Program-made: the position numbers and the translations under genes
In this document: positions 1 to 64,000 of the stretch, one piece after another
Numbering within the stretch: the first letter of the stretch is position 1
Layout: each line of letters opens with the position of its first letter
From: Clostridia bacterium
Lineage (GTDB): Bacteria > Bacillota > Clostridia > Oscillospirales > CAG-272
Reading direction: 5' to 3'
Length of the DNA: 64,000 bases
Assembly: GCA_017416185.1 (NCBI GenBank)
Contig: JAFQDF010000035.1
Location: forward strand, 51,521 to 115,520
The notes under the pieces: model-generated
Databases searched by the model: none
Told to the model about the DNA's origin: nothing
What the model saw: the letters and a program-made list of their open reading frames with translations, nothing else

Positions 1-129
1 ATATTGCATCAGAAATTACCTTGCCCGCAGTAATACGAGCCTTAAGCCGAGAATAGATATTATAGAAGTATATTTATCCGAGAAAGGACACCGTATAGAG
101 CATATTAAGGATGCTTTCGGTGCAGAGGG

Positions 130-996
130 ATGAGGTTATTCGATCTACATTGTGACACTCTTTACGAAATGTATAAGAGAGACTGTCATTTTGATAAAAA
201 TGAGTTAAATATAAGCTTAGAAAAAGCAAAATGCTTTGATGAATACAGACAGGTGCTTGCGGTATGGAGTCAGAACGATCTGACCGAGGAGGAGTGTTAC
301 AGACAGCTTCTTTCGGTATATGAGATTTATAAGCAAAGAATACCGTCGGGTTTTCCCCATATACTTGCAGTTGAGGGCGGCAAGGCTCTGGGAGGCAGGA
401 TAGAAAATCTTAAAAAGCTCTATGAAATGGGCGTACGCTTTCTTACCCTTGTATGGGCAGGTCAGTGTTCGCTCGGCGGTGCTCACGATACCGATATCGG
501 ACTTACCGATTTCGGTTATGAGGTATTAAACGGATGCTTTGAGCTTGGAATAGTACCCGATGTTTCACACGCAAGCGACAAAATGTTTTGGGAAGTGTAT
601 GAGGAGGCAAAAAAACGCGGAAAGCCCTTTGTTGCCACCCATTCCAACTCAAGAAGTGTACATAATCATAGAAGAAACTTGACAGATGAGATGTTCTGTG
701 CTATAAAAGAGGTTCAGGGTGTTGTCGGTATCAGTCTTGAGCCTACACATACGTCATGTGGCGAACCGACCGTAAAGGATATATGCAAGCATATTCTGCA
801 TTATATATCCCTTGGCGGTGAGGACAGCGTTTGTCTCGGGTGCGACCTTGACGGCGTTACCCGTAATATAAAGGAAATTCCCGATATCTCACATCTTCCG
901 AAGCTCTATGAAGCGTTAAGAGCTGAGGGTGTTGATGCGGACAAAATATTTTATAACAATGCAAATAATTTTCTTATAAGGAATGTAAAAATATGA
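130..996 (+). CDS. membrane dipeptidase (peptidase M19) family protein
   Basis: 288-aa ORF. The motifs FDLHCDT, PDVSHAS, ATHSNSR..HRRNLTDE and LGCDLDG fit the renal-dipeptidase/M19 metal-ligand pattern. AGAGGG SD lies upstream. The stop overlaps the thrC start (ATGA). Confidence 0.8.
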   Translation: MRLFDLHCDTLYEMYKRDCHFDKNELNISLEKAKCFDEYRQVLAVWSQNDLTEEECYRQLLSVYEIYKQRIPSGFPHILAVEGGKALGGRIENLKKLYEMGVRFLTLVWAGQCSLGGAHDTDIGLTDFGYEVLNGCFELGIVPDVSHASDKMFWEVYEEAKKRGKPFVATHSNSRSVHNHRRNLTDEMFCAIKEVQGVVGISLEPTHTSCGEPTVKDICKHILHYISLGGEDSVCLGCDLDGVTRNIKEIPDISHLPKLYEALRAEGVDADKIFYNNANNFLIRNVKI

Positions 997-2480
997 AATA
1001 CTACAGTACCAGAAACTTAAATCAAGAGGGCGTATCTGCCGCACAGGCCATCAAGCAGGGTCTTTGTAATGACGGCGGTCTCTTTATGCCCGAGACTATC
1101 CCCTCTCTTACCCTCGACGATATTACAGCTCTCTCAAAGAAGAGCTACGCAGAGAGAGCGGCGTATGTCCTTTCTCTTTTCCTTACAGACTATACCTATG
1201 AGGAGCTTTTATCCGATTGCTCCGAGGCATACGGTGAAGCTCGTTTCAAGGGAGGGGCTGCACCTCTTGCCACACTTAACGACAACACTTCCGTTCTTGA
1301 GCTGTGGCACGGTCCCACAAGCGCATTCAAGGATATGGCGCTTCAGATAATGCCCAGACTCCTTTCCCGCGCTCTTGATAAGACAGGCGAGGAGAGAACC
1401 GCATTCATCCTTGTTGCAACCTCGGGTGACACAGGTAAGGCAGCTCTTGAGGGCTACCGTGACGTAAACAAGGTAAGGATCACCGTATTCTATCCCGTTG
1501 ACGGTGTAAGCCGTGTTCAGAAGCTTCAGATGGCTACCCAGGAAGGCTCAAACGTAGAGGTTTGTGCCGTTATCGGTAACTTTGACGATGCACAGAACGG
1601 TGTTAAGAAGATCTTTTCGGACAAGGGGATGGCAGAAAAGCTCAATGCAAACGGCTATTTCCTCTCCAGCGCTAACTCCATTAACTGGGGCAGACTTGCT
1701 CCCCAGATCGCATACTACGTTTCCGCTTACTGCGACCTTGTAGCCGAGGGTAAGATCAAGATCGGTGACAAGATGAACGTATGCGTTCCCACAGGTAACT
1801 TCGGCAACATCTTTGCCGCTTATATCGCAAAGCGTATGGGTCTGCCCGTAAACAAGTTTATCTGTGCTTCAAACAAGAACTCCATCCTTACAGATTTCTT
1901 AAACGAGGGTACGTACGACCGTAACCGCGATTTCTATACCACAATGTCCCCCTCTATGGATATCCTTATCTCCTCCAACCTTGAGAGACTTCTCTATCTT
2001 GTAGGCGGAAGCGAGCGTACCGCAAGGTATATGAAGGAGCTTTCCGAGAAGGGCGTATATACGGTAGATGCAGATATAAAGGCAGCCCTTGACGCTGAGT
2101 TTGCAGGTTACTTTGCAGACGAGGATGAGTGCGCCGCTACCATAAAGAATACCTTTGCAGAGGGTTATCTCTGTGATACACATACCGCAGTTGCAGTTTG
2201 TGCGGCTAAGAAGTATCAGGCAGAGACAGGGGATAACACCTATACCGTTGTTGCCTCCACCGCCAGCCCCTATAAGTTTGCGGCAGACGTTTATAAGTCC
2301 ATTAAGGACGGCGCAGACTTTGCAGATGACTACGATGCGCTTCCCGCACTTAACACACTTTCCGGTGTTGAGATACCCGAGGGTCTTGCAACTCTTATGT
2401 CAAAGACCGTTCGCTTTGAGAAGGTCATCGAGGCGGCAAAGATGCCCGACGAGGTACTTTCCGAGCTTGGAATTAACTAA
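993..2480 (+). CDS. thrC: threonine synthase (long form)
   Basis: 495-aa ORF. N-terminus MKYYSTR..., PLP-lysine motif SAFKDMALQ and ATSGDTGKAA match long-type threonine synthases. Confidence 0.9.
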   Translation: MKYYSTRNLNQEGVSAAQAIKQGLCNDGGLFMPETIPSLTLDDITALSKKSYAERAAYVLSLFLTDYTYEELLSDCSEAYGEARFKGGAAPLATLNDNTSVLELWHGPTSAFKDMALQIMPRLLSRALDKTGEERTAFILVATSGDTGKAALEGYRDVNKVRITVFYPVDGVSRVQKLQMATQEGSNVEVCAVIGNFDDAQNGVKKIFSDKGMAEKLNANGYFLSSANSINWGRLAPQIAYYVSAYCDLVAEGKIKIGDKMNVCVPTGNFGNIFAAYIAKRMGLPVNKFICASNKNSILTDFLNEGTYDRNRDFYTTMSPSMDILISSNLERLLYLVGGSERTARYMKELSEKGVYTVDADIKAALDAEFAGYFADEDECAATIKNTFAEGYLCDTHTAVAVCAAKKYQAETGDNTYTVVASTASPYKFAADVYKSIKDGADFADDYDALPALNTLSGVEIPEGLATLMSKTVRFEKVIEAAKMPDEVLSELGIN

Positions 2481-2484
2481 GGTA

Positions 2485-2515
2485 GAAAATGCATCTGCGG
2501 ATGCATTTTCTTATT
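2485..2515 (+). terminator. intrinsic terminator after thrC
   Basis: Hairpin GAAAATGCATC-tgcg-GATGCATTTTC (11-bp stem) followed by TTATT. Confidence 0.7.
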
Positions 2516-2757
2516 AGATGAATTGAAACCGAAGGTTTCATGAATTGCCTTCGGCATGAATTGGCTTCGCCATGAATTGAAAGCCGTTGGCTTTCATTAA
2601 GGAAGATTTTTGCCTTAGCAAAAATCAATTTCAATTAAATTGCTTTTCGGCATGTCGAAAAGTTACCTTAATGCACCATCGGTGCAATTCATGACGCATT
2701 AGCGTCAATTCATGATGCGTTAGTATCAATTCATGACAGCTATGCTGTCAATTCATT
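2516..2757. repeat. hairpin-string palindromic element, copy A1 (CATGAATTG / CAATTCATG linkers)
   Basis: Four CATGAATTG linkers each followed by a self-complementary insert. Then CATTAAGG, core hairpin GATTTTTGCC-tta-GCAAAAATC, second hairpin CTTTTCG..CGAAAAG and CCTTAATG. Then four self-complementary inserts each followed by CAATTCATG, the exact reverse complement of the left linker. Confidence 0.9.
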
Positions 2758-2775
2758 TCCGAAAGGAGTTTTCCT

Positions 2776-3480
2776 ATGGCACTTTTTGTTCTTGCCGACA
2801 CCCATCTGTCTATAACCACACATAAGCCGATGGATATTTTCGGATCCCGTTGGAAGGACCATACCGACAGAATAAGACAAGAGTGGGAAGCCGTGGTTTC
2901 TCCCGACGACACCGTGGTGATACCCGGAGATATCTCCTGGGGTATGAATTTTGAGGAGGCGAGAGAGGATTTTCTATTCCTTGACAGCCTTCCGGGGCAT
3001 AAGCTTATATCCAAGGGCAACCACGATTATTGGTGGGCGACAAAGAGTAAGCAGGATGCTTTTTTTGAAAAAGAGGGAATAACCACCATAAGCCAGCTTT
3101 ATAACAACGCTTATAAAGTAGATGAATATATGGTCTGCGGCTCCAGAGGCTGGTATAACGATGACCATAACGCACCCAAGGATTCCGACTATCAGAAGAT
3201 AGTCAACCGAGAGGTTGGACGTATGGAGCTGAGCATCAAGGCGGCAAACGATATTGACCCCAAACTTGAAAAGCTGATGTTTCTGCATTTTCCCCCTGTG
3301 TTCGGGGATTACGTATGCGAGGAGATAGTGGACTGTCTTGTGAGCAACGGTATCCGCCGCTGCTATTACGGTCATATCCACGGAAAATATTCCTGTCCTC
3401 CTGTTACAAGCTACAGAGGTATAGATTTTTATATCATTTCGGCGGACTATCTTGATTTCAAACCGATGTTAATTGATTAA
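2776..3480 (+). CDS. metallophosphoesterase (calcineurin-like phosphoesterase) family protein
   Basis: 234-aa ORF with LADTHL, GDISWG, GNHDYWW and GHIHG metal-binding motifs. GAAAGGAG SD lies 7 nt upstream. Confidence 0.8.
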   Translation: MALFVLADTHLSITTHKPMDIFGSRWKDHTDRIRQEWEAVVSPDDTVVIPGDISWGMNFEEAREDFLFLDSLPGHKLISKGNHDYWWATKSKQDAFFEKEGITTISQLYNNAYKVDEYMVCGSRGWYNDDHNAPKDSDYQKIVNREVGRMELSIKAANDIDPKLEKLMFLHFPPVFGDYVCEEIVDCLVSNGIRRCYYGHIHGKYSCPPVTSYRGIDFYIISADYLDFKPMLID

Positions 3481-3506
3481 CAAATTGAAAATTTTACATA
3501 TTTTAC

Positions 3507-3534
3507 TTGACTTTACATTATAAATAAGTACAAT
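3507..3534 (+). promoter_or_regulatory. candidate sigma-A promoter of tig
   Basis: TTGACT - 16 nt - TACAAT, about 45 nt upstream of the tig start. Confidence 0.5.
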
Positions 3535-3578
3535 AGACGTGTTACAAAGTTTTAAGAGATGAAAGGACATTGAAAACA

Positions 3579-4994
3579 ATGGTAAAAGTAAACAACATTG
3601 AGACCAACAAGGTAGAATTAGAGTTTACTATTGATAAGGAGAGCTTCGACAAGGCGTGTATGGCCGCATATAAGAAGCAGGTAGGTAAGATCCAGATCCC
3701 CGGTTTCCGTAAGGGTAAGGCTCCCAAGTCTATGATCGAAAAGATGTATGGTAAGGGCGTATTCTATGAAGATGCATTAAACGATCTTCTTCCCGATGCA
3801 GTTGAGGCTGCAGTTAAGGAGGCAGACATCAAGGTTGTCAGCGCTCCCGAGTATGATATTGATACAATCGACGAAAACGGCGTTGTAGTTAAGGCTAAGT
3901 TCTTTGTATATCCCGCAGTTGAGCTTAAGGAGTACAAGGGTCTCAAGGCTGAGCGCAACGTAAAGAACGTTACCGCAACTGAGGTAAACGAAGAAGTTAA
4001 GAGAGTTCAGCAGAGAAATGCAAGAACTATCGACGTAACCGACAGAGCGGCTAAGAAGAACGATACAGTCAACATCGACTATGCAGGTTCTGTTGACGGC
4101 GTTCTCTTTGACGGCGGCTCCGCACAGGGTCACGATCTCAAGCTCGGATCCGGCCAGTTTATCCCCGGCTTTGAGGATCAGATCATCGGTCATAAGATCG
4201 GTGAGGAGTTCAACGTAGAGGTAACCTTCCCCGAAGAGTACCACGCAGCTGATCTTGCAGGCAAGGCGGCAGTATTTGCTACCAAGATCAATGCTATCAA
4301 GTATGAGGAGCTTCCCAAGCTTGACGATGAGTTCGCAAAGGATGTTTCCGAATTTGACACACTTGCTGAATATAAGGCAGACGTTAAGGCAAAACTCACA
4401 GAGAGAAACGAGAAGGCCGCTGACGCTGAGGTAAACGAAAAGCTTATGGAGGCTCTCAGAGAGAACCTTGTAGCTGAGATCCCCGCTCCTATGGTAGAGC
4501 GTGAGGCTGAGAATATGGTTCGTGACTACGATACCAGACTTCGTATGCAGGGTCTTGACCTTGCTACCTACTTCAAGTATACAGGTCAGAACCTTGAGTC
4601 TCTGCGCACTCAGTTTATGCCTGAGGCAGAGAAGCAGGTTAAGACCAGACTTGCTCTTGAGAAGATCGCAGAGGTAGAAGCACTTGAGGCTACCGAGGAC
4701 GAGATCAATGAAGAGTTTGACAAGCTTTCCAAGGCTTACGGTGTTGAGGTAGAAAAGGTTCGTGAGCTTGTTGAGGATTCTGCAGTTGCAGACGATATCA
4801 AGGTAAACAAGGCGTTCGAGCTTGTTCGTGCAGAGGCTAAGATCACAAAGAAGAAGGCTGCAGCTAAGAAGACCGAGGCTAAGGCTGAAGGTGAGGAGAA
4901 GGCTGAAGGCGAGGAAAAGCCCGCAGCTAAGAAGACAACTGCCAAGAAGACAACTACAAAGAAGGCAGCTGAAAAGAAGACCGAAGATAAATAA
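3579..4994 (+). CDS. tig: trigger factor with Lys/Ala/Glu-rich C-terminal tail
   Basis: MVKVNNIETNKVELEFTI... matches trigger-factor N-termini, and the FKBP-type segment GFRKGKAP / FIPGFEDQIIGH is present. ATG at 3579 is preferred over the in-frame TTG at 3570 used by the ORF track. Confidence 0.9.
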   Translation: MVKVNNIETNKVELEFTIDKESFDKACMAAYKKQVGKIQIPGFRKGKAPKSMIEKMYGKGVFYEDALNDLLPDAVEAAVKEADIKVVSAPEYDIDTIDENGVVVKAKFFVYPAVELKEYKGLKAERNVKNVTATEVNEEVKRVQQRNARTIDVTDRAAKKNDTVNIDYAGSVDGVLFDGGSAQGHDLKLGSGQFIPGFEDQIIGHKIGEEFNVEVTFPEEYHAADLAGKAAVFATKINAIKYEELPKLDDEFAKDVSEFDTLAEYKADVKAKLTERNEKAADAEVNEKLMEALRENLVAEIPAPMVEREAENMVRDYDTRLRMQGLDLATYFKYTGQNLESLRTQFMPEAEKQVKTRLALEKIAEVEALEATEDEINEEFDKLSKAYGVEVEKVRELVEDSAVADDIKVNKAFELVRAEAKITKKKAAAKKTEAKAEGEEKAEGEEKPAAKKTTAKKTTTKKAAEKKTEDK

Positions 4995-5001
4995 TCACTT
5001 C

Positions 5002-5038
5002 AATCACTTGCATCTTTGGTGCAAGTGATTGTTCTCTA
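5002..5038 (+). terminator. hairpin between tig and clpP (possible partial terminator or processing site)
   Basis: AATCACTTGCA-tctttgg-TGCAAGTGATT (11-bp stem) followed by the weak U-tract GTTCTCTAT. Confidence 0.4.
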
Positions 5039-5069
5039 TACCAATAATTATTACAGGAGGAAAAATATT

Positions 5070-5654
5070 ATGGCATTAGTACCAACCGTTATTGAACAGA
5101 CAAACAGAGGCGAGAGAGCATACGATATATACTCCAGACTCTTAAACGACCGTATCATTTTTCTTGCAGACGAGGTAAACGACGTGACTGCATCCCTTGT
5201 TGTGGCACAGCTTCTTTTCCTTGAGGCTCAGGATCCCGACAAGGATATCTGTATGTACATCAACAGCCCCGGAGGAAGCGTGTCCGCAGGTATGGCTATC
5301 TATGACACGATGAACTACATCAAGTGTGACGTATCCACCGTATGTATCGGTATGGCGGCAAGTATGGGCGCGTTCCTGCTTTCATCAGGTGCCAAGGGCA
5401 AGCGTATCGCACTTCCCAACAGCGAGATAATGATCCATCAGCCTTTAGGCGGTATGCAGGGTCAGGCATCTGACATCAAGATCCACGCAGACCACATTCT
5501 GCGCACCAAGGCTAAGCTCAACGAGATCCTTGCACTTAACACAGGCAAGCCTCTTGAGGTGATCGAGCGCGATACTGACCGTGACAACTTCTTAACTGCT
5601 CAGCAGGCTATGGAATACGGTCTTATAGACAAAGTTTTTGATAAGAGAGCGTAA
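5070..5654 (+). CDS. clpP: ATP-dependent Clp protease proteolytic subunit
   Basis: [25 protein letters not shown]... is a canonical ClpP N-terminus, with catalytic-Ser context [15 protein letters not shown] lies 8 nt before the ATG at 5070. The ORF-track start at 5016 is an upstream extension. Confidence 0.95.
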
Positions 5655-5660
5655 TTTTTA

Positions 5661-6920
5661 ATGGCAAACGAAAGCAATACAAACAATCAGAGCTACCGTT
5701 GCTCCTTCTGCGGCAGAGCAGAAAAGGACGTTATGTTCCTTATTCCTTCTCCCGTAGCTAAGGGTACCTTCATCTGCAACGATTGTGTGGATGCCTGTAT
5801 GGAGCTTTTAGGGGACTATGCTCCCGAGGCAGTAAGAACGGCAGGCGGCGGTAAGCTCACGTACGAGACTCTTCCCAAGCCTACAGAGATAAAGGCGACC
5901 CTTGACGAGTATGTTATAGGTCAGGACGGAGCAAAGAAGGCTCTGTCGGTTGCTGTATATAATCACTATAAGCGCATACTTTCCAAGGATAAAAAGAATG
6001 ATGACGACGTAGAGATCCAGAAAAGCAACGTTCTGCTGCTTGGTCCTACAAGCGTTGGTAAAACGTTTCTTGCCCAGAGTCTGGCAAAGACCCTGCAGGT
6101 TCCCTTTGCCATAGCGGATGCCACTACTCTTACCGAGGCAGGCTACGTAGGTGAGGACGTTGAGAATATTCTGCTTCGTCTTATTCAGGCGGCTGATTTT
6201 GACATCGAGCTTGCCGAGAAGGGAATAATCTATATCGACGAGATCGACAAGATATCCAGACGAAGCGAAAACCGCTCCATCACCCGTGACGTATCGGGCG
6301 AGGGCGTACAGCAGGCGCTTTTAAAGATACTTGAGGGAACTGTTTCCAACGTACCTCCTCAGGGCGGTCGTAAGCATCCCAATCAGGATTTTATACAGAT
6401 CAATACCGAGAATATCCTCTTTATCTGCGGCGGTGCTTTTGACGGTATCTCCGAGATAATAGAGAAGCGTAAGGGCAGCGGCTCTATGGGCTTTGGCGGC
6501 GAGGTGAAGACCAAGCAGGATAAGCAGCAGACCGCAATATACAAGGACGTACAGCCCCACGATATTATGAAATACGGACTTATCCCCGAGCTTGTGGGAC
6601 GTCTGCCCCTCATAGTCGGACTTGAGGGACTTGACCGTGACGCTCTTGTGCGTATCTTAAGAGAGCCCAAAAACTCGCTTATCAAGCAGTACAAGAAGCT
6701 CTTCGGTATGGATAATATGGATATCGAGTTTACCGACGATGCTCTCTATAAGGTGGCAGACCTTGCTATCGAGAGAAATATCGGTGCAAGAGGACTTCGC
6801 TCCATAATGGAGGAGATGATGCTCGACCTTATGTACGAGCTGCCTTCAAAGACCGACGTAACCAAGGTGACGGTGAACGCTGACGTGGTTACCGGTGAGG
6901 GGAAACCCACCGTAGAATAA
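5661..6920 (+). CDS. clpX: ATP-dependent Clp protease ATP-binding subunit ClpX
   Basis: N-terminal zinc-binding CSFCG..CNDC, Walker A GPTSVGKT and Walker [10 protein letters not shown]. Confidence 0.95.
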
Positions 6921-7086
6921 ATGCGGAATGCGGAGTGCGGAATGCAGAATTAATGATAAAATCGGTGTTCCGAAGAACACCGATTTTTTCGTCTTATTAT
7001 AATATGTCTTATATATAATATAATGGAATTTTTGACACCTAAGTGTCAAAAATCACCATAATTTTGCATTTTACATTTTGCATTCA
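6919..7086. repeat. 7-mer-armed palindromic element, copy D (AATGCGG... / ...TTGCATT arms)
   Basis: The left arm AATGCGG AATGCGG AGTGCGG AATGCAG AAT starts in the clpX stop codon. It is followed by the clpX terminator, an AT-rich spacer, core hairpin ATTTTTGACAC-ctaa-GTGTCAAAAAT, and then CACCATAATT TTGCATT TTACATT TTGCATT. Confidence 0.8.
6958..6990 (+). terminator. intrinsic terminator after clpX
   Basis: AAAATCGGTGTTC-cgaa-GAACACCGATTTT followed by TTC. The A-tract/U-tract form makes it potentially bidirectional. Confidence 0.8.
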
Positions 7087-7581
7087 CCATTGGTACTGCG
7101 TCAGTTGTCCCTGCTCACAAAGACCTTCAAATCCTCTTTGTCTGAACGTCTCGTATACCGCTATGGCTACCGTGTTTGAAAGATTTAAGCTGCGGAGATT
7201 TTCACGCATAGGCATACGGACGCATCTTTCTCGGTTGTGATACAGCAGATCCTCGGGCAAGCCTTTCGTCTCCTTGCCGAAAACCAAAAAGACCCTCTCG
7301 GGATATTTAACGTCGCTGTAGCACTGAGGAGCCTTGGTGGTAAAATAGTAAAATTCCTCTCCCTTGTTGCGTTCAAAGAAATCGTTTATGTCTTTATAAT
7401 AGGTAATATCAAGCTCGTGCCAGTAATCAAGTCCCGCACGCTTGAGCTTTCGGTCGTCTACCTTAAAGCCCATAGGCTCTACAAGGTGCAGGGAAGCGCC
7501 TGTTGCGGCACAGGTTCTGGCGATATTTCCGGTATTTTGGGGGATCTCGGGTTCAATTAATACAATATTGATGTTGCTCAT
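7084..7581 (-). CDS. trmL: tRNA (cytidine/uridine-2'-O)-methyltransferase TrmL (SpoU family)
   Basis: 165-aa ORF. IVLIEPEIPQNTGNIARTCAATG and LNLSNTVAIAVYE are SPOUT/TrmL motifs. Confidence 0.9.
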   Translation of the reverse strand: MSNINIVLIEPEIPQNTGNIARTCAATGASLHLVEPMGFKVDDRKLKRAGLDYWHELDITYYKDINDFFERNKGEEFYYFTTKAPQCYSDVKYPERVFLVFGKETKGLPEDLLYHNRERCVRMPMRENLRSLNLSNTVAIAVYETFRQRGFEGLCEQGQLTQYQW

Positions 7582-7634
7582 AGTTTCACCTCACGTATAT
7601 CTTAACACTAAAAGGCAGAAATATCAAGTAAGGG

Positions 7635-7663
7635 TTTACATTTTTGTTTGTTTGTGATATAAT
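7635..7663 (+). promoter_or_regulatory. candidate extended -10 promoter upstream of secA
   Basis: TTTACA - 17 nt - TGaTATAAT. The -10 box ends only 15 nt before the annotated ATG. Confidence 0.5.
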
Positions 7664-7678
7664 AATTAAATATTAATT

Positions 7679-10456
7679 ATGAAAGAGAGAAAGAAATTGG
7701 GTATCTTCAGTTCTATATTCGGAACATACAGCCAGCGCCAGATTAAAAAAATCACTGCTACGGTTGACCGTATCGAGGCAATGGCAGATAAATATTCTAA
7801 AATGACAGATGATGAGCTCAAGGCACAGACCCCTGCTCTCAAGGCAAGACTTGAGTCAGGCGAGACCCTTGACGATATTCTCCCCGAGGCGTTTGCTACG
7901 GTACGTGAGGCGTGTACACGTGTCCTTGACAAGACACCCTTCCGCGTACAGCTTATGGGCGGTATCATTCTTCATCAGGGCCGTATTGCCGAGATGAAAA
8001 CGGGTGAGGGTAAAACTATCGTTGCAACCCTTCCCGCATATCTTAACGCACTTAACGGCAAGGGCGTTCATATCGTTACGGTAAACGAGTACCTTGCACG
8101 TCTGGGTGCAGAGGAGATGGGACGAGTTTATAACTTCCTCGGTCTCAGTGTAGGTCTTATCTGTCACGGACAGAACCAGCGCGAAAAGCAGGAAGCGTAT
8201 AACGCTGACATTACCTACGGTACCAACAACGAGTACGGCTTTGACTATCTTCGTGACAATATGGTGCTCTATAAGGAGCAGAAGATGCAGCGCAGCCACA
8301 CCTTTGCTATCGTAGACGAGGTTGACTCCATACTTATAGACGAGGCAAGGACTCCTCTTATCATTTCGGGTGAGGGTCAGAAGTCTACCGAGCTTTATGA
8401 CCGTACCGAGACCCTTGTTGCAAGAATGAGACAGTACCGCATCAAGGAGCTTGATTCAAAGCAGGAAAATGACGATATAGATGCAGACTATATCGTGGAC
8501 GAGAAGGCAAGAAGTGTTGTGCTCACTGCCAGCGGTATTGCCAAGGCAGAAGAGTATTTCGGTATAGAGAATCTCTCTGATGCCGAGAACTCCCTTATCT
8601 CCCATCATATCAATCAGGCGATCCGTGCCCACGGTATTATGCACCGTGACGTTGACTACGTGGTAAAGGACGGCGAGGTGCTTATCGTTGACTCCTTCAC
8701 AGGCCGTATTATGCCCGGCAGACGTTATTCGGACGGTCTGCATCAGGCTATAGAGGCCAAGGAGCACGTTAAGGTAGAAAAGGAAAACAAGACTCTTGCT
8801 ACTATAACCTTCCAGAACTTCTTCCGTCTTTATGACAAGCTTTCGGGTATGACGGGTACGGCTCTTACCGAGGAGATGGAGTTCAGAGAAATATATAACC
8901 TCGACTGCGTTGAGATCCCCACCAACAAGCCTATGATCAGAGAAGATCATAACGATGTTGTTTATAAGACCGTGGCTGCAAAGAATGCCGCTATTGTCGA
9001 ACAGGTCATTGCCTGCCACGAAAAGGGACAGCCTGTGCTTGTAGGTACCGTTTCTATTGACAAGTCGGAGGAGATCAGCCGACTTCTCAAACGTCAGGGA
9101 ATAGAGCATACAGTCCTTAATGCAAAGAACAACGAGAAGGAAGCTGAGATCGTTGCCTGTGCAGGTAAGCTCGGCACCGTTACCATATCCACCAATATGG
9201 CGGGCCGTGGTACCGATATTATGCTTGGCGGTAACCCCGAGTTTATGGCCAAGCAGGAGATGCGTAAGCAGGGCTACGAGGAGGACGTTATCGGTCTTGC
9301 GGTAGGTTCTTCGACAGATGTTTCCGAAGAGGTCCTTGCGGCAAGAGTTGTTTATAAGGAGCTGTATCAGAAGTACAAGGAGGAGATCGCTCCCGAGGCA
9401 AAGAAGGTCTGTGAGGCAGGAGGTCTCTTTATCGTAGGTACAGAGCGTCACGAGAGCCGCCGTATAGACAACCAGCTCAGAGGACGTTCGGGCAGACAGG
9501 GTGACCCCGGTGAATCCCGCTTCTACCTCTCTCTTGAGGATGATCTTATGCGTCTGTTCGGAAGCGAGAGAGTGCTTAATGCCGTTGAGCGTATAGGTCT
9601 TCCCGATGACCAGCCCATACAGGCAGGTATACTTTCCAATTCTATAGAAAATGCTCAGAAGCAGCTTGAAAGCACCAACTTTGAAAGACGTAAGCACGTA
9701 CTGAGCTACGACGACGTTATGAATAAACAGCGTCAGGTTATTTACGCACAGCGTGATGACGTTCTTAACGGCGTGGACTTAAAGGACCGTATCGTTAAGA
9801 TGATAAGAGATGTCGTCGAGGGTGTTGTGGATGACGCCGCTCCCAATCCCGAGGATGATGCGGGTGTATGGAATCTTGACGTTATAAAGCAGAGCTTCGG
9901 CAATCTGTTTGTAGACGAGGATGATCTTGATTACTCCGAGGAGGAGCTTCGCACCCTTGATCCCGATGAGCTTACCGAAAAGCTGTACGGAAATGCTATG
10001 GAGCTTTATGCCGAAAAGGAGGAGCTCTTCGGTGAGGAGCAGATGCGTGAGATAGAGCGCGTAGTACTGCTGCGCCGTGTAGACATCAACTGGATGGAAC
10101 ATCTGGATGCTATGGATGACCTGAAGGGAAGCATAGGACTTCACGCATATGCTCAGCGTGATCCTATCTCGATGTACCGTATCGAGGGCGGTGATATGTT
10201 TGACGATATGATCGCCACGATCCGTAACGAGACCGTTCGTGCCGTTCTGTCGGTACGTCCCCGCGAGGAGGTCAAGCGTGAGGCTGCGGCAAAGGTAACC
10301 GGTGAGGGCTTTGTAGGTGCAGGCGACGGCACCGTAAAGAAAAAACCCGTGGTCAAGAAGGCGGCTGACAAGGTGGGCAGAAACGATCCCTGTCCCTGTG
10401 GCAGCGGAAAGAAATACAAGAAGTGCTGCGGTGCAAATCTTGATAATGCAGAATAA
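7679..10456 (+). CDS. secA: preprotein translocase ATPase SecA
   Basis: 925-aa ORF with MKTGEGKT (Walker A), [28 protein letters not shown] and the C-terminal zinc motif [14 protein letters not shown]. The start is ambiguous: ATG at 7679 or in-frame TTG at 7697. Confidence 0.95.
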
Positions 10457-10470
10457 CTAAAAATTAAAGT

Positions 10471-10510
10471 GGATTTTTTGTCGATAAGACAAAAAATCCC
10501 TTTTGTTTTG
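10471..10510 (+). terminator. intrinsic terminator after secA (core-type hairpin)
   Basis: GGATTTTTTGTC-gataa-GACAAAAAATCC followed by CTTTTGTTTTG. Confidence 0.75.
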
Positions 10511-10537
10511 TTTAAAGTGACAAATTTTGCAAAACTC

Positions 10538-10566
10538 TTGTAAAATATTTGGTTGTTTGTTATAAT
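10538..10566 (+). promoter_or_regulatory. candidate promoter of the transglutaminase-like SLH gene
   Basis: TTGTAA - 17 nt - TGtTATAAT (extended -10). Confidence 0.5.
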
Positions 10567-10602
10567 ATATAATGAATATACAACAATCAAAGGAGATACG
10601 TT

Positions 10603-12918
10603 ATGTCAACGATAAGGAGAGCGATTGCACATTTGCTGATCTCGGTCATGCTGTGTGTTCTTGTCCTCGGAACAGTAATACCCGTATCGGCATCGACTGC
10701 CGACAGAGGTTACTCTTTTAGCGTAAATATTGACGTCAACGGTCTTATCTCATATCTTGAAGAAAACCTGCAGAGCTGCCCGAAGCGAGTTGACATATCA
10801 GCCTTCGGTGTGCCTTATACCACCGCTGACGGTGTTGCTATCCAGAAGCTTGTCTGGTACGGAACCCCGGTTTTGTTCCACGTAAACGGTATAGGTCTGA
10901 GCGGAGCCAACGGGGTTATTGAATATCTGTATTTCACCTATCATTATGATGCTTCGGTCTATAAGCAGATGCTTGACGGCTGTGTAAGTGCGGCAAAGGA
11001 AATGACTGCAGATCTTGTGAACAATAAGTCTCTTGACGATGTGATGAAGGCACTTATTATTCACGACCGTATAATCGCACGCTGTGAGTATGATCTTGCG
11101 GGTGCTTCCTCCGGTAATATTTCAAACGAAAGCCAGGAAATGTACGGCGTTCTGGTAAAGGGGCTTGCCACCTGTCAGGGGTATGCCTATGCCTATATGT
11201 ATCTGCTTCGTGAGGTCGGTATAGACAGCTATATCTGTTCCTCGGAAAAGATGGGTCATGATTGGAACATAGTTATAATAAACGGCAAAAAGTATCATGT
11301 TGACGTTACCTTTGATGACCCGGTAATGGACGTGACGGGAAGAATATATCACAATTACTTTATGCTTTCCACCTCTGCCCTGAAGAAGGGAGAGCATAAC
11401 TTCAATGACTACGATACCTCCCCCACCGATACGTCATATGATAATGCATATTGGAGAAATTCGAGATCCGAATTTCTTCATATAAACGGTAAGATATACT
11501 ATTTCGACAATTCAAAGGAGACTCTTCACCGTCTCGGCTCCTCGTCACCGCTTGCGAAGATAAGTGACGTATGGCTTACCGCTGAGGGTAACTACTGGAA
11601 GGGCAATTTTGTCCGTCTTGCAAGTGACGGTGTTAAGGTGTTTTATTCAAAGAGCGACGGTATCTACAGTTACGATATATCAAGCGGTAAATCAAGTAAG
11701 ATGTATACACCGTCCTTTTCCGGCGAGGCGAAATCTGTTTACGGCTTTACCTATGACAAGGGATATTTTGTCATAGACCGCTTCAACCGTCCTGATTTTT
11801 CGGCTTACACCAAAACTAAATATCAGCTGAGAGTTCCTTACGATACAAAGAATCCCACTGTGTCACTTTTCTGTACTAACAATGTGGCGGCATATCAGAC
11901 CGTTACTATCAGTCTCAGCGATGATAACAGTATAGCGGGGTATTACTGGGGTAAGGATAAGGTTTATTCATCAAACAGCTTCACTTCGGCAAAGAGCGGT
12001 ACTGTGACTGAGTACGTATCAGACTCCGGAACCTACTATCTCAATGCTGTGGATACTGCAGGCAATATTTCCGAGACAGTATCGGTCACCTTCTATAAGA
12101 CCAGACTTGAGACCGATGGCGGAAATGTGTCGGCTGCTACTGTCATAACACCAAAGGACTCAGGTTTTATCCTGCCTGTCCCCGAGAGGTATGGATATCA
12201 GTTTATAGGCTGGTCAAAGTCCTATACCGATATGGGTGACTATTTTACTTCATTTGTTCCAAATGCAGACGGAGTTCTTTATGCTCTTTGGCGTTATACA
12301 GGAGCCTCCGGTGAACCGGATCTGCCTGAGGAAGGGTATATCAACCGTTTTAAGGACGTATCTGATGATGCCTGGTATGCGGATGCCGTTGCATATTGTG
12401 CGTCAAGAGGATATATTAACGGGATCAGCAGTACTGTGTTTGCTCCGTCTTCATACCTGACAAGAGAGCAGTTTGTACTTATACTGGCAAATGTAGCAGG
12501 TGTCAAGGCGGACAGCTATAAGTATGCATACAGCGGTATGACTGACGTTCCTGTGGGACGGTGGTACAGCGGTGCTATAGCCTGGGGAGTATCTGAAGGA
12601 TACGTCAAGGGTGTGGCTGCCGACCGATTCGGATTAGGGCAGAATATAACCCGGGAACAGCTTGCCAGACTTTTCTATGCTTATGCCGAGGATATAGGTA
12701 TGGACGTTATGGGCAGAGCAGACCTTGGTGGATTTAAAGATGCCGCAAAAGTATCCGACTGGGCAGCCGAAGAGGTGCGCTGGGCAGTAGATGCACAGAT
12801 CATTTCGGGTATGACCTCCGATACCCTTGTTCCCAGAGGTAATGCTACCAGAGCTCAAACAGCAAGGATGTTTATGATTTTTGATAAACTTGATGAAAAT
12901 AGCGATCGTACCTATTGA
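10603..12918 (+). CDS. secreted transglutaminase-like cysteine-protease-fold protein with GYxFxGW repeat and C-terminal SLH domains
   Basis: Signal peptide ...VIPVSAST. Cys-His-Asp core CQGYAYAYMYLLREVGI ... GHDWNIVIINGKKYHVDVTFDD. YGYQFIGW Listeria-Bacteroides-type repeat. Three SLH-like modules (FKDVSDDAWYADAV..., MTDVPVGRWYSGAI..., FKDAAKVSDWAAEEV...). Confidence 0.8.
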   Translation: MSTIRRAIAHLLISVMLCVLVLGTVIPVSASTADRGYSFSVNIDVNGLISYLEENLQSCPKRVDISAFGVPYTTADGVAIQKLVWYGTPVLFHVNGIGLSGANGVIEYLYFTYHYDASVYKQMLDGCVSAAKEMTADLVNNKSLDDVMKALIIHDRIIARCEYDLAGASSGNISNESQEMYGVLVKGLATCQGYAYAYMYLLREVGIDSYICSSEKMGHDWNIVIINGKKYHVDVTFDDPVMDVTGRIYHNYFMLSTSALKKGEHNFNDYDTSPTDTSYDNAYWRNSRSEFLHINGKIYYFDNSKETLHRLGSSSPLAKISDVWLTAEGNYWKGNFVRLASDGVKVFYSKSDGIYSYDISSGKSSKMYTPSFSGEAKSVYGFTYDKGYFVIDRFNRPDFSAYTKTKYQLRVPYDTKNPTVSLFCTNNVAAYQTVTISLSDDNSIAGYYWGKDKVYSSNSFTSAKSGTVTEYVSDSGTYYLNAVDTAGNISETVSVTFYKTRLETDGGNVSAATVITPKDSGFILPVPERYGYQFIGWSKSYTDMGDYFTSFVPNADGVLYALWRYTGASGEPDLPEEGYINRFKDVSDDAWYADAVAYCASRGYINGISSTVFAPSSYLTREQFVLILANVAGVKADSYKYAYSGMTDVPVGRWYSGAIAWGVSEGYVKGVAADRFGLGQNITREQLARLFYAYAEDIGMDVMGRADLGGFKDAAKVSDWAAEEVRWAVDAQIISGMTSDTLVPRGNATRAQTARMFMIFDKLDENSDRTY

Positions 12919-12943
12919 CAAATTGTTTTTAGAGTGTTATAAT
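12915..12943 (+). promoter_or_regulatory. near-consensus sigma-A promoter for the SPSTG-protein/sortase operon
   Basis: TTGACA - 17 nt - TGtTATAAT. The -35 box overlaps the TGA stop of the upstream gene. Confidence 0.65.
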
Positions 12944-12986
12944 ACTCATAGTATTTTGAAAAAATAAATTTAGAGAGGTTACTATA

Positions 12987-13442
12987 ATGAAAAAGTTTTT
13001 TGCAATGCTTATGATAGTTGCAATGATGTTCGCCATTGCAATTCCTATGTCCGCTGAGATCAGCCCTAAGCCCCAGCCTGAGGTTGATACTGAGGTTATT
13101 CCTGAGGCAGGCGGTGCTGTTACAGAAAAGGACAATGGTGACGGCACTGTTACTCTTACCGTTAATCCCAACAAGGGTTATGACTTCATCAAGTGGGTTA
13201 TCACCGGTGAGTATGAGCTCGTTTCCGGTAAGCTTACCGACACCACCATCACTATCAGACCTACCACAGATGTAAAGGCTCAGGCACAGGTTAAGGTTCA
13301 GAGCACAACAACTCCTACTCCTCCTGTTGTAAAGCCCGGTACATCTTCTCCTTCTACCGGTGTGGCTCCTGTTATGATGGCAGTTGCTTTCGTAGCATCT
13401 ATGGCAGGTGCAGGCTATTCCTTCAAGAAGAGCAGCAAGTAA
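12987..13442 (+). CDS. small cell-wall-anchored surface protein with SPSTG sorting signal (sortase B substrate candidate)
   Basis: 151 aa. It has a signal peptide, one GYDFIKW B-repeat-like domain and a Thr/Pro-rich linker. The C-terminus is SPSTG + hydrophobic stretch VAPVMMAVAFVASMAGAG + basic tail KKSSK. Confidence 0.75.
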   Translation: MKKFFAMLMIVAMMFAIAIPMSAEISPKPQPEVDTEVIPEAGGAVTEKDNGDGTVTLTVNPNKGYDFIKWVITGEYELVSGKLTDTTITIRPTTDVKAQAQVKVQSTTTPTPPVVKPGTSSPSTGVAPVMMAVAFVASMAGAGYSFKKSSK

Positions 13443-13460
13443 TCAACAAACCCGTTGTTA

Positions 13461-13494
13461 AAGACCTACCTCTCACAGGTAGGTCTTATCGTTT
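13461..13494 (+). terminator. hairpin after the SPSTG-protein gene (weak or attenuating terminator)
   Basis: AAGACCTACC-tctcaca-GGTAGGTCTT (10-bp stem) followed by ATCGTTT. Confidence 0.45.
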
Positions 13495-13506
13495 AATGAG
13501 GATAAT

Positions 13507-14376
13507 ATGAAAAATTCTTCAAAAAAGGTCATATGGCGCATTATCGGCGTCGTGTTTGCAGTACTGGCTGTGGTGTTTGCCGTACTTTTATTTCTCAACC
13601 TCCGTGGCTGTGAGGGAAGTATTGAACAGTTCAAAAAGCCGGGAAAATCCGAGCAGGCTGTTACGTTGCCCGGAATAGACGAGCCTATTGACAGCAATAT
13701 TACCATCGAGTCCGAAACCACACCACCTCCGGAGACTGAGCCTCCCATTGCAACGGGGGAGCTGCCATCCGAGGTAGATGAGACCTATGACGTGGACTTC
13801 GGATCGATGTACGATATCAATCCCGATATCCATGCCTGGATAACCGTACCGGGAACACCTATAGATTACCCTGTTCTCCAAAGCCAGGTGAGTGATCTGT
13901 ATTATGAGCGTAGAAGCTACACGGGTGCACACAGCGTATCCGGATGTATCTTTACCCAGTATTACAACAGACCGGATTTCAGCGACAGAAACACTGTGCT
14001 TTACGGTCACTATATGCTTGACGGAACCTTTTTCGGCTCCCTTCATAACTACAAGGACCCTGAATTCTTTAACAATAACAGGTATATCTATATAACCCTT
14101 CCTGACAGAGTTCTGGTTTATGAGATTTTTGCAGCTTATGAGACCGATAACCGTCATGTGCTGACACTGTGTAATTATTCGGACGATGAGGATTATCTCA
14201 GATATCTTGAGAGCTGTCTTAATCCCTCCACTATGGTGCGTACCATAAGAGAGGGTACCCAGCTGTCAGCAAATGACAGGATTATTACCTTAAGCACATG
14301 TGTGTCCTATTATACCTATTCCAGTCGCAGATATTTAGTACAGGGGGTGCTTATAGCAGATGTCGAAACGCAGTGA
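13507..14376 (+). CDS. srtB: class B sortase
   Basis: N-terminal TM helix. DIHAWITVPGTPIDYPVLQ, NTVLYGHYM, catalytic TLSTC and a downstream conserved Arg (RRYLVQG) are typical of SrtB. Confidence 0.9.
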   Translation: MKNSSKKVIWRIIGVVFAVLAVVFAVLLFLNLRGCEGSIEQFKKPGKSEQAVTLPGIDEPIDSNITIESETTPPPETEPPIATGELPSEVDETYDVDFGSMYDINPDIHAWITVPGTPIDYPVLQSQVSDLYYERRSYTGAHSVSGCIFTQYYNRPDFSDRNTVLYGHYMLDGTFFGSLHNYKDPEFFNNNRYIYITLPDRVLVYEIFAAYETDNRHVLTLCNYSDDEDYLRYLESCLNPSTMVRTIREGTQLSANDRIITLSTCVSYYTYSSRRYLVQGVLIADVETQ

Positions 14377-15421
14377 AGCGCTGAATCCTGATGAACGCAA
14401 GCGTAAAAAGTCCAAGACCCGTAAGATAGTATTATGGGTGGTTTTGTCAATACTGATCATTATAGTTGCTCTTATTGTAGCTGCGGCGGTAACAGTGGGC
14501 GTGCTCTATAATAAGGGTAAGGTATCTATGTCGAATGAGGAGATCAAGGTTACTGCTCCCGAGGGTGTTACACTTATTGATGACGGTGCCGAGGTGCACT
14601 ATAAGGATGGCAAATATAACTTCAACAAGAATCTTATCTCTATTCTGATAATGGGTGTAGACAAGGAAAACCTTGAAGATGTAGGAGAAGAGGGATATAA
14701 CGGACAGGCGGATGCACTGTTTTTACTGGTTGCGGATACCTCAAACGGTGAGGTTGATCTTATAAATATATCCCGCGACTCTATGGTCAACGTGGATGTT
14801 TATACTCCCGACGGAACCTATGTGACCAACAGAAGAATGCAGCTGTGTCTTGCTTATGCTTACGGTAAGGATGAGGAAGCAAGTGCCGTGAACGTTATGA
14901 AATCCCTGTCCGAGCTTATGTACGGAATCCCGATAAATTCTTATCTTACCCTGGATATTGCTGCGGTGAGGCTGCTCACCGAAGCTGTCGGCGGTGTTGA
15001 TGTTCCGGAGTATACAGAGAATTATTCCAAGCCTACGGGTAGAACGGTTACAGTTTCGGGAACGGATGCCGTGAAGTATATCAGACAGAGAAATACCGAT
15101 GTTCTGGACTCCAACCTCAACCGTATGGAGAGACAGAAGGCGTTTATCCGTGCCTTTGCAGCCAAGGTCGTGGAGCTTACCAAACGGGATATAAGAACTC
15201 CCGTAAATCTTTACAACTCTCTCGACGGATATATGTATACCGATATCGGTCTTGATGAAGCAACCTACCTTGCGGCAGAGTTTATGCACGGAGTATCGGA
15301 TATGGAGTACTACAGCATTAAGGGTGAGGTTGTCAAGGGCGAGAGCTTTGCGGAATATCACATTGACACCCAGGCTTTATATGAGCTTATCCTCCAAATA
15401 TTCTATACAAAGGTGGAATAA
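14360..15421 (+). CDS. LytR-CpsA-Psr (LCP) family cell-wall polymer ligase
   Basis: N-terminal TM helix. ILIMGVDK...GQADALFLLVAD...DLINISRDSMV and RQRNTD...NRMERQKAFI are LCP motifs. It overlaps srtB by 17 nt. Confidence 0.85.
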   Translation: MSKRSEALNPDERKRKKSKTRKIVLWVVLSILIIIVALIVAAAVTVGVLYNKGKVSMSNEEIKVTAPEGVTLIDDGAEVHYKDGKYNFNKNLISILIMGVDKENLEDVGEEGYNGQADALFLLVADTSNGEVDLINISRDSMVNVDVYTPDGTYVTNRRMQLCLAYAYGKDEEASAVNVMKSLSELMYGIPINSYLTLDIAAVRLLTEAVGGVDVPEYTENYSKPTGRTVTVSGTDAVKYIRQRNTDVLDSNLNRMERQKAFIRAFAAKVVELTKRDIRTPVNLYNSLDGYMYTDIGLDEATYLAAEFMHGVSDMEYYSIKGEVVKGESFAEYHIDTQALYELILQIFYTKVE

Positions 15422-15530
15422 TTTATTATTTGTTTACAAAGAATATTATTTGTGGCAATAATATCATAATCCAGGGTTTATAAATACTTGATATACTTAA
15501 TCCAGCAGTATTTCAGGAAGGTGAATCCCT

Positions 15531-15698
15531 ATGAACGAGAACAGAGTACCCACCTACGGTGCGGTAGTATCATCTATGGATTATGATTTAAAACTCAAAA
15601 GACGCAAATGGCTCAAAAACAACAAGACCTCACTTATCGTAGGCTCTGTGTTGCTTGTTCTTGTAATTCTGGCGGTAATGTTATTTGTGCTTATATAA
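15531..15698 (+). CDS. hypothetical small membrane protein (55 aa, below the ORF-track cutoff)
   Basis: ATG preceded by GAAGGTG. Translation MNENRVPTYGAVVSSMDYDLKLKRRKWLKNNKTSLIVGSVLLVLVILAVMLFVLI has one C-terminal TM helix. It is followed immediately by a strong terminator. Confidence 0.45.
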   Translation: MNENRVPTYGAVVSSMDYDLKLKRRKWLKNNKTSLIVGSVLLVLVILAVMLFVLI

Positions 15699-15699
15699 T

Positions 15700-15730
15700 A
15701 AAAAAGATGCGAGACGATCGCATCTTTTTT
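15700..15730. terminator. bidirectional intrinsic terminator (small ORF on +, rpe on -)
   Basis: AAAAA-AGATGCGA-gacga-TCGCATCT-TTTTT, with an A-tract and a U-tract flanking an 8-bp stem. Confidence 0.8.
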
Positions 15731-15796
15731 AATATATAGGAATTTTCACTATTGCGGTGTGGTTTGAATTACTGCGTAAACGGGCGCAGTATGGGT

Positions 15797-15817
15797 GCGG
15801 CGACTCGCCGCTTTTTT
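15797..15817 (+). terminator. orphan plus-strand terminator-like hairpin
   Basis: GCGGCG-act-CGCCGC followed by TTTTTT. It is preceded by a second hairpin, TACTGCG..CGCAGTA (15770-15791). No plus-strand gene lies upstream of it after the 15700-15730 terminator. Confidence 0.4.
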
Positions 15818-15840
15818 ATTATAGAAATATTGATTATCCG

Positions 15841-16485
15841 TTATGCCTTAAGCTCCCGTACGGTTTGGGGTATATCGCTTGATCCGAATACTGCGGAGCC
15901 TGCAACGATAACGTTTGCGCCTGCATCCTTGACAACGTGGGCGTTCTTTGGGGAAACACCACCGTCTACCTCAAGCTCTATCTCTCTTCCGCTTTCCTTG
16001 ATCATAGCTGCACAAGCCTTGATGTTTTCGACTGTTGCCTCAATAAAGGACTGACCGCCGAAGCCCGGCTCTACCGTCATAACAAGGATAAGGTCAACAC
16101 GGTCGAGGTAAGGTCTGAGTATCTCGGGCTTGGTGTTAGGCTTGATAGAAATACCCACCTTTTTGCCGTTTGCCTTGATACGGTCGATTGCCGCGGCTAC
16201 GTCGAAGGTGCTTTCAACGTGGACTGTGATAAGATCAGCTCCTGCTTTTGCAAAATCGTCTATGTAACGGATTGGATCGGTTATCATCAGATGCACGTCG
16301 AAGAAAAGGTTTGAATACTTACGGATAGCGGATACCACACAGGGGCCGAGGGTTATGTTGGGAACAAAGATTCCGTCCATAACGTCGATATGCAGATATT
16401 CTACACCTGCATCCTCAACCTTTTTGATCTCGCTCTGCAGGTTTGCAAAGTCGCAGGCAAGAATCGAGGGTGAAATTTTGATCAT
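15841..16485 (-). CDS. rpe: ribulose-phosphate 3-epimerase
   Basis: MIKISPSILACDF..., HIDVMDG, VHLM and GFGGQSF motifs. AGGAGG lies 8 nt upstream of the ATG at 16485. The ORF-track start at 16521 is an extension. Confidence 0.9.
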   Translation of the reverse strand: MIKISPSILACDFANLQSEIKKVEDAGVEYLHIDVMDGIFVPNITLGPCVVSAIRKYSNLFFDVHLMITDPIRYIDDFAKAGADLITVHVESTFDVAAAIDRIKANGKKVGISIKPNTKPEILRPYLDRVDLILVMTVEPGFGGQSFIEATVENIKACAAMIKESGREIELEVDGGVSPKNAHVVKDAGANVIVAGSAVFGSSDIPQTVRELKA

Positions 16486-16640
16486 TTTATTTTCCTCCTG
16501 ATCGAAATATATTTTTGACATAATGAAAAATATCTCATAAGATACTATAGGAGCATTACAACCCAGGTACGGGGTATACCGACAGACGTTAAAAAAAGAG
16601 GAAGTGCAGAGAATATCGGTCTGCTCTGTATCTTTAAAAT

Positions 16641-16669
16641 AAGAATCGAAAACCGCGTAAGCGGTTTTC
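16641..16669 (-). terminator. intrinsic terminator after ispF
   Basis: In minus sense: GAAAACCGC-ttac-GCGGTTTTC followed by GATTCTT. Confidence 0.75.
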
Positions 16670-16674
16670 TTTAT

Positions 16675-17151
16675 TTACTTTCGTATCAACAATGCAACAC
16701 AATGGGCGCGTATGCCCTCGAGCCTGCCGGTAAAGCCGAGATTTTCCTCGGTGGTTGCTTTGACGCTGACACGGGAAACGTCAATACTCAAGGCTGCCGC
16801 CAGGTTTTGTCTCATTTCATCAATATAGGGTGCGAGCTTCGGTGCTTGTGCAATAACGGTGGCGTCTATATTCGACACCTTGTATTCCCCGAGAAGAGAA
16901 ACACAGTGCTTCAGCAGCTTTATGCTGTCAGCACCCTTGTAACGGGGGTCTGTGTCGGGAAAATGCTTGCCTATATCCCCCAGAGCCAACGCGCCCAGCA
17001 GAGCATCGCTTACTGCGTGGCAGAGCACGTCTGCATCGCTGTGACCGAGAAGACCAAGCTCATATTCTATTTCTGTGCCGCCCAGGATAAGCTTTCTGTC
17101 CGGGGCAAAGCGGTGTACGTCATAACCGTGACCTATACGAATATCTGTCAT
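16675..17151 (-). CDS. ispF: 2-C-methyl-D-erythritol 2,4-cyclodiphosphate synthase
   Basis: [23 protein letters not shown] and [11 protein letters not shown] motifs. Confidence 0.95.
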
Positions 17152-17885
17152 TTTTGTGTCTCCTTCAGGAGTATTTGTGCTATGTGTATGTCCTCGGGGG
17201 TGGTTATCTTTATATTACGGTAACCGCAGTCCACCAGCTTGACCCTTGCACCGAGAAATTCAACCAGAGAGTTATCGTCGGTGGCCTCAAAGCCTTTTTT
17301 GAGAGCCCAGAATGCGGCCGCACGGTAAAGGTCTGATCTGAATATCTGAGGTGTCTGGGCATACCAAACCTTTGAACGATCCGGAGTAGACACAACATAG
17401 CCCTTAGTGTCGGCGATCTTAACCGTATCCTTTGCAAGACAGGCAGCACTTGCCGCATCGCAACGCCTTGCCTCATACAGCACCCTTTCGATTTCTTCGG
17501 GGGTTATAAGACACCTTGCTCCGTCGTGTATGGCTACAAAATCGCATTTGTTGTCTATGACCTTGAAGCCGTTGAGGACCGACCCCTGCCTTGTGTCTGC
17601 ACCTGTTACGATACGTCTGATCTTTGTGAAGGAATATTTTTGTATAAAATTTCTGTATATGTTTTTCTCATCGGCCCTTGCCACTATTATAATATCCTTT
17701 ATTGAGGGGCATTTTTCAAAGGCGGCAATACTTCTTGCCACCACGGGTATCCCGTTGATCTCCATCATCTGCTTTGTGACAGAGGATTCCATACGGCTGC
17801 CGCTGCCTGCCGCTACTATTATTGCCGTAACGTGCTTTGCGGCTCTTTTCGGGCCGAGATTTTTAAGTAATTCCTTCAGTTTCAT
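17148..17885 (-). CDS. ispD: 2-C-methyl-D-erythritol 4-phosphate cytidylyltransferase
   Basis: [12 protein letters not shown] and VAIHDGARC motifs. ATG at 17885 (MKLKELL) has GGAG 6 nt upstream, and an alternative TTG lies at 17897. The stop overlaps the ispF start. Confidence 0.9.
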
Positions 17886-17968
17886 ACACAACTCCAACTC
17901 TTTACTGTTGCTATTGTATCACATTTTTTAAAATTTGTACAGATAAATAAAAAAATCTTCAATTTACA

Positions 17969-17997
17969 TTGAAATATTCTTGTTTTTATGCTATAAT
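17969..17997 (+). promoter_or_regulatory. candidate promoter of cdaA operon
   Basis: TTGAAA - 17 nt - TGcTATAAT (extended -10), 35 nt upstream of the cdaA ATG. Confidence 0.6.
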
Positions 17998-18032
17998 GTA
18001 GACGGAGAATTATTTGTTCGGGGGACTAAACG

Positions 18033-18893
18033 ATGAGGTTTTTTGACTGGCTCGAAAACGCATGGACGTTTTTTATCAATCAGATAAAGTCTATCGGAAT
18101 AGCAGACGTTATCGATATTGCTATTGTTTCGGTTCTGATATATTATGTGTACAAGTTTATAAGAGATCGCCGTGCGGGTAAGCTTGCCATAGGTATAGGT
18201 ATGCTTGCTGTGCTTACTATGCTCAGCAACCTGCTTGAGCTTTCGGTGATAAACTTTTTTATGAGGAACGTTTTCCAGATAGGTCTGTTGGCAGCGGTGG
18301 TCATATTCCAGCCCGAGCTTCGTTCCTTGCTTGAAAACGTGGGCGGTGACTCCATCAAGAGGTTGCGTAGTTTCGGCGAGGATAAGGAGGATCAGCATAC
18401 TCTTAAGTTTATCAATGAGCTTTGTGAGGCGGTAGGTGAGATGTCTATGTCAAAGACCGGTGCGCTTATCGTTATCGAGCGTTCTACAAAGTTAGGTGAT
18501 ATTATTTCCACCGGTACGGTTATAAATGCTGATACCTCATCAATGCTTATCCGTAATATTTTCTTCAACAAATCACCTCTCCATGACGGTGCGGTGGTCA
18601 TCCGTGATACCCGTGTTTATGCGGCAGGATGCTTGTTACCCCTTGCAACCAAGAACAATATAACCAAGGAGCTCGGAACCCGCCACCGTGCGGCGATAGG
18701 TGCAAGTGAGGCAAGTGATGCTCTGGTTGTGGTGGTCTCTGAGGAGACAGGTACAATATCCCTTGCTCATAAGGGGCATATGCACAGGGGCTACGATGCG
18801 GTAAGGCTTAAGGCGAAGCTTGATTCTCTTCTTATCCAGGAGAAGAGCAAGAAAAAGCCCGTCAAAATAAAGAAAAACCGTGCTGCACAATAA
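18033..18893 (+). CDS. cdaA: diadenylate cyclase CdaA (DisA_N domain, membrane-anchored)
   Basis: Three N-terminal TM helices. GALIVIER, PLHDGAVVI and GTRHRAAIGASE motifs of DAC domains. Confidence 0.9.
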   Translation: MRFFDWLENAWTFFINQIKSIGIADVIDIAIVSVLIYYVYKFIRDRRAGKLAIGIGMLAVLTMLSNLLELSVINFFMRNVFQIGLLAAVVIFQPELRSLLENVGGDSIKRLRSFGEDKEDQHTLKFINELCEAVGEMSMSKTGALIVIERSTKLGDIISTGTVINADTSSMLIRNIFFNKSPLHDGAVVIRDTRVYAAGCLLPLATKNNITKELGTRHRAAIGASEASDALVVVVSEETGTISLAHKGHMHRGYDAVRLKAKLDSLLIQEKSKKKPVKIKKNRAAQ

Positions 18894-18912
18894 CGGGGAA
18901 GGGAGAAGCATA

Positions 18913-20172
18913 ATGGCGATCAAAAAAGATGGTGTAGTTCTCGGCACAACCGAAGAGAACTCCCCAAAAAAAGGTTATAACGTTTTTCCGAAGATCATAT
19001 CCGTGGTGCTTGCATTCATTCTCTGGTTTTACGTAATGACGGTGGAAAGTCCTGTGAACGAGGAGGTTTTCCGCGGAATTCCCATTGAGGTGATGCTGCC
19101 CGCGGCAGGAGATCTGTCCCTGTATTCGGGGTATAATGCAACCGTTGATGTTACCGTCAGCGGCAAGAGAAGTGAGCTTAATCAGATCACTGCAGAGCAA
19201 ATCAAGGCCGTTGCGGATGCAACCACTTACACCCAGGCGGGTAAGCATTCCATACCTGTGGAGATCGAGCTGCCTGATAATATCAGATTTGTGGATAAGT
19301 CCATCAGTTTGGTGACGGTATATCTGGGTGCAAAGGCTACTGCCTCTGTTCCGATACAAATCAAATATGACGGTTACAGTATGGGTCATGGCCTTGAATT
19401 CGGCACAGACAGTGAAGTGAAAAAGAACCCCAGTGAGATTTTCCTTTCCGGACCCAGAAATATTCTTGAAACCATCACCACAGCCCGTGTGTCCATCAAC
19501 TGCGGCGTGGTAACATCTTCCTTTGAGGCGTCGGGTAAGGTTGAGCTTATAGATGCGGCAGGAGAGGTGGTTACCAACCCTTACGTTACCGCAGAGCCTG
19601 AATCTGTTGTTGTAAGTGTGCCTGTTTTTATGTCCAAGGAAATAGAGCTTAAGGTGGATTTCAAGAATGGTTATCTTGATTCCTCCAACTGTGACGTAGA
19701 GCTCTCACCCTCACACATAAGAGTAAGAGGACCTGTAGAGACCCTTTCAAAGCTTGACGAATACGTTTTCCATACCATCAACGAGAAGACTCTTACCTCG
19801 GAAAGCCTGAATGTTCCTCTGGAGCTGCCCGAAGGGGTAAAGTGTGTCGACGGCACAGAGAACGTTGATATCGGTATAACACATAAGGGAAGCTCAACCA
19901 AGAGCTTTACAATAGAGGAGCTCAAGGTCGAGAATCCCCAAAAGCTCAAATACACCTTGGCTGTTGATACGGTTAATATCACCCTCAGAGGAAAAAGTGA
20001 GGATATATCCGAGATAAGTGCTGAGGATATTACTCTTTCCATAGACCTTTCAGAGGTCAAGGATGATCCCGAGAGCATAACTCTGCCCATAAAGGTAGAG
20101 ATCGCAGAAAAATATTCAGGAAGCGTATATGAGCTTGGTGAATACAATATGGTGGTAACCTTCAAGAAATGA
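18913..20172 (+). CDS. cdaR: CdaA regulatory protein CdaR (YbbR-domain repeats)
   Basis: It lies immediately downstream of cdaA. It has an N-terminal TM helix and repeated YbbR-like modules. ATG at 18913 has a GAAGGGAGAAG SD, and the ORF-track GTG at 18880 is an alternative. Confidence 0.8.
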   Translation: MAIKKDGVVLGTTEENSPKKGYNVFPKIISVVLAFILWFYVMTVESPVNEEVFRGIPIEVMLPAAGDLSLYSGYNATVDVTVSGKRSELNQITAEQIKAVADATTYTQAGKHSIPVEIELPDNIRFVDKSISLVTVYLGAKATASVPIQIKYDGYSMGHGLEFGTDSEVKKNPSEIFLSGPRNILETITTARVSINCGVVTSSFEASGKVELIDAAGEVVTNPYVTAEPESVVVSVPVFMSKEIELKVDFKNGYLDSSNCDVELSPSHIRVRGPVETLSKLDEYVFHTINEKTLTSESLNVPLELPEGVKCVDGTENVDIGITHKGSSTKSFTIEELKVENPQKLKYTLAVDTVNITLRGKSEDISEISAEDITLSIDLSEVKDDPESITLPIKVEIAEKYSGSVYELGEYNMVVTFKK

Positions 20173-21734
20173 AAACAATAGTATTTAAGAATATACGACT
20201 GCCTTATACTGCCCCTTTGGGCGAGGCAGTCGATATTGCCCTAAAAAGGGCAAGGAACGCCGGTATAAAGATAAGCAGTCCCTATATATACAAGCGTTCC
20301 ATCGACTCAAGACACCGTGACAACATACTTTTTGTTTACTCTGTTGCGGCAAGCTGTGATAAAGTAAATGAAAAACAGCTTAAAAAGACGGATGCAAATA
20401 TCGAAAAGGACGGTTGGGTAACTCCGACACAGGGAAAAGAGCTTCTGTCGGCAAGACCGGTGGTTTGCGGATTTGGTCCTGCGGGTATGTTTGCTTCACT
20501 TCTCCTGGCGGAACAGGGCTACAGACCCATCGTTCTTGAGCGCGGTTCCTGTGTAAAGACCAGAGCCGAAAAGGTAGAGAACTTTATGAGGACGGGCGTT
20601 CTTGACACAAGCTGTAATATACAGTTCGGTGCAGGGGGCGCGGGTACCTTTTCTGACGGAAAGCTTGTTACCCGTATTTCAGATTCCGCCTGCAGATACG
20701 TATTTGACAGATTCGTGGAGTTCGGAGCTCCTGAGGAGATAATGTACGATGCCAAGCCTCATATCGGCACAGACAAGCTTCTCGGTATAGTGGATGCCAT
20801 ATCCCGCCGTGTTGTAGAGCTGGGGGGAGAAATATATTACGATACCGCCCTCAGAGCAATAAATAAAACAAATAACCGTGTATGTTCAGTTGTGACCGAC
20901 AAAGGGGAGATAGATTGCGGAGCCCTTATACTGGCGGTAGGAAACTCTGCAAGAGATACCTACAGGTACCTTATGGCTGAAAACTACGTTGTAGAGCCAA
21001 AGCCCTTTTCCGTAGGTGTTCGTATCGAGCATTTAAGAGAGGACATAGACCGTGCGATGTACGGTGATCATGCAGGAGATCCTCTGCTTGGGGCAGCACC
21101 CTATGCCTTTTCAAAAAGGGTAGGAGAGGATGCTGTATATACCTTCTGTATGTGTCCCGGCGGTGAGGTCATTGCCGCCGCCTCGGAAGAGAACACGGTG
21201 GTAACCAACGGTATGAGTCGATATGCACGTAACGGTGTGAATTCAAATGCCGCTATCGCTGTGTCGGTGCGCTCGGATGATCCTATTGCATATCAGGAGG
21301 CTCTTGAACAAAGAGGATATGCTGCGGGCGGAGGAGAGTATTATGCTCCATGCCAATCGGTGGGCGATTTCCTTGACGCAAGGCAGGGTGTGCTTCCACA
21401 CCGTATAAAGCCTACCTATATGGGAGGTAAGGTGAGAGCATATGATCTTAACAGCCTTTTTGAACGCCGTATATGTGATATGCTTAAGCTGGGAATAGCC
21501 TCCTTTGATAGAATTCTGCCCGGCTTCGCGGTAAGGGATGCTCTGCTTACAGGTCCGGAGACAAGGACAAGCGCACCTGTGCGTATAACAAGAAACGGGG
21601 ACCTTCTTGCTCTCGGTGTCGATAATCTCTATCCCTCGGGAGAGGGAGCAGGCTATGCGGGAGGAATAACCAGTGCCGCGGTTGACGGTCTGCGCTGTGC
21701 CGCCGCTCTTATTTCAAGATACAAAAGGAATTGA
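20169..21734 (+). CDS. FAD-dependent protein (COG2509-like uncharacterised dehydrogenase)
   Basis: Dinucleotide-binding fold VVCGFGPAGMFASLLLAEQGYRPIVLERG and C-terminal PSGEGAGYAGGI. ATGA overlap with cdaR. Confidence 0.7.
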   Translation: MKTIVFKNIRLPYTAPLGEAVDIALKRARNAGIKISSPYIYKRSIDSRHRDNILFVYSVAASCDKVNEKQLKKTDANIEKDGWVTPTQGKELLSARPVVCGFGPAGMFASLLLAEQGYRPIVLERGSCVKTRAEKVENFMRTGVLDTSCNIQFGAGGAGTFSDGKLVTRISDSACRYVFDRFVEFGAPEEIMYDAKPHIGTDKLLGIVDAISRRVVELGGEIYYDTALRAINKTNNRVCSVVTDKGEIDCGALILAVGNSARDTYRYLMAENYVVEPKPFSVGVRIEHLREDIDRAMYGDHAGDPLLGAAPYAFSKRVGEDAVYTFCMCPGGEVIAAASEENTVVTNGMSRYARNGVNSNAAIAVSVRSDDPIAYQEALEQRGYAAGGGEYYAPCQSVGDFLDARQGVLPHRIKPTYMGGKVRAYDLNSLFERRICDMLKLGIASFDRILPGFAVRDALLTGPETRTSAPVRITRNGDLLALGVDNLYPSGEGAGYAGGITSAAVDGLRCAAALISRYKRN

Positions 21735-22138
21735 AAATGATACAAAAAGGTAAGGTCATTTCCCTTGACGGGGAATATGCTGTAGTAGAGGTCATGCGTA
21801 CCTCGGGCTGTGTAGGATGCTCAAAGCAGGAGGGCTGTATCGCCTGTAAAAAGAAGATTAGCACTCTGGCATATAACCGAGTGGGTGCAGCGGTAGGGGA
21901 CAACGTTACCCTGGAAAGTGAATCAAAGACGGTTTTGTTCTATGCATTGGTGGTATTTGTGCTTCCTCTGGTGCTTGCAATAGGCGGATATATTGCCTCG
22001 TCCTTGCTTTTTTCTGCACAATTTGTGCAAATTTTGGTAAGTGCTTGCATTTTTGTACTTACTTATGTTATAATATATTTTATCCTTGACCGTAGGGTCG
22101 AGACTAAAAAAAGCGTTAGAATAACCCGAATAGATTAG
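21731..22138 (+). CDS. RseC/MucC-like (SoxR-reducing system) small membrane protein
   Basis: GKVISLDGEYAVVEVMRTSGCVGCS...C..C N-terminal domain followed by two TM helices. ATGA overlap with the upstream gene. Confidence 0.6.
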   Translation: MKMIQKGKVISLDGEYAVVEVMRTSGCVGCSKQEGCIACKKKISTLAYNRVGAAVGDNVTLESESKTVLFYALVVFVLPLVLAIGGYIASSLLFSAQFVQILVSACIFVLTYVIIYFILDRRVETKKSVRITRID

Positions 22139-22146
22139 GAGATCCC

Positions 22147-24258
22147 ATGAGAAGATGGCAGTTTGCTTATGACAACAGAATAGATGAAACTGCTATCGGC
22201 AGTCTGTGCAGCGAGCTTGATATACTTCCTGTCACTGCTAAGCTTCTGTGGCAGAGGGGATATACCACCCCTGAACTTGCGGGTGGATTTATCAGAAGTG
22301 AGGACAGCTATTTCCACGATCCCTTCCTGATGGCGGATATGGACAAGGCTGTAGAGCGTATACTTCTTGCCCTTGACCGCGGTGAGAAGGTTATGATATT
22401 CGGAGACTATGACGTGGACGGAGTTACCTCTGTGTCTACCCTTTATCTTTTCCTGCGCTCGGTGGGAATCAACTGTGATTATCATATCCCCAGCCGTATA
22501 GGAGAGGGCTACGGTATAAGCATAGGCGCCCTTGATCAGATAATAGCCGACGGGTATACCCTTATGATATCGGTGGATACCGGTATTACTGCCTGTGCCG
22601 AGATAGAATATGCCAAGAGCAAGGGGCTTGATACCGTGGTTACCGATCATCACGAATGTCACTCGGATATTCCCGTTGCCGTGGCAGTGGTCAATCCCAA
22701 GCGTCCCGACTGCACCTATCCCTTCAAGGAGCTTGCAGGTGTGGGGGTTGTATTCAAGGTGATAACCGCCCTGCGTATCAGACTCAATCAGCGCAAGGGT
22801 ACAGATGAAAACCCCTTTCGCAGTATATGTAACGAATATGCGGATCTTATAGCTACGGGTACTATTGCCGACGTTATGCCTCTTGTGGACGAAAACCGTC
22901 TTATAGTCAGCATAGGTCTTGCCCGTATGGAAACGGCTCCAAGAGTAGGTATGGCTGCACTGCTTGACAAGGCAGGCGCAGGCAAGACCAAGCGTATAAC
23001 CTCCTCAACTGTGGGTTATACTCTGGCACCCCGTATAAATGCTGCAGGCAGATTGAGCGAGGCCTCCATTGCCTGTGAGCTTATGCTTTGCTCAGACAGG
23101 GAAAAGGCGGACAGTCTTGCCCAGACCCTCTGCGATTTCAATGAGCAGCGCCGTGCGGAGGAAAATGCCATTGCAAAGGAAGCGGCTGAGATGATTGCCG
23201 CAGACTATGATTTTGAAAACAATCCCGTCATCGTGCTTGCCAAGGAAAACTGGCATCACGGTGTCATAGGTATAGTTTCCTCAAGACTTACCGATAAATA
23301 CGGACTTCCAACCATACTCGTTTCCTTTGATGAGGAGGGTATGGGTAAGGGAAGCGGCAGAAGCGTCAAGGGTCTGAACCTTGTAGAGGCTCTGAGTGAC
23401 GTCAGCGATACTCTTGAAAAATTCGGAGGTCATGAACTGGCGGCAGGCCTCAGTGTCAGAAGAGATAGGTTTGATGAGTTTTGCCGCCGTATAAATGAGT
23501 ATGCCCGTGAGCATTTTGATCACGATGCACATTCTCCTACCTGTAATGCCGACCTTGAGCTTGATGCTGAGGATATAGACCTGAGACAGGCAAACGAGCT
23601 GTTTTTACTTGAGCCCTTCGGCACCGATAATCCCGCACCTGTGTTTGTTATATGCGACGCGACGGTTACCGAGATAAGGGGGATAGGCTCAAACAAGCAC
23701 AGTCGTATCGGTATCACTAAAGGGAACCGAGCCTTCGGTTGTGTATATTTCGGAATGTCCCCCGAGGAGGCGTCTTTTAAGAGAGGGGACAGGGTAGACG
23801 TTGTATTCTCGCTTGAGATAAACGAGTACCGCGGAATCACCACACCTCAGATAAATATACGTCATATTCTTCCCGACAGAAGAACTGTAGAACGCTATGA
23901 AGAGCAGAAACAGCTTTACCGCAGGATAAAGAACGGCGCACATTATAGTATTACAGATTCAATTCTGCCTGCACGTAAGGAATTTGCCGCTCTTTACACC
24001 TATATCAAGCGTTGTGAAAAGAAGGGTTTATTCACCCTTTCAGAGCTTATTCGCGAGGCGTCCCTTACGGGAGAAAATGCCATATGCAAGCTGAGATTTA
24101 TGCTTGATGTATTCAGTGAAATGAAGCTTCTGACGGTAGAGAAATCAGAGGATGACTTTGAGGTCAAGTATAAGATAGGCGTAAGATTTGTAAGAGGAAA
24201 GGTAAACCTTGACAAATCGATAATATTACAGAATTTAAGATCAAAACAGGATAAATAA
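22147..24258 (+). CDS. recJ: single-stranded-DNA-specific exonuclease RecJ
   Basis: DHH family motifs IFGDYDVDGVTS, DTGIT, VVTDHHE and the DHHA1 GGHELAAG. Confidence 0.9.
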   Translation: MRRWQFAYDNRIDETAIGSLCSELDILPVTAKLLWQRGYTTPELAGGFIRSEDSYFHDPFLMADMDKAVERILLALDRGEKVMIFGDYDVDGVTSVSTLYLFLRSVGINCDYHIPSRIGEGYGISIGALDQIIADGYTLMISVDTGITACAEIEYAKSKGLDTVVTDHHECHSDIPVAVAVVNPKRPDCTYPFKELAGVGVVFKVITALRIRLNQRKGTDENPFRSICNEYADLIATGTIADVMPLVDENRLIVSIGLARMETAPRVGMAALLDKAGAGKTKRITSSTVGYTLAPRINAAGRLSEASIACELMLCSDREKADSLAQTLCDFNEQRRAEENAIAKEAAEMIAADYDFENNPVIVLAKENWHHGVIGIVSSRLTDKYGLPTILVSFDEEGMGKGSGRSVKGLNLVEALSDVSDTLEKFGGHELAAGLSVRRDRFDEFCRRINEYAREHFDHDAHSPTCNADLELDAEDIDLRQANELFLLEPFGTDNPAPVFVICDATVTEIRGIGSNKHSRIGITKGNRAFGCVYFGMSPEEASFKRGDRVDVVFSLEINEYRGITTPQINIRHILPDRRTVERYEEQKQLYRRIKNGAHYSITDSILPARKEFAALYTYIKRCEKKGLFTLSELIREASLTGENAICKLRFMLDVFSEMKLLTVEKSEDDFEVKYKIGVRFVRGKVNLDKSIILQNLRSKQDK

Positions 24259-24259
24259 C

Positions 24260-26485
24260 ATGGAAGACAAATATGCTCCGATAAGCAAATTACTCCTTGC
24301 CCTTGAGAAAACAGGTAAGAAGTATGATGTGGAAAAAATCAAAAAAGCATATCTCCATGCTGCAGAGTTTCACGAGGGACAGTTCCGCCAGAGCGGAGAG
24401 CCCTTCGTATATCACCCCATTGCGGTAGCGGAGATAGTTGCTACCCTTGAATTAGATACAGATTCCATCTGTGCGGCACTTCTTCACGATACGGTGGAGG
24501 ACTGCGGCGACAAGGTGGACGTGGGTGCTATCCGCCGTGAATACGGTGAAGAGGTAGCTATGCTGGTTGACGGTCTTACCAAGCTTGTGCAGATCCCCTT
24601 TGAGGACAAGGAGGATGAGCATGTAGAGAATCTGCGTAAGATGTTTTTGGCTATGTCCAAGGATATCCGCGTTATCTTCATCAAGCTCTGTGACCGACTT
24701 CACAATATGCGTACCCTCTCTGCCAAGAGACCGGAAAAGCAGAGGGTAACAGCCCTTGAAACAATGTACGTTTACGCTCCTTTGGCACACCGTCTCGGTA
24801 TGCAGCGTATAAAGCAGGAGCTTGAGAACATATCCCTTTCTTACCTTGACCCCATAGGCTATGCTCAGGTCAAGGAGGATATAGAAAAGCGTTACGGTCA
24901 GAGCCGTGACTTTATTGAGAACGCAAGGAACTCTATTTCCGAGAAGCTGGACGATTCCAAGCTGAAATATTCCCTTGAGGGACGTGTCAAGACGGTATAT
25001 TCCATATACAAAAAGATGTTTGAGAATAACAAGAGCTTTGAGGAGATATTTGACTTCTATGCTCTTCGTATTATCGTTGAGACCGAGCTTGAGTGCTACA
25101 CCGTGCTTGGTATAATCCACGATATGTTCAACTCTGTTCCCGGAAGATTCAAGGACTATATCTCCACCCCAAAGCCCAATATGTACCGCTCGCTTCATAC
25201 CACCGTTATCGGACGTGACGGTATTCCCTTTGAGGTTCAGATACGCACCTGGGAGATGCACCGTATCGCGGAATACGGCCTGGCAGCTCACTGGAAGTAT
25301 AAGACCGGTGCCGAGAGCCGTGCCGAGATAGATCAGAAGCTGCAGTGGGTGTCTAAGCTTATCGACGTTGAGGACGAGACCAACGACCACGATGAGTTTA
25401 TGCATGCCCTGAAGATAGACATATTCCATGATGAGACCTTTGTGTTCACCCCCAAGGGCGATGTTATTACCCTGCCGCAAGGCTCCACCGTCATCGACGT
25501 TGCTTATGCTATACATTCGGCTGTAGGTAACAAGATGGTGGGTGCCAAGATAAACGGTATGATAGTTCCTATCGACCGTGTGCCCCAGAACGGAGAGATA
25601 GTTGAGATACTTACCTCCAACGCGTCTAAAGGCCCCAGCCGTGACTGGCTTAAGATAATCAAGACAGGTGAGGCAAGGACCAAGATAAGACAGTGGTTCA
25701 AAAAGGAAAAGCAGGCAGAGAACATCCTTGTGGGCAGAACCGAGATAGACAAGGAGTTCAAAAAATTCAACCGTCCGTATACCGAGGAGCAGCGTGAGGA
25801 GATACTTTCAAATGTAGCTTCACGTATAGGCATACAGAGTGTCGAGAGCCTTTATAACACTATAGGCTACGGCGGTATAAGCATGAACAAGGTAGCCTCC
25901 AAGCTCCGTGATGAATTTGACCGTATAGTCAAGCCTTTGGTACAAGAGCCTGTAGAGGTCGATATAGAAAGTCTTAATAAGCAGGCAACTCCCCGTAAGA
26001 CCAGCAAGAGCGGCGGTGTTATCATTGACGGTGTTGACGGCTGTATGGTCAAGTTTGCCAAATGCTGTAACCCCCTGCCCGGTGACGAGCTTATCGGATT
26101 TATCACCAAGGGCTATGGAGTTTCCGTTCACAAGCGCGACTGCCCCAACGTTATCGCCAATATGAAGAAGGCGGAATACGAGGGCAGATGGGTCAGTGCT
26201 TACTGGGAACAGGGTGCAAGCCTTATGGGTACGTCCTCCCAGTTCTTCGAGGCGATGCTCCGTATTTTTGCCAAGGACAATATCGGTCTGCTTGCACAGA
26301 TCACGGTAGCACTTGCAGATATGCGAGTAAACCTCGTCTCTGTTTCCACCCAGAAGAGAGCGGACGGTGATATAATAATCAACCTTACAGTCAATGCCAA
26401 AAATCTTGAGCACGTCAACAGTATCGTATCAAGACTTAAGAGCATTGATAACATAGACGACGTAACGAGAGGATTCGGCTCATGA
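24260..26485 (+). CDS. relA: bifunctional (p)ppGpp synthetase/hydrolase RelA/SpoT
   Basis: HD hydrolase motif (HPIAVA..LHDTVED), synthetase YRSLHTTV, TGS (VFTPKGDVITLP) and a C-terminal ACT-like region. Confidence 0.95.
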   Translation: MEDKYAPISKLLLALEKTGKKYDVEKIKKAYLHAAEFHEGQFRQSGEPFVYHPIAVAEIVATLELDTDSICAALLHDTVEDCGDKVDVGAIRREYGEEVAMLVDGLTKLVQIPFEDKEDEHVENLRKMFLAMSKDIRVIFIKLCDRLHNMRTLSAKRPEKQRVTALETMYVYAPLAHRLGMQRIKQELENISLSYLDPIGYAQVKEDIEKRYGQSRDFIENARNSISEKLDDSKLKYSLEGRVKTVYSIYKKMFENNKSFEEIFDFYALRIIVETELECYTVLGIIHDMFNSVPGRFKDYISTPKPNMYRSLHTTVIGRDGIPFEVQIRTWEMHRIAEYGLAAHWKYKTGAESRAEIDQKLQWVSKLIDVEDETNDHDEFMHALKIDIFHDETFVFTPKGDVITLPQGSTVIDVAYAIHSAVGNKMVGAKINGMIVPIDRVPQNGEIVEILTSNASKGPSRDWLKIIKTGEARTKIRQWFKKEKQAENILVGRTEIDKEFKKFNRPYTEEQREEILSNVASRIGIQSVESLYNTIGYGGISMNKVASKLRDEFDRIVKPLVQEPVEVDIESLNKQATPRKTSKSGGVIIDGVDGCMVKFAKCCNPLPGDELIGFITKGYGVSVHKRDCPNVIANMKKAEYEGRWVSAYWEQGASLMGTSSQFFEAMLRIFAKDNIGLLAQITVALADMRVNLVSVSTQKRADGDIIINLTVNAKNLEHVNSIVSRLKSIDNIDDVTRGFGS

Positions 26486-26943
26486 AGGCTGTGATACAGA
26501 GAGTTTCCCATGCTGCTTGTCATGCTTTGGGAGAGGTAACGGGAGAATGCAACGAAGGACTTCTTATTCTTTTGGGTGTTGCTGCAGGTGACACCGAGGA
26601 GGATGCAAGACTCTTAGCGGAAAAAATTTCAAAATTAAGAATATTCAGTGACGAAAACGATAAATTAAATCTGTCCGTTATGGACGTAGGCGGCTCGGTG
26701 CTTGTCATAAGCAATTTCACTCTTATGGCAAACTATGCTCACGGCAACCGCCCCGATTATATGGGGGCAGAAAAGCCTCAACGCGCAAACGAGCTTTATG
26801 AGTATTTTATGAAGCTTCTTTCAGATAAGGGCATACCCGTGGGAAAGGGCGCGTTCGGCGAGCATATGGAGATAGTGACAAGCCTTCACGGACCTATCAC
26901 TATCGTTATGGAAAGTGAAGTATTAAGAAAAAAAGGTAAATAA
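26482..26943 (+). CDS. dtd: D-aminoacyl-tRNA deacylase
   Basis: MKAVIQRV..., SNFTL and GPITI motifs. ATGA overlap with relA. Confidence 0.95.
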   Translation: MKAVIQRVSHAACHALGEVTGECNEGLLILLGVAAGDTEEDARLLAEKISKLRIFSDENDKLNLSVMDVGGSVLVISNFTLMANYAHGNRPDYMGAEKPQRANELYEYFMKLLSDKGIPVGKGAFGEHMEIVTSLHGPITIVMESEVLRKKGK

Positions 26944-27000
26944 GAATGTGGATTTTGTCCTTTCGGACAAAATCGTCCATAATTTTGCATTTTGCATTCC
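26944..27000. repeat. minimal core-plus-7-mer element, copy E
   Basis: It starts directly after the dtd TAA: GAATGTG, hairpin GATTTTGTCC-tttc-GGACAAAATC, then GTCCATAATT TTGCATT TTGCATT. Confidence 0.75.
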
Positions 27001-27024
27001 GAATATTATTTTTTGGAGTCAACA

Positions 27025-28518
27025 ATGATAGTTAACATTGACGGTAATATCAACAGATTTTATGCGCAGACCCTGTGTATGGTGTTTTTCCCCGGAGCAA
27101 AGTTTGCCGAGGATGAGATTGCCACCGAAAACACTCCTATAGTAGATCTTATACAGCGTGATACAGATGAGGGTTGCTATGCCAAAGCTACCATAACCAT
27201 TGGCAAAAAAACTGTCACCTGTGAGCATACAGAGCCATATTCCGAGACAAATGTTAAGATAAAGACTGAGAAGGTAGCGGTAGGTGTTGCTCTTTTCAAG
27301 GCAGGAGAAAAATTTTTCCGTATATCCCCCTCCTGGGGTATCCTTACAGGTGTTCGTCCTGCAAAGATAGCAAGAGATCTTCTTAACGGCGGATTGGGGC
27401 TTAAGGAAATGAAGGGAATACTTACCAAGCAGTATTTTGTCAGCCCGAAGAAGGCGACCCTGCTGGGTAATATAGCAAAGAACGAGAACCGTATAATCAA
27501 GCAGATGGGAGATAATACCTGCAGTCTGTATATTTCCATACCCTTTTGTCCCTCACGCTGTTCGTACTGTTCCTTTGTTTCATATTCTACCAAGAGACTT
27601 CTCTCTCTTATACCCGATTATCTTGCAAAGCTTATGTATGAGGTGGAGAACAGTCTTAAGCTTATTTCCGAGCTTGGACAGAGGCTTATTGCCATTTATA
27701 TAGGCGGCGGCACACCCTCTATACTTACTCCGGATCAGATGAGTATGCTTCTGGGTGTTATTAAGGAAAACGCGGATCTCAGCCAGGTAAAGGAATATAC
27801 CTTTGAGATGGGCAGACCGGATACCGTAACCGAGGAAAAGGTCAGAATAGCCATTGAGATGGGTGTCAACCGTATCAGTATCAATCCTCAGACCTTAAAC
27901 GATGCCGTGCTTGAGACTATCGGCAGAAATCACACCGTTGAGCAATTTTACCGTGCGTATAATATTGCAAGAGAAGCGGGCATAGAATGTATCAACACCG
28001 ATCTTATTGCAGGTCTTCCCGGCGAGAGTCCCGCAAGCTTCCAGAAGACTGTGGACGAGATACTGAAGCTGCGTCCCGAAAATGTAACCTACCATACCTT
28101 CTGTGTCAAGAAGGCTGCGGATATCTTGAAGGACGAGAATAACGTATATTCGCCCTTCGACCCAAACGTAGGAAAGTGCGTGGATTATGCTCAGGTCAAT
28201 GCAAAGAATAACGGTTATATTCCATACTATATGTACAGACAGAAAAATACCGTGGGTAACTATGAAAACGTAGGTTATTCCTTACCCGGCTATGAGGGTC
28301 TGTACAATATATATATGATGGAGGAGATACATTCGGTATTTGCCTGCGGAGCAGGTGCGGTCACCAAGCTCGTGTCTCCCAACCGTGATACCATCAAGCG
28401 TGTCTTTATGCCGAAGTATCCCTACGAATATCTTTCGGACAAGGTTACAGAGGCTGATATACATAGGACCTACGATAGCTTCAGAGAGTTTTACGATACT
28501 CATTTCAAGGAGAAATAA
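27025..28518 (+). CDS. hemZ: radical SAM coproporphyrinogen-dehydrogenase-like protein HemZ
   Basis: MIVNIDGNINRFYAQTLCMVFFPG N-terminus typical of HemZ. Radical-SAM cluster CPSRCSYCSF. GGAG lies 6 nt before the ATG at 27025. Confidence 0.85.
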   Translation: MIVNIDGNINRFYAQTLCMVFFPGAKFAEDEIATENTPIVDLIQRDTDEGCYAKATITIGKKTVTCEHTEPYSETNVKIKTEKVAVGVALFKAGEKFFRISPSWGILTGVRPAKIARDLLNGGLGLKEMKGILTKQYFVSPKKATLLGNIAKNENRIIKQMGDNTCSLYISIPFCPSRCSYCSFVSYSTKRLLSLIPDYLAKLMYEVENSLKLISELGQRLIAIYIGGGTPSILTPDQMSMLLGVIKENADLSQVKEYTFEMGRPDTVTEEKVRIAIEMGVNRISINPQTLNDAVLETIGRNHTVEQFYRAYNIAREAGIECINTDLIAGLPGESPASFQKTVDEILKLRPENVTYHTFCVKKAADILKDENNVYSPFDPNVGKCVDYAQVNAKNNGYIPYYMYRQKNTVGNYENVGYSLPGYEGLYNIYMMEEIHSVFACGAGAVTKLVSPNRDTIKRVFMPKYPYEYLSDKVTEADIHRTYDSFREFYDTHFKEK

Positions 28519-30167
28519 TGAAAAATCAGAAAACCAAAAAAGCGGCAAACCTGTTTGCCTCCGGTGTGCTTGCCCTGACGATAGCGAACCTTGTGGTCAA
28601 GGTTATCGGTCTGGGTCTCAAGATACCGCTAAAGTCTGCTATTACCAACGTGGGTATGGGCTATTACAACGTAGCCTACAATATCTACGTGCTTCTGTTT
28701 ATGATAGCTACAACGGGTATACCCGTGGCTATTGCGATGATGGTCAGCGAAAGCCGTGCCAAGGGTAATCTCAGAGAACCGAAAAGAATTTTCCGTGTAA
28801 GTCTGGCGACCCTTGCCGTTATAGGCTTTGTGGGTATGCTGGCGATGATGCTCTTATCCGGAGTAATAGCCGACGGCTATAATTCTGAGGGTCTGCAGTA
28901 TTCTATAATATGTATTGCACCGACGCTGTTCTTTATCTGTATTGCATGTGCGATCCGCGGATATTTTCAGGGACATCAGAATATGGTGCCTACAGCGGTG
29001 TCAGAGGTCATTGAGGCTCTTGGTAAGCTGGTAATCGGTCTTGCTCTGGCACTTGTGGCGATGAGGTTTATACCCGACAGCAATTCCAAAAAGCACGCCC
29101 TTGCTGCCGCTATGGCTATTCTCGGTCCTACCGTAGGTGTTGCCATAGGTATGATATATCTTATCATAAAGAAGGCATCCTTTAAGGAGGAGCTTTACAA
29201 TGCCGAGTATGAGCGTCCTGACAGCTATGATATGCCCGTGCGCTCAAACAAAACGATACTCAAAACACTTCTTCTTATCGCTATTCCCATAACTCTCAGC
29301 TCATCGGTAATGAGCCTTACAAATGTTATCGACAGCTGGATAATTGCCAACCGTCTGGATTTTCTGGGGCTGGCAGAGACTGCAAGAGTGGAGATGTACG
29401 GAGCTTTTACCACAGAGGTAATAACTCTCTTCAATCTTCCTCCTGTGCTGATATATCCCATTTCCGGATCTATAGTTCCTTATCTTTCCGCACTGCTTGT
29501 AAAAAACGAAAAGGACAAGGTTCACGGACTTCTCAACAGCTCCCTGAAGGTAGCCTCTCTTATCGCACTGCCCTGTGCCCTTGGTATGTCCGTGCTTTCC
29601 GAGCCTGTTATCACGCTTATCTTCGGAGATTGCTACGTGGATTCTCCCGGACATCTGCGTATTCAGGCACTGGCTGTATTCTTTATGGCGATGCTCTCTA
29701 TGAGCACCTCCTTCCTTCAGGCATACAAGCTTGAGCGTAAGCCCATCATCAGTATGATAGCGGGAGCTGTAGTCAAGGTGACTACCAGCTGGTTCCTTAT
29801 AGGTAACGAAAATATCCGTATGTACGGTGCACCTATAGGCTCTTTGCTTTGTTATATTACAATAGTTATCTTCAACTTCTACTTTGTGGCAAAGCATATA
29901 GGATTTATTCCCAGCTTCAGAAGGGTTTTCCTCAAGCCCCTTGCCGCAGCGGTACTTTGTGCAGCAACAGCTCTCGGCGCTTATCATCTGTTAGCGGGCT
30001 TCCTCGGTGTGGGAAGGATAGTAACCATCCTTGCTATAGTTGTGGCAGCTGTGGTATATCTCTTTGCCATACTTCTTTTCGGTGCCCTGAACAAGGATGA
30101 TTTTGCCATCATACCCAAAGGAGAGAAAATTTATTCATTACTGAAGAAGGCAAGACTTGTAAAATGA
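28518..30167 (+). CDS. MOP-superfamily flippase (YabM/MurJ/SpoVB-like polysaccharide biosynthesis protein)
   Basis: 549 aa and polytopic (about 14 TM helices). It occupies the syntenic position of B. subtilis yabM, upstream of mazG(yabN)-yabO-yabP-yabQ-divIC. Confidence 0.8.
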   Translation: MKNQKTKKAANLFASGVLALTIANLVVKVIGLGLKIPLKSAITNVGMGYYNVAYNIYVLLFMIATTGIPVAIAMMVSESRAKGNLREPKRIFRVSLATLAVIGFVGMLAMMLLSGVIADGYNSEGLQYSIICIAPTLFFICIACAIRGYFQGHQNMVPTAVSEVIEALGKLVIGLALALVAMRFIPDSNSKKHALAAAMAILGPTVGVAIGMIYLIIKKASFKEELYNAEYERPDSYDMPVRSNKTILKTLLLIAIPITLSSSVMSLTNVIDSWIIANRLDFLGLAETARVEMYGAFTTEVITLFNLPPVLIYPISGSIVPYLSALLVKNEKDKVHGLLNSSLKVASLIALPCALGMSVLSEPVITLIFGDCYVDSPGHLRIQALAVFFMAMLSMSTSFLQAYKLERKPIISMIAGAVVKVTTSWFLIGNENIRMYGAPIGSLLCYITIVIFNFYFVAKHIGFIPSFRRVFLKPLAAAVLCAATALGAYHLLAGFLGVGRIVTILAIVVAAVVYLFAILLFGALNKDDFAIIPKGEKIYSLLKKARLVK

Positions 30168-30802
30168 TGACAACGGAACAGATTAAAAATAAAGACATAT
30201 ACACTATGGATGACCTCTGCGAGATAATGAAATATCTCAGGGTTGGCTGTCCATGGGACAAGGAGCAGACCCATGAAAGCATACGCACCTGCTTTATCGA
30301 GGAGGTTTATGAGGTCTGCGATGCTATAGACAAAAAGGATCCCGAGCTTATGTGCGAGGAGCTGGGCGACGTGCTTTTGCAGGTGGTTTTCCACGCCCAG
30401 ATGGCAGAGGAGGACGGAGAATTTACACTCGGAGATGCCGTAGACGGCATCTGCCGTAAGCTTATAATACGTCACCCCCACGTGTTCGGAGACGTCAAAG
30501 CGGATACCTCGGGTGAGGTATTATACAACTGGGATAAGATAAAGGCGGATACCAAGGGTCAGAAGACAGTTGCCGATACTGTAAGGGACGTACCCAAGGC
30601 CCTGCCCGGACTTATGAGAGCTCAGAAAACGGCAAAGCGGGCGGCAAAGGGTGATAGCTATACCCTCGAGGATAGGGAACTGGATTTCGACTCTCTTGGT
30701 GAGGAGCTTTTCAAGCTTTGCTCCGCGGCTCAAAGGGCAGGAATCGACGCTGAGGAGGCTCTTACCCGATATTGTGACAGATTTATTGCAGATTTTGAGT
30801 AA
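30164..30802 (+). CDS. mazG: MazG-family nucleoside triphosphate pyrophosphohydrolase
   Basis: CPWDKEQTHESIRTCFIEEVYEVCDAI and EELGDVLLQVVFHAQ MazG motifs. ATGA overlap with the upstream gene. Confidence 0.85.
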   Translation: MMTTEQIKNKDIYTMDDLCEIMKYLRVGCPWDKEQTHESIRTCFIEEVYEVCDAIDKKDPELMCEELGDVLLQVVFHAQMAEEDGEFTLGDAVDGICRKLIIRHPHVFGDVKADTSGEVLYNWDKIKADTKGQKTVADTVRDVPKALPGLMRAQKTAKRAAKGDSYTLEDRELDFDSLGEELFKLCSAAQRAGIDAEEALTRYCDRFIADFE

Positions 30803-30839
30803 AAGAATTAATAAAATCAGAAAAATTTTGCAAAATCTA

Positions 30840-30868
30840 TTGATATTACCGATAAATCGTGTTATAAT
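30840..30868 (+). promoter_or_regulatory. candidate promoter of hup
   Basis: TTGATA - 17 nt - TGtTATAAT. Confidence 0.6.
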
Positions 30869-30910
30869 GTAGTGTAGAAGTAAAAAAATAACAGAAAGGT
30901 GATTAAAATT

Positions 30911-31186
30911 ATGATGACCAAGGCAAATATCATTGATGCAGTAGCAACTAAGACAGGCGCAACCAAGAAGGCTTCCGAGGCAGCTGTTAACGCAGCTATC
31001 GAGGCTATCGTTGATGCTCTTAAGGCAGGCGATAAGGTTCAGGTTTTCGGTTTCGGTACTTTCGAGGTTAAGGAGCGCGCAGCTCGTACAGGAAGAAATC
31101 CCCGTACAGGCGAGACTCTTGAGATCGCTGCTTCCAAGAATGTTGGTTTCAGCGCAGCTAAGGCTCTCAAGGACGCTATAAAGTAA
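30911..31186 (+). CDS. hup: DNA-binding protein HU
   Basis: MMTKANIIDAVA...GFGTFEVKERAARTGRNPRTGE... is canonical HU. AAAGGTGA SD lies upstream. Confidence 0.95.
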   Translation: MMTKANIIDAVATKTGATKKASEAAVNAAIEAIVDALKAGDKVQVFGFGTFEVKERAARTGRNPRTGETLEIAASKNVGFSAAKALKDAIK

Positions 31187-31204
31187 TAGCAAATTTTGAA
31201 ACGG

Positions 31205-31241
31205 TCGGGAATCCTTGAGCCAAGGATTCCCGATATTGTTT
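31205..31241 (+). terminator. intrinsic terminator after hup
   Basis: TCGGGAATCCTT-gagcc-AAGGATTCCCGA followed by TATTGTTT. Confidence 0.8.
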
Positions 31242-31281
31242 ATAGGAAGGGGCTTGCTCCTTTTGTGTACAGGAAAATACA

Positions 31282-31524
31282 ATGAGATTGGATAAGTATT
31301 TAAAGATATCAAGAATAATCAAGCGCCGAACCGTAGCCAACGATGCCTGCGATGCAGAGCACGTTCAGGTGAACGGCAGACGCGCCAAGGCATCCTATGA
31401 CGTCAAGGTCGGGGATGTTATCGAGATAAGCTTTGGCGAGAGGACTCTCAAACTCCGTGTCCTTGAGGTAAAGGAGCATGTTGCCAAGGCAGATGCCTCG
31501 GGTATGTATGAGGTAATAAACTGA
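31282..31524 (+). CDS. yabO: S4-domain RNA-binding protein (YabO/Hsp15-like)
   Basis: MRLDKYLKISRIIKRRTVA...V.VNGR.AK S4 motif, in the syntenic position. Confidence 0.85.
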   Translation: MRLDKYLKISRIIKRRTVANDACDAEHVQVNGRRAKASYDVKVGDVIEISFGERTLKLRVLEVKEHVAKADASGMYEVIN

Positions 31525-31570
31525 ACAGCTCCCGCATATAAATGTGATATCACGTTTATGGGGGATGTAT

Positions 31571-31837
31571 ATGAAGGAATACGGATCAAAGCAGTCTATA
31601 AGTGTCACCGACAGACAGAGTGCGGTGCTTACGGGGGTAGATGAGGTTTTATGCTATGACGAAAATAATATCGTTATGCAGACCTGTCTCGGACAACTTA
31701 CTCTTGACGGCGAGGGATTAAATATAGTACAATTAAACTTGAGCGAGGGAATAGTCTCGGTTGAGGGTAGGATAGATGCCTTTTACTATATGGAACAAAA
31801 GTCAAAAAAATCGCTTTTGTCCCGTATTTTCGGATAG
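31571..31837 (+). CDS. yabP: sporulation protein YabP
   Basis: ...SVTDRQSAVLTGVDEVLCYDENNIVMQTCLGQLTLDGEGLNI... matches the YabP family, and synteny is yabO-yabP-yabQ. Confidence 0.85.
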   Translation: MKEYGSKQSISVTDRQSAVLTGVDEVLCYDENNIVMQTCLGQLTLDGEGLNIVQLNLSEGIVSVEGRIDAFYYMEQKSKKSLLSRIFG

Positions 31838-31838
31838 T

Positions 31839-32303
31839 ATGGCACATAGCTATTCTCAGATATATACCTTCATACTTTATTCTGCCGTTATCGGATTTGT
31901 GTTTGGATGTGTGTACGATGCTCTTCGTCTCATCCGTACGGCATTTTATATGGCGGGTAAGAAAGTACTGACAAATGTCATTTATTTTACCTGTGACGTT
32001 CTGTTTTTTATAATCATCGCCGTGGCATCGGCAATATTTATTTTTCACGTCAATAACGGACGTATCCGCGGGATAGCGATATTCGGTTCTCTTGCGGGGT
32101 TTACGGTGTATTATAACACCGTAGGCAGACTGACCTCTGCAGTGTACAGATATATCATTAAGGGTGTATACCGTGTGCTGCGTTTTATTTGGGAGACTGT
32201 TTTGCTTGCGATATGGCACTTTTGCGTCGGTGTGGGTGACAGTATTTATACCCGCAGACATTTGAAACGCAGGATAAGAAGCTTTAAAAGGAAAGGATGT
32301 TGA
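31839..32303 (+). CDS. yabQ: spore cortex biosynthesis protein YabQ
   Basis: MAHSYSQIYTFILYSAVIGFVFGCVYDALRLIR... membrane protein immediately after yabP. The ATG at 31839 avoids overlap with yabP. Confidence 0.75.
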   Translation: MAHSYSQIYTFILYSAVIGFVFGCVYDALRLIRTAFYMAGKKVLTNVIYFTCDVLFFIIIAVASAIFIFHVNNGRIRGIAIFGSLAGFTVYYNTVGRLTSAVYRYIIKGVYRVLRFIWETVLLAIWHFCVGVGDSIYTRRHLKRRIRSFKRKGC

Positions 32304-32306
32304 GCT

Positions 32307-32579
32307 GTGGTAAGAACAAATATATTTGTTAAGGTAGCTGTAATTATCGTTATACTTGTTTGTCTCATTACAATTTTGAAGCTCCAGATACAGTTCAACA
32401 GTCTTAACGAGGAAAAAAAGGTCTTAACAAGTCAGGTCGAGGAATACCGTGAGGACATAGAGGAGCTCAAGGCCGAAATGGAAAGGCCCTTTGATGATGA
32501 GTATGTTATCCGCGTGGCAAGAGAAAAGTTAGGCTATCATCTTCCTGATGAGATAATTTATTACAACGATTTAAATTAG
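32307..32579 (+). CDS. divIC: septum formation initiator (DivIC/FtsB family)
   Basis: 90 aa with a TM helix, a coiled coil and C-terminal YVIRVAREKLGYHLPDEIIY. GTG start. Confidence 0.8.
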   Translation: MVRTNIFVKVAVIIVILVCLITILKLQIQFNSLNEEKKVLTSQVEEYREDIEELKAEMERPFDDEYVIRVAREKLGYHLPDEIIYYNDLN

Positions 32580-32580
32580 T

Positions 32581-33285
32581 ATGAGAAATATTATAGTAAC
32601 CGGCGGCAGTCGAGGTATCGGTGCCGCTGTGGTTCGCCGTTTTGCCGCAAACGGTGACAATGTTGTGTTCTTCTACCATTCAAACGACCGTGCAGCTACA
32701 GAGGTAGGCGTACCCTGTATCAAGGGTGATATACGTGACCCGGAAGAGGTAGGCAGAATGATATCAAGGGCGGCGGATTACCTGGGAGGTATTGACGTTC
32801 TTGTGAACAACGCAGGCATTGCACAGTCTGCACTTATGTCGGATATAACCGACAAGGATTATATGGATATGATAAACACCGACCTTTCGGGAGCATTCTA
32901 CTGCTGCCGTCAGGCTATCCCATATTTTCTCCGTAACCATAGCGGTGCTATCGTTAATATCTCCTCTATGTGGGGAGAGGTAGGAGCATCTATGGAGGTT
33001 CATTATTCTGCAGCAAAGGCGGGACTTATCGGACTTACCAAGGCTTTGGCAAAGGAGCTGGGTCCTTCGGGTGTCCGTGTGAACTGCGTTACCCCCGGTA
33101 TGATAGATACCGATATGAACAGAGGATATTCCAAGGTGGATATTCAGGCAATAGTTGACGAGACCCCTCTTATGCGCATAGGCAAGCCCGAGGACGTGGC
33201 AGAGGCTGTGTTCTTTTTGGCATCGGACAAGGCAAGCTTTATCACAGGTCAGGTGCTGGGTGTTAACGGTGGATATGTGATTTAA
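32581..33285 (+). CDS. SDR-family oxidoreductase (FabG-like)
   Basis: TGGSRGIG cofactor motif, NNAG and catalytic YSAAK. Confidence 0.85.
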   Translation: MRNIIVTGGSRGIGAAVVRRFAANGDNVVFFYHSNDRAATEVGVPCIKGDIRDPEEVGRMISRAADYLGGIDVLVNNAGIAQSALMSDITDKDYMDMINTDLSGAFYCCRQAIPYFLRNHSGAIVNISSMWGEVGASMEVHYSAAKAGLIGLTKALAKELGPSGVRVNCVTPGMIDTDMNRGYSKVDIQAIVDETPLMRIGKPEDVAEAVFFLASDKASFITGQVLGVNGGYVI

Positions 33286-33321
33286 GAAGCTTTTCGGCAA
33301 CGAAGAGCTTCTCTTTGTTTT
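33285..33321 (+). terminator. intrinsic terminator after the SDR gene
   Basis: A 12-bp stem AGAAGCTTTTCG-gcaa-CGAAGAGCTTCT with one U-G pair, followed by CTTTGTTTT. Confidence 0.8.
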
Positions 33322-33328
33322 ATAAACA

Positions 33329-33358
33329 ATAATATATAATACATAATACATAATACAT
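33329..33358. repeat. tandem 7-mer repeat (ATAATAC x3) upstream of the second transglutaminase-like gene
   Basis: ATAATAT ATAATAC ATAATAC ATAATAC AT is read directly. It has the same 7-nt A/T-rich periodicity as the TACATTN arms elsewhere. Confidence 0.7.
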
Positions 33359-33372
33359 CAATGGAGGACAGT

Positions 33373-35313
33373 ATGAAAAAGTTTCTTTTGGCAGCATTCG
33401 TTGCCCTGATGCTGACAGTAACAGCCTTTGCCGTATCGGCAGATGATTTTAACTTTAATGATGCCGCAAAGACTGAAGAGCTGGTGGCATATCTTGAAGA
33501 AAAGGCGCCCGAGGCGGGAACGAAAAATATCAACATAACCGATTTCAAAATTTCATCTGATAATACTCTTGATCTGTATCAGCTTTGTATCGATGAAGCA
33601 CCCCTGCTTTTCCAGTTCAAGCAGATAGTTGTGGTCAAGGATGCACATAACGAGTATATTACTCATATACGCTTCTTATACAAAGACGGATATGATCACG
33701 AATCCTACGTAAAAGACGTAGAGACGTGTAAGGCTAAGGCCGGAGAACTTCTTTACGGTATCAAGGATAACGACAGTCTTGATACCGTTACCAAAGCCTT
33801 GCTTCTCTACGACAGACTGGCTATGATATGTAGATATGATAACGAGAGTGTCGCTGCAGGTGTGGTCGAGTTTGGCTCTGATACTATGTACGGTCCCTTC
33901 ATCAAGGGTAAAGCTATCTGTACAGGTTACACAGGCGCATATATGTATTTGCTGCGTGAGATAGGTGTTGATTCAAGGACGGTTCGTTCAAAGGACGGTG
34001 AGGTTACTGTTCATGCCTGGCTTGTTGTTACAATGAATGGAATTGAGTATCATGCCGATCTGACCTATGACGATTCCGAACCTGACGTTCAGGGAAGAAT
34101 GGCACACGACTATTTCCTTATTTCCAGTGCAAGACTTAATTCTCTGGGACAGAACAAAATTTATCACAAGCATAATTTTGAGCTTACCGATACAAGATAC
34201 GAGGACAAATACTGGAAAAATTCCGAGACTCAGATAGTATTTGCAGACGGATTTATATATTTTATAAACAACCGTATTGAGAAGGAAAGAGGCATATACC
34301 TTGTTGACCCTGCGGATCCCACGTATACTCCGGTAAAGCTCATTGATCTTACCGATTACTGGATCAAGAGCAAGGTGGGAAACAGCTATGAAGCATATGC
34401 CAACTATCACTGTCTTTCCACCGACGGGAACGTTATTTTCTACTCCACTCCCAGAAACATATATGCTTATGATCTTACCAAGGGGACTACAAGGGTTATA
34501 TGCGCTCCTGTGATAACAGGTGAGTACGATAATATCTACGGTTTCAGATACGATAACGGTGATCTGGTATACAGCATTCACTATGCACCTAACTTCGGTG
34601 ATTCCGATATCAACGACGTATTTAACGACGAGGATTTTCAGATAAGAGAAAAGTATGATCCCGATGCTGCCCCCACACCTAACAAGACCCCGGTAATAGA
34701 TGTACCCGATCCCGGTACAGACCCCGATGACTCTGTTATAACCGTTTATTTTACCGACGTTAAAAAGAATCATTGGTACTTCGGTGCGGTGGAATATGCT
34801 TTAGTCAAGGGATATATGAACGGTATGTCCAAGACTACCTTCGCCCCTAACGGCAATATCAAGCGTGAGCAGTTCGTGCTTATCCTTGCAAATATAGCAG
34901 GAGTTAATACCGATAACTATAAGAACGTAAGCAGCGGTATGACCGACGTTCCTACGGGACAGTGGTATTCGGGTGCTGTTGCCTGGGCTGTGGAGAAGGG
35001 ATACGTCAGCGGTATGACCCTCACCACCTTCGGACGCGGCAGGGATATCACCCGTGCTCAGCTTGCCAGACTTTTCTACGTGTATGCAGAAAAGAACGGC
35101 ATCGACGTTAAGGGCAGAGCAGAGCTTTCAAGCTTTGCAGATAAGGCAAAGGTTCAGGACTGGATGTATGACGGACTTTCCTGGGCGGTGGATGCAGGTA
35201 TCATAAACGGTATGGAAATAGGCGGCAAGCTCTCTCTTGATCCTAACGGAAGTGCTATCAGAGCTCAGTGTGCGGTAATGCTTCAAAAATTTGATGTATA
35301 CAGAGGAAAATAA
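33373..35313 (+). CDS. secreted transglutaminase-like protein with C-terminal SLH domains (paralog of 10603..12918)
   Basis: Signal peptide MKKFLLAAFVALMLTVTAFA. Core CTGYTGAYMYLLREIGV...VHAWLVVTMNGIEYHADLTYDD. SLH modules FTDVKKNHWYFGAV..., MTDVPTGQWYSGAV..., FADKAKVQDWMYDG.... GGAGG lies 5 nt before the ATG at 33373. Confidence 0.8.
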   Translation: MKKFLLAAFVALMLTVTAFAVSADDFNFNDAAKTEELVAYLEEKAPEAGTKNINITDFKISSDNTLDLYQLCIDEAPLLFQFKQIVVVKDAHNEYITHIRFLYKDGYDHESYVKDVETCKAKAGELLYGIKDNDSLDTVTKALLLYDRLAMICRYDNESVAAGVVEFGSDTMYGPFIKGKAICTGYTGAYMYLLREIGVDSRTVRSKDGEVTVHAWLVVTMNGIEYHADLTYDDSEPDVQGRMAHDYFLISSARLNSLGQNKIYHKHNFELTDTRYEDKYWKNSETQIVFADGFIYFINNRIEKERGIYLVDPADPTYTPVKLIDLTDYWIKSKVGNSYEAYANYHCLSTDGNVIFYSTPRNIYAYDLTKGTTRVICAPVITGEYDNIYGFRYDNGDLVYSIHYAPNFGDSDINDVFNDEDFQIREKYDPDAAPTPNKTPVIDVPDPGTDPDDSVITVYFTDVKKNHWYFGAVEYALVKGYMNGMSKTTFAPNGNIKREQFVLILANIAGVNTDNYKNVSSGMTDVPTGQWYSGAVAWAVEKGYVSGMTLTTFGRGRDITRAQLARLFYVYAEKNGIDVKGRAELSSFADKAKVQDWMYDGLSWAVDAGIINGMEIGGKLSLDPNGSAIRAQCAVMLQKFDVYRGK

Positions 35314-35314
35314 A

Positions 35315-37717
35315 ATGAAGATTTGTAAAAAAATAACAGTTATTGCTCTTACGGTGTTGATGATTATTCCCCTTGTGACGGCAATGAACTCCTCCGCCTT
35401 TGTCGTGACCGAGTCTCATGACGCAAAAAAAGAGGGAAAGGGTCAGTATAGCTACGGTGATCTGACCTATAATATAATTAACGATGAGGCTGTCATTATG
35501 TACAGTCCCTCCGCTTCGGGCAAGGTCACGATTCCCGATAAGATCGACAACTATAAGGTGACCCAGATAGCGGACTATGCCTTTTATAACAATTCAAAAA
35601 TAACAAGCATCAGTATAGGCAAAAACGTGTGGCGTATAGGCGACTATGCCTTTGACCACTGTCTTGAGGTGGAGGCTGTCACTATGGGCAGCTCTGTAGA
35701 GGAGATCGGTGAATACGCTTTCCGTTACTGCTCCTATGTGGATTCCATATCTCTGCCCAAGAATATAGCCAGAATCGGCTACGGCTTTATTCACGGTACG
35801 GATTATTATCTGTGTGCAAAGTGGGCTGATAATATTCTGTATATAGACGATTATCTTATCGAAGCAAAGGTCTCAAAGATAAGCGGTTCTTATAAGATAA
35901 AGGATGGTGTTACCTGTATTGCAGACGGGGCGTTCAGAGATTGTGCAGGACTTACGGAGATAATCATTCCCGACTCGGTTATTACCATAGGCGGATTTGC
36001 CTTCAGCGGTTGCCCCAAGCTGGAAAATGTGGTCATCGGAAACTCTGTGAAATATATCCACGACTACGCTTTTCACGCCTGCAACGAAGTAAAATCTATA
36101 GAGATAGGTCCCTCGGTGCAAGAAATAGGCTACGGTGCCTTTGCAGGAGTCAGGTGCAGGGAGGTTATTGACGACGTTCATTATATAGGAAACTATCTGA
36201 TAACGGCACTTGTCACCGTCTCCGAGGTCGAGGTAAGAGAAGGTACTATCGCCATAGCAGAAAGAGCTTTCTGCGATTGCACATTCTTAAGAGAAGTAAG
36301 ACTTCCTTCTTCGCTTAAGAGTATAGGTAGTGTTGCATTTTCGGGAACTAACTCTCTTGATATGATAAACATTCCCGCGTCGGTTACCCGTATCGGTGGA
36401 GACGCTTTTAAGTTCGGCAAAAAGAATATAAGAGTATACGTAGAGGATATTTCGGCTTGGTGCGGTATCAGCTTTGAAAACCGTGATGCCAACCCCTTCC
36501 GCCGCAAGAACGCCACCATAGTGGATGATTTCTACGGAAAGACCGTTACCGAGATAACCGTTCCTGACGGTGTAAAGAGCATCGGTGAATATGCGTTTTA
36601 TAACCTGACTACTCTTGAAAAGATCAACATTCCCGATTCGGTAGAGAGTATAGGCTACGGCTGTTTTGAAAAAAAGGAAAATGACGTTATAGTTGCAAAC
36701 AACTCGGTAACTATGGTCTGCAATGAAGGCAGCTATGCCTACGGTTATGCAAAAGCTCAGGGAATGCCTTACGTTCCGAGCTGTGAACACAGCTTTACAA
36801 ACTATATTTCAAACAATGACTTTAGCTGTACCCATGACGGCACCGAGACCGCGGTATGCGATAACGGCTGCGGCAAAACCGACACAAGGGTAACCAAGAC
36901 AGCTCCCGGACACAGCTTTACAAACTATAAACACACAAGCGACTTCAGCTGTACTACCGATGAGACCGAAACTGCGGTATGTGACAACGGCTGCGGCAAG
37001 ACCGACGTAAAGGTTATTCAAAAGGCACCCGGACACAGATTTGAAAAATGGGTGACCGATATCGAGCCTACCTATATTTCAGAGGGTCAAAAGAGCAGTG
37101 TGTGTGCTGTCTGCTCCCACGTTGAAACCGTTGCAATACCAGCAAAGCACCTTAGCTTTCACGACGTAAACAGTACCCACTGGTACGCAGATTCGGTAAA
37201 ATACTGTGTACAGATGGGTTACGTAAGCGGTATGACCCAGTTCACCTTTGCTCCCAACGGCAAGCTTACCAGAGCGCAGTTCCTTACTATCCTCGCAAAG
37301 CAAGACGGCGTTGACCTCAGCGTATACGAGGGTAAGGACTCAGGCTTTACCGATGTTAAGTCCTATCATTGGTACAACACTTACATATGCTGGGCGGTGG
37401 AGCAGGAGCTTACCGCAGGTCTTACCCCCACCACCTTCGGACCTAACACTAACGTTACCAGAGCTCAGCTTGCACGTTTCTTCTACGTATATTCCGAAAA
37501 GAAGGGCATAGCTGTTGAGGGCAGAGCGGATATTTCCGCATATCCCGATGCCGACAAGGTGGCAGGATGGGCCATAGACGGAATCTCCTGGGCTGTGGAT
37601 GCAAGTATAATTAACGGTGTCAAGAGTGGCGATGTTAACTATCTTGACCCCAACGGTACTGCCACAAGAGCGCAGGCGACGGTGATGTTCAAGGCGTTTG
37701 ATACATTCAGAAAATAA
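35315..37717 (+). CDS. BspA-type leucine-rich-repeat surface protein with Cys-rich repeats and SLH domains
   Basis: It has a signal peptide and many I..IG..AF..C..L..I.IP LRR units. Three 41-aa H-x-F...C...AVC..CG modules follow. Three SLH modules lie at the C-terminus (FHDVNSTHWYADSV..., FTDVKSYHWYNTYI..., YPDADKVAGWAIDG...). Confidence 0.8.
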   Translation: MKICKKITVIALTVLMIIPLVTAMNSSAFVVTESHDAKKEGKGQYSYGDLTYNIINDEAVIMYSPSASGKVTIPDKIDNYKVTQIADYAFYNNSKITSISIGKNVWRIGDYAFDHCLEVEAVTMGSSVEEIGEYAFRYCSYVDSISLPKNIARIGYGFIHGTDYYLCAKWADNILYIDDYLIEAKVSKISGSYKIKDGVTCIADGAFRDCAGLTEIIIPDSVITIGGFAFSGCPKLENVVIGNSVKYIHDYAFHACNEVKSIEIGPSVQEIGYGAFAGVRCREVIDDVHYIGNYLITALVTVSEVEVREGTIAIAERAFCDCTFLREVRLPSSLKSIGSVAFSGTNSLDMINIPASVTRIGGDAFKFGKKNIRVYVEDISAWCGISFENRDANPFRRKNATIVDDFYGKTVTEITVPDGVKSIGEYAFYNLTTLEKINIPDSVESIGYGCFEKKENDVIVANNSVTMVCNEGSYAYGYAKAQGMPYVPSCEHSFTNYISNNDFSCTHDGTETAVCDNGCGKTDTRVTKTAPGHSFTNYKHTSDFSCTTDETETAVCDNGCGKTDVKVIQKAPGHRFEKWVTDIEPTYISEGQKSSVCAVCSHVETVAIPAKHLSFHDVNSTHWYADSVKYCVQMGYVSGMTQFTFAPNGKLTRAQFLTILAKQDGVDLSVYEGKDSGFTDVKSYHWYNTYICWAVEQELTAGLTPTTFGPNTNVTRAQLARFFYVYSEKKGIAVEGRADISAYPDADKVAGWAIDGISWAVDASIINGVKSGDVNYLDPNGTATRAQATVMFKAFDTFRK
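36788..37033 (+). repeat. 123-nt in-frame tandem repeat (2 full copies plus a diverged third) inside the LRR/SLH gene
   Basis: CACAGCTTTACAAACTAT... recurs at 36788 and 36911. A diverged copy starts at 37034 (CACAGATTTGAA). The unit encodes HSFTNY..DFSCT.D.TETAVCDNGCGKTD. Confidence 0.8.
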
Positions 37718-37719
37718 AT

Positions 37720-37763
37720 AATAACAGAAAAGACAGTTGCGCGCAACTGTCTTTTCTGTTATT
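37720..37763. terminator. bidirectional terminator (perfect 44-nt palindrome) between convergent genes
   Basis: AATAACAGAAAAGACAGTTGC|GCAACTGTCTTTTCTGTTATT. It overlaps the stop codon of the minus-strand gene. Confidence 0.85.
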
Positions 37764-38433
37764 TAAGTCTGACTTTTTTTGAGAGATACTCATACTGCTT
37801 CTTAACATCCTCGGGGGTTACGTATGCCTTTTCGGCGTATCTGACCGGGGTGTAAAGCTCAAAGAGCTCGTGCTCGGTATCGTTTTCGGCAACCTTACGC
37901 TCTAGCTCCAGAGGAGTATCGTAGGAGTGGCAGTTGCCCTTCTTTTTTTGCTTGTATTCTATATACTTTACGTACATAAAACGTATACGTTCGGCATCCT
38001 CTGTAAGAGAATTAAAGCGTTTCTTGGTTACAGGCTTCTGCTTCTTTTGACGAACGCGGTCATCTCTTATTATAATATTGACCTCATCTGCACTGCGGTG
38101 TCTTATCTTGGGCTTGATGCCTAACTTCTGTCTGATCTTATCAACGGCAGCCTTGAGCTTTTCGGCTACGTTAAATATAGCCTTACTCAAGCGTCTGTAC
38201 AGCTCCTGACGTATCTCCTTTGTAAAGAGCCTGCCGATATGGTAGAGGTCAAGGGCTATGGACACGTATCCGAAGAAGGCGCAGAACTGACGTATATACT
38301 TATATTTTGGGTCGAGGGCAACGGAGAAGTAGATCAAAAGTGCCGCAAGGGATGCGAAGATGATAACCAGAGCCAATCTCTTCTTACTGAAAACTATCTT
38401 TTGGCGGTTAGGGTCGATCTTTTTATTTCTCAT
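37759..38433 (-). CDS. two-TM membrane protein with Lys-rich linker and DUF4129-like C-terminus
   Basis: 224 aa. TM helices LALVIIFASLAALLIYFSV and FCAFFGYVSIALDLY. The C-terminus YDTPLELERK...LFELYTPVRYAEKAYVTPEDV resembles DUF4129. It overlaps the DUF58 gene by 11 nt, indicating one operon. Confidence 0.55.
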   Translation of the reverse strand: MRNKKIDPNRQKIVFSKKRLALVIIFASLAALLIYFSVALDPKYKYIRQFCAFFGYVSIALDLYHIGRLFTKEIRQELYRRLSKAIFNVAEKLKAAVDKIRQKLGIKPKIRHRSADEVNIIIRDDRVRQKKQKPVTKKRFNSLTEDAERIRFMYVKYIEYKQKKKGNCHSYDTPLELERKVAENDTEHELFELYTPVRYAEKAYVTPEDVKKQYEYLSKKVRLK

Positions 38434-39562
38434 CTTCCGTCCCCCTTCCTGAAGGTACGATAAGATTTACCGAGTTTCTGCTACGCTTGAGAGCCTCAAG
38501 GTGAGCCTCTATCTCCTCATCGGTATAGGCGGAGAATACGAAAATCTCGGTGTCACTCAGTCCCGACTCTATTACCCTTGCAAGCAGGGTAGGAAAGGAA
38601 TGGGATGCGGCTATACGTACCTGACTCATACCGCGGAGCATATCTCTTGCGTGTATCTCACCCGAGCGCATAGGAAAGGCAAGTCCTTGGCTTGAATCGT
38701 TCTGGGTGGAGTTGGTATAGAGCCCGAGACGGTAACCGTTGTCGCTCATTATGCGGATTATATCCGCAGTATATGACATAGAGTTTTCCATCATTACGTC
38801 AAACTCTGCCGAGGGAATAGGATCAAGAGGGTCGGTGGCAAAGTTTATGAATATCATAAAGGTACGGTTGGAGCAATAGTCAAGGGCATTGACCCGAAGG
38901 GGCTGGGCAGCCTGTGCATATGCCTTTGCCGTCTGCTTGAAGTTTATCTGATTAAAAGGGTCACCGAAGGTGTAGGGCCTTACCCCCGTGATCGAGAAGG
39001 GATCCTTTATGAGCATACGCTTGGTTATGCTCTCGCCCATAAGCATTCCCACGGGATTCGGAGAGGTGGGAGTGGCAAGGATCTTTGGGTAAACGTAGAG
39101 GGTAGACTTGCTCTCTACCGTCCTTTGTGTTCCGGGAAGGTGTATGACCGCAGTTTCCAGCTTGTATACTCCTCTTTTGGTACAGGTGACGGTATGCTTA
39201 CGCTTGATCTCCATATAGGGAAGGATAAAGGAAAAGCGGCTCTCGAAGCGCTGCATGGCAGATTTGTCCTTACCCTTTGGCACGCCTAAATCGAGCTGTG
39301 GAAAGAAATAACTCTCCGCATAAGCCCGGAACAGGGGCAGACGGGTAGGATTGTATATCCGCTCGGTCAGGGTAACGCTGTCACCCTCGTATACACCGTC
39401 CTCGCTGAAGGTACGTCTGTACTCAAGTCGGTCTATAGTGCGCTTACACAACTCGCGGTAGACAAGCCAGCCTGTAAAGCCCAGCAATGCCAGACCTACT
39501 ATGATAGCCGCCGTTATTATCACCGGAAGGCTTATGGTGACCGTGCTTCCTGCGTGGCTCAT
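38423..39562 (-). CDS. DUF58-domain (vWA-like) protein
   Basis: N-terminal TM helix. It carries the DUF58 signature VRPYTFGDPFNQINFKQTAK. ATGA overlap with the MoxR gene. Confidence 0.8.
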   Translation of the reverse strand: MSHAGSTVTISLPVIITAAIIVGLALLGFTGWLVYRELCKRTIDRLEYRRTFSEDGVYEGDSVTLTERIYNPTRLPLFRAYAESYFFPQLDLGVPKGKDKSAMQRFESRFSFILPYMEIKRKHTVTCTKRGVYKLETAVIHLPGTQRTVESKSTLYVYPKILATPTSPNPVGMLMGESITKRMLIKDPFSITGVRPYTFGDPFNQINFKQTAKAYAQAAQPLRVNALDYCSNRTFMIFINFATDPLDPIPSAEFDVMMENSMSYTADIIRIMSDNGYRLGLYTNSTQNDSSQGLAFPMRSGEIHARDMLRGMSQVRIAASHSFPTLLARVIESGLSDTEIFVFSAYTDEEIEAHLEALKRSRNSVNLIVPSGRGTEDEK

Positions 39563-40521
39563 CTCTTGGAATAGAATATCTCAGGCTCGGTGGGAACGGT
39601 AACGGTGGTAAGTATCTCCTCAATAACCGCCTTGTCATAGTCCTTCTTGATACGGTGGCTGTTGTGGAGGATAAGACGGTGGGCAAGGGTAGGCACTGCC
39701 GCCCTCTTGATGTCGTCGGGAAGCACGTACTCTCTGCCTGCGATTGCCGCAAAGCCCTTTGCCGCCTTCATAAGGGCGATAGCTCCTCTGGGGCTGACGC
39801 CCAGTGCAACGCCCTCCATATCTCTTGTTGCCTCGACTATTTTCGTGATATATTCCATAAGATCGGGATGTACGAACACAGAGGCGACCTCCTTTACAAG
39901 GAAGGGGATCTCGTCAGCGGTGATGACCGGAACGAGCTTAATGCTGTTAGGCTTACCTGCAAAGCGTTCGAGTATGGCAATACTCTCTTCGGCAGTAGGA
40001 TACTGCATTGCGGTCTTGAAGAGAAAACGGTCAAGCTGTGCCTCGGGCAGGGGGAAAACACCCATATTCTCAACGGGGTTTTCTGTTGCTATTACCATAA
40101 AGGGGTCGGGGAGCTTGTAGGTGGTACCGTCGATGGTAGCCTGTCTTTCCTCCATACATTCAAGCAGTCCCGACTGGGTCTTGGGGGTAGCTCGGTTTAT
40201 TTCATCTGCAAGCAGGATGTTGGCAAAGCAGGGACCGGGTATGAACTCAAAATCACCTGTTTTCATATTGAAGTATCTTACACCCGTGATATCACCGGGG
40301 AGAAGGTCGGGGGTGAACTGAAGACGTGCGGACTTGCAGTTGACCGAAGCGGCAAATGCCTTTGTCAGCATTGTCTTGCCCGTTCCCGGTACGTCGCAGA
40401 TAAGCATATGACCTCCTGTAAAGAGGGCGATGCACATAAGGTCTACTACCTCGTCCTTACCTACTATTACGTTTGCTACGCTTTTTTTGATCTTTTCGTA
40501 TGCGAGAGAAACTTTACTCAA
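39559..40521 (-). CDS. MoxR-family AAA+ ATPase
   Basis: VVGKDEVVDLMCIALFTGGHMLICDVPGTGKT (Walker A), LLADEINRATPKTQSGLLECMEE (Walker B/sensor) and VSPRGAIALMKAAK. TTG start with an AAGGAG SD 8 nt upstream. Confidence 0.9.
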   Translation of the reverse strand: MSKVSLAYEKIKKSVANVIVGKDEVVDLMCIALFTGGHMLICDVPGTGKTMLTKAFAASVNCKSARLQFTPDLLPGDITGVRYFNMKTGDFEFIPGPCFANILLADEINRATPKTQSGLLECMEERQATIDGTTYKLPDPFMVIATENPVENMGVFPLPEAQLDRFLFKTAMQYPTAEESIAILERFAGKPNSIKLVPVITADEIPFLVKEVASVFVHPDLMEYITKIVEATRDMEGVALGVSPRGAIALMKAAKGFAAIAGREYVLPDDIKRAAVPTLAHRLILHNSHRIKKDYDKAVIEEILTTVTVPTEPEIFYSKR

Positions 40522-40568
40522 TGTTAAATCTCCTTATACTTGCTTTTTTTATAATATTGATATATAAT

Positions 40569-40597
40569 ATTATAAAATCATCTTAAGTAACTTGCAA
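40569..40597 (-). promoter_or_regulatory. candidate promoter of the MoxR operon
   Basis: In minus sense: TTGCAA - 17 nt - TATAAT. Confidence 0.55.
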
Positions 40598-40642
40598 TGA
40601 TTATCTGCAATATTTCTTGTAATATTTACAAATGGAGGCAAA

Positions 40643-41152
40643 ATGAAGGAATTTCTCTCCTGCGGAAGGATAGTAAACACCCACGGCGTGGGTGGTATGA
40701 TAAAGATAGAATCCTGGTGCGATACACCGAAGGTCTTAGCGGGTCTGAAGACACTGTATCTTGAAAAGAACGGAGTATATACTCCCTTTAAGGTAGAGCG
40801 CGCAAGCGTTCATAAGGGTATGGTGCTCTGCAAGCCCGAGGGCTCTGACACATTTGAAACGGCTATTCTTTATAAAAATAAAGACGTTTTCTGTAAGCGT
40901 GAGGATCTTAAGCTTCCCGAGGACAGGGTGTTTATCGAGGATATACTCGGACTTTCTGTCATCAATGCAGACAGCGGCAAGGTCTACGGAAAGCTTGTGC
41001 GCGTTATAGACAATCCCGCAAACGAGATATACGAGATAGAAACCGAAAAGGGTATGGCGTATATGCCTGCGGTAAGTGAGTTTATAGACCGTATTGAACT
41101 TGAAAACGGCATATTTGTCAGACCTATAGAGGGTATGTTCGATGAGATTTGA
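40643..41152 (+). CDS. rimM: 16S rRNA processing protein RimM
   Basis: CGRIVNTHGVGGMIKIE... and a PRC-barrel C-terminus. It is followed by, and overlaps, trmD. Confidence 0.9.
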   Translation: MKEFLSCGRIVNTHGVGGMIKIESWCDTPKVLAGLKTLYLEKNGVYTPFKVERASVHKGMVLCKPEGSDTFETAILYKNKDVFCKREDLKLPEDRVFIEDILGLSVINADSGKVYGKLVRVIDNPANEIYEIETEKGMAYMPAVSEFIDRIELENGIFVRPIEGMFDEI

Positions 41153-41810
41153 CATTATGACCCTTTTTCCCGCTTTGGTTGACAACGTTCTCTCCGAGAG
41201 TATAATCGGCAGAGCAAGACAGGCGGGAGTTATAGAGGTAGAGACGCACAATATCCGCGATTACTCCAAGGACAAGCATCGCCGTGTTGACGATACCCCC
41301 TACGGCGGCGGTATGGGTATGCTCCTTGCTGCCCCGCCCGTATACGATTGCTACGAGGCTATTGAAAAGAAGGGTAAGACAAGAACGATATATATGTCAC
41401 CCAAGGGCAAGGTCTTTACACAAAAGAAAGCAAGAGAGCTTGCCGGGTACGATCAGCTTATTATCCTCTGCGGACACTATGAGGGCGTTGACCAGCGTGT
41501 GCTTGACCGTATCGTTGACGAGGAGATATCGGTAGGCGACTACGTGCTGACAGGCGGTGAGATACCTGCCTGTATCGTTGTCGATGCCGTGGCAAGACTA
41601 AAGGACGGGGTTCTGTCCGACCCCGAGTGTTACGAAAACGAAAGCCTCTGTCAGGGAATGTTAGAGTATCCCCAGTATACCCGCCCTTATGATTTTATGG
41701 GAGATACCGTACCCGAGGTGCTTTTGGGCGGTAACCACCGTGAAATAGAAAGCTGGAGATTTAAGGCTGCCCTTGAGTTAACCAAGAAACAAAGGCCTGA
41801 TTTGCTCTGA
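41142..41810 (+). CDS. trmD: tRNA (guanine37-N1)-methyltransferase
   Basis: MRFDIMTLFP..., DDTPYGGGMGM and GHYEGVDQRV motifs. Confidence 0.95.
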   Translation: MRFDIMTLFPALVDNVLSESIIGRARQAGVIEVETHNIRDYSKDKHRRVDDTPYGGGMGMLLAAPPVYDCYEAIEKKGKTRTIYMSPKGKVFTQKKARELAGYDQLIILCGHYEGVDQRVLDRIVDEEISVGDYVLTGGEIPACIVVDAVARLKDGVLSDPECYENESLCQGMLEYPQYTRPYDFMGDTVPEVLLGGNHREIESWRFKAALELTKKQRPDLL

Positions 41811-41887
41811 TTTTAGGTAAAAATAGCCTAAAAAACCTATGTGAAAATGTTAATATTTTTGCATTTTAGCAAAAAAGCATAAAGCTA

Positions 41888-41916
41888 TTGATTTTTGACA
41901 AGCTATTTGTTATAAT
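41888..41916 (+). promoter_or_regulatory. candidate promoter of ptsH
   Basis: TTGATT - 17 nt - TGtTATAAT. Confidence 0.55.
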
Positions 41917-41969
41917 ACTTATATAAATTTTGCGAAAAAATAATAATAATTTATAGAGGAGTGTATCAA

Positions 41970-42239
41970 ATGATTACACGTGACGTTACAATAAAGAATA
42001 GTGTAGGACTTCACGCAAGACCTGCTACGTTTTTCATTCAGAAGGCTAATCAGTTCAAGAGCACCATCTGGGTTGAAAAGGACGAGAGACGCGTAAATGC
42101 AAAGAGCCTTCTCGGTGTTCTTTCTCTCGGTATCACCAAGGATATGAGCGTTACCCTTATCGCCGACGGTGCTGATGAGGAAGCTGCACTTAACGGACTT
42201 GCTGAGCTTATCGACAGCGGCCTTGAGTCTGTTCTTTAA
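41970..42239 (+). CDS. ptsH: phosphocarrier protein HPr
   Basis: His15 context GLHARPA and Ser46 context VNAKSLLGVLSLG. AGAGGAG SD lies upstream. Confidence 0.95.
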   Translation: MITRDVTIKNSVGLHARPATFFIQKANQFKSTIWVEKDERRVNAKSLLGVLSLGITKDMSVTLIADGADEEAALNGLAELIDSGLESVL

Positions 42240-42260
42240 TTATAAACAGAGATAACGAAC

Positions 42261-42303
42261 GAGCAGAATCAGCCTTGGCTAATTCTGCTTGTTTTTGTTT
42301 TTT
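42261..42303 (+). terminator. intrinsic terminator after ptsH
   Basis: AGCAGAAT..(inner AGCC/GGCT)..ATTCTGCT followed by TGTTTTTGTTTTTT. Confidence 0.85.
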
Positions 42304-42352
42304 AAAACCGAACGAAACGGACCGTCCGGGGGGCGGTCTCTACAAAAAATTT

Positions 42353-44170
42353 ATGGCAGATATAAACGAGCTCCGAAAGAGAGCAAACGAGCTTCCTTCA
42401 TCCCCCGGTGTATACCTGATGAAGGACAAAAACGACAGGATAATATACGTAGGCAAGTCAAAGGTGCTTAAAAACCGAGTTTCCCAGTATTTCAAGGAAA
42501 CGGGGCATCACGATTTCAAGACCGCAAAGATGGTATCGAACGTAGACCACTTTGACTATATGCTTACCCATACCGAGATAGAGGCATTGAGTCTTGAAAA
42601 CAGACTTATAAAGCTTCATAAGCCTAAGTATAATATTCTCTTAAAGGACGATAAGAGCTACCCCTATATCAAGGTGACAACAGGGGAGGAATACCCGCGG
42701 CTTCAGTTCGTCCGTAAGCGAAACAACGATAAAGCAAAATACTTCGGACCGTATTCGGGAGCAACGACGGCATATTCCATTATCCGTACCGCACAGCGCT
42801 CCTTCGGTATACCGAGATGCTCTAAAAAGTTTCCGCAGGATATAGGCAAGACCCGACCCTGTCTTTACTATCAGCTTGGTCAGTGCACCGGAGTATGTAC
42901 AGGTAAGGTCTCAAAGGAAAGATATAACGAAACTGTAAAGGATCTTTTGGCTTTCTTAGGCGGATCATTTTCCGAGGTCAAAAAATCTCTTGAGGAAAAG
43001 ATGTACTACGCCTCCGAAAATCTGCTTTTCGAGATGGCGGCGCAGTACCGAGATTCCATAAAGGAGCTTGACACCCTCTGGCAGAAGCAGAAGGTGGTGG
43101 GCGCTCCCGATGCCGAATATGACATAATCTCACTTTACAGCGACGAGGTCTCCTCCTGTCTTGCAATATTCTACGTCCGCGACGGCTGTGTTATCGACAA
43201 CGAGCGTTTTATCTTCGGTGCAGATCAGATCATCACTCCCGACTCTGTTGCGGCGTTTCTGTGTGATCTCTATACCAAGCGAGAGTATATACCAAAGAAT
43301 ATCCTTATCGGCTTTGAGCTTGATGAAGAAAGTGACGAGATGCTGACTGCTTTTCTCAACGATAAGGCAGGGTACAGGGTACACGTAAAATACCCCGAGC
43401 GAGGTGATCTCAAGTCTCTGTGCAATATGGTATACGATAACGCAAGACAGTATGCGGGACAGTATAAGGCAGATACCGAAAGGGATAACAAGACACTTAT
43501 CAAGTTAGCTTCTATGCTCTCCCTTGAGGTGGTTCCCGAGCATATCGAGGCTTATGATATATCCAACTTCGGCTCGGATAACATCACGGGCGGTATGATA
43601 TCGGTGCGTGACTCTAAGTTCTGCAAAAAGGATTACCGTACCTATAAGATAAGAGGAACGGGCGGAGAACAGGATGACTATGCTTCTATGAGAGAAACTA
43701 TAGAGCGACGCCTTTCCCATACCGAGCAGACCTATCCCGACCTTATCCTCCTTGACGGAGGTAAGGGTCACGTTTCTACGATTAAGCAATTACTGGAAGA
43801 GCTGAATATCGACATCCCTGTATTCGGTATGGTCAAGGACGAGTTCCATAAGACCAGAGCCTTAACCACCGAGGACGAGGAGATAAGTATAGCAAGAGAG
43901 CAGTCGGTATTCCAGTTTATATATAAAATACAGGAGGAGGTACACCGATTTACAATCAAGGCTATGTCGGGTGCCAAATCAAAGACCTTGACCCATTCCT
44001 CCCTTGAAAAGATAGAGGGCATAGGTCAGACCAAGGCAAAGAATCTCTTAGCCCACTTCAAAAAGCTTGCGGCAATAAAGGAAGCAAGCGTAGACGAATT
44101 AAAGCAAGTAAAGGGCATATCCGAAAAGAATGCCAATGATATTTTTGACTATTTTCATCAGGAGAAATGA
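42353..44170 (+). CDS. uvrC: excinuclease ABC subunit C
   Basis: GIY-YIG domain (PGVYLMKDKNDRIIYVGKSKVLKNRVSQYF), UVR domain, endonuclease V-like domain and C-terminal (HhH)2. ATG at 42353 is preferred because the ORF-track start at 42275 runs through the ptsH terminator. Confidence 0.9.
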   Translation: MADINELRKRANELPSSPGVYLMKDKNDRIIYVGKSKVLKNRVSQYFKETGHHDFKTAKMVSNVDHFDYMLTHTEIEALSLENRLIKLHKPKYNILLKDDKSYPYIKVTTGEEYPRLQFVRKRNNDKAKYFGPYSGATTAYSIIRTAQRSFGIPRCSKKFPQDIGKTRPCLYYQLGQCTGVCTGKVSKERYNETVKDLLAFLGGSFSEVKKSLEEKMYYASENLLFEMAAQYRDSIKELDTLWQKQKVVGAPDAEYDIISLYSDEVSSCLAIFYVRDGCVIDNERFIFGADQIITPDSVAAFLCDLYTKREYIPKNILIGFELDEESDEMLTAFLNDKAGYRVHVKYPERGDLKSLCNMVYDNARQYAGQYKADTERDNKTLIKLASMLSLEVVPEHIEAYDISNFGSDNITGGMISVRDSKFCKKDYRTYKIRGTGGEQDDYASMRETIERRLSHTEQTYPDLILLDGGKGHVSTIKQLLEELNIDIPVFGMVKDEFHKTRALTTEDEEISIAREQSVFQFIYKIQEEVHRFTIKAMSGAKSKTLTHSSLEKIEGIGQTKAKNLLAHFKKLAAIKEASVDELKQVKGISEKNANDIFDYFHQEK

Positions 44171-44173
44171 ATT

Positions 44174-44722
44174 ATGATGCGTATAATTACAGGAACTGCA
44201 AGAGGAACCAAGCTCCAGACCCTTGAGGGTGAGGCTACCCGTCCCACCTCCGAGCGTACCAAGGAGTCGGTTTTCAGTATGCTGCAGTTTGATATAGAGG
44301 GCAGACGTGTCCTCGATCTTTTCGGCGGTTCGGGACAGTTGGGTCTTGAGGCGCTGAGCCGCGGTGCGGCTTCTGCCACTATCGTTGACCAGTCTGCGGA
44401 TGCGGTAAAGATAATCAAGGCAAACGCACAGAAGACCAAGCTCTTTGACCGCTGTGTCATCCTCACAAAGGACTATAAGGCGTACCTCAAGGGAACAAAG
44501 GAAAAGTTTGATATCATCTTCCTTGATCCTCCCTATGACTCAAATATGCTCAGCGAGGCTATGAGGATAATCCTCGAGCAGGATATGCTCAACTATCAGG
44601 GTACCATAGTTCTCGAGAGCGGAAATGATGATATTCCTGAATATGGAGACTTAACCTTACGCAGACACTATAAGTCGGGCAGAGCGTATGTTACCGTATT
44701 GACCAATGAGGTTGGTCAATAA
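44174..44722 (+). CDS. rsmD: 16S rRNA (guanine966-N2)-methyltransferase
   Basis: MRIITGTARG..L......TRPTSERTKESVF, DLFGGSGQLGLEALSRGA and FLDPPY motifs. Confidence 0.9.
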   Translation: MMRIITGTARGTKLQTLEGEATRPTSERTKESVFSMLQFDIEGRRVLDLFGGSGQLGLEALSRGAASATIVDQSADAVKIIKANAQKTKLFDRCVILTKDYKAYLKGTKEKFDIIFLDPPYDSNMLSEAMRIILEQDMLNYQGTIVLESGNDDIPEYGDLTLRRHYKSGRAYVTVLTNEVGQ

Positions 44723-44830
44723 ATGTATAATGTAAAATGTAGAATGTAAAATGAAGGAGATTTTTGTTGCTTAAAGCAACAAAAATTCCATCCATAATTA
44801 TACATTGTACATTATACATTTTATATTCTT
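44721..44830. repeat. 7-mer-armed palindromic element, copy F (AATGTAN x4 / TACATTN x4)
   Basis: The left arm AATGTAT AATGTAA AATGTAG AATGTAA AATGAAGGA starts in the rsmD stop codon. Core hairpin GATTTTTGTTGC-ttaaa-GCAACAAAAAT. Then TCCATCCATAATTA TACATTG TACATTA TACATTT TATATTC. Confidence 0.85.
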
Positions 44831-44859
44831 TTCAGTAAATTGAAAGGTAAAATCAAACT

Positions 44860-45321
44860 ATGAAAAAAGCAGTTATCCCCGGAACATACGACCCTATAAC
44901 CAACGGTCATATGAACCTTATCCACCGTGCGGCAGATATGTTTGACGAGGTCATCGTTGCGGTGGTATATAATGCGGCAAAGAACAATATGTTCAGCCTC
45001 GAAGAGCGTAAGGCATTTGCAGAAGAGGCCTGCAGCAAATATCCCAACGTCCGTGTAGAGGCCTTTGAAGGTCTTTTGGTGGACTTTGTAAAAAAAGAAA
45101 ATATAGACGTTGTGGTCAGAGGCGTGCGTAACGCCCGTGACTTTGACTATGAGTACGAGCTTGCACAGATATACTTTATGACAGGCGACGGATTGGAAAC
45201 AGTATTTTTGCCCTCTAACGGCGCCAACGCCCACGTAAGCTCCACTATGGTACGTGAGCTTATCAAGCACAATAAACCCTGTGATGAATTTATTCCATTC
45301 ACGATGGAGGAAAAACAATGA
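44860..45321 (+). CDS. coaD: phosphopantetheine adenylyltransferase
   Basis: AVIPGTYDPITNGHMNLI (T/HxGH), plus the typical C-terminal half. Confidence 0.95.
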   Translation: MKKAVIPGTYDPITNGHMNLIHRAADMFDEVIVAVVYNAAKNNMFSLEERKAFAEEACSKYPNVRVEAFEGLLVDFVKKENIDVVVRGVRNARDFDYEYELAQIYFMTGDGLETVFLPSNGANAHVSSTMVRELIKHNKPCDEFIPFTMEEKQ

Positions 45322-46025
45322 GCTATCCTACACCGCATATTGATGCAAAGCCAACTGATTTTGCCGAAACGGTATTGATGCCCGGCGACCCCAAGCGCTC
45401 TGCCTTTATAGCCAAGGAGTTTCTCACCGATGCCGTGCTTGTAAACGACGTGAGAGGAGTTCAGGGCTACACGGGATTTTACAAGGGTAAGCGTGTTTCC
45501 TGTATGGCGAGCGGAATGGGTATGCCCTCTATGGGTATCTACAGCTACGAGTTATTTAACTTCTTTGACGTTAAAAATATAATCCGCGTAGGCTCAGCAG
45601 GTGCCTTTCAGCCCGAGATGAACTTAGGCGATCTTGTTTTCGCAATGGCAGCATCCACAGATTCTAATTATTTAAAGTCCTTCGGACTACCCGGTGATTG
45701 TGCTCCCACAGCCTCGGAAAAGCTTCTTTTTGATGCCGTGGATAACGCAAAAGCAAAAGGACTTCGTTACTTTGCGGGTAATATCGTTTCAAGCGATATT
45801 TTCTATAACCCCGATCCCACGGTCAACAGCCGTTGGGCAGAGATGGGAGTTTTGGCGGTAGATATGGAAGCGGCGGCTCTCTATGCCAATGCCGCAAAGG
45901 CAGGCAAAAATGCTTTAACTATCCTTACCGTGTCGGATCAGCTTGTCCGCGGTGAGCATATGTCAAGCGAAGAAAGGCAGAATTCCTTTGCGGATATGAT
46001 AACCCTTGCACTTGATATAGCATAA
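45318..46025 (+). CDS. deoD: purine-nucleoside phosphorylase (DeoD type)
   Basis: TPHIDAKPTDFAETVLMPGDPKRSAFIAKEFL, RVGSAGA and VDMEAAALY motifs. ATGA overlap with coaD. Confidence 0.9.
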   Translation: MSYPTPHIDAKPTDFAETVLMPGDPKRSAFIAKEFLTDAVLVNDVRGVQGYTGFYKGKRVSCMASGMGMPSMGIYSYELFNFFDVKNIIRVGSAGAFQPEMNLGDLVFAMAASTDSNYLKSFGLPGDCAPTASEKLLFDAVDNAKAKGLRYFAGNIVSSDIFYNPDPTVNSRWAEMGVLAVDMEAAALYANAAKAGKNALTILTVSDQLVRGEHMSSEERQNSFADMITLALDIA

Positions 46026-46048
46026 GAGTATTTTAAGGAGGTATCTTT

Positions 46049-46747
46049 ATGAAGAAAGTCATTCCTATACTTATTTCTTTATCGTTGATCGTCACTATGA
46101 CTGCGTGTTCGGTTAATGATGTGACCTTTGAATCCGAAAGCATTTCGGTAAACGAAAAGATAACCACCAATCCACCAATTAAAGAGATAAGCGATGATGA
46201 TATTGTGCCCATATATTCCAGTAGTGACGTTATTGCTACCGATATCAATGATATCTGTAAACTTTCGGATGTGATCATCAGAGTACGTTACGGCAAGGAT
46301 ATTGATACTTATGCCAGAGAGGGTTCGGGTACACCTGTTACGATTGCTGAGTTTGAGGTGATCGATGTGATTAAAGGGGAATATAACGGCAGTACCATCA
46401 AGGCTGAATTTTACGGTGGAATTATACCGATGTCTGAGTATTTGCAAGCATTGAGCGAAGCTACCCTCCAAAAAGCAGGCTATGATAACTATACAGAGGA
46501 AGAAATTAAGAAAAAATTTGTAAAGCTTGTAGATACTACACCCTTGTCTGAATTTTCAAGTAGTGATGAATATCTGTTGCTGTTGTCCTACGATCCCGAA
46601 ACCGACGTGTATTTTGTTCTTTGTGGGGGCTACGGTTCACCTGTTGTTAAGGACAATAAAGTATACAACTCCGTTAAGGATGAGTACGTGGATATGGCAC
46701 GTATAGAAGCGGCTGCACAAACCGAGCTTGAGTTTGCAATAAAATAG
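46049..46747 (+). CDS. lipoprotein of unknown function (paralog 1)
   Basis: Lipobox LIVTMTAC|S. The C-terminal 170 aa are clearly similar to the next gene (I did not compute the identity). No family is recognised. Confidence 0.7.
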   Translation: MKKVIPILISLSLIVTMTACSVNDVTFESESISVNEKITTNPPIKEISDDDIVPIYSSSDVIATDINDICKLSDVIIRVRYGKDIDTYAREGSGTPVTIAEFEVIDVIKGEYNGSTIKAEFYGGIIPMSEYLQALSEATLQKAGYDNYTEEEIKKKFVKLVDTTPLSEFSSSDEYLLLLSYDPETDVYFVLCGGYGSPVVKDNKVYNSVKDEYVDMARIEAAAQTELEFAIK

Positions 46748-46875
46748 AATAATTAAAAAGTAGGGATGATTGACCTTGGTCAATCCTAAAAGTATAATGT
46801 ATAATAATTTTGGCACTTTGGAGGTTAGTACGGTTCAAGAAGTTGATCATATCGCTTTTAATCAAAAACATCCGT

Positions 46876-46901
46876 AATATTCAGTTATAATACTGAATAT
46901 T
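46876..46901. promoter_or_regulatory. perfect 10-bp inverted repeat centred on TATAAT (candidate operator over a -10 box)
   Basis: AATATTCAGT-TATAAT-ACTGAATATT, 35 nt upstream of the second lipoprotein start. The -35 region is weak. Confidence 0.35.
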
Positions 46902-46935
46902 GATTATAAAACTTTTTTCAAAGGAGTCGGAAATA

Positions 46936-47685
46936 ATGAAAAAAATATTCCTTATACTTATTTTTTTATTGTTGATCGTAGCTATGACTGCGTGTTCGCT
47001 AAACGAAACGGTCACTGATTCCCGGAACAATGCAGAGGTCGACGATATTACTGCAGAGGGAATCGAGGATACCGATACCGCAGAAGCATCTGTTGCCGAT
47101 GATATTCCCGAAGATATCAGAGAAGAGGATATTATAACGGTAGGCGGAACAAGTGCTATGTATATTTCTACCGATGTTAAAAGGATATATATATATTCGG
47201 ATTTAGCTGTGAGAGCACGCTATGTTAAAGATATAGATACTTATGCTAAAGAGGGTTCGGGTATGCCCATAACCGTTGCCGGATTTGAGGTCGTTGAGGT
47301 GCTTAAGGGTGAATATAACGACGATGTTATTGATGCTAAGTATTGTGGCGGTATCGTACCAATGTCCGAATATCTGCAGGCTTTAAGCGAATCCACGCTG
47401 AAAAAAACAGGCTATGACGGTTATACTGAAAAGGAAATAGAAAGTAAATTCGTAAAATTTATAGAAAGCGATCCGGCAGTTGAGCTTACTGTGGGTGAGG
47501 AATATCTGTTGCTGTTGGAATATATCCCTGAAAGCGGAGTGTATAATATTCTTTGTGACGGTTACGGCGCACGCGTTATCGAGGATAACAAGGTGTATAA
47601 TATTATAAAGGACGAGTACGTAGCTATGTCTGAGATAAAAGCGATCAACGAAACCGAGCTTAAGTCTGCACTCGATACCGAATAG
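46936..47685 (+). CDS. lipoprotein of unknown function (paralog 2)
   Basis: Lipobox LIVAMTAC|S, an acidic linker, then a conserved domain shared with 46049..46747 (DIDTYAKEGSGMPITVAGFEVVEVLKGEYN...GGIVPMSEYLQALSE). AAGGAG SD lies upstream. Confidence 0.7.
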   Translation: MKKIFLILIFLLLIVAMTACSLNETVTDSRNNAEVDDITAEGIEDTDTAEASVADDIPEDIREEDIITVGGTSAMYISTDVKRIYIYSDLAVRARYVKDIDTYAKEGSGMPITVAGFEVVEVLKGEYNDDVIDAKYCGGIVPMSEYLQALSESTLKKTGYDGYTEKEIESKFVKFIESDPAVELTVGEEYLLLLEYIPESGVYNILCDGYGARVIEDNKVYNIIKDEYVAMSEIKAINETELKSALDTE

Positions 47686-47696
47686 AATTAAATAAC

Positions 47697-47735
47697 GAGA
47701 GGATGATTGACCTCGGTCAATCATCCTCTTTTATT
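47697..47735. terminator. terminator shared by convergent lipoprotein and cysteine desulfurase genes
   Basis: A 14-bp stem AGAGGATGATTGAC-ctcg-GTCAATCATCCTCT followed by TTTTATT. A decayed copy of the same hairpin (GATTGAC..GTCAATC) follows paralog 1 at 46768-46785. The last codons of the minus-strand CDS lie inside the stem. Confidence 0.8.
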
Positions 47736-48859
47736 ATCTTATTCAGTACGTCACAGAAGATGTCGACCTCTTCGGCGGTATTGAATGCACCAAAGGACAC
47801 CCGAACTGCTCCGCTTTCTCCTGTTCCCAGCCTTTTATGAGCCAGGGGTGCACAGTGAAAGCCTGCTCTTACGCAGATTCCCTCACGGTCAAGCTTATCT
47901 GCCGCCGCAGTTGAGGACATACCTTCGACGTTGAACAGTAGTGTCTCACCGTATCCCATATCAGGGCAGTATACCTTTATACGGTCGTGATTGCATAGCC
48001 TTTCCCTCATACGTCTGTATAGGGTTATCTCGTGTTCGCGTATACGGTTTATGCCTGTCTCGGTTATGGTGCGTATGCCCTGACAGAGACCTGCAATGGC
48101 GGGGGTGGGCAGAGTTCCCGGCTCCAATCTTTCGGGCAGGACGGAGGGCATAGCTTCCTCAAGGGATGCCGTTCCGCTTCCGCCCTCTGCAAGGGTATGG
48201 AGCTTTCTTGCCGCCTCTCCCTTGTATCTGTCCGAGAATATTACGCCGCCGCATCCCTGTATTCCGTATAGTCCCTTATGACCGGGAAAGCATAGGGCGT
48301 CTATTCCGCAGAGCTTCATATCTATGGGGTATACCCCTGCCGATTGTGCCGCATCCACTATAAAGCATATTCCCCTCTGTCTGCACAGTTCACCTATTGC
48401 CCGCAACGGCAGTCGTACGGGACAGACGTTTGACTTGTGGGTGCAAACTATCATACGGGTACGGGGAGTGAGCTTTGAGGTGATGTCACAAAGGATCGCT
48501 TCACTGCTTTTCACAGCGTCAAATACGTCGTAGTCACACCCCGTTGCTATAACAGGCCTGAGTACCGAGTTATGCTCCATATTGGAGATGATGATATGAT
48601 CTCCCGTTCTGGCTATGCCCTTTATAGCCGTATTGAGAGCGTAGGTGGTATTGAGGGTGAACACTACGTTTTCGGGTTCTGCCGAAAACAGCTCCGACAA
48701 AAGACATCGGCACTCGTATACCGTATTCTGTGCGGCAAGGGAAAGGGCGTGACCGCTTCTTCCCGGATTTCCGCAGTATTCGCTCATACATCGGGCTACC
48801 TCGCGGTAAACGCTTTCAGGCTTCGGGAAGGTGGTGGCTGCATTGTCAAGGTATATCAT
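47717..48859 (-). CDS. cysteine desulfurase family protein (class V aminotransferase fold)
   Basis: MIYLDNAATTFPKP..., the PLP-Lys context FPGHKGLYG and SFGAFNT. Confidence 0.85.
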   Translation of the reverse strand: MIYLDNAATTFPKPESVYREVARCMSEYCGNPGRSGHALSLAAQNTVYECRCLLSELFSAEPENVVFTLNTTYALNTAIKGIARTGDHIIISNMEHNSVLRPVIATGCDYDVFDAVKSSEAILCDITSKLTPRTRMIVCTHKSNVCPVRLPLRAIGELCRQRGICFIVDAAQSAGVYPIDMKLCGIDALCFPGHKGLYGIQGCGGVIFSDRYKGEAARKLHTLAEGGSGTASLEEAMPSVLPERLEPGTLPTPAIAGLCQGIRTITETGINRIREHEITLYRRMRERLCNHDRIKVYCPDMGYGETLLFNVEGMSSTAAADKLDREGICVRAGFHCAPLAHKRLGTGESGAVRVSFGAFNTAEEVDIFCDVLNKIIKEDD

Positions 48860-48862
48860 AGC

Positions 48863-49080
48863 TTATGATATAGGTATACTGTTATTCGTCAGTATACCCT
48901 TTGCCCTTACGCTCAAACGGCAATCCACCTCTATGCCGTTTGAGCAGCCCTTTTTTGTGGCTGACGGGTCGGTTTTTACTACCCTTGAAGCAATACCCTT
49001 TGCAGACAGCAGCTTTTGTGCGCTCATTGCATAGGTCGCAGAGGGAAGAGAAATTATACATCTGTTATTTGAATTTGCCA
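48863..49080 (-). CDS. DUF3343-like putative sulfur/selenium carrier protein
   Basis: 72 aa starting at the ATG at 49080, with a GGGAGG SD. The sequence MANSNNRCIISLPSATYAMSAQKLLSAKGIASRVVKTDPSATKKGCSNGIEV is typical of small proteins encoded next to this desulfurase family. The ORF-track 107-aa version is an upstream extension into a repeat. Confidence 0.65.
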
Positions 49081-49100
49081 TAGATTTAAACCTCCCTGTT

Positions 49101-49217
49101 TGCATTATATGCAAATATGCGGGATGTGGGATCAAATAAAGAAAACTGTTGCTTAAAAGCAACAGTTTTCCACCGTAATTATACATTATTCATTTTACAT
49201 TATACATTTTTTTCGCA
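49101..49217. repeat. 7-mer-armed palindromic element, copy G (opposite polarity)
   Basis: ..ATATGCGGGATGTGGGAT.., hairpin GAAAACTGTTGC-ttaaaa-GCAACAGTTTTC, then CCACCGTAATTA TACATTA TTCATTT TACATTA TACATTT. In minus sense the hairpin is followed by TTTATTTG, which is terminator-like. Confidence 0.75.
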
Positions 49218-49221
49218 GGGG

Positions 49222-49434
49222 TTACAGCACAAGGTTTTCGGGATCAAGCCCGGGAAGTGAGCTAACGGGCTTGGGATCACGCTTGAGAGGGTCATATATG
49301 AATTTTTTACATACGTGTCCGCTTGATACCACTCCCTTAAGAGAACAGAGAACTATATCTTCGTTGTTAAGCGTCTCGGCAAGCTCACAGCAGCTGCAGA
49401 CACGGTTTATTTCGTGTTTTGTCTTTTTAGTCAT
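49222..49434 (-). CDS. hypothetical small Cys-rich protein (70 aa)
   Basis: MTKKTKHEINRVCSCCELAETLNNEDIVLCSLKGVVSSGHVCKKFIYDPLKRDPKPVSSLPGLDPENLVL. The ATG lies 29 nt downstream of the ylbJ stop. The longer 181-aa ORF-track version overlaps ylbJ. Confidence 0.5.
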   Translation of the reverse strand: MTKKTKHEINRVCSCCELAETLNNEDIVLCSLKGVVSSGHVCKKFIYDPLKRDPKPVSSLPGLDPENLVL

Positions 49435-49463
49435 ATTTTCACATCCTTTAAGGACAGTATACA

Positions 49464-50291
49464 CTAAAAAAAGATATTTTTCAAGTACAAAATCAAAAAA
49501 ACACCTGTAGCCTGAATTGCTTTTGCAATATAATATCTTTTCATGGAAAAACGCCCTGCAACGGCTGCTGCGGTTTGCATATGTACACACATGCCCGACC
49601 AGAAAAGGGTAAAGCCGAGAAGAGGGATACAGATAGCTTTTCGGCATATAAACCTTACTCCGTTTGTAATTTCGATTATTGAATAAATGAATGCTTTTAT
49701 TTCCGTGCTCACGGGAATAAGCGATACCCATGAGCATACAAGCGCAAAAATTACCACAAAGCTGCATATATTAAGCATCGGGATGACCGAGGAGGTAACC
49801 GCCTTGGGTATGATATCAAAGCCAATGTGATCGTTTTTTCTGATCTCATCAGCCTCGGTAAGCTTTTTCGGCCTTGACAGTATTCCGTACAGAAGCGTTA
49901 TTCCTAACTGCATAAAAAAGAGGCTGCGTCCGAGCTTCACATCTCCCGAAAGACTCCCTACAGCACCTATCATAAAGGCGGGTCCTGTATTATTGCAGAA
50001 GGCAAGGGCACGTTCGGCCTCGTCCTTTGTGCAGCCGCCCTTATCGTATATTTCGGCTATTGCATATGCTCCCTGAGGATAACCTGATATCATTCCCAGA
50101 ATATATGCTGAGGCAAGGTTTGCGTTCAGGTGAAATATCGCCTCAAAGGGCTTTTTTATAACACTTTTTATCATTGAATCAAGCCCGCAGGCAAGAAGCA
50201 GCTTTGTCAGCACCATAAATGGGAATATAGAGGGGATAAGTGTCTCGGCACATAGCCGCAGTGCATCGGTGATTATGTAATTTATAGCCAT
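49464..50291 (-). CDS. ylbJ: sporulation integral membrane protein YlbJ-like (nucleoside-recognition-domain family), short N-terminus
   Basis: Polytopic. ...ETLIPSIFPFMVLTKLL... matches the YlbJ N-terminal region. ATG at 50291 has GGAGAG upstream. The longer ORF would overlap yqfC on the other strand. Confidence 0.7.
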   Translation of the reverse strand: MAINYIITDALRLCAETLIPSIFPFMVLTKLLLACGLDSMIKSVIKKPFEAIFHLNANLASAYILGMISGYPQGAYAIAEIYDKGGCTKDEAERALAFCNNTGPAFMIGAVGSLSGDVKLGRSLFFMQLGITLLYGILSRPKKLTEADEIRKNDHIGFDIIPKAVTSSVIPMLNICSFVVIFALVCSWVSLIPVSTEIKAFIYSIIEITNGVRFICRKAICIPLLGFTLFWSGMCVHMQTAAAVAGRFSMKRYYIAKAIQATGVFLILYLKNIFF

Positions 50292-50345
50292 CTCTCCGCA
50301 TAAGATATTTTGATAAATTATACTTTTTTGCGGGAGAAAATATAC

Positions 50346-50630
50346 ATGAAACGGAAAAGAAGAGCTCTCGGTGAGCTTATAGCAGATTCGGTGGGATTTC
50401 CCGATACCCTGTCGGTGTCTGCTCCCGATATACATATTATGGGAACAAGAGAGATCTCAATCGACGGCTGCAGAGGGATTCTGGTTTACGAAAGGGAAGA
50501 GATACAGCTGAGATTAAAGGATCGGGTAATGACTATATTCGGTCATGATCTGAGGTTGAAGACCTATTACACAGGACACGTTTCAGTCAAGGGACGTATA
50601 TTCTCTATCAGCTTTGAGGAGGGATTATAA
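50346..50630 (+). CDS. yqfC: sporulation protein YqfC
   Basis: MKRKRRALGELIADSVGFPDTLSVSAPDIHIMGTREISIDGCRGILVYE... matches the YqfC/YabP-like family, and it is followed by yqfD. Confidence 0.85.
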   Translation: MKRKRRALGELIADSVGFPDTLSVSAPDIHIMGTREISIDGCRGILVYEREEIQLRLKDRVMTIFGHDLRLKTYYTGHVSVKGRIFSISFEEGL

Positions 50631-51808
50631 TGGCTTTTTCGGGGGTAAAATGGTTATGGGGCTTCCGTAAGCTCAGGTGCGAAAGACTGCATTCGGTAAG
50701 GCTTCTCAACCTTATGACCCGTGAGGGGATAGATTATTTCGGACTCGTACGGTGCGACGGGGGTGAAATAAACTTTTTCCTGCTTGAAAAAGAATACAAA
50801 ATACTTATGTCAATTCTTGACAAAACCGACATAAAGGTTTATAGTGTATACTGTAAAGGTGTACCCTTTGTTATAAAGGCACGCCGCAACAGATGGGGTC
50901 TCGTTTTAGGACTTGTGATATATCTGGGTATCATTTTCCTGTCCTCGCTTTTTATATGGGATATAAGGGTGGTATCAAATACAGATACTCCCCACAACGT
51001 GATCATCAAAAATCTTGAGACCTTGGGGTGCTTTGAGGGTGCTTTTTTGCCTGAGATCGATTTTGAAAATCTCTGTATAGATTATGTTGGCAAATACCGT
51101 GAATTTTCCTGGATATCGGTCAATGTCAAGGGTACTGTTGCCTACGTTGAAATACAGGAAAAGAAGCTTCATTCGGAGCAGACACAAGAGCCCCGGAATC
51201 TTATAGCCTCCCACGGCGGAATAATAGAGGATTTCAGCGTTTACGAGGGACGAAGCCACGTGGCTGCGGGAAACGTGGTAAAGCCGGGAGACCTTCTTGT
51301 AAGCGGTGTTGTGGAAAACAAGGAGGGAGCATACAGGCTGTGCAGAGCAAGGGGCGAGGTAATGGCGACCGTGGATACTACACTTACCGTAGAGGTGCCT
51401 TTTTGTTATCAAAAGCAGGTATATACAGGCAGACGCTTTGAGGAAAAACGTATAAGATTCTTCAATCTTACCTTTCCGTATTTTTCTGATAACGTACCGA
51501 AGGATATAACGTGTACAAGTCTCAGAGAGACAGAATCGGCAGTGCTTTTTGAGGTGATCGAGCTTCCCCTGTCTATAGAGAAGCAGGTGTACCGTGAGTA
51601 TACCGCAAAGGACTTTGTATACTCCGAGGAGGAGGCTGAATCTGCCGCCGAGGCTTTGATGAAGCGAAAGCTTTCGGATGAGCTTCCCGATGCCGAGCTG
51701 ATATCGGTTGAGACCGAGGAAAAGAAAACGGAGACCTCGTATATATTAACTCTTAACATAAAATGCAGGATGGATATTACCACACCTGCTGATATAGAAA
51801 CACAGTAA
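50630..51808 (+). CDS. yqfD: stage IV sporulation protein YqfD
   Basis: 392 aa with a single central TM helix. Synteny is yqfC-yqfD-phoH. The start overlaps the yqfC stop by 1 nt. Confidence 0.8.
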   Translation: MAFSGVKWLWGFRKLRCERLHSVRLLNLMTREGIDYFGLVRCDGGEINFFLLEKEYKILMSILDKTDIKVYSVYCKGVPFVIKARRNRWGLVLGLVIYLGIIFLSSLFIWDIRVVSNTDTPHNVIIKNLETLGCFEGAFLPEIDFENLCIDYVGKYREFSWISVNVKGTVAYVEIQEKKLHSEQTQEPRNLIASHGGIIEDFSVYEGRSHVAAGNVVKPGDLLVSGVVENKEGAYRLCRARGEVMATVDTTLTVEVPFCYQKQVYTGRRFEEKRIRFFNLTFPYFSDNVPKDITCTSLRETESAVLFEVIELPLSIEKQVYREYTAKDFVYSEEEAESAAEALMKRKLSDELPDAELISVETEEKKTETSYILTLNIKCRMDITTPADIETQ

Positions 51809-51827
51809 TTTGAAAGGATCTACCTTA

Positions 51828-52853
51828 ATGGCAGAAAGAATTATTTTAACAGATACCATAGAGCAGACCGCAATAATCTTCGGCAGCTTTGATGCCAATA
51901 CCGCCCTTGTGGAAAAGGCATTCGGTGTTACGATAAACAACCGTGATACCGAAAAGACGGCGGGTGATGCCATCGTTATCACCGGTGACGAGGAGGCGGT
52001 AAATCTTGCAGCTGACGTTGTGACCTGTATGAAGCGTATGGCTACCTTCAATTCTGAGCTTAGCCATCAGAGTATACAGTATCTCATAGATATGGTCAAG
52101 GAGGGCAAGCAGGAGGAGTTAGCTGGCTTTGTGGATGACGATTGCATCTGTATAACCACCCGCGGTAAGCCTATCAAGGCAAAGACGGTAGGACAGCGTA
52201 AATACGTTGAGGATATAGAGAAGAACACTATTGTTATGGGTGTAGGTCCTGCGGGTACGGGTAAGACCTTTTTGGCTGTTGCAATGGCTGTCAAGGCCCT
52301 TCGGGCAAAGCAGGTAAACCGTATCATCCTGACCAGACCTGCCGTGGAGGCGGGTGAAAGGCTGGGTTATCTTCCCGGTGATCTTCAGAGCAAGATAGAC
52401 CCTTATCTTCGTCCTCTGTACGATGCGCTTTTTGAAATGTTAGGTCCCGAAAACTACCAGAGATATCTTGAACGCGGAACTATAGAAATAGCACCTCTTG
52501 CATATATGCGAGGACGTACACTTGACGATTCGTTCATCATACTTGACGAGGCGCAGAACACCACTCCCGAGCAGATGAAGATGTTTTTGACACGTCTCGG
52601 CTTTAATTCAAAAGCTGTGGTAACCGGTGACGTTACCCAGACCGACCTGCCCTTCGGAAAGAAGAGCGGACTTGTGGAGGCGACAAAAATACTTTCCGAC
52701 ATCGAGGGTATTGCCATCCACCGCTTTACCGACCGCGACGTTGTACGTCACCACCTTGTACAGAAGATAATCAAGGCTTACGAAAAATACGACAAGGAAA
52801 GAAAGGACAAGGGAAATGAGGAAAAACGGCCACGACATTTTTATAAAAAATGA
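51828..52853 (+). CDS. phoH: PhoH-family ATPase
   Basis: Walker A GPAGTGKTFLAVAMAV and ILDEAQNTTPEQMKMFLTRLG. ATG at 51828 has a GAAAGGA SD. Confidence 0.9.
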   Translation: MAERIILTDTIEQTAIIFGSFDANTALVEKAFGVTINNRDTEKTAGDAIVITGDEEAVNLAADVVTCMKRMATFNSELSHQSIQYLIDMVKEGKQEELAGFVDDDCICITTRGKPIKAKTVGQRKYVEDIEKNTIVMGVGPAGTGKTFLAVAMAVKALRAKQVNRIILTRPAVEAGERLGYLPGDLQSKIDPYLRPLYDALFEMLGPENYQRYLERGTIEIAPLAYMRGRTLDDSFIILDEAQNTTPEQMKMFLTRLGFNSKAVVTGDVTQTDLPFGKKSGLVEATKILSDIEGIAIHRFTDRDVVRHHLVQKIIKAYEKYDKERKDKGNEEKRPRHFYKK

Positions 52854-53289
52854 GCAGGATGTAGTTGAGGTCACCTCCGAGCTGAAAAAGCTTATTGTGA
52901 ACTCGGTAGCCGAGAGCTTAAAATACGAGGAATTTCCCGATAAATGCGAGGTTTCGGTTACCCTTGTGGATAACGAAGAGATCCATATATTAAACCGCGA
53001 ATACCGTGATGTGGACCGTCCCACCGACGTTCTGTCCTTTCCCATTTTTGACGAGGACGATATGGGCGGAAAAACAGTTCTCGGTGATATAGTTCTCTCC
53101 CTTGAAAGGGCAAGAGAGCAGGCCGAGGAGTTCGGACATTCCTTTGAACGTGAGGTTGCTTTTCTCACGGTACATTCAATGCTTCACCTTTTAGGCTACG
53201 ACCACGAGGAAGGAAAAGCCGCCGAGAGCGAAATGTTTTCACGTCAGGAAGCAATTTTATGCAAAATGGGTCTTGCACGAAATAAGTAA
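52816..53289 (+). CDS. ybeY: rRNA maturation RNase YbeY
   Basis: Zinc motif HSMLHLLGYDH and TDVLSFP. It overlaps the end of phoH by 38 nt, and no in-frame ATG lies further downstream. Confidence 0.9.
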   Translation: MRKNGHDIFIKNEQDVVEVTSELKKLIVNSVAESLKYEEFPDKCEVSVTLVDNEEIHILNREYRDVDRPTDVLSFPIFDEDDMGGKTVLGDIVLSLERAREQAEEFGHSFEREVAFLTVHSMLHLLGYDHEEGKAAESEMFSRQEAILCKMGLARNK

Positions 53290-53305
53290 ATATAGTATAA
53301 TATAT

Positions 53306-53495
53306 TGAATACACTTTGTGTATTCAGCTAAATTCGCTATGCGAGCTAAATGTGCAGAGCACGCTAAATTACTTCGTAGCTAAATTGACCTTCGGTCAGC
53401 TGATATGCGAATTTAATTTAGCTGTTTCACAGAAACAATTTAGCTATCACGCAAAGCGGGATAATTTAGCTTTGCACGTAAGGGCAAAATTTAGC
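53306..53495. repeat. hairpin-string palindromic element, copy B (AGCTAAATT / AATTTAGCT linkers)
   Basis: Lead hairpin TGAATACAC-tttg-TGTATTCA. Then 4 x GCTAAAT(T) linkers separated by mini-hairpins (TCGC/GCGA, GTGC/GCAC, TAC/GTA, TGACC/GGTCA). Centre AGCTGATATGCGAATTTAATTTAGCT. Then mini-hairpins separated by 3 further AATTTAGC(T) linkers. Confidence 0.85.
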
Positions 53496-53535
53496 CCAAC
53501 ATAAGATTTTTAAGATAATTGAGGACATATCGTTA

Positions 53536-54429
53536 ATGAAAAAAACAGGTTTTGTCGCAATAGTAGGTCGACCCAACGTAGGTAAATCCACATTGCTTAA
53601 CGCACTTTTGGGCGAAAAAATAGCTATCATATCAAAGAAGCCCCAGACCACCCGTAACCGTATAACAGGTATACTGACCCGAGGCGAAACACAGTTTGTT
53701 TTCCTTGACACTCCCGGTATGCATAACCCCAAGACAAAGCTGGGGGATTTTATGGTAAAGTCTGTTTCCTCTGCCATTGGCGACGTGGATGCGGCGATAC
53801 TTGTAGTCGAGGCGGGCGCAAAGCCCCACGCAATAGAGCTCGGATTGATAGAGAAGTTTAAAAAAACCGATATGCCCGCGCTTCTTGTTATCAACAAGAC
53901 GGATAAATCCGACGCAGGCAAGGTTGCCGAGACGATAAACGAATACGCACCTCTCTATGAGTTTTCCTCTGTAGTTCCGATCTCGGCGCTTAACAATGAC
54001 GGCGTTGATATCGTTCTTAACGAGACGGAGAGCTTTATGGAGGAGGGTGTATGGTTCTTCCCCGAGGATGCCATAACCGACCAGCCCGAACGTCAGATCG
54101 CGGCTGAGATAATCCGTGAGAAGATACTTCGTACCCTTGATGACGAGATACCCCACGGTACTGCGGTAGTTATAGAGGCGTTTGAAGAAAGCTCCAAGCT
54201 TATCAAAATAAGAGCCGAGATATTCTGCGAGAAGGCTTCTCACAAGGGTATCATCATCGGCAAGCACGGTGCGTCATTAAAGACTATCGGTTCCTATGCC
54301 CGTGAGGATATGGAGAAGTTCTTCGGCACCAAGGTATTCCTTGATCTCTGGGTCAAGGTAAAGGAGAACTGGAGAGACTCCAATTTCAATATAAGTAACT
54401 TCGGCTTCAAGGACGATATGGGAGAATAA
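53536..54429 (+). CDS. era: GTPase Era
   Basis: G1 GRPNVGKST, G3 DTPG, G4 NKTD and a C-terminal KH domain. Confidence 0.95.
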   Translation: MKKTGFVAIVGRPNVGKSTLLNALLGEKIAIISKKPQTTRNRITGILTRGETQFVFLDTPGMHNPKTKLGDFMVKSVSSAIGDVDAAILVVEAGAKPHAIELGLIEKFKKTDMPALLVINKTDKSDAGKVAETINEYAPLYEFSSVVPISALNNDGVDIVLNETESFMEEGVWFFPEDAITDQPERQIAAEIIREKILRTLDDEIPHGTAVVIEAFEESSKLIKIRAEIFCEKASHKGIIIGKHGASLKTIGSYAREDMEKFFGTKVFLDLWVKVKENWRDSNFNISNFGFKDDMGE

Positions 54430-54430
54430 A

Positions 54431-55213
54431 ATGCGTAAGACCTTTGAGGGGCTTATACTTTCCGAGACTGTTCTCAAGGAACGGGATAAGATACTTACTA
54501 TCCTGACTGCAGAGCGGGGTAAGGTTTCGGTCTATGCAAGAAATGTCCGCAGTCTGAAAAGAGGCAGTCTTGCATATACGATGCCGTTTCAGCATTGCCG
54601 TTTTGAAGTGGAGGAGCGTACAAGCGGTATGTCGCTTATTAACGGTGACGTGCTTCACTCCTTTTACGATATTACAAACGACCTCGCCGCATTTGCTCTC
54701 GGTCAGTATATACTTGACGTGACGAGAGAGCTTACGGTAGAAAATAATAACGAAGCGGATATGCTCCGTCTTACCCTTAATACTCTGTATCTTATTCAGA
54801 AGGGGGAAAGGTCCTTGCAGCATATCAAAGCGACCTTTGAGTTTCGGGCTATGGCGATATCGGGTTATATGCCCGAGCTTCACGGCTGTGATATCTGCGG
54901 CTGTGAGGACGGCGAGATGCTTTTTGACGTGATGAACGGCATCATCTACTGCCGCGAATGTCAGAAGATAAGAAATATGGGTGAGGCAAGACCCGAGGAT
55001 ACGGGAACGGCATCTATAGTTCTTCAGCTGACCCCGTCGATATTAAAGGGACTTCGCTACGTCCTCTCCGCTGAGCCTAACAGAGTTTTTTCCTACTCTA
55101 TAGCCGAGGACGAGCAGGCAGATTTTTCAGAGGTCTGCGAAAAATATATTATAAATCATCTTGAAAGGGGATTTACCACCCTGGACTTCTATCACGAAGT
55201 CGCAAATATGTGA
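54431..55213 (+). CDS. recO: DNA repair protein RecO
   Basis: OB-fold N-terminus and zinc motif CDICG...CRECQ. Synteny is era-recO. Confidence 0.9.
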   Translation: MRKTFEGLILSETVLKERDKILTILTAERGKVSVYARNVRSLKRGSLAYTMPFQHCRFEVEERTSGMSLINGDVLHSFYDITNDLAAFALGQYILDVTRELTVENNNEADMLRLTLNTLYLIQKGERSLQHIKATFEFRAMAISGYMPELHGCDICGCEDGEMLFDVMNGIIYCRECQKIRNMGEARPEDTGTASIVLQLTPSILKGLRYVLSAEPNRVFSYSIAEDEQADFSEVCEKYIINHLERGFTTLDFYHEVANM

Positions 55214-55215
55214 AA

Positions 55216-57606
55216 ATGTCAGAATATACAAAAGCAATAAAAACCTTAGAATTTCATAAGATCAGGGAAATGCTTCGGGATATCGCTCCCACCGATGGAG
55301 CAAGAAGTCTTGCTATGGAAATAGAACCCTCCCACGAGGTCTATACGGTAAGAAGAATGCTTCTGTCTACCTCGGATGCCAAGCGCCTTATAGACGAAAA
55401 GGGTATGCCTCCCTTCGGTGATATCAAGGATATCCGTGATTCTATAGAGCGTGCGGTGAAGGGTGCGAGCCTTAACACGGTAGAGCTTATCCGTATAGCT
55501 GAGGTGCTTGCAAGTGCCAGACGCTTACAGGAGTATATCGACTCCAACAAGCGTTTTGAGACTATCCTTGATGAAGCCTTCTATCTTCTCAGCCCCAACA
55601 AGGCGCTTGAGGACAGGATAAGAAAGGTGATAATAACAGCGGATATGATAGCAGACGATGCATCTCCCGAGCTAAGTGACATCCGCCGTAAGATAAGAAA
55701 CACCAACAACAAAATAAAAGAAACACTTTCCAAATATACAGGCGGACAGTATGCCAAATATCTGCAGGAGAATATAGTCACCCAGCGTGACGGCAGATAC
55801 GTTGTTCCCGTCAAGATCGAGTACAAGAACGAGATAAAGGGTCTTGTACACGACACCTCTGCTTCGGGCGCCACCCTCTTTATTGAGCCTATGGCGGTGG
55901 TCGAATCAAACAACACCCTTCGTGAGCTTGAATCGGCTGAGAAGCACGAGATAGAGCGTATACTTGCCATACTTTCAAGCGAATGTGCAAACAATTCGCA
56001 GGAGATAATGGCAAACTACGATAACATAACCGATCTTGCACTTTACTTCACTATGGGTAAGCTGTCGGTGAATATGGATGGTTGTATGCCGACGATAAAT
56101 GAGGACGGCGAGTATAATCTCATTAAGGCAAAGCATCCTCTGCTTGACCCCAAAAAGGCGGTTGCTATCAATGTAGCCGTTGGCGGTAAGTATGACACCC
56201 TTGTGGTAACAGGCCCCAACACAGGCGGTAAGACCGTAACTCTTAAAACTCTCGGTCTTTTTGCCATAATGCTTCAGTGCGGACTCCACGTTCCCTGTGA
56301 TCCCCAGTCCACAGCCTGCGTTTTTGACAAGGTTCTGTGTGATATCGGTGACGAGCAGAGTATAGAGCAGTCGCTTTCTACCTTCTCGGCTCATATGGTC
56401 AATACCGTTGAGATAATAAAGCAGGCAGGTAAGGGAAGTCTTGTACTCTTTGACGAGCTTGGTGCAGGCACCGACCCTGTAGAGGGTGCGGCATTGGCTG
56501 TTTCCATACTTGAAAAGATAAGAGAAAAGGGTGCTTTGTGTGCGGCAACGACCCACTATGCCGAGCTTAAGGTATACGCCCTTGATACAGAGGGTGTATG
56601 TAACGCCTCCTGCGAATTTGATATAGAGACCCTGCGTCCCACCTACAGGCTTATTACCGGTACACCGGGTAAGTCAAACGCCTTTGCAATTTCGAGAAAA
56701 TTGGGCTTGCCCGAGGATATAATCGACCGTGCAGGCAGCTACGTGGCAAGCGATAACAAGCGCTTTGAAATAGTTATCGAAAAGCTTGAGGCTACCCGTA
56801 TCGAGATGGAGCGCGAACGTGATAAGGCAAGAAGCCTTAAAAACGAATACGAAAACTTCAAGCGCAATGCCGAAAAGAAGATGCGTGCCAGACTTGAAGA
56901 AAGCGAAAAGCAGATAGAAAAGGCAGAGGCGAAGGCTCAGGCTATGATAGCATCTGCAAGAGCTTCAAGCGACTTTGTTTTCCGTGAGCTTGAAAAGGTC
57001 AAGAAGCAACGCGACAGCGAGAGACTTGCAGAGGGGTTGGAGGAAGCAAGAGCCAATATCAGAAAGCGCCTCCGCGATGCAGACGATAAGGCGAACCCCG
57101 TAATAGACAGAGCAAACGAAGGCTATAAGCTTCCCCGTAAGCTCAAGAAGGGAGACCTTGTCCGCATAGTAAACATCGACCGTGAGGGTATAGTTGCAGA
57201 GGAGCCCAAGGGTGACGGCAATATATCGGTGCGTATCGGTCAGATGATAACCAAGACCAAGGAAAAGAACCTTATGCTTGTGGGTGACGGTGCGATATCG
57301 GTCACCACCAAGGATAACAAAAAGGTCACCACAGGCAGTTTTGCAAAGACCGTATCAAGCAGCTTCAAGCCGGAGTTAGACCTTCGCGGTATGAACGGCG
57401 AGGATGCCTGGTATATGGTTGACAAGTATCTTGACGATGCCCTGCTTTCGGGAGTCAAGATAGTAACACTTATCCACGGCAAGGGAACAGGCAAGCTTAA
57501 AGCGGCACTTAAGCCCTTACTCAAAAAAGACCGCAGAATATCAACCTTCCGTGAAGGAATGTACGGCGAGGGAGACGGCGGCGTAACTATTGTAGAATTA
57601 AAATAA
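55216..57606 (+). CDS. mutS2: endonuclease MutS2 (MutS domain + C-terminal Smr)
   Basis: ..KTLEFHKIREML.., Walker A GPNTGGKT and the Smr domain LDLRGMNGEDA...HGKGTGKLK. ATG at 55216 is preferred, and GTG at 55210 (ORF track) is an alternative. Confidence 0.9.
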   Translation: MSEYTKAIKTLEFHKIREMLRDIAPTDGARSLAMEIEPSHEVYTVRRMLLSTSDAKRLIDEKGMPPFGDIKDIRDSIERAVKGASLNTVELIRIAEVLASARRLQEYIDSNKRFETILDEAFYLLSPNKALEDRIRKVIITADMIADDASPELSDIRRKIRNTNNKIKETLSKYTGGQYAKYLQENIVTQRDGRYVVPVKIEYKNEIKGLVHDTSASGATLFIEPMAVVESNNTLRELESAEKHEIERILAILSSECANNSQEIMANYDNITDLALYFTMGKLSVNMDGCMPTINEDGEYNLIKAKHPLLDPKKAVAINVAVGGKYDTLVVTGPNTGGKTVTLKTLGLFAIMLQCGLHVPCDPQSTACVFDKVLCDIGDEQSIEQSLSTFSAHMVNTVEIIKQAGKGSLVLFDELGAGTDPVEGAALAVSILEKIREKGALCAATTHYAELKVYALDTEGVCNASCEFDIETLRPTYRLITGTPGKSNAFAISRKLGLPEDIIDRAGSYVASDNKRFEIVIEKLEATRIEMERERDKARSLKNEYENFKRNAEKKMRARLEESEKQIEKAEAKAQAMIASARASSDFVFRELEKVKKQRDSERLAEGLEEARANIRKRLRDADDKANPVIDRANEGYKLPRKLKKGDLVRIVNIDREGIVAEEPKGDGNISVRIGQMITKTKEKNLMLVGDGAISVTTKDNKKVTTGSFAKTVSSSFKPELDLRGMNGEDAWYMVDKYLDDALLSGVKIVTLIHGKGTGKLKAALKPLLKKDRRISTFREGMYGEGDGGVTIVELK

Positions 57607-57624
57607 CACATAGAGGAAACAGAT

Positions 57625-58410
57625 ATGGAAAAGATGAAATTCGGTGTACAGATATATACCATACGTGATTATCTGACTACCACACCTCTCTTTGAAAGAT
57701 CCATCCGTAAGATCGCGGATATGGGTTATAAGTATTTTCAGCTCTCCGGTGAGGGCGAGGGTGTTACCACACCCAAGAGACTTCGTGAGCTTATGGACGA
57801 AACAGGACTTGTCTGCGGACTTACCCATTGGGATGATAAGGAGATAGTCGGCAATACCGAGAAGTGTATCGAGGATCACGACATTATGGGTGTAAACGGT
57901 ATCGGTATCGGAGGTATGCCCGGCGAGTTCAGAAACTACGAGGGCTACAGCCGCTTTATAGAGAAGTATTCTCCCGCAGTTGAGAAGATACACAAGGCAG
58001 GCAAGAGCTTCTGCTATCATAATCATTGGTTTGAGTTTGAGCGCTTTGAAAACGGCAAGACAGGTCTTGAAATGCTTCTCGAGGGTATGCCCGAGGGCTT
58101 CAAGTTTACCTTTGATACCGCCTGGGCGCAGATAGCAGGTATAGACTGTGCCGCATTTATTCGTAAATATAAGGACCGCATTTTTGCAACTCACTTCAAG
58201 GATCTCACCGTGGTTGACAACAACCTTCAGGTAACCGAGCTTCTCACCGGTAATATGAACTTTGACGCTATCGTTGAGGCCTGTGCTGAAGCTGGTATCG
58301 AGTGGAACTTTGTTGAGCAGGATACCGTAAGAAGATATAATCTCTATGATTCCATCAAGGTCAGCCTTGACAATATTATGGGAAGATACGGCGATTACTT
58401 CTTGCAATAA
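57625..58410 (+). CDS. sugar phosphate isomerase/epimerase (xylose isomerase-like TIM barrel) 1
   Basis: 261 aa. The N-terminus FGVQIYTIRD and the pattern of conserved H/D/E residues (YHNHWFEFE, TFDTAW, EQD) fit the AP-endonuclease-2/xylose-isomerase-like fold. It lies 18 nt after mutS2 with no terminator between them. Confidence 0.7.
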   Translation: MEKMKFGVQIYTIRDYLTTTPLFERSIRKIADMGYKYFQLSGEGEGVTTPKRLRELMDETGLVCGLTHWDDKEIVGNTEKCIEDHDIMGVNGIGIGGMPGEFRNYEGYSRFIEKYSPAVEKIHKAGKSFCYHNHWFEFERFENGKTGLEMLLEGMPEGFKFTFDTAWAQIAGIDCAAFIRKYKDRIFATHFKDLTVVDNNLQVTELLTGNMNFDAIVEACAEAGIEWNFVEQDTVRRYNLYDSIKVSLDNIMGRYGDYFLQ

Positions 58411-58420
58411 GGTTGAAAAT

Positions 58421-59269
58421 ATGGTAGAATTTAAGTTAAGCGCATTCGCGGACGAATACAGTCCCGAAATTGACAAGCAGATAGAGTGGTTATCAGCCAA
58501 CGGTCTAGGGCTTCTCGAGATAAGAGGAGTAGACGGCACACCCGTAGCCGACATAACCCTTGACAAGGCAAGAGAGGTCAAGGCAAAGCTTGACAGAGCG
58601 GGTATAGCTATCTCCGCTGTAGGCTCTCCTGCCGGTAAAATAAACATTAAGGATGACTTTGACAAGCACCTTGAGCAGTTCAGACATCTTATAGAGATAG
58701 CACATATACTTGAAGCAAAAAGAATGCGTATCTTCAGCTTCTTTATGCCTGAGGGCGAGGACGTGTCACTTTACCGCGACGAAGTGGTAAGACGTCTTAA
58801 TGTTATGTGTGATATTGCAGAGGAAGAGGGAATAACTCTCTGTCACGAAAACGAAAAGCAGATATACGGCGAAACGCCCGAGCGTTGCCGTGAGCTTTAT
58901 GAAGCTACAGGCGGCAGAATGAAGTGTGTTTTTGACCACGCAAACTTCATTTCCTGCGATATAGAGCCTTTTCCTTATGCTTATAACATAGTCAAGGACA
59001 CCCTTTGCTATATGCATATAAAGGACGCAAATGCAGAGAAGGAAATGGTTGTAGCAGGTGAGGGAATAGGCAATATACCCGAAACACTTGCCACAGTTAA
59101 AAATGACTTTGAGGGCGAGTTCGTTCTTACTCTTGAGCCTCATCTTATCGAGTTTGACGGTCTTAAGGGACTTGAAAGCGAGGGCCACACCTCAAACGTA
59201 GGTAACAAATACAAAAACACAGACGAAGCATTTGCGGATGCTCTGTCTTCACTTAAAAAATATTTATAA
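58421..59269 (+). CDS. sugar phosphate isomerase/epimerase (xylose isomerase-like TIM barrel) 2
   Basis: 282 aa starting at the ATG at 58421 (MVEFKLSAFADEY...). CHENEKQIYG, FDHANF, HIKDA and TLEPHL metal-ligand pattern. Confidence 0.7.
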   Translation: MVEFKLSAFADEYSPEIDKQIEWLSANGLGLLEIRGVDGTPVADITLDKAREVKAKLDRAGIAISAVGSPAGKINIKDDFDKHLEQFRHLIEIAHILEAKRMRIFSFFMPEGEDVSLYRDEVVRRLNVMCDIAEEEGITLCHENEKQIYGETPERCRELYEATGGRMKCVFDHANFISCDIEPFPYAYNIVKDTLCYMHIKDANAEKEMVVAGEGIGNIPETLATVKNDFEGEFVLTLEPHLIEFDGLKGLESEGHTSNVGNKYKNTDEAFADALSSLKKYL

Positions 59270-59292
59270 TAACATACAGGGGGAACAATAAA

Positions 59293-60765
59293 ATGGCAGA
59301 TTTTAAAATGTTAGCCATCGACCTCGGCGCCTCCAGCGGCAGAGGTATCGTAGGTCGTTTTGACGGCAAAAAGCTTTCTCTTGAAGAGAACCACCGTTTT
59401 GATAACGATCCCGTAATTGCGGCAGGCACCTTCTACTGGGACATCCTTCGCATATTCTTCGAGATCAAGAATTCTATCCGTAAGTGTGCGCTTTCCGAGG
59501 ACAAGGATATCGCCTCCATCGGTATCGACACCTGGGGCGTTGACTTCGGTCTTCTTGACAAAGAGGGCAAGCTTATGGGCAATCCCGTTCATTATCGTGA
59601 TGCACGTACTATGGACTTTGAAAACTGGGCTTTCAATAAGCTCTCAAAGGAGCAGATCTTTGAAAAGACAGGTATCGCTCACGTAAACTTCAACAGCGTA
59701 TTCCAGCTTATGTCTGCGCTTCGCACCAATCCCAATGCTTTTGATGCGGCAGACAAGCTTCTCTTTATACCCGACCTTCTCAACTACTTCCTTACAGGTC
59801 AGGCAAAGACCGAGTACACCGTAGCTTCCACCGGCGGTCTTCTTGACGTTAAGACCAGAAACTGGGCTATGGATATGATAGCTGAGCTTGGTATTCCCAC
59901 AAATATGTTTACCGATATCGCACAGCCCGGTACAGTGCTCGGCAAGCTCCTTCCTCAGATCAGCGAGGACACAGGCATCTATGATGCAAACGTAGTTCAC
60001 GTTGCGGCTCACGATACTGCAAGTGCAGTTGTATCCGTTCCCGCAAAGGGCGAGGACTTTATCTACATAAGCTCGGGTACATGGTCTCTTATGGGTATGG
60101 AGCTTAACGAGCCTAACCCCACCGTTGAGGCTATGAACTGCGGCTTTACAAACGAGGGCGGTACTAACGGCAAGATCAGATTCCTTCGTAACATTATGGG
60201 TCTCTGGCTTGAGCAGGAGTCAAAGCGTCAGTGGGCGCGTGAGGGTGAAAAGACCACCTACGATCAGCTTTCCGATATGGCTATGGCAAGCGAAGCGCAT
60301 AAGTGCTTCATCAACCCCGACGATCCTTCCTTTATGGCGCCCGGCAACCTTCCCAAGAGAGTTGCAGAGTTTTGTGAAAAGACAGGTCAGTACGTTCCCC
60401 AGACCAAGGGTGAGATCATCCGTTGCATCTTTGAGTCCCTTGCTCTTAAGTACCGTTGGACAGTAGAGAATATGGATGCTATGATGGGCAAGTATACTCC
60501 CTTCATCAACATTGTCGGCGGCGGTACCAAGGAAGGTCCTCTCTGCCAGTTTACCGCTGATGCTTGCAAGCGCCCCGTATACGCAGGTCCTACAGAGGCA
60601 ACCTCTATCGGTAACCTTCTCGTTCAGCTTATGGCAGCAGGCAAGGTTGCAAACCTTGACGAGGCAAGACAGGTAGTACGTGACTCCTTCGAGATCAAGT
60701 GCTACGAGCCCAAGGACGCTGACAAGTGGGATGCGGCTTACGAGCGCTTCCTCAAGCTTCTTTAA
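59293..60765 (+). CDS. rhaB: rhamnulokinase (FGGY family)
   Basis: LAIDLGASSGRGIVG, GIDTWGVDFGLLD and the GGG..N C-terminal FGGY motif. It lies immediately upstream of rhaA. Confidence 0.85.
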   Translation: MADFKMLAIDLGASSGRGIVGRFDGKKLSLEENHRFDNDPVIAAGTFYWDILRIFFEIKNSIRKCALSEDKDIASIGIDTWGVDFGLLDKEGKLMGNPVHYRDARTMDFENWAFNKLSKEQIFEKTGIAHVNFNSVFQLMSALRTNPNAFDAADKLLFIPDLLNYFLTGQAKTEYTVASTGGLLDVKTRNWAMDMIAELGIPTNMFTDIAQPGTVLGKLLPQISEDTGIYDANVVHVAAHDTASAVVSVPAKGEDFIYISSGTWSLMGMELNEPNPTVEAMNCGFTNEGGTNGKIRFLRNIMGLWLEQESKRQWAREGEKTTYDQLSDMAMASEAHKCFINPDDPSFMAPGNLPKRVAEFCEKTGQYVPQTKGEIIRCIFESLALKYRWTVENMDAMMGKYTPFINIVGGGTKEGPLCQFTADACKRPVYAGPTEATSIGNLLVQLMAAGKVANLDEARQVVRDSFEIKCYEPKDADKWDAAYERFLKLL

Positions 60766-60843
60766 TTCGTAAATAAAGGAAGATTTTTGTCCCTTGCGGA
60801 CAAAAATCCTCCATAATTTTGAATTTTGCATTTTGCATTAAAT
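60766..60843. repeat. minimal core-plus-7-mer element, copy H
   Basis: It starts directly after the rhaB TAA: TTCGTAAATAAAGGAA, hairpin GATTTTTGTCC-cttgc-GGACAAAAATC, then CTCCATAATT TTGAATT TTGCATT TTGCATT A. Confidence 0.8.
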
Positions 60844-60871
60844 ACAAAATATATTTTGGAGGATTACATAT

Positions 60872-62128
60872 ATGATCAACAAGAGCTATGAATTAGCAAA
60901 AGAGATCTATGCGGCACAGGGTATTGATACCGATGCTGCGATCGCTAAGCTTAAGAACATTCCCGTTTCACTTCACTGCTGGCAGGGTGACGACGTTATC
61001 GGCTTTGACCACGACGGCCCCCTTAACGGCGGTATCCAGACCACAGGTAACTATCCCGGCAAGGCAACCACTCCCGAACAGCTTATGGCTGATATGGACA
61101 AGGTTCTTTCCCTCTGTCCCGGTACCAAGAAGATCAACGTTCACGCTTGCTACGCTATCTTTGAGGACGGCAAGTTCGTAGACCGCGATAAGCTCGAGCC
61201 AAAGCATTTCGCTAAGTGGGTAGAGTTTGCAAAGGCACACGGCTGCGGTCTTGACTTCAACCCCACCTTCTTCTCCCATCCTATGCAGAATGACGGTCTT
61301 ACCCTTTCCAGCCCCGATGAGAACGTAAGAAAGTTCTGGGTAGAGCACGGTAAGGCTTGTATCCGCATTTCCGAGTATTTCGCAAAGGAAACAGGTATGC
61401 CCTGTGTTATGAACATCTGGATCGGCGACGGCTTCAAGGATATTCCCGCTGACCGTATGGGTCCCAGAATGAGATATAAGCAGTCTATCGAGGAGATCCT
61501 CTCCGAGCCTTATGACTTCAACCTCGTTAAGCCCTGCGTTGAGTCCAAGGTATTCGGTATCGGTGTTGAGTCTTACACTGCAGGCTCTGCAGAGTTCGCT
61601 CTCTCCGTTGTTGCGGCAAATGCCGATAAGTGCATTCCCCTTATGGACAACGGTCACTACCATCCCACCGAGGTCGTTTCCGACAAGATCCCCGCACTTC
61701 TTTGCTTCTTCCCCGAGATCGCACTCCACATCACCCGTGGTGTTCGTTGGGACTCCGACCACGTTGTTCTCTTTGACGACGAGACCAAGGAAATGGCAAA
61801 GGAGATCGTTCGTTGCGACGCTCTTGACCGTGCATACATGGCTCTTGACTACTTTGATGCTTCCATCAACCGTATCTCCGCTTGGACCACAGGCTTCAGA
61901 AGCTGGCAGAAGGCTCTGCTTGCGGCTATATGTACTCCCAACGCAGCTCTCAAGGAGCTTCAGAATGCAGGCAACTTCACCAAGCTTATGGTTATGCAGG
62001 AAGAGGCTAAGATGCTTCCCTTCGGCGCAGTATGGGCTAAGTACTGTGAGGAATGCGGCGTAGCAGGCGACGCTTCCTGGTTTGACGAAGTAGAGAAGTA
62101 CGAAACTGAGGTACTTTCTAAGAGATGA
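60872..62128 (+). CDS. rhaA: L-rhamnose isomerase
   Basis: 418 aa. SLHCWQGDDV, HYHPTE and WDSDHVV motifs of RhaA. Confidence 0.9.
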   Translation: MINKSYELAKEIYAAQGIDTDAAIAKLKNIPVSLHCWQGDDVIGFDHDGPLNGGIQTTGNYPGKATTPEQLMADMDKVLSLCPGTKKINVHACYAIFEDGKFVDRDKLEPKHFAKWVEFAKAHGCGLDFNPTFFSHPMQNDGLTLSSPDENVRKFWVEHGKACIRISEYFAKETGMPCVMNIWIGDGFKDIPADRMGPRMRYKQSIEEILSEPYDFNLVKPCVESKVFGIGVESYTAGSAEFALSVVAANADKCIPLMDNGHYHPTEVVSDKIPALLCFFPEIALHITRGVRWDSDHVVLFDDETKEMAKEIVRCDALDRAYMALDYFDASINRISAWTTGFRSWQKALLAAICTPNAALKELQNAGNFTKLMVMQEEAKMLPFGAVWAKYCEECGVAGDASWFDEVEKYETEVLSKR

Positions 62129-62364
62129 ATTGAACCCTATGGGTTCATAAATTGAGCCTGGCGGCCCATGAATTGACAACTTTGTTGTCATGAATTGTGT
62201 CACAAGGACACATTAAGGAAAGTTTTTGCCTTTAGGCAAAAACAATTCTAATTGAATTAGTTTTCGCCCAAGGGCGAAAAGTTACCTTAATGCACCGTAG
62301 GAGCAATTCATGACCGTAGGTCAATTCATGGTGAAACCAATTCATGGCGAAGCCAATTCATTTA
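62125..62364. repeat. hairpin-string palindromic element, copy A2 (CATGAATTG / CAATTCATG linkers)
   Basis: It has the same order of modules as 2516..2757: 4 linkers + inserts, CATTAAGG, core AGTTTTTGCC..GGCAAAAAC, second hairpin TTTTCGCC..GGCGAAAA, CCTTAATG, then 4 inserts + linkers. The first linker contains the rhaA TGA stop. Confidence 0.9.
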
Positions 62365-62416
62365 CATAGCTAAATAACATTTATAGAAATTAAACTTAAT
62401 TTTGAGGTGTATTCCA

Positions 62417-63457
62417 ATGATGAATCTTGAAAAGGAGATCCGCGAGCAGCCCGAGGTGCTCGGCAGAGTTCTCACAACAAACAAAGAAGCTCTTGAGGCG
62501 GCAGCCGCCGCTATCAAGGCAAGAGGTGATATCACCAACGTAGTATTCGCAGCACGCGGTACATCCGACCATGCTTGTATCTATGCACAGTATCTCTATC
62601 AGAGATATCTCGGCATTCCCTGCGGACTTGCAACCTCCTCCGTTAACACCAAGTACGGTGCAACCATCAATTACAAGAACACTCTTGTAATCGGCGTTTC
62701 CCAGTCGGGTATGGCAAAGGACGTTCTTGCTATCATCGAGATGGCTAAGGCTACAGGCGGTCTTACCGTTACCATCACCAACAATACCGAGTCTCCCGTA
62801 GCAAAGGCAGGCGACTTCCACCTCTTTATCGACTCGGGTCACGAGGCTTCTATCGCTGCAACCAAGACCTTTACAAGTGAGATGTTCCTCCTTGCAAAGC
62901 TTGGTCAGCTCTGGGCAGGCGACGAGGAGCTTGCAAAGGAACTCGAAAGTGTTCCCGCAGCAGTAGCAGAGCTTCTTGACTATATGCCCGACAAGGTACT
63001 CTCCACCGTTGAGAGATTCCGTTTCATGCGTGAGGGAGTTCTTGTAGGCCGCGGTATGACATACCCCATCGCTCTTGAGGGTGCGCTTAAGATTATGGAG
63101 ACCAACTGTCTTAAGATCTCAGGCTACGCTATCAGCGACTTCCAGCACGGTCCCCTTGCACAGCTTAATAAGAACGGTCTCTGCATCGTTCTTGCAGCTA
63201 ACGGTGCTTGTCTTGACGACGCAAAGATCGTAATCGAGAAGGTTAAGCCTACCGAGGCCGAGGTTCTCGTTATCACCGATACCGATGATTTCGACGATAT
63301 GCCCCTGGTATTCAAGCTTCCCAAGCTTGCTTCGGATAACGTTTCTCCCTACCTCTTTGCTGTTACCGTACAGCTCATCGCTATGGAGCTTACCAAGGTA
63401 AGAGGTATCGACCCCGACGTTTCTGTGGTACTTAACAAAATTACAGTTACAAAGTAA
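62417..63457 (+). CDS. SIS-domain sugar isomerase/aminotransferase-like protein (GlmS C-terminal / AgaS / FrlB-like)
   Basis: It has two SIS modules (VVFAARGTSDHA...GVSQSG and LVGRGMTYPIALEGALKIME). EQPEVL is near the N-terminus. GAGGTG SD lies 7 nt before the ATG at 62417. Confidence 0.75.
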   Translation: MMNLEKEIREQPEVLGRVLTTNKEALEAAAAAIKARGDITNVVFAARGTSDHACIYAQYLYQRYLGIPCGLATSSVNTKYGATINYKNTLVIGVSQSGMAKDVLAIIEMAKATGGLTVTITNNTESPVAKAGDFHLFIDSGHEASIAATKTFTSEMFLLAKLGQLWAGDEELAKELESVPAAVAELLDYMPDKVLSTVERFRFMREGVLVGRGMTYPIALEGALKIMETNCLKISGYAISDFQHGPLAQLNKNGLCIVLAANGACLDDAKIVIEKVKPTEAEVLVITDTDDFDDMPLVFKLPKLASDNVSPYLFAVTVQLIAMELTKVRGIDPDVSVVLNKITVTK

Positions 63458-63464
63458 TATTAAT

Positions 63465-63700
63465 GAAAGCCGTCCTTCGGGACGGCTTTCACGATATAAA
63501 TCCCTTTCGGGATTTGCGATATTCCCTATGGGGAGCGATATGCCTAACGGCGCGATATGTCCTGCGGGACGTGGGGGGATTTATATCATATCGCGTCTGC
63601 TTTAGCAGATATATCGCTTTTATCAAAGATAAAAATATCGCATTTGACCGAAGGTCAAATATATCGCAATTTGTATCCTAAGGTTACAAATTTTATATCG
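63465..63700. repeat. hairpin-string palindromic element, copy C (GCGATAT / ATATCGC linkers)
   Basis: Lead hairpin GAAAGCCGTCC-ttcg-GGACGGCTTTC. Then 4 x (G)CGATAT linkers with mini-hairpins (AATCCC/GGGATT, TCCC/GGGA, GCC/GGC, GTCC/GGAC). Centre GTGGGGGGATTTATATCATATCGC. Then 4 mini-hairpins separated by ATATCGC, the last linker being the variant TTATATCG. Confidence 0.85.
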
Positions 63701-63736
63701 TATTCCCCGTATGATAATACCTATTGAAATAACACC

Positions 63737-63765
63737 TTGACATAATTTCTTAATTGTGATAAAAT
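63737..63765 (+). promoter_or_regulatory. near-consensus sigma-A promoter
   Basis: TTGACA - 17 nt - TAAAAT. The predicted start site lies just before the long leader stem. Confidence 0.6.
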
Positions 63766-63769
63766 GTTC

Positions 63770-63919
63770 TTGCGACACATCTGAATATTTTAACCATTAA
63801 GGTGCATTTTATATTGGTAAAAATGCATCCTCTATTTTCGCACCTAAATGGTTTGAAAGATGTGTCGCAGCATTCGAGGCTCTGCGTTTTTCGTGCGTAG
63901 CTTCGGCTGCGCACTTTTT
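63770..63919 (+). promoter_or_regulatory. structured 5' leader (riboswitch/attenuator candidate, class not recognised)
   Basis: P1 is TTGCGACACATCT (63770-82) paired with AGATGTGTCGCAG (63858-70). P2 is AACCATTAAGGTGC (63792-805) paired with GCACCTAAATGGTT (63840-53). An alternative pairing is TGCATTTT/AAAATGCA. A terminator and then AAAGGAGG-ATG follow. Confidence 0.5.
63893..63919 (+). terminator. leader terminator
   Basis: GTGCGTAGC-ttcg-GCTGCGCAC (9-bp stem with a C(UUCG)G loop) followed by TTTTT. It lies 8 nt before the SD of the next gene. Confidence 0.65.
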
Positions 63920-63938
63920 ATATTTAAAGGAGGAAAAT

Positions 63939-64000
63939 ATGAGAACTTTCAAAAAACTGTTGCCGATAATTTTTACGATGGCATTCATCATGGTGTTATT
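63939..64000 (+). CDS. secreted or membrane protein, 5' fragment only (runs off the window)
   Basis: AAAGGAGG SD lies 5 nt upstream. MRTFKKLLPIIFTMAFIMVL is signal-peptide-like. Confidence 0.5.
   Translation, partial: MRTFKKLLPIIFTMAFIMVL

Follow-up and report, generated by a model that had tools for sequence, protein, structure and literature searches.

Among the closest described systems are the REP/BIME (REPIN) repeats, dispersed intergenic palindromes that often stand in inverted pairs, with an IS200-like Y1 transposase (RAYT) as partner; the partner gene is single-copy, vertically inherited and flanked by repeats, the repeat type co-varies with the partner clade, and several orthogonal types per genome are possible. 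Pneumococcal BOX and neisserial Correia elements are modular, strongly folding and intergenic, and can carry promoters or affect their neighbours; Correia elements end in inverted repeats and carry a TA duplication, and we know of no partner protein for BOX. TRAP, an 11-mer ring, reads (G/U)AG triplets with 2–3-nt spacers on RNA (trp leader). Proteins of the PF05635/TIGR02436 families are very common in bacteria; to our knowledge, they have no known function apart from the role of Avd in diversity-generating retroelements, and we know of no demonstrated sequence-specific nucleic-acid binding by a PF05635 protein. The solved members are pentameric rings: the S23p protein of Xanthomonas, encoded by the intervening sequence (IVS) of 23S rRNA, is a homopentameric toroid, and in the Coxiella IVS three or four tandem heptamers lie just upstream of the S23p ORF (PMC4990558); Avd is a pentameric, positively charged barrel working on nucleic acid (PMC6182149).

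The element at positions 2516–2757 of the window (the whole 64-kb stretch of DNA analysed here) is a string of hairpins separated by invariant linkers. It belongs to a so far undescribed family of repeats in Clostridia of the gut and rumen, set apart from REP, MITE, CRISPR, IVS and Rfam families, and hereafter referred to as hairpin-string.

Layout of the elements in the window

A first-pass annotation had read 2516–2757 as a structured, two-fold symmetric repeat and as the reference copy of a set. The layout (Table 1) was found as described, with 4 × ATGAATTG on the left, 4 × CAATTCAT on the right and a two-hairpin core between, except that the first left linker is gATGAATTG and not CATGAATTG; further copies were found both in the window (copy 2) and, at least 12 of them, in the metagenome-assembled genome (MAG) Clostridia bacterium RGIG1815. 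The self-complementary inserts on the X side of copy 1 are, in order, AAACCGAAGGTTT, CCTTCGG, GCTTCGC and AAAGCCGTTGGCTTT. The word CATGAATTG occurs 11 times in the 64-kb window (0.58 expected; 0 of 100 shuffles) and is confined to two clusters. No ORF is contained in copy 1, and no gene for the PF05635 four-helix-bundle (4HB) protein discussed below was found anywhere in the window.

Table 1: Features of the hairpin-string elements in the window (positions from the first letter of the window).
Feature	Position	Strand	Details
Outer hairpin H0	2486–2509	+	aaaatgcatc-tgcg-gatgcatttt; terminator-like; directly 3' of thrC stop codon
X array (copy 1)	2518–2579	+	ATGAATTG linkers 2518–2525, 2540–2547, 2556–2563, 2572–2579
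X-array mini-hairpins	h1 2526–2538; h2 2548–2554 (CCTTCGG); h3 2564–2570 (GCTTCGC)	+	covariation, helices 1–4
Hairpin h4 and degenerate fifth linker	2580–2602	+	h4 2580–2594, then CATTAAGG 2595–2602; covariation, helix 5
Core	2605–2662	.	hairpin A 2605–2626; AT-rich centre (16 nt) 2627–2642; hairpin B 2643–2662; covariation, helices 6–7 (A and B)
Y array	2666–2756	+	CCTTAATG 2666–2673; CAATTCAT linkers 2685–2692, 2706–2713, 2727–2734, 2749–2756
Y-array hairpins	h5 2674–2684; h6 2694–2705; h7 2715–2726; h8 2736–2748	+	covariation, helices 8–11
Terminal mini-hairpin and start region	2758–2778	+	TCC-GAAA-GGA 2758–2767; Shine-Dalgarno GGAG 2765–2768
Element with linkers AGCTAAATT / AATTTAGCT	53296–53495	+	TATAAT 53296–53301; outer hairpin 53307–53325; arrays 53326–53495
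Second type-1 copy (copy 2), copy 1 subtype	62125–62361	+	starts within rhaA stop codon (TGA 62126–62128)
Element with linkers GCGATAT / ATATCGC	63466–63700	+	directly after SIS gene

The outer hairpin H0 is part of the conserved block: in the orthologue of copy 1 in RGIG1815 (L297) a compensatory T:A to C:G change is seen, and an outer hairpin closed by TG..CA occupies the equivalent place in other family members. At the other end, the 3' arm of TCC-GAAA-GGA is the Shine-Dalgarno sequence of a metallophosphoesterase gene (ATG 2776).

Copy 2 ends 40 nt upstream of a SIS-domain gene (62402); its linkers and core words are identical to those of copy 1, and its inserts differ yet still fold. An Era-like GTPase ORF (53536) follows the AGCTAAATT-type element at 40 nt, and the linker word of this element was also found upstream of a separate 4HB clade (L272, L275, L277). 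In L094 a distant 4HB gene is flanked by a variant that differs from the GCGATAT type in one base (TCGATAT / ATATCGA); among approximately seven GCGATAT copies in the metagenome scan, none was seen with a 4HB gene beside it. The two elements with other linker words had been overlooked in the first pass, as had the PF05635 partner gene and the master/satellite relation described below.

Folding and covariation

Fold z-scores against shuffled sequences: copy 1 – −8.3 (+ strand), −6.5 (− strand); copy 2 – −9.9 (+ strand), −8.7 (− strand); both strands thus fold strongly in both copies, which was one of the checks proposed in the first pass. The preferential self-complementarity of the inserts, the lack of which would have refuted the first-pass reading, was borne out family-wide: of 296 unique inserts, 238 (80%) form perfect hairpins with a loop of ≤5 nt, and the figure for shuffled inserts is 6%. 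For the window subtype, 15 copies were tested: 89.5% of cells were paired (72.7% in shuffles, 34–45% with slid partners) and both sides had changed in 38 of 65 pairs, the observed values being reached by none of 500 shuffles. All eleven helices are supported by covariation.

The alternative fold of the first pass, a long stem with stacked four-way junctions in which left and right linkers pair, was rejected. When 30 elements were compared, deviating linker positions were compensated in the presumed partner in 5 of 116 cases and uncompensated in 111; Y2 is GAAATCATG in 26 of the 30 elements, X3 being unchanged. Left–right linker pairing is not maintained, and the four-way-junction ladder is therefore unlikely.

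Distribution and forms of the family

The family was scanned for in one genome per species, three linkers in a row being required, and at least 117 stretches were obtained. Among the matches listed, almost all are from uncultured gut or rumen Clostridia (Oscillospiraceae, Acutalibacteraceae, Christensenellales and related groups); the hairpin-string family is widespread in uncultured Oscillospirales and Christensenellales. The proposed family trait, i.e., four or five identical linkers per array with mini-hairpins of free sequence between them and arrays in inverted pairs, was found again; the number of linkers is nearly always four, sometimes five. Arrays are arranged as inverted pairs (X followed by Y, as in the window), singly or as outward-facing pairs; many stand at contig ends. 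A phage origin was also considered: viral contigs gave 14 matches, approximately eight of them true arrays, none with a 4HB gene.

No Rfam match at gathering score was obtained in the whole 64-kb window; permissive search (E up to 10) of 2400–2850 gave chance-level matches only, and search of seven loci spanning types 1–4 gave a tRNA only. A literature search with the linker word returned primers only and no description of the element. No paper joining "23S rRNA-intervening sequence protein" with hairpin was found, and the search of the REPIN/RAYT literature gave papers on the RAYT system only, none of them seen to describe this element. The first pass had recognised no REP/BIME, MITE or Rfam family in the element; this is supported, for REP/BIME and for a classical MITE by the features given next. 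In REPs conservation falls on the palindrome; here it falls on the linker, hairpin sequences vary freely, each array has four or five units, a GTAG motif is lacking, and copies lie on ribosome-binding sites. The copies of one MAG and those of the window have linkers in common and differ in hairpin sequence and length, unlike REP/BIME/REPIN copies. The inverted halves recall a MITE, but no target-site duplication was observed at 11 copies read side by side or at the two copies of the window, in line with the absence of direct-repeat flanks noted in the first pass. A CRISPR array was rejected, the repeats being 8–9 nt, the 'spacers' 7–15-nt palindromes and the arrays in inverted pairs. BOX and Correia elements are alike in being modular, with internal modules variable in number or identity, strongly folding and intergenic; there is no sequence relation, and the pattern of invariant linkers and free hairpins is absent from both.

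Hairpin-string defines a type of bacterial repeat that is new, combining invariant linkers with free hairpins and placed on translation start regions of ordinary genes. Such repeats are easily missed by repeat finders and covariance-model libraries, and they break metagenome assemblies.

The partner gene

ORFs within 1.2 kb of pattern-found arrays (372) were clustered; the only recurrent neighbours were a PF05635 gene, the most frequent of all, and a rumA-type methyltransferase gene. The gene flanked by arrays is the PF05635 gene, and a RAYT or transposase partner was rejected on the strength of this neighbour clustering. The product (~117 aa) matches PF05635, "23S rRNA-intervening sequence protein" (E 3e-26), and TIGR02436, "four helix bundle protein", and no profile beyond these two; the closest solved relative is PDB 2RLD (E 2.8e-38; an entry with five chains). 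The 4HB protein shows no recognisable fold of a nuclease or recombinase, nor did it give any PADLOC match in defence-system libraries. The partner thus differs from that of REP-RAYT, a 117-aa four-helix bundle standing in place of an IS200-like Y1 transposase.

For the reverse test, 80 loci were fetched by the 4HB protein alone, 75 of them with enough upstream sequence; a full element was present ≤300 nt upstream of the 4HB gene in 55 of the 75. Among type-1-clade loci with enough flank, arrays were found in every one, as X-Y-gene, X-gene-Y (L242, L244, L264) or Y-gene-X (L241, L248, L251, L262). In the canonical form the last linker ends 14–17 nt before the ATG of the 4HB gene. By comparison, 80 thrC loci from relatives (480 kb) contained not one array.

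The amino-acid identity of the 4HB protein is 85–98% where that of rumA is only 35–65%, and its synonymous-codon third positions are only 45–69% identical; together these values indicate an old vertical linkage under very strong constraint, and the low third-position identity led to the rejection of a recent horizontal transfer of the 4HB gene.

In the master copies L242, L244, L264 and L312 the PF05635 ORF is enclosed by inverted repeats with the potential to form a stem, as in the 23S rRNA IVS encoding S23p; the window copy has no such ORF. The IVS lies in rRNA and has a plain 28-bp stem, whereas the inverted repeats here are hairpin-strings outside rRNA and gene-less copies are scattered between protein-coding genes. 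An IVS was rejected, since every copy that was read is situated between protein-coding genes and the window gave no match to rRNA. Avd is likewise a PF05635 protein, but the 4HB protein here is paired with hairpin-string arrays; no reverse transcriptase gene, template or variable repeats were seen in the loci read individually, and the ±1.5-kb flanks of the 80 4HB loci were screened for linker arrays and rumA only.

Linker word and protein clade

Seven 4HB clades share one architecture (four X linkers and their mini-hairpins, then the centre, roughly four Y linkers, a ribosome-binding site and the gene), each with its own linker word: type 1 – CATGAATTG; type 1b – CATGATTTG (L262); type 2 – TTGAAAT (L267–L271, L273, L276, L278, L280); type 3 – AGCTAAATT (L272, L275, L277); type 4 – GTGAAGTT (L266); further types – ATATCGA (L094) and TATATCATCA (L028). 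Types 2 and 3 are separate protein clades, with identities of 0.77 and 0.85 within and 0.53–0.62 between types. Type-1 and type-2 genes were found in one MAG (L201 and L271).

The switch of linker word with 4HB clade is the strongest argument for recognition of the linker by the protein, and it suggests that the 4HB protein may bind the repeats. The coupling and the co-variation are equally expected if the protein merely propagates the repeats, as in RAYT-REP. The strict pairing of protein clade and array word provides a concrete, testable ligand for PF05635/TIGR02436 proteins.

Master copy and satellites

A scan with the core words of the window gave 12 copies on 12 contigs, all in RGIG1815, a congener of the organism of the window (88–91% nucleotide identity over kilobases). 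RGIG1815 holds a master copy (L264) in addition to the gene-less copies of the window type; a second sample yielded the orthologous master copy (L312). Both have the order X-CATTAAGG-hairpin A-[PF05635 gene]-hairpin B-CCTTAATG-Y, the gene lying exactly at the position of the core centre, so that the window-type core is the master core minus the 4HB gene. A PF05635 gene of the matching clade carrying the array in the same genome was seen in RGIG1815 (L264) and also in L312.

L297 and L303 of RGIG1815 are orthologues of copies 1 and 2, respectively. Copy 1 and L297 differ at 5 of 241 nt (98% identity) within flanks that are 88% identical, the five differences falling in loops, at unpaired positions and in one linker; this is evidence of purifying selection on copy 1. 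Orthologous retention together with a gene-less core indicates that copy 1 is a satellite in place since before the two species split. L303 shares with copy 2 the flanks and the three outer right hairpins, but has different hairpins in place of the X array, the core and h5; at copy 1, L200 (a short contig from another run) shows an exchange of this kind, and hairpin cassettes such as TATCCTTCGGATA and GGCAAAGC recur in varying combinations among copies. Copy 1 exchanges modules with its sister copies. In L118 (75% nucleotide identity) the gene order is the same, the element is absent and an unrelated 250-nt spacer occupies the locus, so that L118 does not offer a clean empty site.

The main rival to the docking reading proposed below builds on these relations. 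Hairpin-string would be a non-autonomous mobile element of the REPIN or MITE kind, and X-[gene]-Y its autonomous form; the 4HB protein, by itself or together with enzymes of the host, would promote the copying of gene-less X-Y units to new sites, and any regulation of neighbours would be incidental. A gene-less core that equals the master core without its gene would fit this, and further support comes from the dispersal of at least 12 copies in one MAG, the absence of the element from the thrC locus of L118, the mosaic exchange of modules, the many arrays at contig ends, identical X arrays on both sides of a Y-gene segment in L239, L243 and L227, a whole unit repeated in tandem in L202, and a single-copy, vertically inherited partner gene, which mirrors the RAYT-REPIN systems. 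The missing target-site duplications speak against it, as do a partner that is a four-helix bundle matching PF05635/TIGR02436 only, without known transposase activity or a nuclease or recombinase fold, and the lack of a recurrent transposase among the neighbouring genes; moreover, both window copies stand at orthologous sites across ~88–91% identity, copy 1 being 98% conserved, and the consistent placement at ribosome-binding sites suggests selected positions. Taken as the whole explanation, replication of this kind is considered unlikely, although it and docking are not mutually exclusive.

Position relative to translation starts, promoters and terminators

An ORF start preceded by a ribosome-binding site lies ≤80 nt from one end in 45% of full elements, against ~10% of random positions, and the modal distance from element end to ORF start is 14–21 nt. 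The ending 'CAATTCAT TCC-GNA-GGAG ... ATG' of copy 1 recurs in L297, L298, L302 and L308; where an X array stands alone, its CATT..AGG word overlaps with the Shine-Dalgarno sequence of the gene that follows. The first-pass annotation had placed the element by its upstream neighbour thrC, and had missed that the link is to the downstream ribosome-binding site.

In one subfamily TGnTATAAT stands exactly 20 nt before the first linker; an own promoter was found in 16 of 215 arrays only. Core hairpins A and B have weak terminator scores, on opposite strands. In a lenient terminator scan the two core hairpins and h8 passed (3 against 0.6 expected), with interrupted tails (AATTTCAATT); H0 (2486–2509) with TTTTCTTATT looks more like a real terminator than do the core hairpins or h8.

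Taken alone, such positions would also suit an RNA structure acting without any protein, in the intercistronic region or 5' leader, as an exonuclease block, an insulator of the ribosome-binding site or a weak bidirectional terminator. Location between co-directional genes directly 5' of the next ribosome-binding site, core hairpins scoring as weak terminators on both strands, the strongly negative folding energy, and the copies that follow a TGnTATAAT box directly, the RNA of which would start with a stem-loop, are in accord with this. It leaves unexplained the invariant single-stranded linkers beside free stems, the switch of linker with 4HB clade, the four linkers per array and the exact complementarity of X and Y loops, and is regarded as very improbable.

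RNA or DNA

One insert with a G-U pair had led to the statement in the first pass that it is complementary only as plus-strand RNA. The statement was not sustained by the family: sense-strand G-T versus A-C mismatches number 22:10 in left arrays and 9:9 in right arrays, and G-T pairs are rare (~3% of stem pairs). The loop spectra of X and Y are exact reverse complements (TTC/GAA, TGC/GCA, TAC/GTA, GTT/AAC), the Y-array loops GNA/GNNA being the reverse complements of the X-array loops. Of 269 short inserts, 104 are words of the form GCGN(N)AGC or CCGN(N)AGG when read on the CAATTCATG strand, and none when read on the opposite strand; GCGNAGC/CCGNAGG, which are DNA mini-hairpin words, are the commonest inserts. 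The melting temperature of d(GCGAAGC) is 76.5 °C and that of r(GCGAAAGC) 39 °C, and single-strand initiation sites and the hairpin promoters of phage N4 contain such mini-hairpin DNA motifs (PMC13037366).

The location of copies in leaders and between co-directional genes, the promoter directly 5' of some of them, the Shine-Dalgarno sequence inside the last hairpin and the weak G-T excess in X arrays (22:10) speak for RNA. For DNA speak X and Y as one module inverted, the complementary loops, the mini-hairpin words and the few G-T pairs. With X and Y as reverse complements, a single RNA-binding surface could not read both on one transcript; this leans to DNA or to a two-strand logic, which is a poorer fit with the position at ribosome-binding sites.

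The same evidence gives some support to a signal at the DNA level, presented by extruded or single-stranded mini-hairpins (a priming or initiation site, or a hairpin promoter) and read on the GNA-loop strand, i.e., bottom in the left half, top in the right. It would account for the strand bias of the mini-hairpin words, their stability as DNA, the two halves as the same module inverted and the scarcity of G-T pairs. No primase, replication or phage context was seen around the copies, and the elements lie on chromosomes and are linked to ribosome-binding sites and the start of the 4HB gene; as a separate explanation it is improbable. It can merge with docking, the 4HB protein then binding the DNA form. 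Were the arrays read as DNA mini-hairpins, the d(GCGNAGC) motif would be in use on a chromosome; were they read as RNA, they would form a new leader class.

Proposed mode of action

In the reading preferred here, each array would be a multivalent, type-specific docking site for a cognate ring-shaped 4HB protein, often abutting a ribosome-binding site; from the sequences we infer binding, its stoichiometry and any regulatory outcome, RNA and DNA both being considered as the form that is read, and the chances of this reading are put at about even. The linkers would make the sequence-specific contacts of a ring-shaped, probably pentameric PF05635/TIGR02436 protein, one linker per subunit, and the mini-hairpins would serve as sequence-free spacers which fold the strand away and bring the linkers side by side on a folded single strand, either an mRNA leader or DNA hairpins extruded from the duplex. 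By analogy with the pentameric relatives, a ring of five might be matched by four linkers and the degenerate fifth. The two-fold symmetry of the whole element does not follow naturally from a pentamer; moreover, the master copy was seen only in the congeneric MAG and in another sample, the window being without a 4HB gene.

The master copy, directly 5' of or around the 4HB gene, would exert feedback on the protein's own gene, and the last linker at 14–17 nt before its ATG fits autoregulation. Satellites such as 2516–2757 would expose neighbouring start regions to the same protein; as copy 1 lies directly on the ribosome-binding site of the metallophosphoesterase gene, that gene could come under the influence of the 4HB protein. 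Exchange of hairpin modules between copies would proceed by recombination at linkers. The scheme resembles TRAP in an oligomeric ring, one short word per subunit and spaced words near a ribosome-binding site; it differs in words of 8–9 nt, hairpin spacers and arrays in inverted pairs, and the binding is here a prediction.

A wider form of the docking reading, held tentatively and with a little under even confidence, is that PF05635/TIGR02436 proteins are the protein halves of many mutually orthogonal word-reading systems. Each pentameric ring would read its own 8–9-nt word, shown four or five times; a genome would hold several systems, each with one master copy at the gene of its own protein and with satellites on the ribosome-binding sites of other genes, the satellites being either small regulons or long-lived, transposase-less replicators within the genome.

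The rumA neighbour

The rumA-type 23S rRNA methyltransferase gene adjoins the unit in 38 of the 80 4HB loci, mostly upstream of it, and is downstream of the 4HB gene in L246, L250 and L258. At rumA loci the outer hairpin consists of the last rumA codons and their inverted copy.

Other linker types in the window

Hairpin-string elements of the window with linkers other than the type-1 words
Position	Linkers	Remark
53296-53495	AGCTAAATT / AATTTAGCT	word differs from that of copy 1
63466-63700	GCGATAT / ATATCGC	immediately 3' of SIS-domain gene

Element upstream of the Era-like GTPase gene: In front of the AGCTAAATT / AATTTAGCT arrays lie TATAAT and an outer hairpin; the ORF of the GTPase (53536-54429) starts 40 nt downstream of the element. 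The same linker word was found in front of a separate clade of the four-helix-bundle protein (4HB; PF05635/TIGR02436), the proposed partner of the arrays (L272, L275 and L277; retrieved loci with arrays or 4HB genes bear L-numbers). Two master copies (arrays on or around a 4HB gene) of types other than type 1 begin immediately 3' of a tRNA gene with its terminator hairpin (L272, 1219-1292; L028, upstream of the 4HB gene).

GCGATAT-type element: Further copies were obtained in the metagenome scan, three of them within 11.6 kb in L333; no 4HB gene adjoining these copies was found. The 4HB gene of L094 is flanked by a one-base variant of the GCGATAT word.

Variant and duplicated arrays

Strain variant of copy 1: L200 (1-300; Logan SRR12529393) represents a strain variant of the type-1 element between thrC and the metallophosphoesterase gene (copy 1, 2516-2757). 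The right part of the element is unchanged in it, as is the metallophosphoesterase gene; the upstream gene and the three outer left hairpins differ. This pattern implies that a rearrangement took place, its breakpoint lying at a linker.

Duplications: A segment comprising the Y array and the 4HB gene lies between identical X arrays in L239, L243, L227 and L202 (around position 1500 in each), the duplicated X arrays including promoter and outer hairpin; in L202 the entire unit is present as a tandem duplicate with two 4HB genes. These identical flanking arrays and the tandem unit suggest an unequal recombination or integration mechanism at the arrays.

Junctions with methyltransferase genes

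In L073, L088, L093, L202, L227 and L230, the last codons of the rumA-type (23S rRNA) methyltransferase gene (GHVExVVCLxR) precede a reverse-complementary copy of themselves; the resulting perfect hairpin, up to 17-18 bp long (L202, L093), abuts the first linker, and the tail of the ORF (..DNEL) is encoded by hairpin arm and linker.

Contigs with several arrays

L284 (IMG/VR, 5.1 kb, classed as viral) carries four type-1 arrays in 5 kb and no 4HB gene within the contig. L052 (1-4000) contains four single type-1 arrays in the same orientation, spaced by ca. 1 kb, each flanked by small hypothetical genes that are encoded on the other strand; two of the four are followed by a type-4 (GTGAAGTT) array (775-850 and 3880-3929), further type-4 arrays being located at 20-71 and 6685-6735. 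The arrangement in L052 is cassette-like.

Follow-up and report, generated by a model that had tools for sequence, protein, structure and literature searches.

A heptamer-armed palindrome between rsmD and coaD, probably one copy of a dispersed non-coding DNA repeat

A palindrome of ∼110 bases lies between rsmD and coaD in a 64-kb stretch of DNA from an uncultured Oscillospiraceae/Clostridia bacterium of the ruminant gut (hereafter the window). Does it serve the two genes that it separates – as a small RNA, a terminator or a regulatory site – or is it an occupant of the space between them, with a history of its own? A first reading, made from the sequence alone, took it for a feature of this particular locus.

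Anatomy of the element and grammar of its family

The rsmD open reading frame extends from 44174 to 44722 and coaD starts at 44860, both gene names being backed by Pfam (PF03602 and PF01467, respectively); the element lies between the open reading frames and is thus intergenic. It spans positions 44722–44827 and comprises five AATGNNN units (the fifth, AATGAAG, brings the left series to 44722–44756), an 11-bp hairpin, the sequence CCATAATT and four NNNCATT units (Table 1). An inverted-repeat search returned two arms of 37 nt (44722–44758 and 44791–44827) that are 81% complementary, and TRF found period-7 arrays on both sides of the core (4.7 and 3.4 copies). The inverted heptamer arms and periodically mismatched stem (∼43 bp) described in the sequence-only reading are therefore real features of this DNA, and so is the start within the rsmD stop codon. 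The predicted RNA fold consists of 6-bp helices with a single mismatch at each seventh base, plus the core hairpin; at −43.6 kcal/mol it is far more stable than shuffled sequence (−17.6 ± 3.0; z −8.6; 0 of 200 shuffles as good). The window has 13 occurrences of the motif AATGTANAATGTA with up to one mismatch, where 0.43 would be expected. The mismatched seventh bases of the rsmD–coaD copy are the same on both arms (T, A, G, A). As a general rule such identity was rejected: across 233 unit pairs only 8% are identical.

Table 1. Parts of the rsmD–coaD element and positions of the other family copies (window coordinates).
Feature	Position	Strand	Remarks
rsmD stop codon TAA, overlapping first heptamer	44720..44722	+	ORF call; PF03602 on identical gene in L200
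Left arm, four outer heptamers AATGTAT AATGTAA AATGTAG AATGTAA (ARTK-NNN type)	44722..44749		
Left inner junction unit AATGAAGG	44750..44757		Family consensus AAT-K-R-W-GG; holds AAGGAG
Core hairpin, stem ATTTTTGTTGC / GCAACAAAAAT, loop TTAAA (5 nt)	44760..44786		No U-tract after stem
Right inner junction CCATAATT	44792..44799		Family consensus CC-NN-AATT
Right arm, four outer heptamers ATACATT GTACATT ATACATT TTATATT (NNN-MAYT type)	44800..44827		
Unique coaD leader (32 nt) with own SD-like GAAAGG	44828..44859	+	100% conserved where element differs
Copy 1, long form	6920..7091	.	AATGCGG-type left arm begins in stop codon; two hairpins
Copy 2, half element	26944..26998	+	Hairpin GGATTTTGTCC/GGACAAAATC, then CCATAATT, 2 TTGCATT units
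Copy 4	49104..49208	.	Degenerate left arm ATGCGGG ATGTGGG; hairpin GAAAACTGTTGC/GCAACAGTTTTC; CCGTAATT; 4 units
Copy 5	60766..60839	+	Left-arm remnant; hairpin GATTTTTGTCC/GGACAAAAATC; CCATAATT; 3 units

The window contains four further copies of the same family, bringing the total to five, each composed of a hairpin, CC[AG]TAATT and NNNCATT units: the hairpin–junction–arm layout recurs at 7025–7091, 26947–26998, 49137–49208 and 60781–60839. The window has five arrays with at least three CATT-core units, compared with 0.24 in shuffles, and the heptamer sequence varies from copy to copy. The palindrome is thus not specific to its locus; it is a member of a dispersed family with representatives in many phyla. 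Copy 1 runs from its left arm through a terminator-like hairpin, an AT-rich spacer, a second hairpin and CCATAATT to a TTGCATT-type right arm that ends within the stop codon of a convergent gene (fold −76.6 kcal/mol, z −10.6). Copy 4 is flanked by two minus-strand genes. Copies 2 and 5 are half elements, and the rsmD–coaD copy is compact, its palindrome having just one hairpin at the centre.

Family members have a common layout: outer heptamers, about four per arm, then an inner AATTNNGG / CCNNAATT unit and, between the arms, one or two short perfect hairpins. On the left, about four heptamers of the form ARTK-NNN precede the conserved inner unit AATT-NN-GG; on the right, the inner unit CC-NN-AATT comes first and about four NNN-MAYT heptamers follow. 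The common low-GC form begins with (ARTK-NNN)x4 – AATT-NN-GG-T – hairpin 1 (6–7 bp, loop TTC, TCC or TTCG), continues with a linker, RATTWAAATCA, and hairpin 2 (5 bp, loop GAA or GNA), and ends with YA-CC-NN-AATT – (NNN-MAYT)x4. Hairpin 1 is often of the reverse-complement type of hairpin 2, so that the complete element amounts to two half elements in inverted orientation. The left inner junction reads AATGAAGG here and AATTGAGG, AATTATGG, AATTGTGG or AATTGCGG elsewhere; only the GG is constant, mirroring the CC of CCNNAATT.

The pattern CCATAATT(NNNCATT)x3 specifies 20 bases, for which we estimate ∼1 chance match in 596 Gb; it matches at least 119 loci in species-representative genomes. Among the matches listed are Clostridia, Negativicutes, Bacteroidota, Nitrospirota, Deltaproteobacteria, Planctomycetota, Campylobacterota, Spirochaetota, Saccharibacteria and cyanobacteria, isolates and complete genomes included. 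Clostridium lamae, Alkaliphilus peptidifermentans DSM 18978 and Calothrix NIES-2100 are among the carriers. The match in Calothrix carries GGTCATT, a rotation of the cyanobacterial STRR2 repeat TTGGTCA. A fourth CATT unit, not demanded by the search, is present in ∼80% of the matches listed (a fifth was not seen), four outer units occur in 85 of 140 arrays among these matches, and about half of those listed have an inverted left arm at most 260 nt away.

The loci that were fetched (1.49 Mb) were chosen for carrying an element, and their counts are not genome-wide rates: they hold 318 period-7 arrays against at most four for each of the periods 5, 6 and 8–11. Arrays that the pattern had not selected are informative. 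They have five units in 146 of 263 cases, with a distinct first unit, (W)C-C-N-Y-AATT, and 61 of 266 contain CCATAATT with at most one mismatch, as do 0.7% of random 24-mers. Almost all period-7 arrays (303 of 318) can be rotated to end in A-Y-T, where 64% is expected. Arrays of the GGGAATC type (Xanthomonadales, Gemmatimonadota, Moorena and others) keep to the same grammar, NNCGATT being the inner unit, and the high-GC arrays of this type are without the CC-NN-AATT junction.

The strong preference for one plus four units, together with a MAYT core and a CC-NN-AATT junction common to many phyla, suggests that something reads these motifs. Neutral slippage alone does not account for them, and the fixed unit number and conserved cores are what the explanation favoured below chiefly leaves unaccounted for. 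One form that such a reader might take is a conserved protein for which the four to five evenly spaced MAYT/ARTK cores of each arm are a binding platform, an idea that we consider doubtful. The same low expectation attaches to the candidates for the protein itself – an OB-fold, KH, S1 or Csp-type protein on single-stranded DNA or RNA, or a multimeric DNA-binding or HUH-type enzyme – and to the unlikely analogy with iterons beside an origin hairpin, by which the element would be functional or mobilised through binding. A platform would account for the fixed modal unit number, the fourth CATT unit that was not asked for, the excess of AYT ends and the retention of the junction in many phyla. It also has a parallel in a second repeat family in the window: both elements of this family repeat a conserved 8-mer four times per arm (4+4), and a small hairpin loops out of every unit, such that spacing is regular only in the folded single strand. 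S1, Csp or CsrA have been proposed as readers of TAACTGA repeats (PMC4679880). Against it stand the lack of a candidate protein beside the elements, the 7-bp spacing, which places successive sites on different faces of duplex DNA, the free variation of three of the seven unit positions among copies in one genome, and the high-GC GGGAATC-type arrays from which CC-NN-AATT is missing. A strand-specific RNA reader is not indicated, since the arrays have no orientation bias (see below).

Turnover at orthologous gene junctions

In L002, whose RsmD is 97% identical, the rsmD–coaD junction reads TAAGCTATG and is without the element; spacing is tight in this relative and in L009–L012, more distant relatives included, the two genes being adjacent or overlapping. 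The earlier statement that a conserved pair is split agrees with this arrangement, and from the comparison of sequences the element splits what was presumably a coupled rsmD–coaD pair. Three other relatives (L001, L003 and L004) have long two-hairpin forms at the same junction, built of other heptamers (AGTTAGG/CCTNACT, AATGCAA/TTGCATT and AGTGCAG/CTGCATT). The sequence-only reading had looked to the spacers of relatives for its test, a spacer lacking the periodic arms counting against it. The outcome is divided: the arms are kept, in different sequence, where a spacer exists, and some relatives have no spacer at all.

Differences extend to closely related strains. Contigs with identical CoaD carry either the element of the window or one that cannot be aligned with it (AGTGCAA x4, a different hairpin and a decayed right arm), and yet the 32-nt coaD leader and 2 kb downstream are 100% identical; the left flank is 91–99% identical. 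In a metagenome strain (run X4, the evidence from this and the other DNA runs being contigs) 102 other bases stand in place of 44712–44825, and the excess depth over the element region in this run comes from other copies.

Other junctions tell the same story. For copy 5, L222 has an orthologous element with complete 4+4 arms, and L223 has none at that site. Copy 1 and its ortholog in L187 are set apart by whole units, by a concerted change of CGG to CAG across units and by a replaced hairpin. At the coaD–PNP junction elements are found in L001, L003 and L004 and are absent from the window and from L002, in both of which the junction is a 4-nt overlap. Because orthologous sites hold, lack or swap elements, and differ by whole units, the heptamer elements are fast-turnover occupants of gene junctions.

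Pairing patterns and the RNA readings

In the hairpin stems, 10 of 12 pairs were changed on both sides, with a single G-U cell in ∼250. Between paired units of the same element, complementarity reaches 72–78% at positions 5 and 6 and 40% at position 7; for the three variable positions together it is 63% within an element compared with 37% for arms taken from different elements. Mismatches between arms, scored on the mRNA sense strand, are G-U in 57 cases and A-C in 59. Partnerless arrays lie in either orientation relative to co-directional genes without bias (46 versus 43). The hairpin stems thus covary, but tolerance of G-U on the transcribed strand and a fixed orientation, the further marks of a structured RNA, were not found in these elements, and the pairing patterns fit upkeep of complementarity at the level of DNA, not selection on one RNA strand.

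These data bear on the reading of the element as a cis-acting RNA of the rsmD–coaD operon: an mRNA stabiliser, an RNase III-type site, a translational insulator or a CsrA/GGA site. E. coli REP elements are known for such effects on mRNA, and the very stable predicted fold, the position within a co-directional gene pair, beginning at a stop codon, and the retention by coaD of its own SD and leader are what such a function might lead one to expect. We nonetheless judge it distinctly improbable. A relative with 97% identical RsmD does without the element, strains with identical CoaD have an unalignable one, G-U pairs are not tolerated on the sense strand, orientation is not preferred, and the same elements are present inside phage late operons. 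Nor is a GGA kept in the junction (AATTATGG, AATTGTGG). Rfam gave 0 matches at gathering thresholds over the whole window and, at the rsmD–coaD element, only miRNA-type matches of the chance-hairpin kind, far below threshold; on nine related loci it returned one relevant match, to Gut-1, sub-threshold and on a different type of repeat.

Several specific readings of the core were also rejected. A CsrA/Rsm-type site calls for a conserved GGA, ideally placed in a hairpin loop; the GGA of AAGGAG is at the base of the stem, and AATTATGG, AATTGTGG and AATTGCGG have no GGA. A small ORF of 23 codons could start at the TTG at 44766, 6 nt past AAGGAG; the hairpin varies in length and sequence among copies and no frame is conserved. 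The AAGGAG, earlier regarded as SD-like or as a possible GGA-type protein-binding motif, is accordingly better described as the inner junction unit. As an intrinsic terminator the core has the wrong arrangement: on both strands a T-run lies 5′ and an A-run 3′ of the stem.

That the element is a bidirectional terminator or a small RNA gene is, in our view, barely credible. It is an intergenic hairpin, and copy 1 does possess a canonical terminator hairpin with a T-run; here neither strand has a 3′ U-tract, no terminator-like site was detected in 44500–45000, promoter-like matches are at chance level (4 versus 1.9 ± 1.4 in shuffles), and the flanking genes are co-transcribed or overlapping in relatives. 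Taken with the lack of orientation bias, these results lend no support to the small RNA for which the sequence-only reading proposed to look. For annotation, the rsmD–coaD spacer is best entered as a repeat element and not as an sRNA, a terminator or a regulatory site.

Relation to known repeats and mode of spread

The rsmD–coaD element belongs to a known, unexplained class, the tandem heptamer repeats. Among the periodic repeats of prokaryotic intergenic DNA, heptamers are the most abundant, and they have given no clear clue to function (PMC6344855); their abundance goes back to Mrazek 2007, here as summarised in PMC4679880. Described members include the GGGAATC arrays of Xanthomonas, mostly of four units, with ∼70 convergent pairs and differences between Xcc and Xac (PMC4692102), the GGGGAYT heptamer repeats of Nostoc (Rehm 2015, PMC4692102), the TAACTGA arrays of Beggiatoaceae (PMC4679880) and, in Geobacter metallireducens, families of four or five tandem heptanucleotides, some as opposed pairs (PMC2700814). 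The STRR repeats of cyanobacteria are of this kind as well. Like these, our elements have period 7, are intergenic, number about four units and often comprise two inverted arrays close together; their length and sequence vary between close relatives, they are scattered over phyla, and their units end in A-Y-T. The rsmD–coaD element itself shows at least three head-to-tail units between genes, and about four units in an inverted pair. Unlike the high-GC GGGAATC arrays with inner NNCGATT, the low-GC copies have CC-NN-AATT / AATT-NN-GG and a core of one or two hairpins; unlike the G-rich heptamers, AATGTAN and NNNCATT units cannot form G-quadruplexes. In the part of the heptamer-repeat literature that we covered, we found neither the conserved junction nor the two-hairpin core described, nor any link to phage contigs, and we make no claim to newness.

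The elements also resemble REP sequences, BIMEs and REPINs: they are extragenic, present in many copies, hairpin-forming, often inverted doublets, variable between strains, transcribed within operons, located at gene junctions and 3′ ends, and without target duplication. REPINs have been proposed as a model of short palindromic repeats more generally (PMC3116915). In contrast to REP/REPIN, the arms are tandem heptamers, the hairpins differ among copies of one genome, and there is no GTAG-type 5′ tetranucleotide with its conserved palindrome; it is CC-NN-AATT and the MAYT cores that are conserved. Among 330 flanking ORFs no RAYT-like gene was seen beside any copy, and arm-enclosed genes with Pfam matches are housekeeping genes.

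A third comparison is with MITEs (Correia/NEMIS, RUP, BOX), which are short and non-coding, have terminal inverted repeats and are present or absent between strains, and with eukaryotic foldback elements, whose inverted arms are built of short tandem repeats. Our elements are likewise short, non-coding, bounded by inverted arms and present or absent between strains. They differ from MITEs in that no consistent direct repeat flanks the copies as a target-site duplication, no parent IS sharing their ends was found, and arm sequence is not conserved among copies. A search for an autonomous parent turned up six cases in which arms are more than 250 bp apart; of the four intervals examined, three contain housekeeping genes (a periplasmic binding protein, PNPase, and folate and Mur genes) and the fourth, of 706 bp, contains no gene. 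No copying enzyme was found beside the copies, and no gene family recurs among the 330 flanking ORFs except phage structural genes.

The pattern CCATAATT(NNNCATT)x3 was found in 13 viral contigs. One of these, L213, with a siphovirus-like structural module, has three copies at three gene junctions that are 96% identical by column over 115 nt, each with its first unit supplying or overlapping a stop codon; all three agree in their hairpins and in a systematic arm mismatch. No annotated phages share the arrays, only unannotated faecal phage records; the exact hairpin gave 0 matches in JGI metagenomes. Because copies at several sites have shared derived details, copying between sites is indicated. 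The reverse proposition, that each element arose independently by polymerase slippage on an AT-rich spacer beside a terminator hairpin, with no copying, draws on the dominance of the heptamer period in many prokaryotes, for which slippage has been proposed (Mrazek 2007, as summarised in PMC4679880), and on the differences in unit number between orthologs and in heptamers among copies of one genome. It is nevertheless very unlikely: it does not account for the three near-identical copies of L213, nor for the recurrence of the junction and two-hairpin core in unrelated phyla, and simple slippage does not yield inverted 1+4 / 1+4 symmetry.

The most satisfactory explanation, which we hold to be probable, is that the rsmD–coaD feature belongs to a non-coding DNA repeat, palindromic and dispersed, whose copies are remodelled in place and which is REPIN/MITE-like in behaviour. 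Spread would occur through copying by some trans-acting route. At a given site, replication slippage may add, remove and homogenise units, and intrastrand template switching on an extruded hairpin may copy one arm onto the other, as the sequence patterns suggest. Correction of quasipalindromes by template switching is established in E. coli genetics, and such a process would keep arms and stems complementary without selection on RNA.

At this locus, the rsmD–coaD transcript would carry the −43.6 kcal/mol hairpin from the rsmD stop codon onward, so that translation of coaD would be uncoupled from that of rsmD and reliant on its own SD; the hairpin may also block 3′ exonucleases.

What was a statistical oddity thus becomes, through a grammar common to many phyla, a defined object, and one can look for a factor that binds or mobilises it. 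Its anatomy can be tested: 1+4 inverted arms, a conserved junction, perfect hairpins, fast turnover at fixed junctions and presence in phage contigs. A bolder reading, which we regard as unlikely, would unite heptamer-armed palindromes, across phyla, in one class of DNA hairpin elements that propagate themselves and whose grammar is read by a conserved single-strand nucleic-acid machine; the grammar in question, assigned with equal hesitation, would be the 1+4 units, a 4-nt core every 7 nt, the CC-NN-AATT junction and the two-hairpin core. If true, it would explain the dominance of period 7 among prokaryotic intergenic repeats, and it would take in the Gut-1-like elements (8-mer plus small hairpin) as variants. 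In elements of the Gut-1 (RF01706)-like type, arms of four units, each a conserved 8–9-mer with a small hairpin, surround a core. Gut-1 gave no match for the rsmD–coaD element or the two 8-mer elements of the window; the arms of L099 score 39.8 and 29.2 bits against it, short of the gathering cut-off (50). The core and junction of the window's 8-mer elements resemble those of the heptamer family.

Mosaic relationships around the main heptamer element

Comparison of window positions 43360–46821 with the corresponding stretch of a second contig (L201) reveals a mosaic: to the right of the main element, the heptamer copy lying between rsmD and coaD, identity is 100%, whereas to the left it ranges from 85 to 100% (mostly 91–99%). 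Because identity differs between the two sides, the alignment points to a recombination breakpoint at or beside the element.

The neighbouring junction, where coaD meets the gene for purine nucleoside phosphorylase (PNP), is also variable. Full or half heptamer elements occupy it in three relatives (see table), whereas in the window and in the related locus L002 the two genes overlap by 4 nt (45318–45321 in the window); the C-terminus of CoaD and the N-terminus of PNP vary with the state of the junction.

Positions of second-family copies in the window and of heptamer elements at the coaD–PNP junction of relatives
Feature	Sequence	Position
Second palindromic family, first copy	window	2518–2760
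Second palindromic family, second copy	window	62120–62365
Heptamer element, coaD–PNP junction	L001	4240–4300
Heptamer element, coaD–PNP junction	L003	4230–4470
Heptamer element, coaD–PNP junction	L004	4245–4480

A second palindromic family

The window also holds two copies of a more complex palindromic family. The left arm comprises four units, each consisting of ATGAATTG and a small variable hairpin; there follow ATTAAGGAAG, a hairpin of the GATTTTTGCC/GCAAAAATC type, a linker, a second hairpin and TTACCTTAAT, and then a right arm of four units, each a small hairpin plus CAATTCATG. The family resembles the heptamer elements in its 4+4 grammar, its junction (ATTAAGG/CCTTAAT) and its type of core hairpin. 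Neither copy returned a match in an Rfam search.

An analogous element was found at another locus (L099, positions 297–460), with units of the form AGTGAAGTT plus hairpin and hairpin plus AACTTCACT. Against the Rfam motif Gut-1 (RF01706) one of its arms scores 39.8 bits and the other 29.2 bits, neither reaching the cut-off, which is 50 bits; a single arm of a palindromic DNA element of this type may be what the Gut-1 motif represents.

Phage-type and cyanobacterial loci

In one viral contig (L213; IMGVR_UViG_3300018475_000788) three near-identical heptamer elements sit at gene junctions of a siphovirus-like head/tail module. Such a module carrying heptamer elements was likewise noted in L210, L219, L221 and a Faecousia locus (L108), and in several contigs the portal gene has elements on both sides.

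Two Moorena loci (L320 and L337) contain CCCGATT/CCCGACT heptamer arrays broken by one common sequence of ∼30 nt, TTCCCCTCCTGGGAGGGGTTAGGGGTGGGT. Small dispersed repeats reportedly insert into cyanobacterial heptamer arrays, and the Moorena sequence looks like one of these.

Orientation and other repeats in the window

All five right inner junctions (CC[AG]TAATT) of the window's heptamer copies lie on the + strand (7056, 26977, 44792, 49173 and 60811), as do most of its genes. Since heptamer elements show no orientation bias across the other loci, this shared strand is probably due to chance.

Four ATAATAC units (33329–33358), directly 3′ of a canonical terminator and 5′ of a start codon, do not follow the MAYT pattern of the heptamer family, so that their kinship with it is doubtful. 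A 123-bp tandem repeat (36787–37042; 2.1 copies, 78% identity) lies within a large ORF (35291–37717).

Follow-up and report, generated by a model that had tools for sequence, protein, structure and literature searches.

Among described systems, the REP/BIME elements of Enterobacteria and Pseudomonas, with their RAYT proteins, come close to the word-and-hairpin arrays reported here from a 64-kb stretch of DNA (the window), one of which, E2, lies between ybeY and era. They too are abundant extragenic hairpin repeats, mostly found 3' of genes; they cluster as mosaics in which conserved linkers join copies of either orientation, direct or inverted, and the gene for their cognate protein is itself flanked by repeats. 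The defining REP/BIME unit is a conserved imperfect palindrome of 20-40 nt, tagged with GTAG or CGTC. In REP the hairpin is conserved and the linker is secondary, whereas the arrays keep an invariant linker word and leave the sequence of the hairpin free. In addition, RAYT is an IS200/IS605-type tyrosine transposase, while the partner of the arrays is an Avd-like four-helix bundle, and the arrays have a fixed layout of lead hairpin, four units, centre and four inverted units. E2 was not assigned to REP/BIME, since its hairpins differ between units and copies with only the linker word conserved, nor to a RAYT system, the array-associated gene being of the PF05635 family.

The intervening sequences (IVS) in 23S rRNA of Coxiella and Leptospira, with their S23p/PF05635 ORF, likewise pair a highly structured inverted-repeat element with a PF05635 gene, and the ORF-bearing IVS of Coxiella is regarded as selfish (PMC4990558). 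Many array copies lie at rRNA operon ends, recalling the IVS, and in one locus (L167) an ORF between forward and reverse arrays resembles the IVS ORF inside its stem. However, the arrays are never inside 23S rDNA, the rRNA-linked copies lying after 5S/tRNA genes and a terminator; as a rule the whole array is upstream of the gene, its build is modular, and many copies are gene-less orphans. E2 is not an insertion into helix 25 or 45 of 23S rRNA but lies between protein-coding genes.

The BOX elements of Streptococcus pneumoniae and MITEs are also small, modular, intergenic, foldable and multi-copy, with variable internal modules, and they influence neighbouring genes. The arrays have no sequence relation to BOX, their modules being word-plus-hairpin units of 16-28 nt instead of the 45-nt boxB, and differ from MITEs in having no target-site duplication and no transposase-bearing parent. 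For E2, a MITE with terminal inverted repeats was rejected because a leader was replaced and nothing duplicated, and a transposase-encoding parent because PF05635 is the sole gene found between or beside arrays (L167 and the cassettes described below).

TIGR arrays consist of two alternating repeats with 9-nt non-palindromic spacers in a 36-nt unit, together with a Nop-domain Tas protein; like the present arrays, they have very short repeats (8-12 nt) that escape standard repeat finders and lie beside a small cognate gene (PMC12045711). E2 is not of the TIGR-Tas type, having one repeat type, self-complementary inserts of 7-19 nt, and ybeY and era as neighbours, nor is it a CRISPR (23-50-nt repeats, unique spacers of similar length, cas genes), its words being 8-9 nt long and its inserts hairpins. 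The array-linked gene shares fold and family (PF05635, cd16375) with Avd, the accessory protein essential for DGR retrohoming, which fits a nucleic-acid-associated role for PF05635 (PMC10053308). Unlike in DGRs, neither a reverse transcriptase nor a template/variable repeat pair was noticed beside the array-bearing cassettes; the genes downstream of 78 of them are diverse and mutually unrelated and start directly after the PF05635 gene.

No match was obtained with Rfam across the whole window at gathering score, and an E-value threshold applied to E2 gave nothing credible, RsaJ scoring best with 20.8 bits where its gathering score is 100. A literature search, in which subscription journals were thinly covered so that an earlier account is possible, returned no description of such arrays or of their PF05635 link. 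The family is apparently undescribed so far.

The array between ybeY and era and its family

E2 occupies positions 53306-53495 of the window (190 bases) in the gene order yqfD-phoH-ybeY-E2-era-recO, where ybeY carries PF02130 and era carries MMR_HSR1 and KH_2. It comprises a lead hairpin, four forward words, a centre and four reverse-complement words; the fixed word has nine letters and recurs in eight copies, and a variable mini-hairpin separates each pair of neighbouring words within either arm. The features of the locus are as follows.

53273..53301, + strand: resident promoter-like site, TTGCAC-17 nt-TATAAT, read from the sequence; overlaps the ybeY stop codon
53306..53326, + strand: lead hairpin, an inverted repeat with arms TGAATACAC (53306-53314) and GTGTATTCA (53318-53326) and loop TTT; left end of the inserted segment, 5 nt past the -10 box
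53326..53397, + strand: left arm, words AGCTAAATT, AGCTAAAT, GCTAAATT and AGCTAAATT at 53326, 53344, 53363 and 53378, with a mini-hairpin after each word
53335-53343, 53352-53362, 53371-53377 and 53387-53397, + strand: left-arm hairpins hp1, hp2, hp3 and hp4; compensatory changes in hp1, hp2 and hp4
53398..53414, + strand: centre AGCT-GATAT-GCGAATTT (AGCTGATATGCGAATTT), which sets the polarity of E2
53415..53495, + strand: right arm, four reverse words AATTTAGCT at 53415, 53437, 53463 and 53488; words and inverted repeats
53424-53436, 53446-53462 and 53472-53487, + strand: right-arm hairpins hp5, hp6 and hp7 (the last with a GTAA loop); 4, 5 and 4 base pairs with both-side changes
53496..53535, + strand: right-hand spacer that came with E2, unlike the empty-site leader; its RBS GAGGA (53521-53525) serves era
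53291..53576, no strand: tract shared almost unchanged by the window and the L002 species (a single mismatch in 286 nt), within flanks of 84-88% identity

On the + strand, GCTAAAT starts at 53327, 53345, 53363 and 53379, and its reverse complement at 53416, 53438, 53464 and 53489. The left arm reads AGCTAAATT CGCTATGCG AGCTAAAT GTGCAGAGCAC GCTAAATT ACTTCGT AGCTAAATT GACCTTCGGTC, its inserts being CGC-TAT-GCG, GTGC-AGA-GCAC, AC-TTCG-T and GACC-TTC-GGTC. After the centre AGCTGATATGCGAATTT follow AATTTAGCT GTTTCACAGAAAC AATTTAGCT ATCACGCAAAGCGGGAT AATTTAGCT TTGCACGTAAGGGCAA AATTTAGC, with the inserts GTTTC-ACA-GAAAC, ATCACGC-AAA-GCGGGAT and TTGCAC-GTAA-GGGCAA, the latter two with one A.G mismatch each. 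The era ATG is at 53536, so that E2 ends 40 nt before it, farther than gene-linked copies end from their own ATG. The predicted folding energy of E2 has a z-score of about -6 on either strand. A 62-aa ORF at 53316-53504 was dismissed as coding, since the hairpins vary by compensatory changes and indels.

A sequence-only reading of this DNA had proposed the 4+4 architecture, a mini-hairpin with a GUAA loop and a recurrence of the same build with unrelated linkers. All parts of the architecture were found in place, the GUAA loop is that of the last right-arm hairpin, and the build recurs in the AGCTAAATT, CATGAATTG, GCGATAT, GTGAAAT and GGCTAAATC word families; further word-plus-hairpin arrays use GTTATATT and other words. 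That reading had also named shuffled sequence as the comparison on which the arrangement would stand or fall. GCTAAAT occurs ten times in the window, near the chance expectation, and eight of the ten lie inside 170 nt of E2. Using a detector that required at least four equal 7-mers, spaced 5-32 nt apart by differing inserts able to form hairpins, we found five arrays in 0.5 Mb of real sequence, made up of the window and 80 related loci. After Markov shuffling of this sequence, all 20 randomised versions were free of arrays, so the arrangement stands and lies far beyond chance. A simpler scan of the window for forward and then reversed k-mers yielded four elements: E1 (2517-2757, CATGAATTG words), E2, E3 (62124-62362, CATGAATTG words) and E4 (63467-63700, GCGATAT words). 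E1 and E3 have a common structured centre of about 105 nt, and the genes adjoining all four elements are of housekeeping type.

We then scanned one genome per species, first with three spaced GCTAAAT words and next with the centre GCGAATTTAATTTAGCT as the query. The three-word scan and the scan for the exact centre GCGAATTTAATTTAGCT each returned at least 120 stretches, those with the centre mostly from Clostridia MAGs. Apart from chance matches in other phyla, the matches listed are from rumen and gut Clostridia MAGs, including Oscillospiraceae, Ruminococcus, Acutalibacteraceae, Ructibacterium, Faecousia and Congzhengia. Among those listed, 131 centre matches were parsed, and the commonest complete layout was 4+4 (48 copies); 15 complete copies among the matches listed had a 5+4 layout, in which the fifth is a pseudo-word in the lead hairpin, and the remaining ones had lost or gained one or two units. 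In total, more than 250 independent copies with a common layout were found across species.

The signature of the family is GCGAATTT followed by the first reverse word, and GCGAATTTAATTTAGCT hardly varies in an alignment (A1) that joins E2 over its full length to 29 other copies. Hairpin types also follow a conserved order: on the left CGC..GCG, GTGC..GCAC, ACTTCGT and GACCTTCGGTC, then the centre, and on the right GTTTC..GAAAC or ACTCC..GGAGT, an AT....AT hairpin with tandem G.A mismatches, and TTGCA..TGCAA. Hairpins of the form GAATnnn...nnnATTC abut the first word in many copies and are equivalent to the E2 lead hairpin. E2 itself has eight words AGCTAAAT(T) and the centre GCGAATTT, and its row in A1 contains every hairpin type, with compensatory differences; the last word is followed by era rather than by a PF05635 gene. 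By its sequence, E2 is thus a canonical member of a large family in rumen and gut Clostridia of Oscillospirales type. Conservation of a design in place of a sequence, as had been proposed, applies between word families and fails within that of E2, where the words, the centre GCGAATTTAATTTAGCT and the hairpins ACTTCGT, GACCTTCGGTC and GTGCnnnGCAC are kept across dozens of species. The layout of the full element is well supported: lead hairpin, four word-plus-hairpin units, a centre AGCT-N5-GCGAATTT, three inverted units and a final reverse word.

The units also have a strand polarity. When turned so that the word reads ATTTAGC, they contained the loops GAA 38 times (TTC 0) and GCA 22 times (TGC 0), as well as GTAA (12), GCAA (8), GTA (6) and GTCA (6), the reverse complements of which were never seen; C-TT-G loops numbered 21 against 3 in reverse complement. 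The polarity is the same in both arms and holds too in the GCGATAT and GTGAAAT families, so that each arm, taken whole, is the other kind of arm inverted. The two arms consequently have their stable G(N)NA loops on opposite strands.

Association of the arrays with PF05635 genes

Small PF05635 ORFs in the fetched loci had a 4+4 element directly upstream in 13 of 15 cases, one of the elements being of the GCGATAT family. We also sampled by protein instead of by element, taking 78 usable relatives of one PF05635 protein (at least 80% identity) from many species, and essentially all had a AGCTAAATT element upstream of the ATG. A strict two-sided test was passed by 57 of the 78, in which the element mostly ends 23-28 nt, and in a few about 50 nt, before the ATG; a further 17 were one-sided or partial, with 20-28 nt or about 140-200 nt between the detected array and the ATG, and the remaining four were missed by the detector with the element visible by eye. 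Over the sample as a whole, the distance from element to ATG is mostly 23-28 nt, and a minority of loci have about 50 or 140-150 nt. Arrays downstream of the PF05635 gene were rare (3/78). Several such cassettes occur per genome, with unrelated genes directly downstream that differ by locus.

A metagenome search with a GCGATAT-linked paralogue gave 80 more loci. Proteins at least 62% identical to this paralogue had GCGATAT arrays, mostly ending about 15 nt before the ATG, and more distant PF05635 proteins (N-terminus MAESKLRDLSTDFAV...) had GTGAAAT arrays. All 150 PF05635 ORFs with enough upstream sequence were clustered at 70% identity, with the following result.

Cluster A: 89 members, 88 with AGCTAAATT words
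Cluster B: 22 members, 20 with GCGATAT words
Cluster C: 27 members, 24 with GTGAAAT words

The three PF05635 subfamilies thus correspond one-to-one to the three word families in 132 of 138 members, and no assignment was discordant. The ORF of L167 is a further PF05635 paralogue, lying between six forward and four reverse GGCTAAATC units. The closest solved homologue of the PF05635 protein is 2RLD, an uncharacterised protein with five chains in the entry. To our knowledge, no role has been assigned to the free-standing members of this large family ('23S rRNA IVS protein', a four-helix bundle).

Gene calls near the elements were made with a codon-usage gene caller trained on these loci. Among the matches listed, with elements turned to the orientation found in the window, the upstream gene was co-oriented with the element in 77 cases and opposed in 15, and the flanking genes were arranged (+,+) in 36, (+,-) in 25, (-,-) in 7 and (-,+) in 4. 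One-sided arrays, of which there are few, were mixed in their orientation relative to genes. Many copies begin right after the T-run of a terminator, several of them at rRNA operon ends in the order 23S-5S-tRNA-tRNA-terminator-element. Another large group has TTGNNN-17-TA(G/T)AAT right before the lead hairpin, with conserved hexamers and unrelated spacers. Its -10 box ends 22, 26 or 27 nt ahead of the first word in 36 of 69 gene-linked loci, while such a motif lay anywhere in 12% of random 110-nt windows. Judged by these hexamers, the promoter abutting the lead hairpin is of sigma-70 type; reading the conserved TTGGCATCTAAA...TATAAT block as a sigma-54 or forespore-sigma promoter is less likely, as the -12 GC is not conserved. 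In right-arm stems, G.T mismatches outnumbered A.C on the putatively transcribed strand by 14 to 2. Together, these data lend good support to the view that, in dozens of gut and rumen Clostridia species, the element serves as the promoter-abutting, probably transcribed leader of a PF05635 gene. Within the 64-kb window no PF05635 gene was found, and E2 is well explained as an orphan copy of the leader module of the PF05635 cassette family, comparable to the orphans at rRNA operon ends.

We propose, with a probability of roughly 40%, that the words are recognition sites read by a cognate PF05635 oligomer and the hairpins are spacers, as the association suggests. The 8-9-nt words would be sequence-specific sites for the oligomer, and the hairpins would act as structural spacers in which shape matters and sequence does not. 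Binding of PF05635 to an array in a leader would set the expression of the downstream gene: at PF05635 genes this would amount to autoregulation, and at orphan copies genes such as era would be captured under PF05635 control.

History of E2 and the possibility of a mobile DNA

Among 80 era loci of related species, E2 was found only in L002. In L001, L003, L004 and L005, where Era is 95-98% identical, as well as in relatives farther away, the same TATAATATATT is followed by a leader of about 29 nt. The ybeY-era gap of the closest relatives is about 50 nt with no gene in it, which does not bear out an earlier remark that the element takes the slot of dgkA and cdd; E2 replaced a short leader. The lead hairpin is absent from empty sites, and the whole stretch up to the era ATG, RBS included, differs between filled and empty sites. 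It is therefore well supported that E2 replaced the era leader of about 29 nt, from 5 nt past the -10 box to the era ATG.

The TTGCAC-17-TATAAT site at 53273-53301 was missed by a simple promoter scan, and its -35 hexamer matches the consensus at three of six positions. All close relatives share it, whether they carry the element or not, and by this conservation the promoter-like site belongs to the host locus and not to the insertion. Since this resident site is conserved in element-free relatives and E2 starts 5 nt after it, E2 is most likely the 5' leader of era, and there is good support for era now being read, as the sequence predicts, through a structured leader of about 230 nt.

Compared with L002, the window has phoH, ybeY, era and recO genes of 84-88% DNA identity, while 53291-53576 shows one mismatch in 286 nt (99.6% identity), the right-hand spacer 53496..53535 being identical bar 1 nt. 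A near-identical tract inside such flanks indicates that the insertion allele crossed between the two lineages recently, and on this sequence comparison the tract is the footprint of a recent horizontal exchange. Its slight reach into the conserved flanks fits homologous recombination, not transposition. The other copies in the L002 genome (L117, L260) are very unlike E2, giving no sign of a recent burst. The sequence-only reading had touched on none of the PF05635 link, the upstream promoter, the strand polarity of the units and this horizontal spread.

The presence/absence polymorphism at ybeY-era is among the observations expected if a small selfish cassette, mobile as DNA or via cDNA, has the arrays as its ends, E2 being a gene-less, MITE-like copy. 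The G(N)NA mini-hairpins would then form in single-stranded DNA, and PF05635 would be a mobility accessory as Avd is for DGR retrohoming. Several copies per genome before unrelated genes, spacers with nested arrays of different families, PF05635 genes interrupted by arrays, the near-identical allele in two species and the mirror-image polarity of the arms, which resembles transposon ends, all agree with such a cassette, as does the selfish standing given to PF05635-bearing IVS elements (PMC4990558). However, alignment of filled and empty ybeY-era sites revealed no target-site duplication at E2, and no transposase, recombinase or reverse transcriptase was present among the genes read beside cassettes. 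PF05635 itself is a helical bundle of 120 aa and is not known to have a catalytic site. Copies in the same genome (L002, L117, L260) are strongly diverged, the interspecies tract extends into conserved flanks as in ordinary homologous recombination, and the strong orientation bias and conserved promoter point to host use. We therefore consider a mobile DNA rather unlikely.

Constraint on words and hairpins

The seven hairpin helices in A1 hold 22 base pairs with changes on both sides (112 cells), a level of covariation reached in none of 500 shuffles, and slid registers were only 27-44% paired. Across the four helices that forward and reverse words could form, none of the 34 word:anti-word pairs in A1 had a both-side change, the columns being either invariant or departing only through unpaired cells. 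The words are invariant at all eight places of the element while the intervening hairpins covary, so that the hairpins are real folded structures and the words are constrained in their sequence.

Pairing between the two arms of E2, as predicted by its minimum-energy fold (z about -6), is possible. It is central to the explanation in which the transcript is a self-folding RNA rod, independent of protein, with four identical helices of 8-9 bp and three four-way junctions bearing the mini-hairpins, which would stabilise the mRNA, offer a site to RNase III or insulate one cistron from the next. The fold pairs the words in register, the numbers of forward and reverse words are balanced (4+4 in 48 and 5+4 in 15 of the matches listed), and the element is apparently transcribed and oriented with its neighbours. 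The alignment nevertheless speaks against the word pairing that the first description had implied: besides the missing covariation, the column pair 25:160 is broken without compensation in 15 of the 30 copies. This break is the variant AATTTCGCT of the third reverse word, which co-occurs 12/12 with a short form of the adjacent hairpin and not with a change in the partner word, and the variant AGCGAAATT is likewise unmatched in the partner arm. Moreover, one-sided arrays exist, with ten words in L158:4015-4230 and L116:6047-6241 and eight in L166, and L125 has a homologue of the left half of E2. Pairing alone would explain neither the equal sequence of the four helices nor the match of word to PF05635 subfamily. 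Kissing-loop contacts between the hairpin pair at each predicted junction were rejected, loop-loop complementarity being no higher within than between elements. These observations make the rod distinctly unlikely.

An array of guide RNAs of the CRISPR or TIGR type, in which repeats are processed into small RNAs whose variable parts target nucleic acids, would also alternate short repeats with variable inserts and have an adjacent small gene that co-varies with the repeat. The variable parts here, however, are self-complementary hairpins of 7-19 nt instead of spacers, and compensatory changes preserve them from species to species, unlike sequence that has been acquired; the arrays have a single repeat type instead of two alternating ones, no 36-nt period, and no Nop-domain Tas or cas gene nearby, which makes this explanation very improbable. 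A chance arrangement or plain tandem repeat in AT-rich spacer DNA, for which nothing more than the low complexity of the words speaks, is refuted by the absence of arrays from all 20 shuffles and the common layout of the >250 independent copies.

Returning to recognition of the words by PF05635, invariant words with covarying hairpins are the pattern expected of a sequence reader with structural spacers. Together with the fixed place of the array next to the RBS of the partner gene and the one word per subfamily, they support the words as candidate recognition sites. On the other side, gene and leader could have descended together as one cassette, which would also produce the one-to-one map. 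A protein that reads RNA would face two different words, AGCUAAAUU and AAUUUAGCU, within a single transcript, and the arms look optimal on opposite strands, which a simple single-transcript model does not explain. The lack of a PF05635 gene in the 64 kb and the 40 nt between E2 and the era ATG, more than at gene-linked copies, also speak against it. More broadly, the free-standing Avd-like PF05635 proteins might be readers of programmable 8-9-nt words, one per subfamily, whose arrays have spread as portable leader modules controlling arbitrary genes, a generalization that we regard as somewhat doubtful. If true, era and, elsewhere, whole operons and rRNA-operon ends would be under PF05635 control, and gut Clostridia would have a new kind of modular protein/nucleic-acid recognition system.

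The strict, subtype-specific partnership between PF05635 and arrays offers a first testable handle on the role of free-standing PF05635, and a code in which each protein subtype has its own word would give nature a compact means of recognition, possibly one that could be re-targeted. The arrays are frequent (four in this 64-kb window) and invisible to Rfam and standard repeat finders. Because they carry or follow promoters and an RBS, they would alter how essential genes, era among them, are organised into transcription units, and they also sit at rRNA-operon ends; the E2 allele is a case of such a leader exchanged between species. Carriage by phage was rejected: in viral contigs we found six exact matches to the centre, only one of which (L464) is a real element, of half length.

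Exchange of E2 between species

Comparison of the region around E2, the word-and-hairpin array between ybeY and era (window 53306-53495), with locus L002, which carries the E2 allele of another species, revealed a single mismatch over the 286 nt of window 53291-53576; the surrounding genes are 84-88% identical between both species. This 286-nt tract is a footprint of recombination around the E2 insertion. A promoter-like site, TTGCAC-17-TATAAT (window 53273-53301), overlaps the ybeY stop codon and is kept in all close relatives, suggesting that era is served by a promoter of its own in this lineage.

Related elements inside and outside the window

Three other word-and-hairpin elements were found in the window, as listed below.

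Other word-and-hairpin elements in the window
2517-2757: CATGAATTG-word element, 4+4 (four forward and four reverse-complement words), between thrC-like and phosphoesterase genes
62124-62362: CATGAATTG-word element, 4+4, between rhaA and a SIS-domain gene
63467-63700: GCGATAT-word element, a lead hairpin followed by 4-5 + 4-5 words

The centre of both CATGAATTG elements is the same structured segment, CATTAAGG...CCTTAATG, which spans about 105 nt and contains three hairpins. The GCGATAT element belongs to the same family that is found elsewhere 5' of cluster-B genes of PF05635 (23S-rRNA-IVS/Avd-like), and the hairpin GACCGAAGGTC is common to it and the AGCTAAATT-word family, of which E2 is an orphan copy.

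Among the related loci, L226 (1-773) carries an element immediately 3' of an rRNA-operon end, in the order 23S-5S-tRNA-tRNA-terminator, and many other element copies likewise lie directly after a tRNA CCA end and a terminator. L464:1150-1310 is a real element, present as a half, on the only such viral contig among the exact matches to the centre of the E2 family; the five other exact matches in viral contigs were dismissed as chance.

Rearranged cassettes and flanking sequences

On the reverse strand of L209, a PF05635 ORF following the element at 3328-3513 (reverse-strand coordinates) is interrupted after about 30 nt by a AACTTCAC-word array, and in L180, upstream of 5517-5882, a PF05635 5' fragment precedes a complete element and gene. 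These two arrangements indicate that arrays invade the cassettes to which they belong or cause them to rearrange. Nest-like spacers were also observed, in which TCGATAT, GTTATATT, CATGAATTG and CATAACT word arrays adjoin AGCTAAATT elements, in the right flanks of the latter at L205, L211, L218, L221, L242 and L117.

The right flanks of many elements (for example, L268, L275, L206 and L289) contain a conserved block, (T)TGGCATCTAAAnnGTTCACTGAnTcTATAAT, after the last word or before the next lead hairpin; its hexamers resemble -35 and -10 boxes but lie 20 nt apart, which makes the block an uncertain promoter. At L186, L208, L287, L288, L132, L236, L258, L276, L230 and L243, a long hairpin, AACCCACTATGACACTTTC...GAAAGnTGTCAnAGTGGGTT, with TGTTTCTTC after it, recurs about 60 nt beyond the downstream end of the element; it could represent either another repeat family or a terminator that these loci share. 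At about position 6290 of L116, a parS-like sequence, TGTTTCACGTGAAA, adjoins a one-sided array of 10 words.
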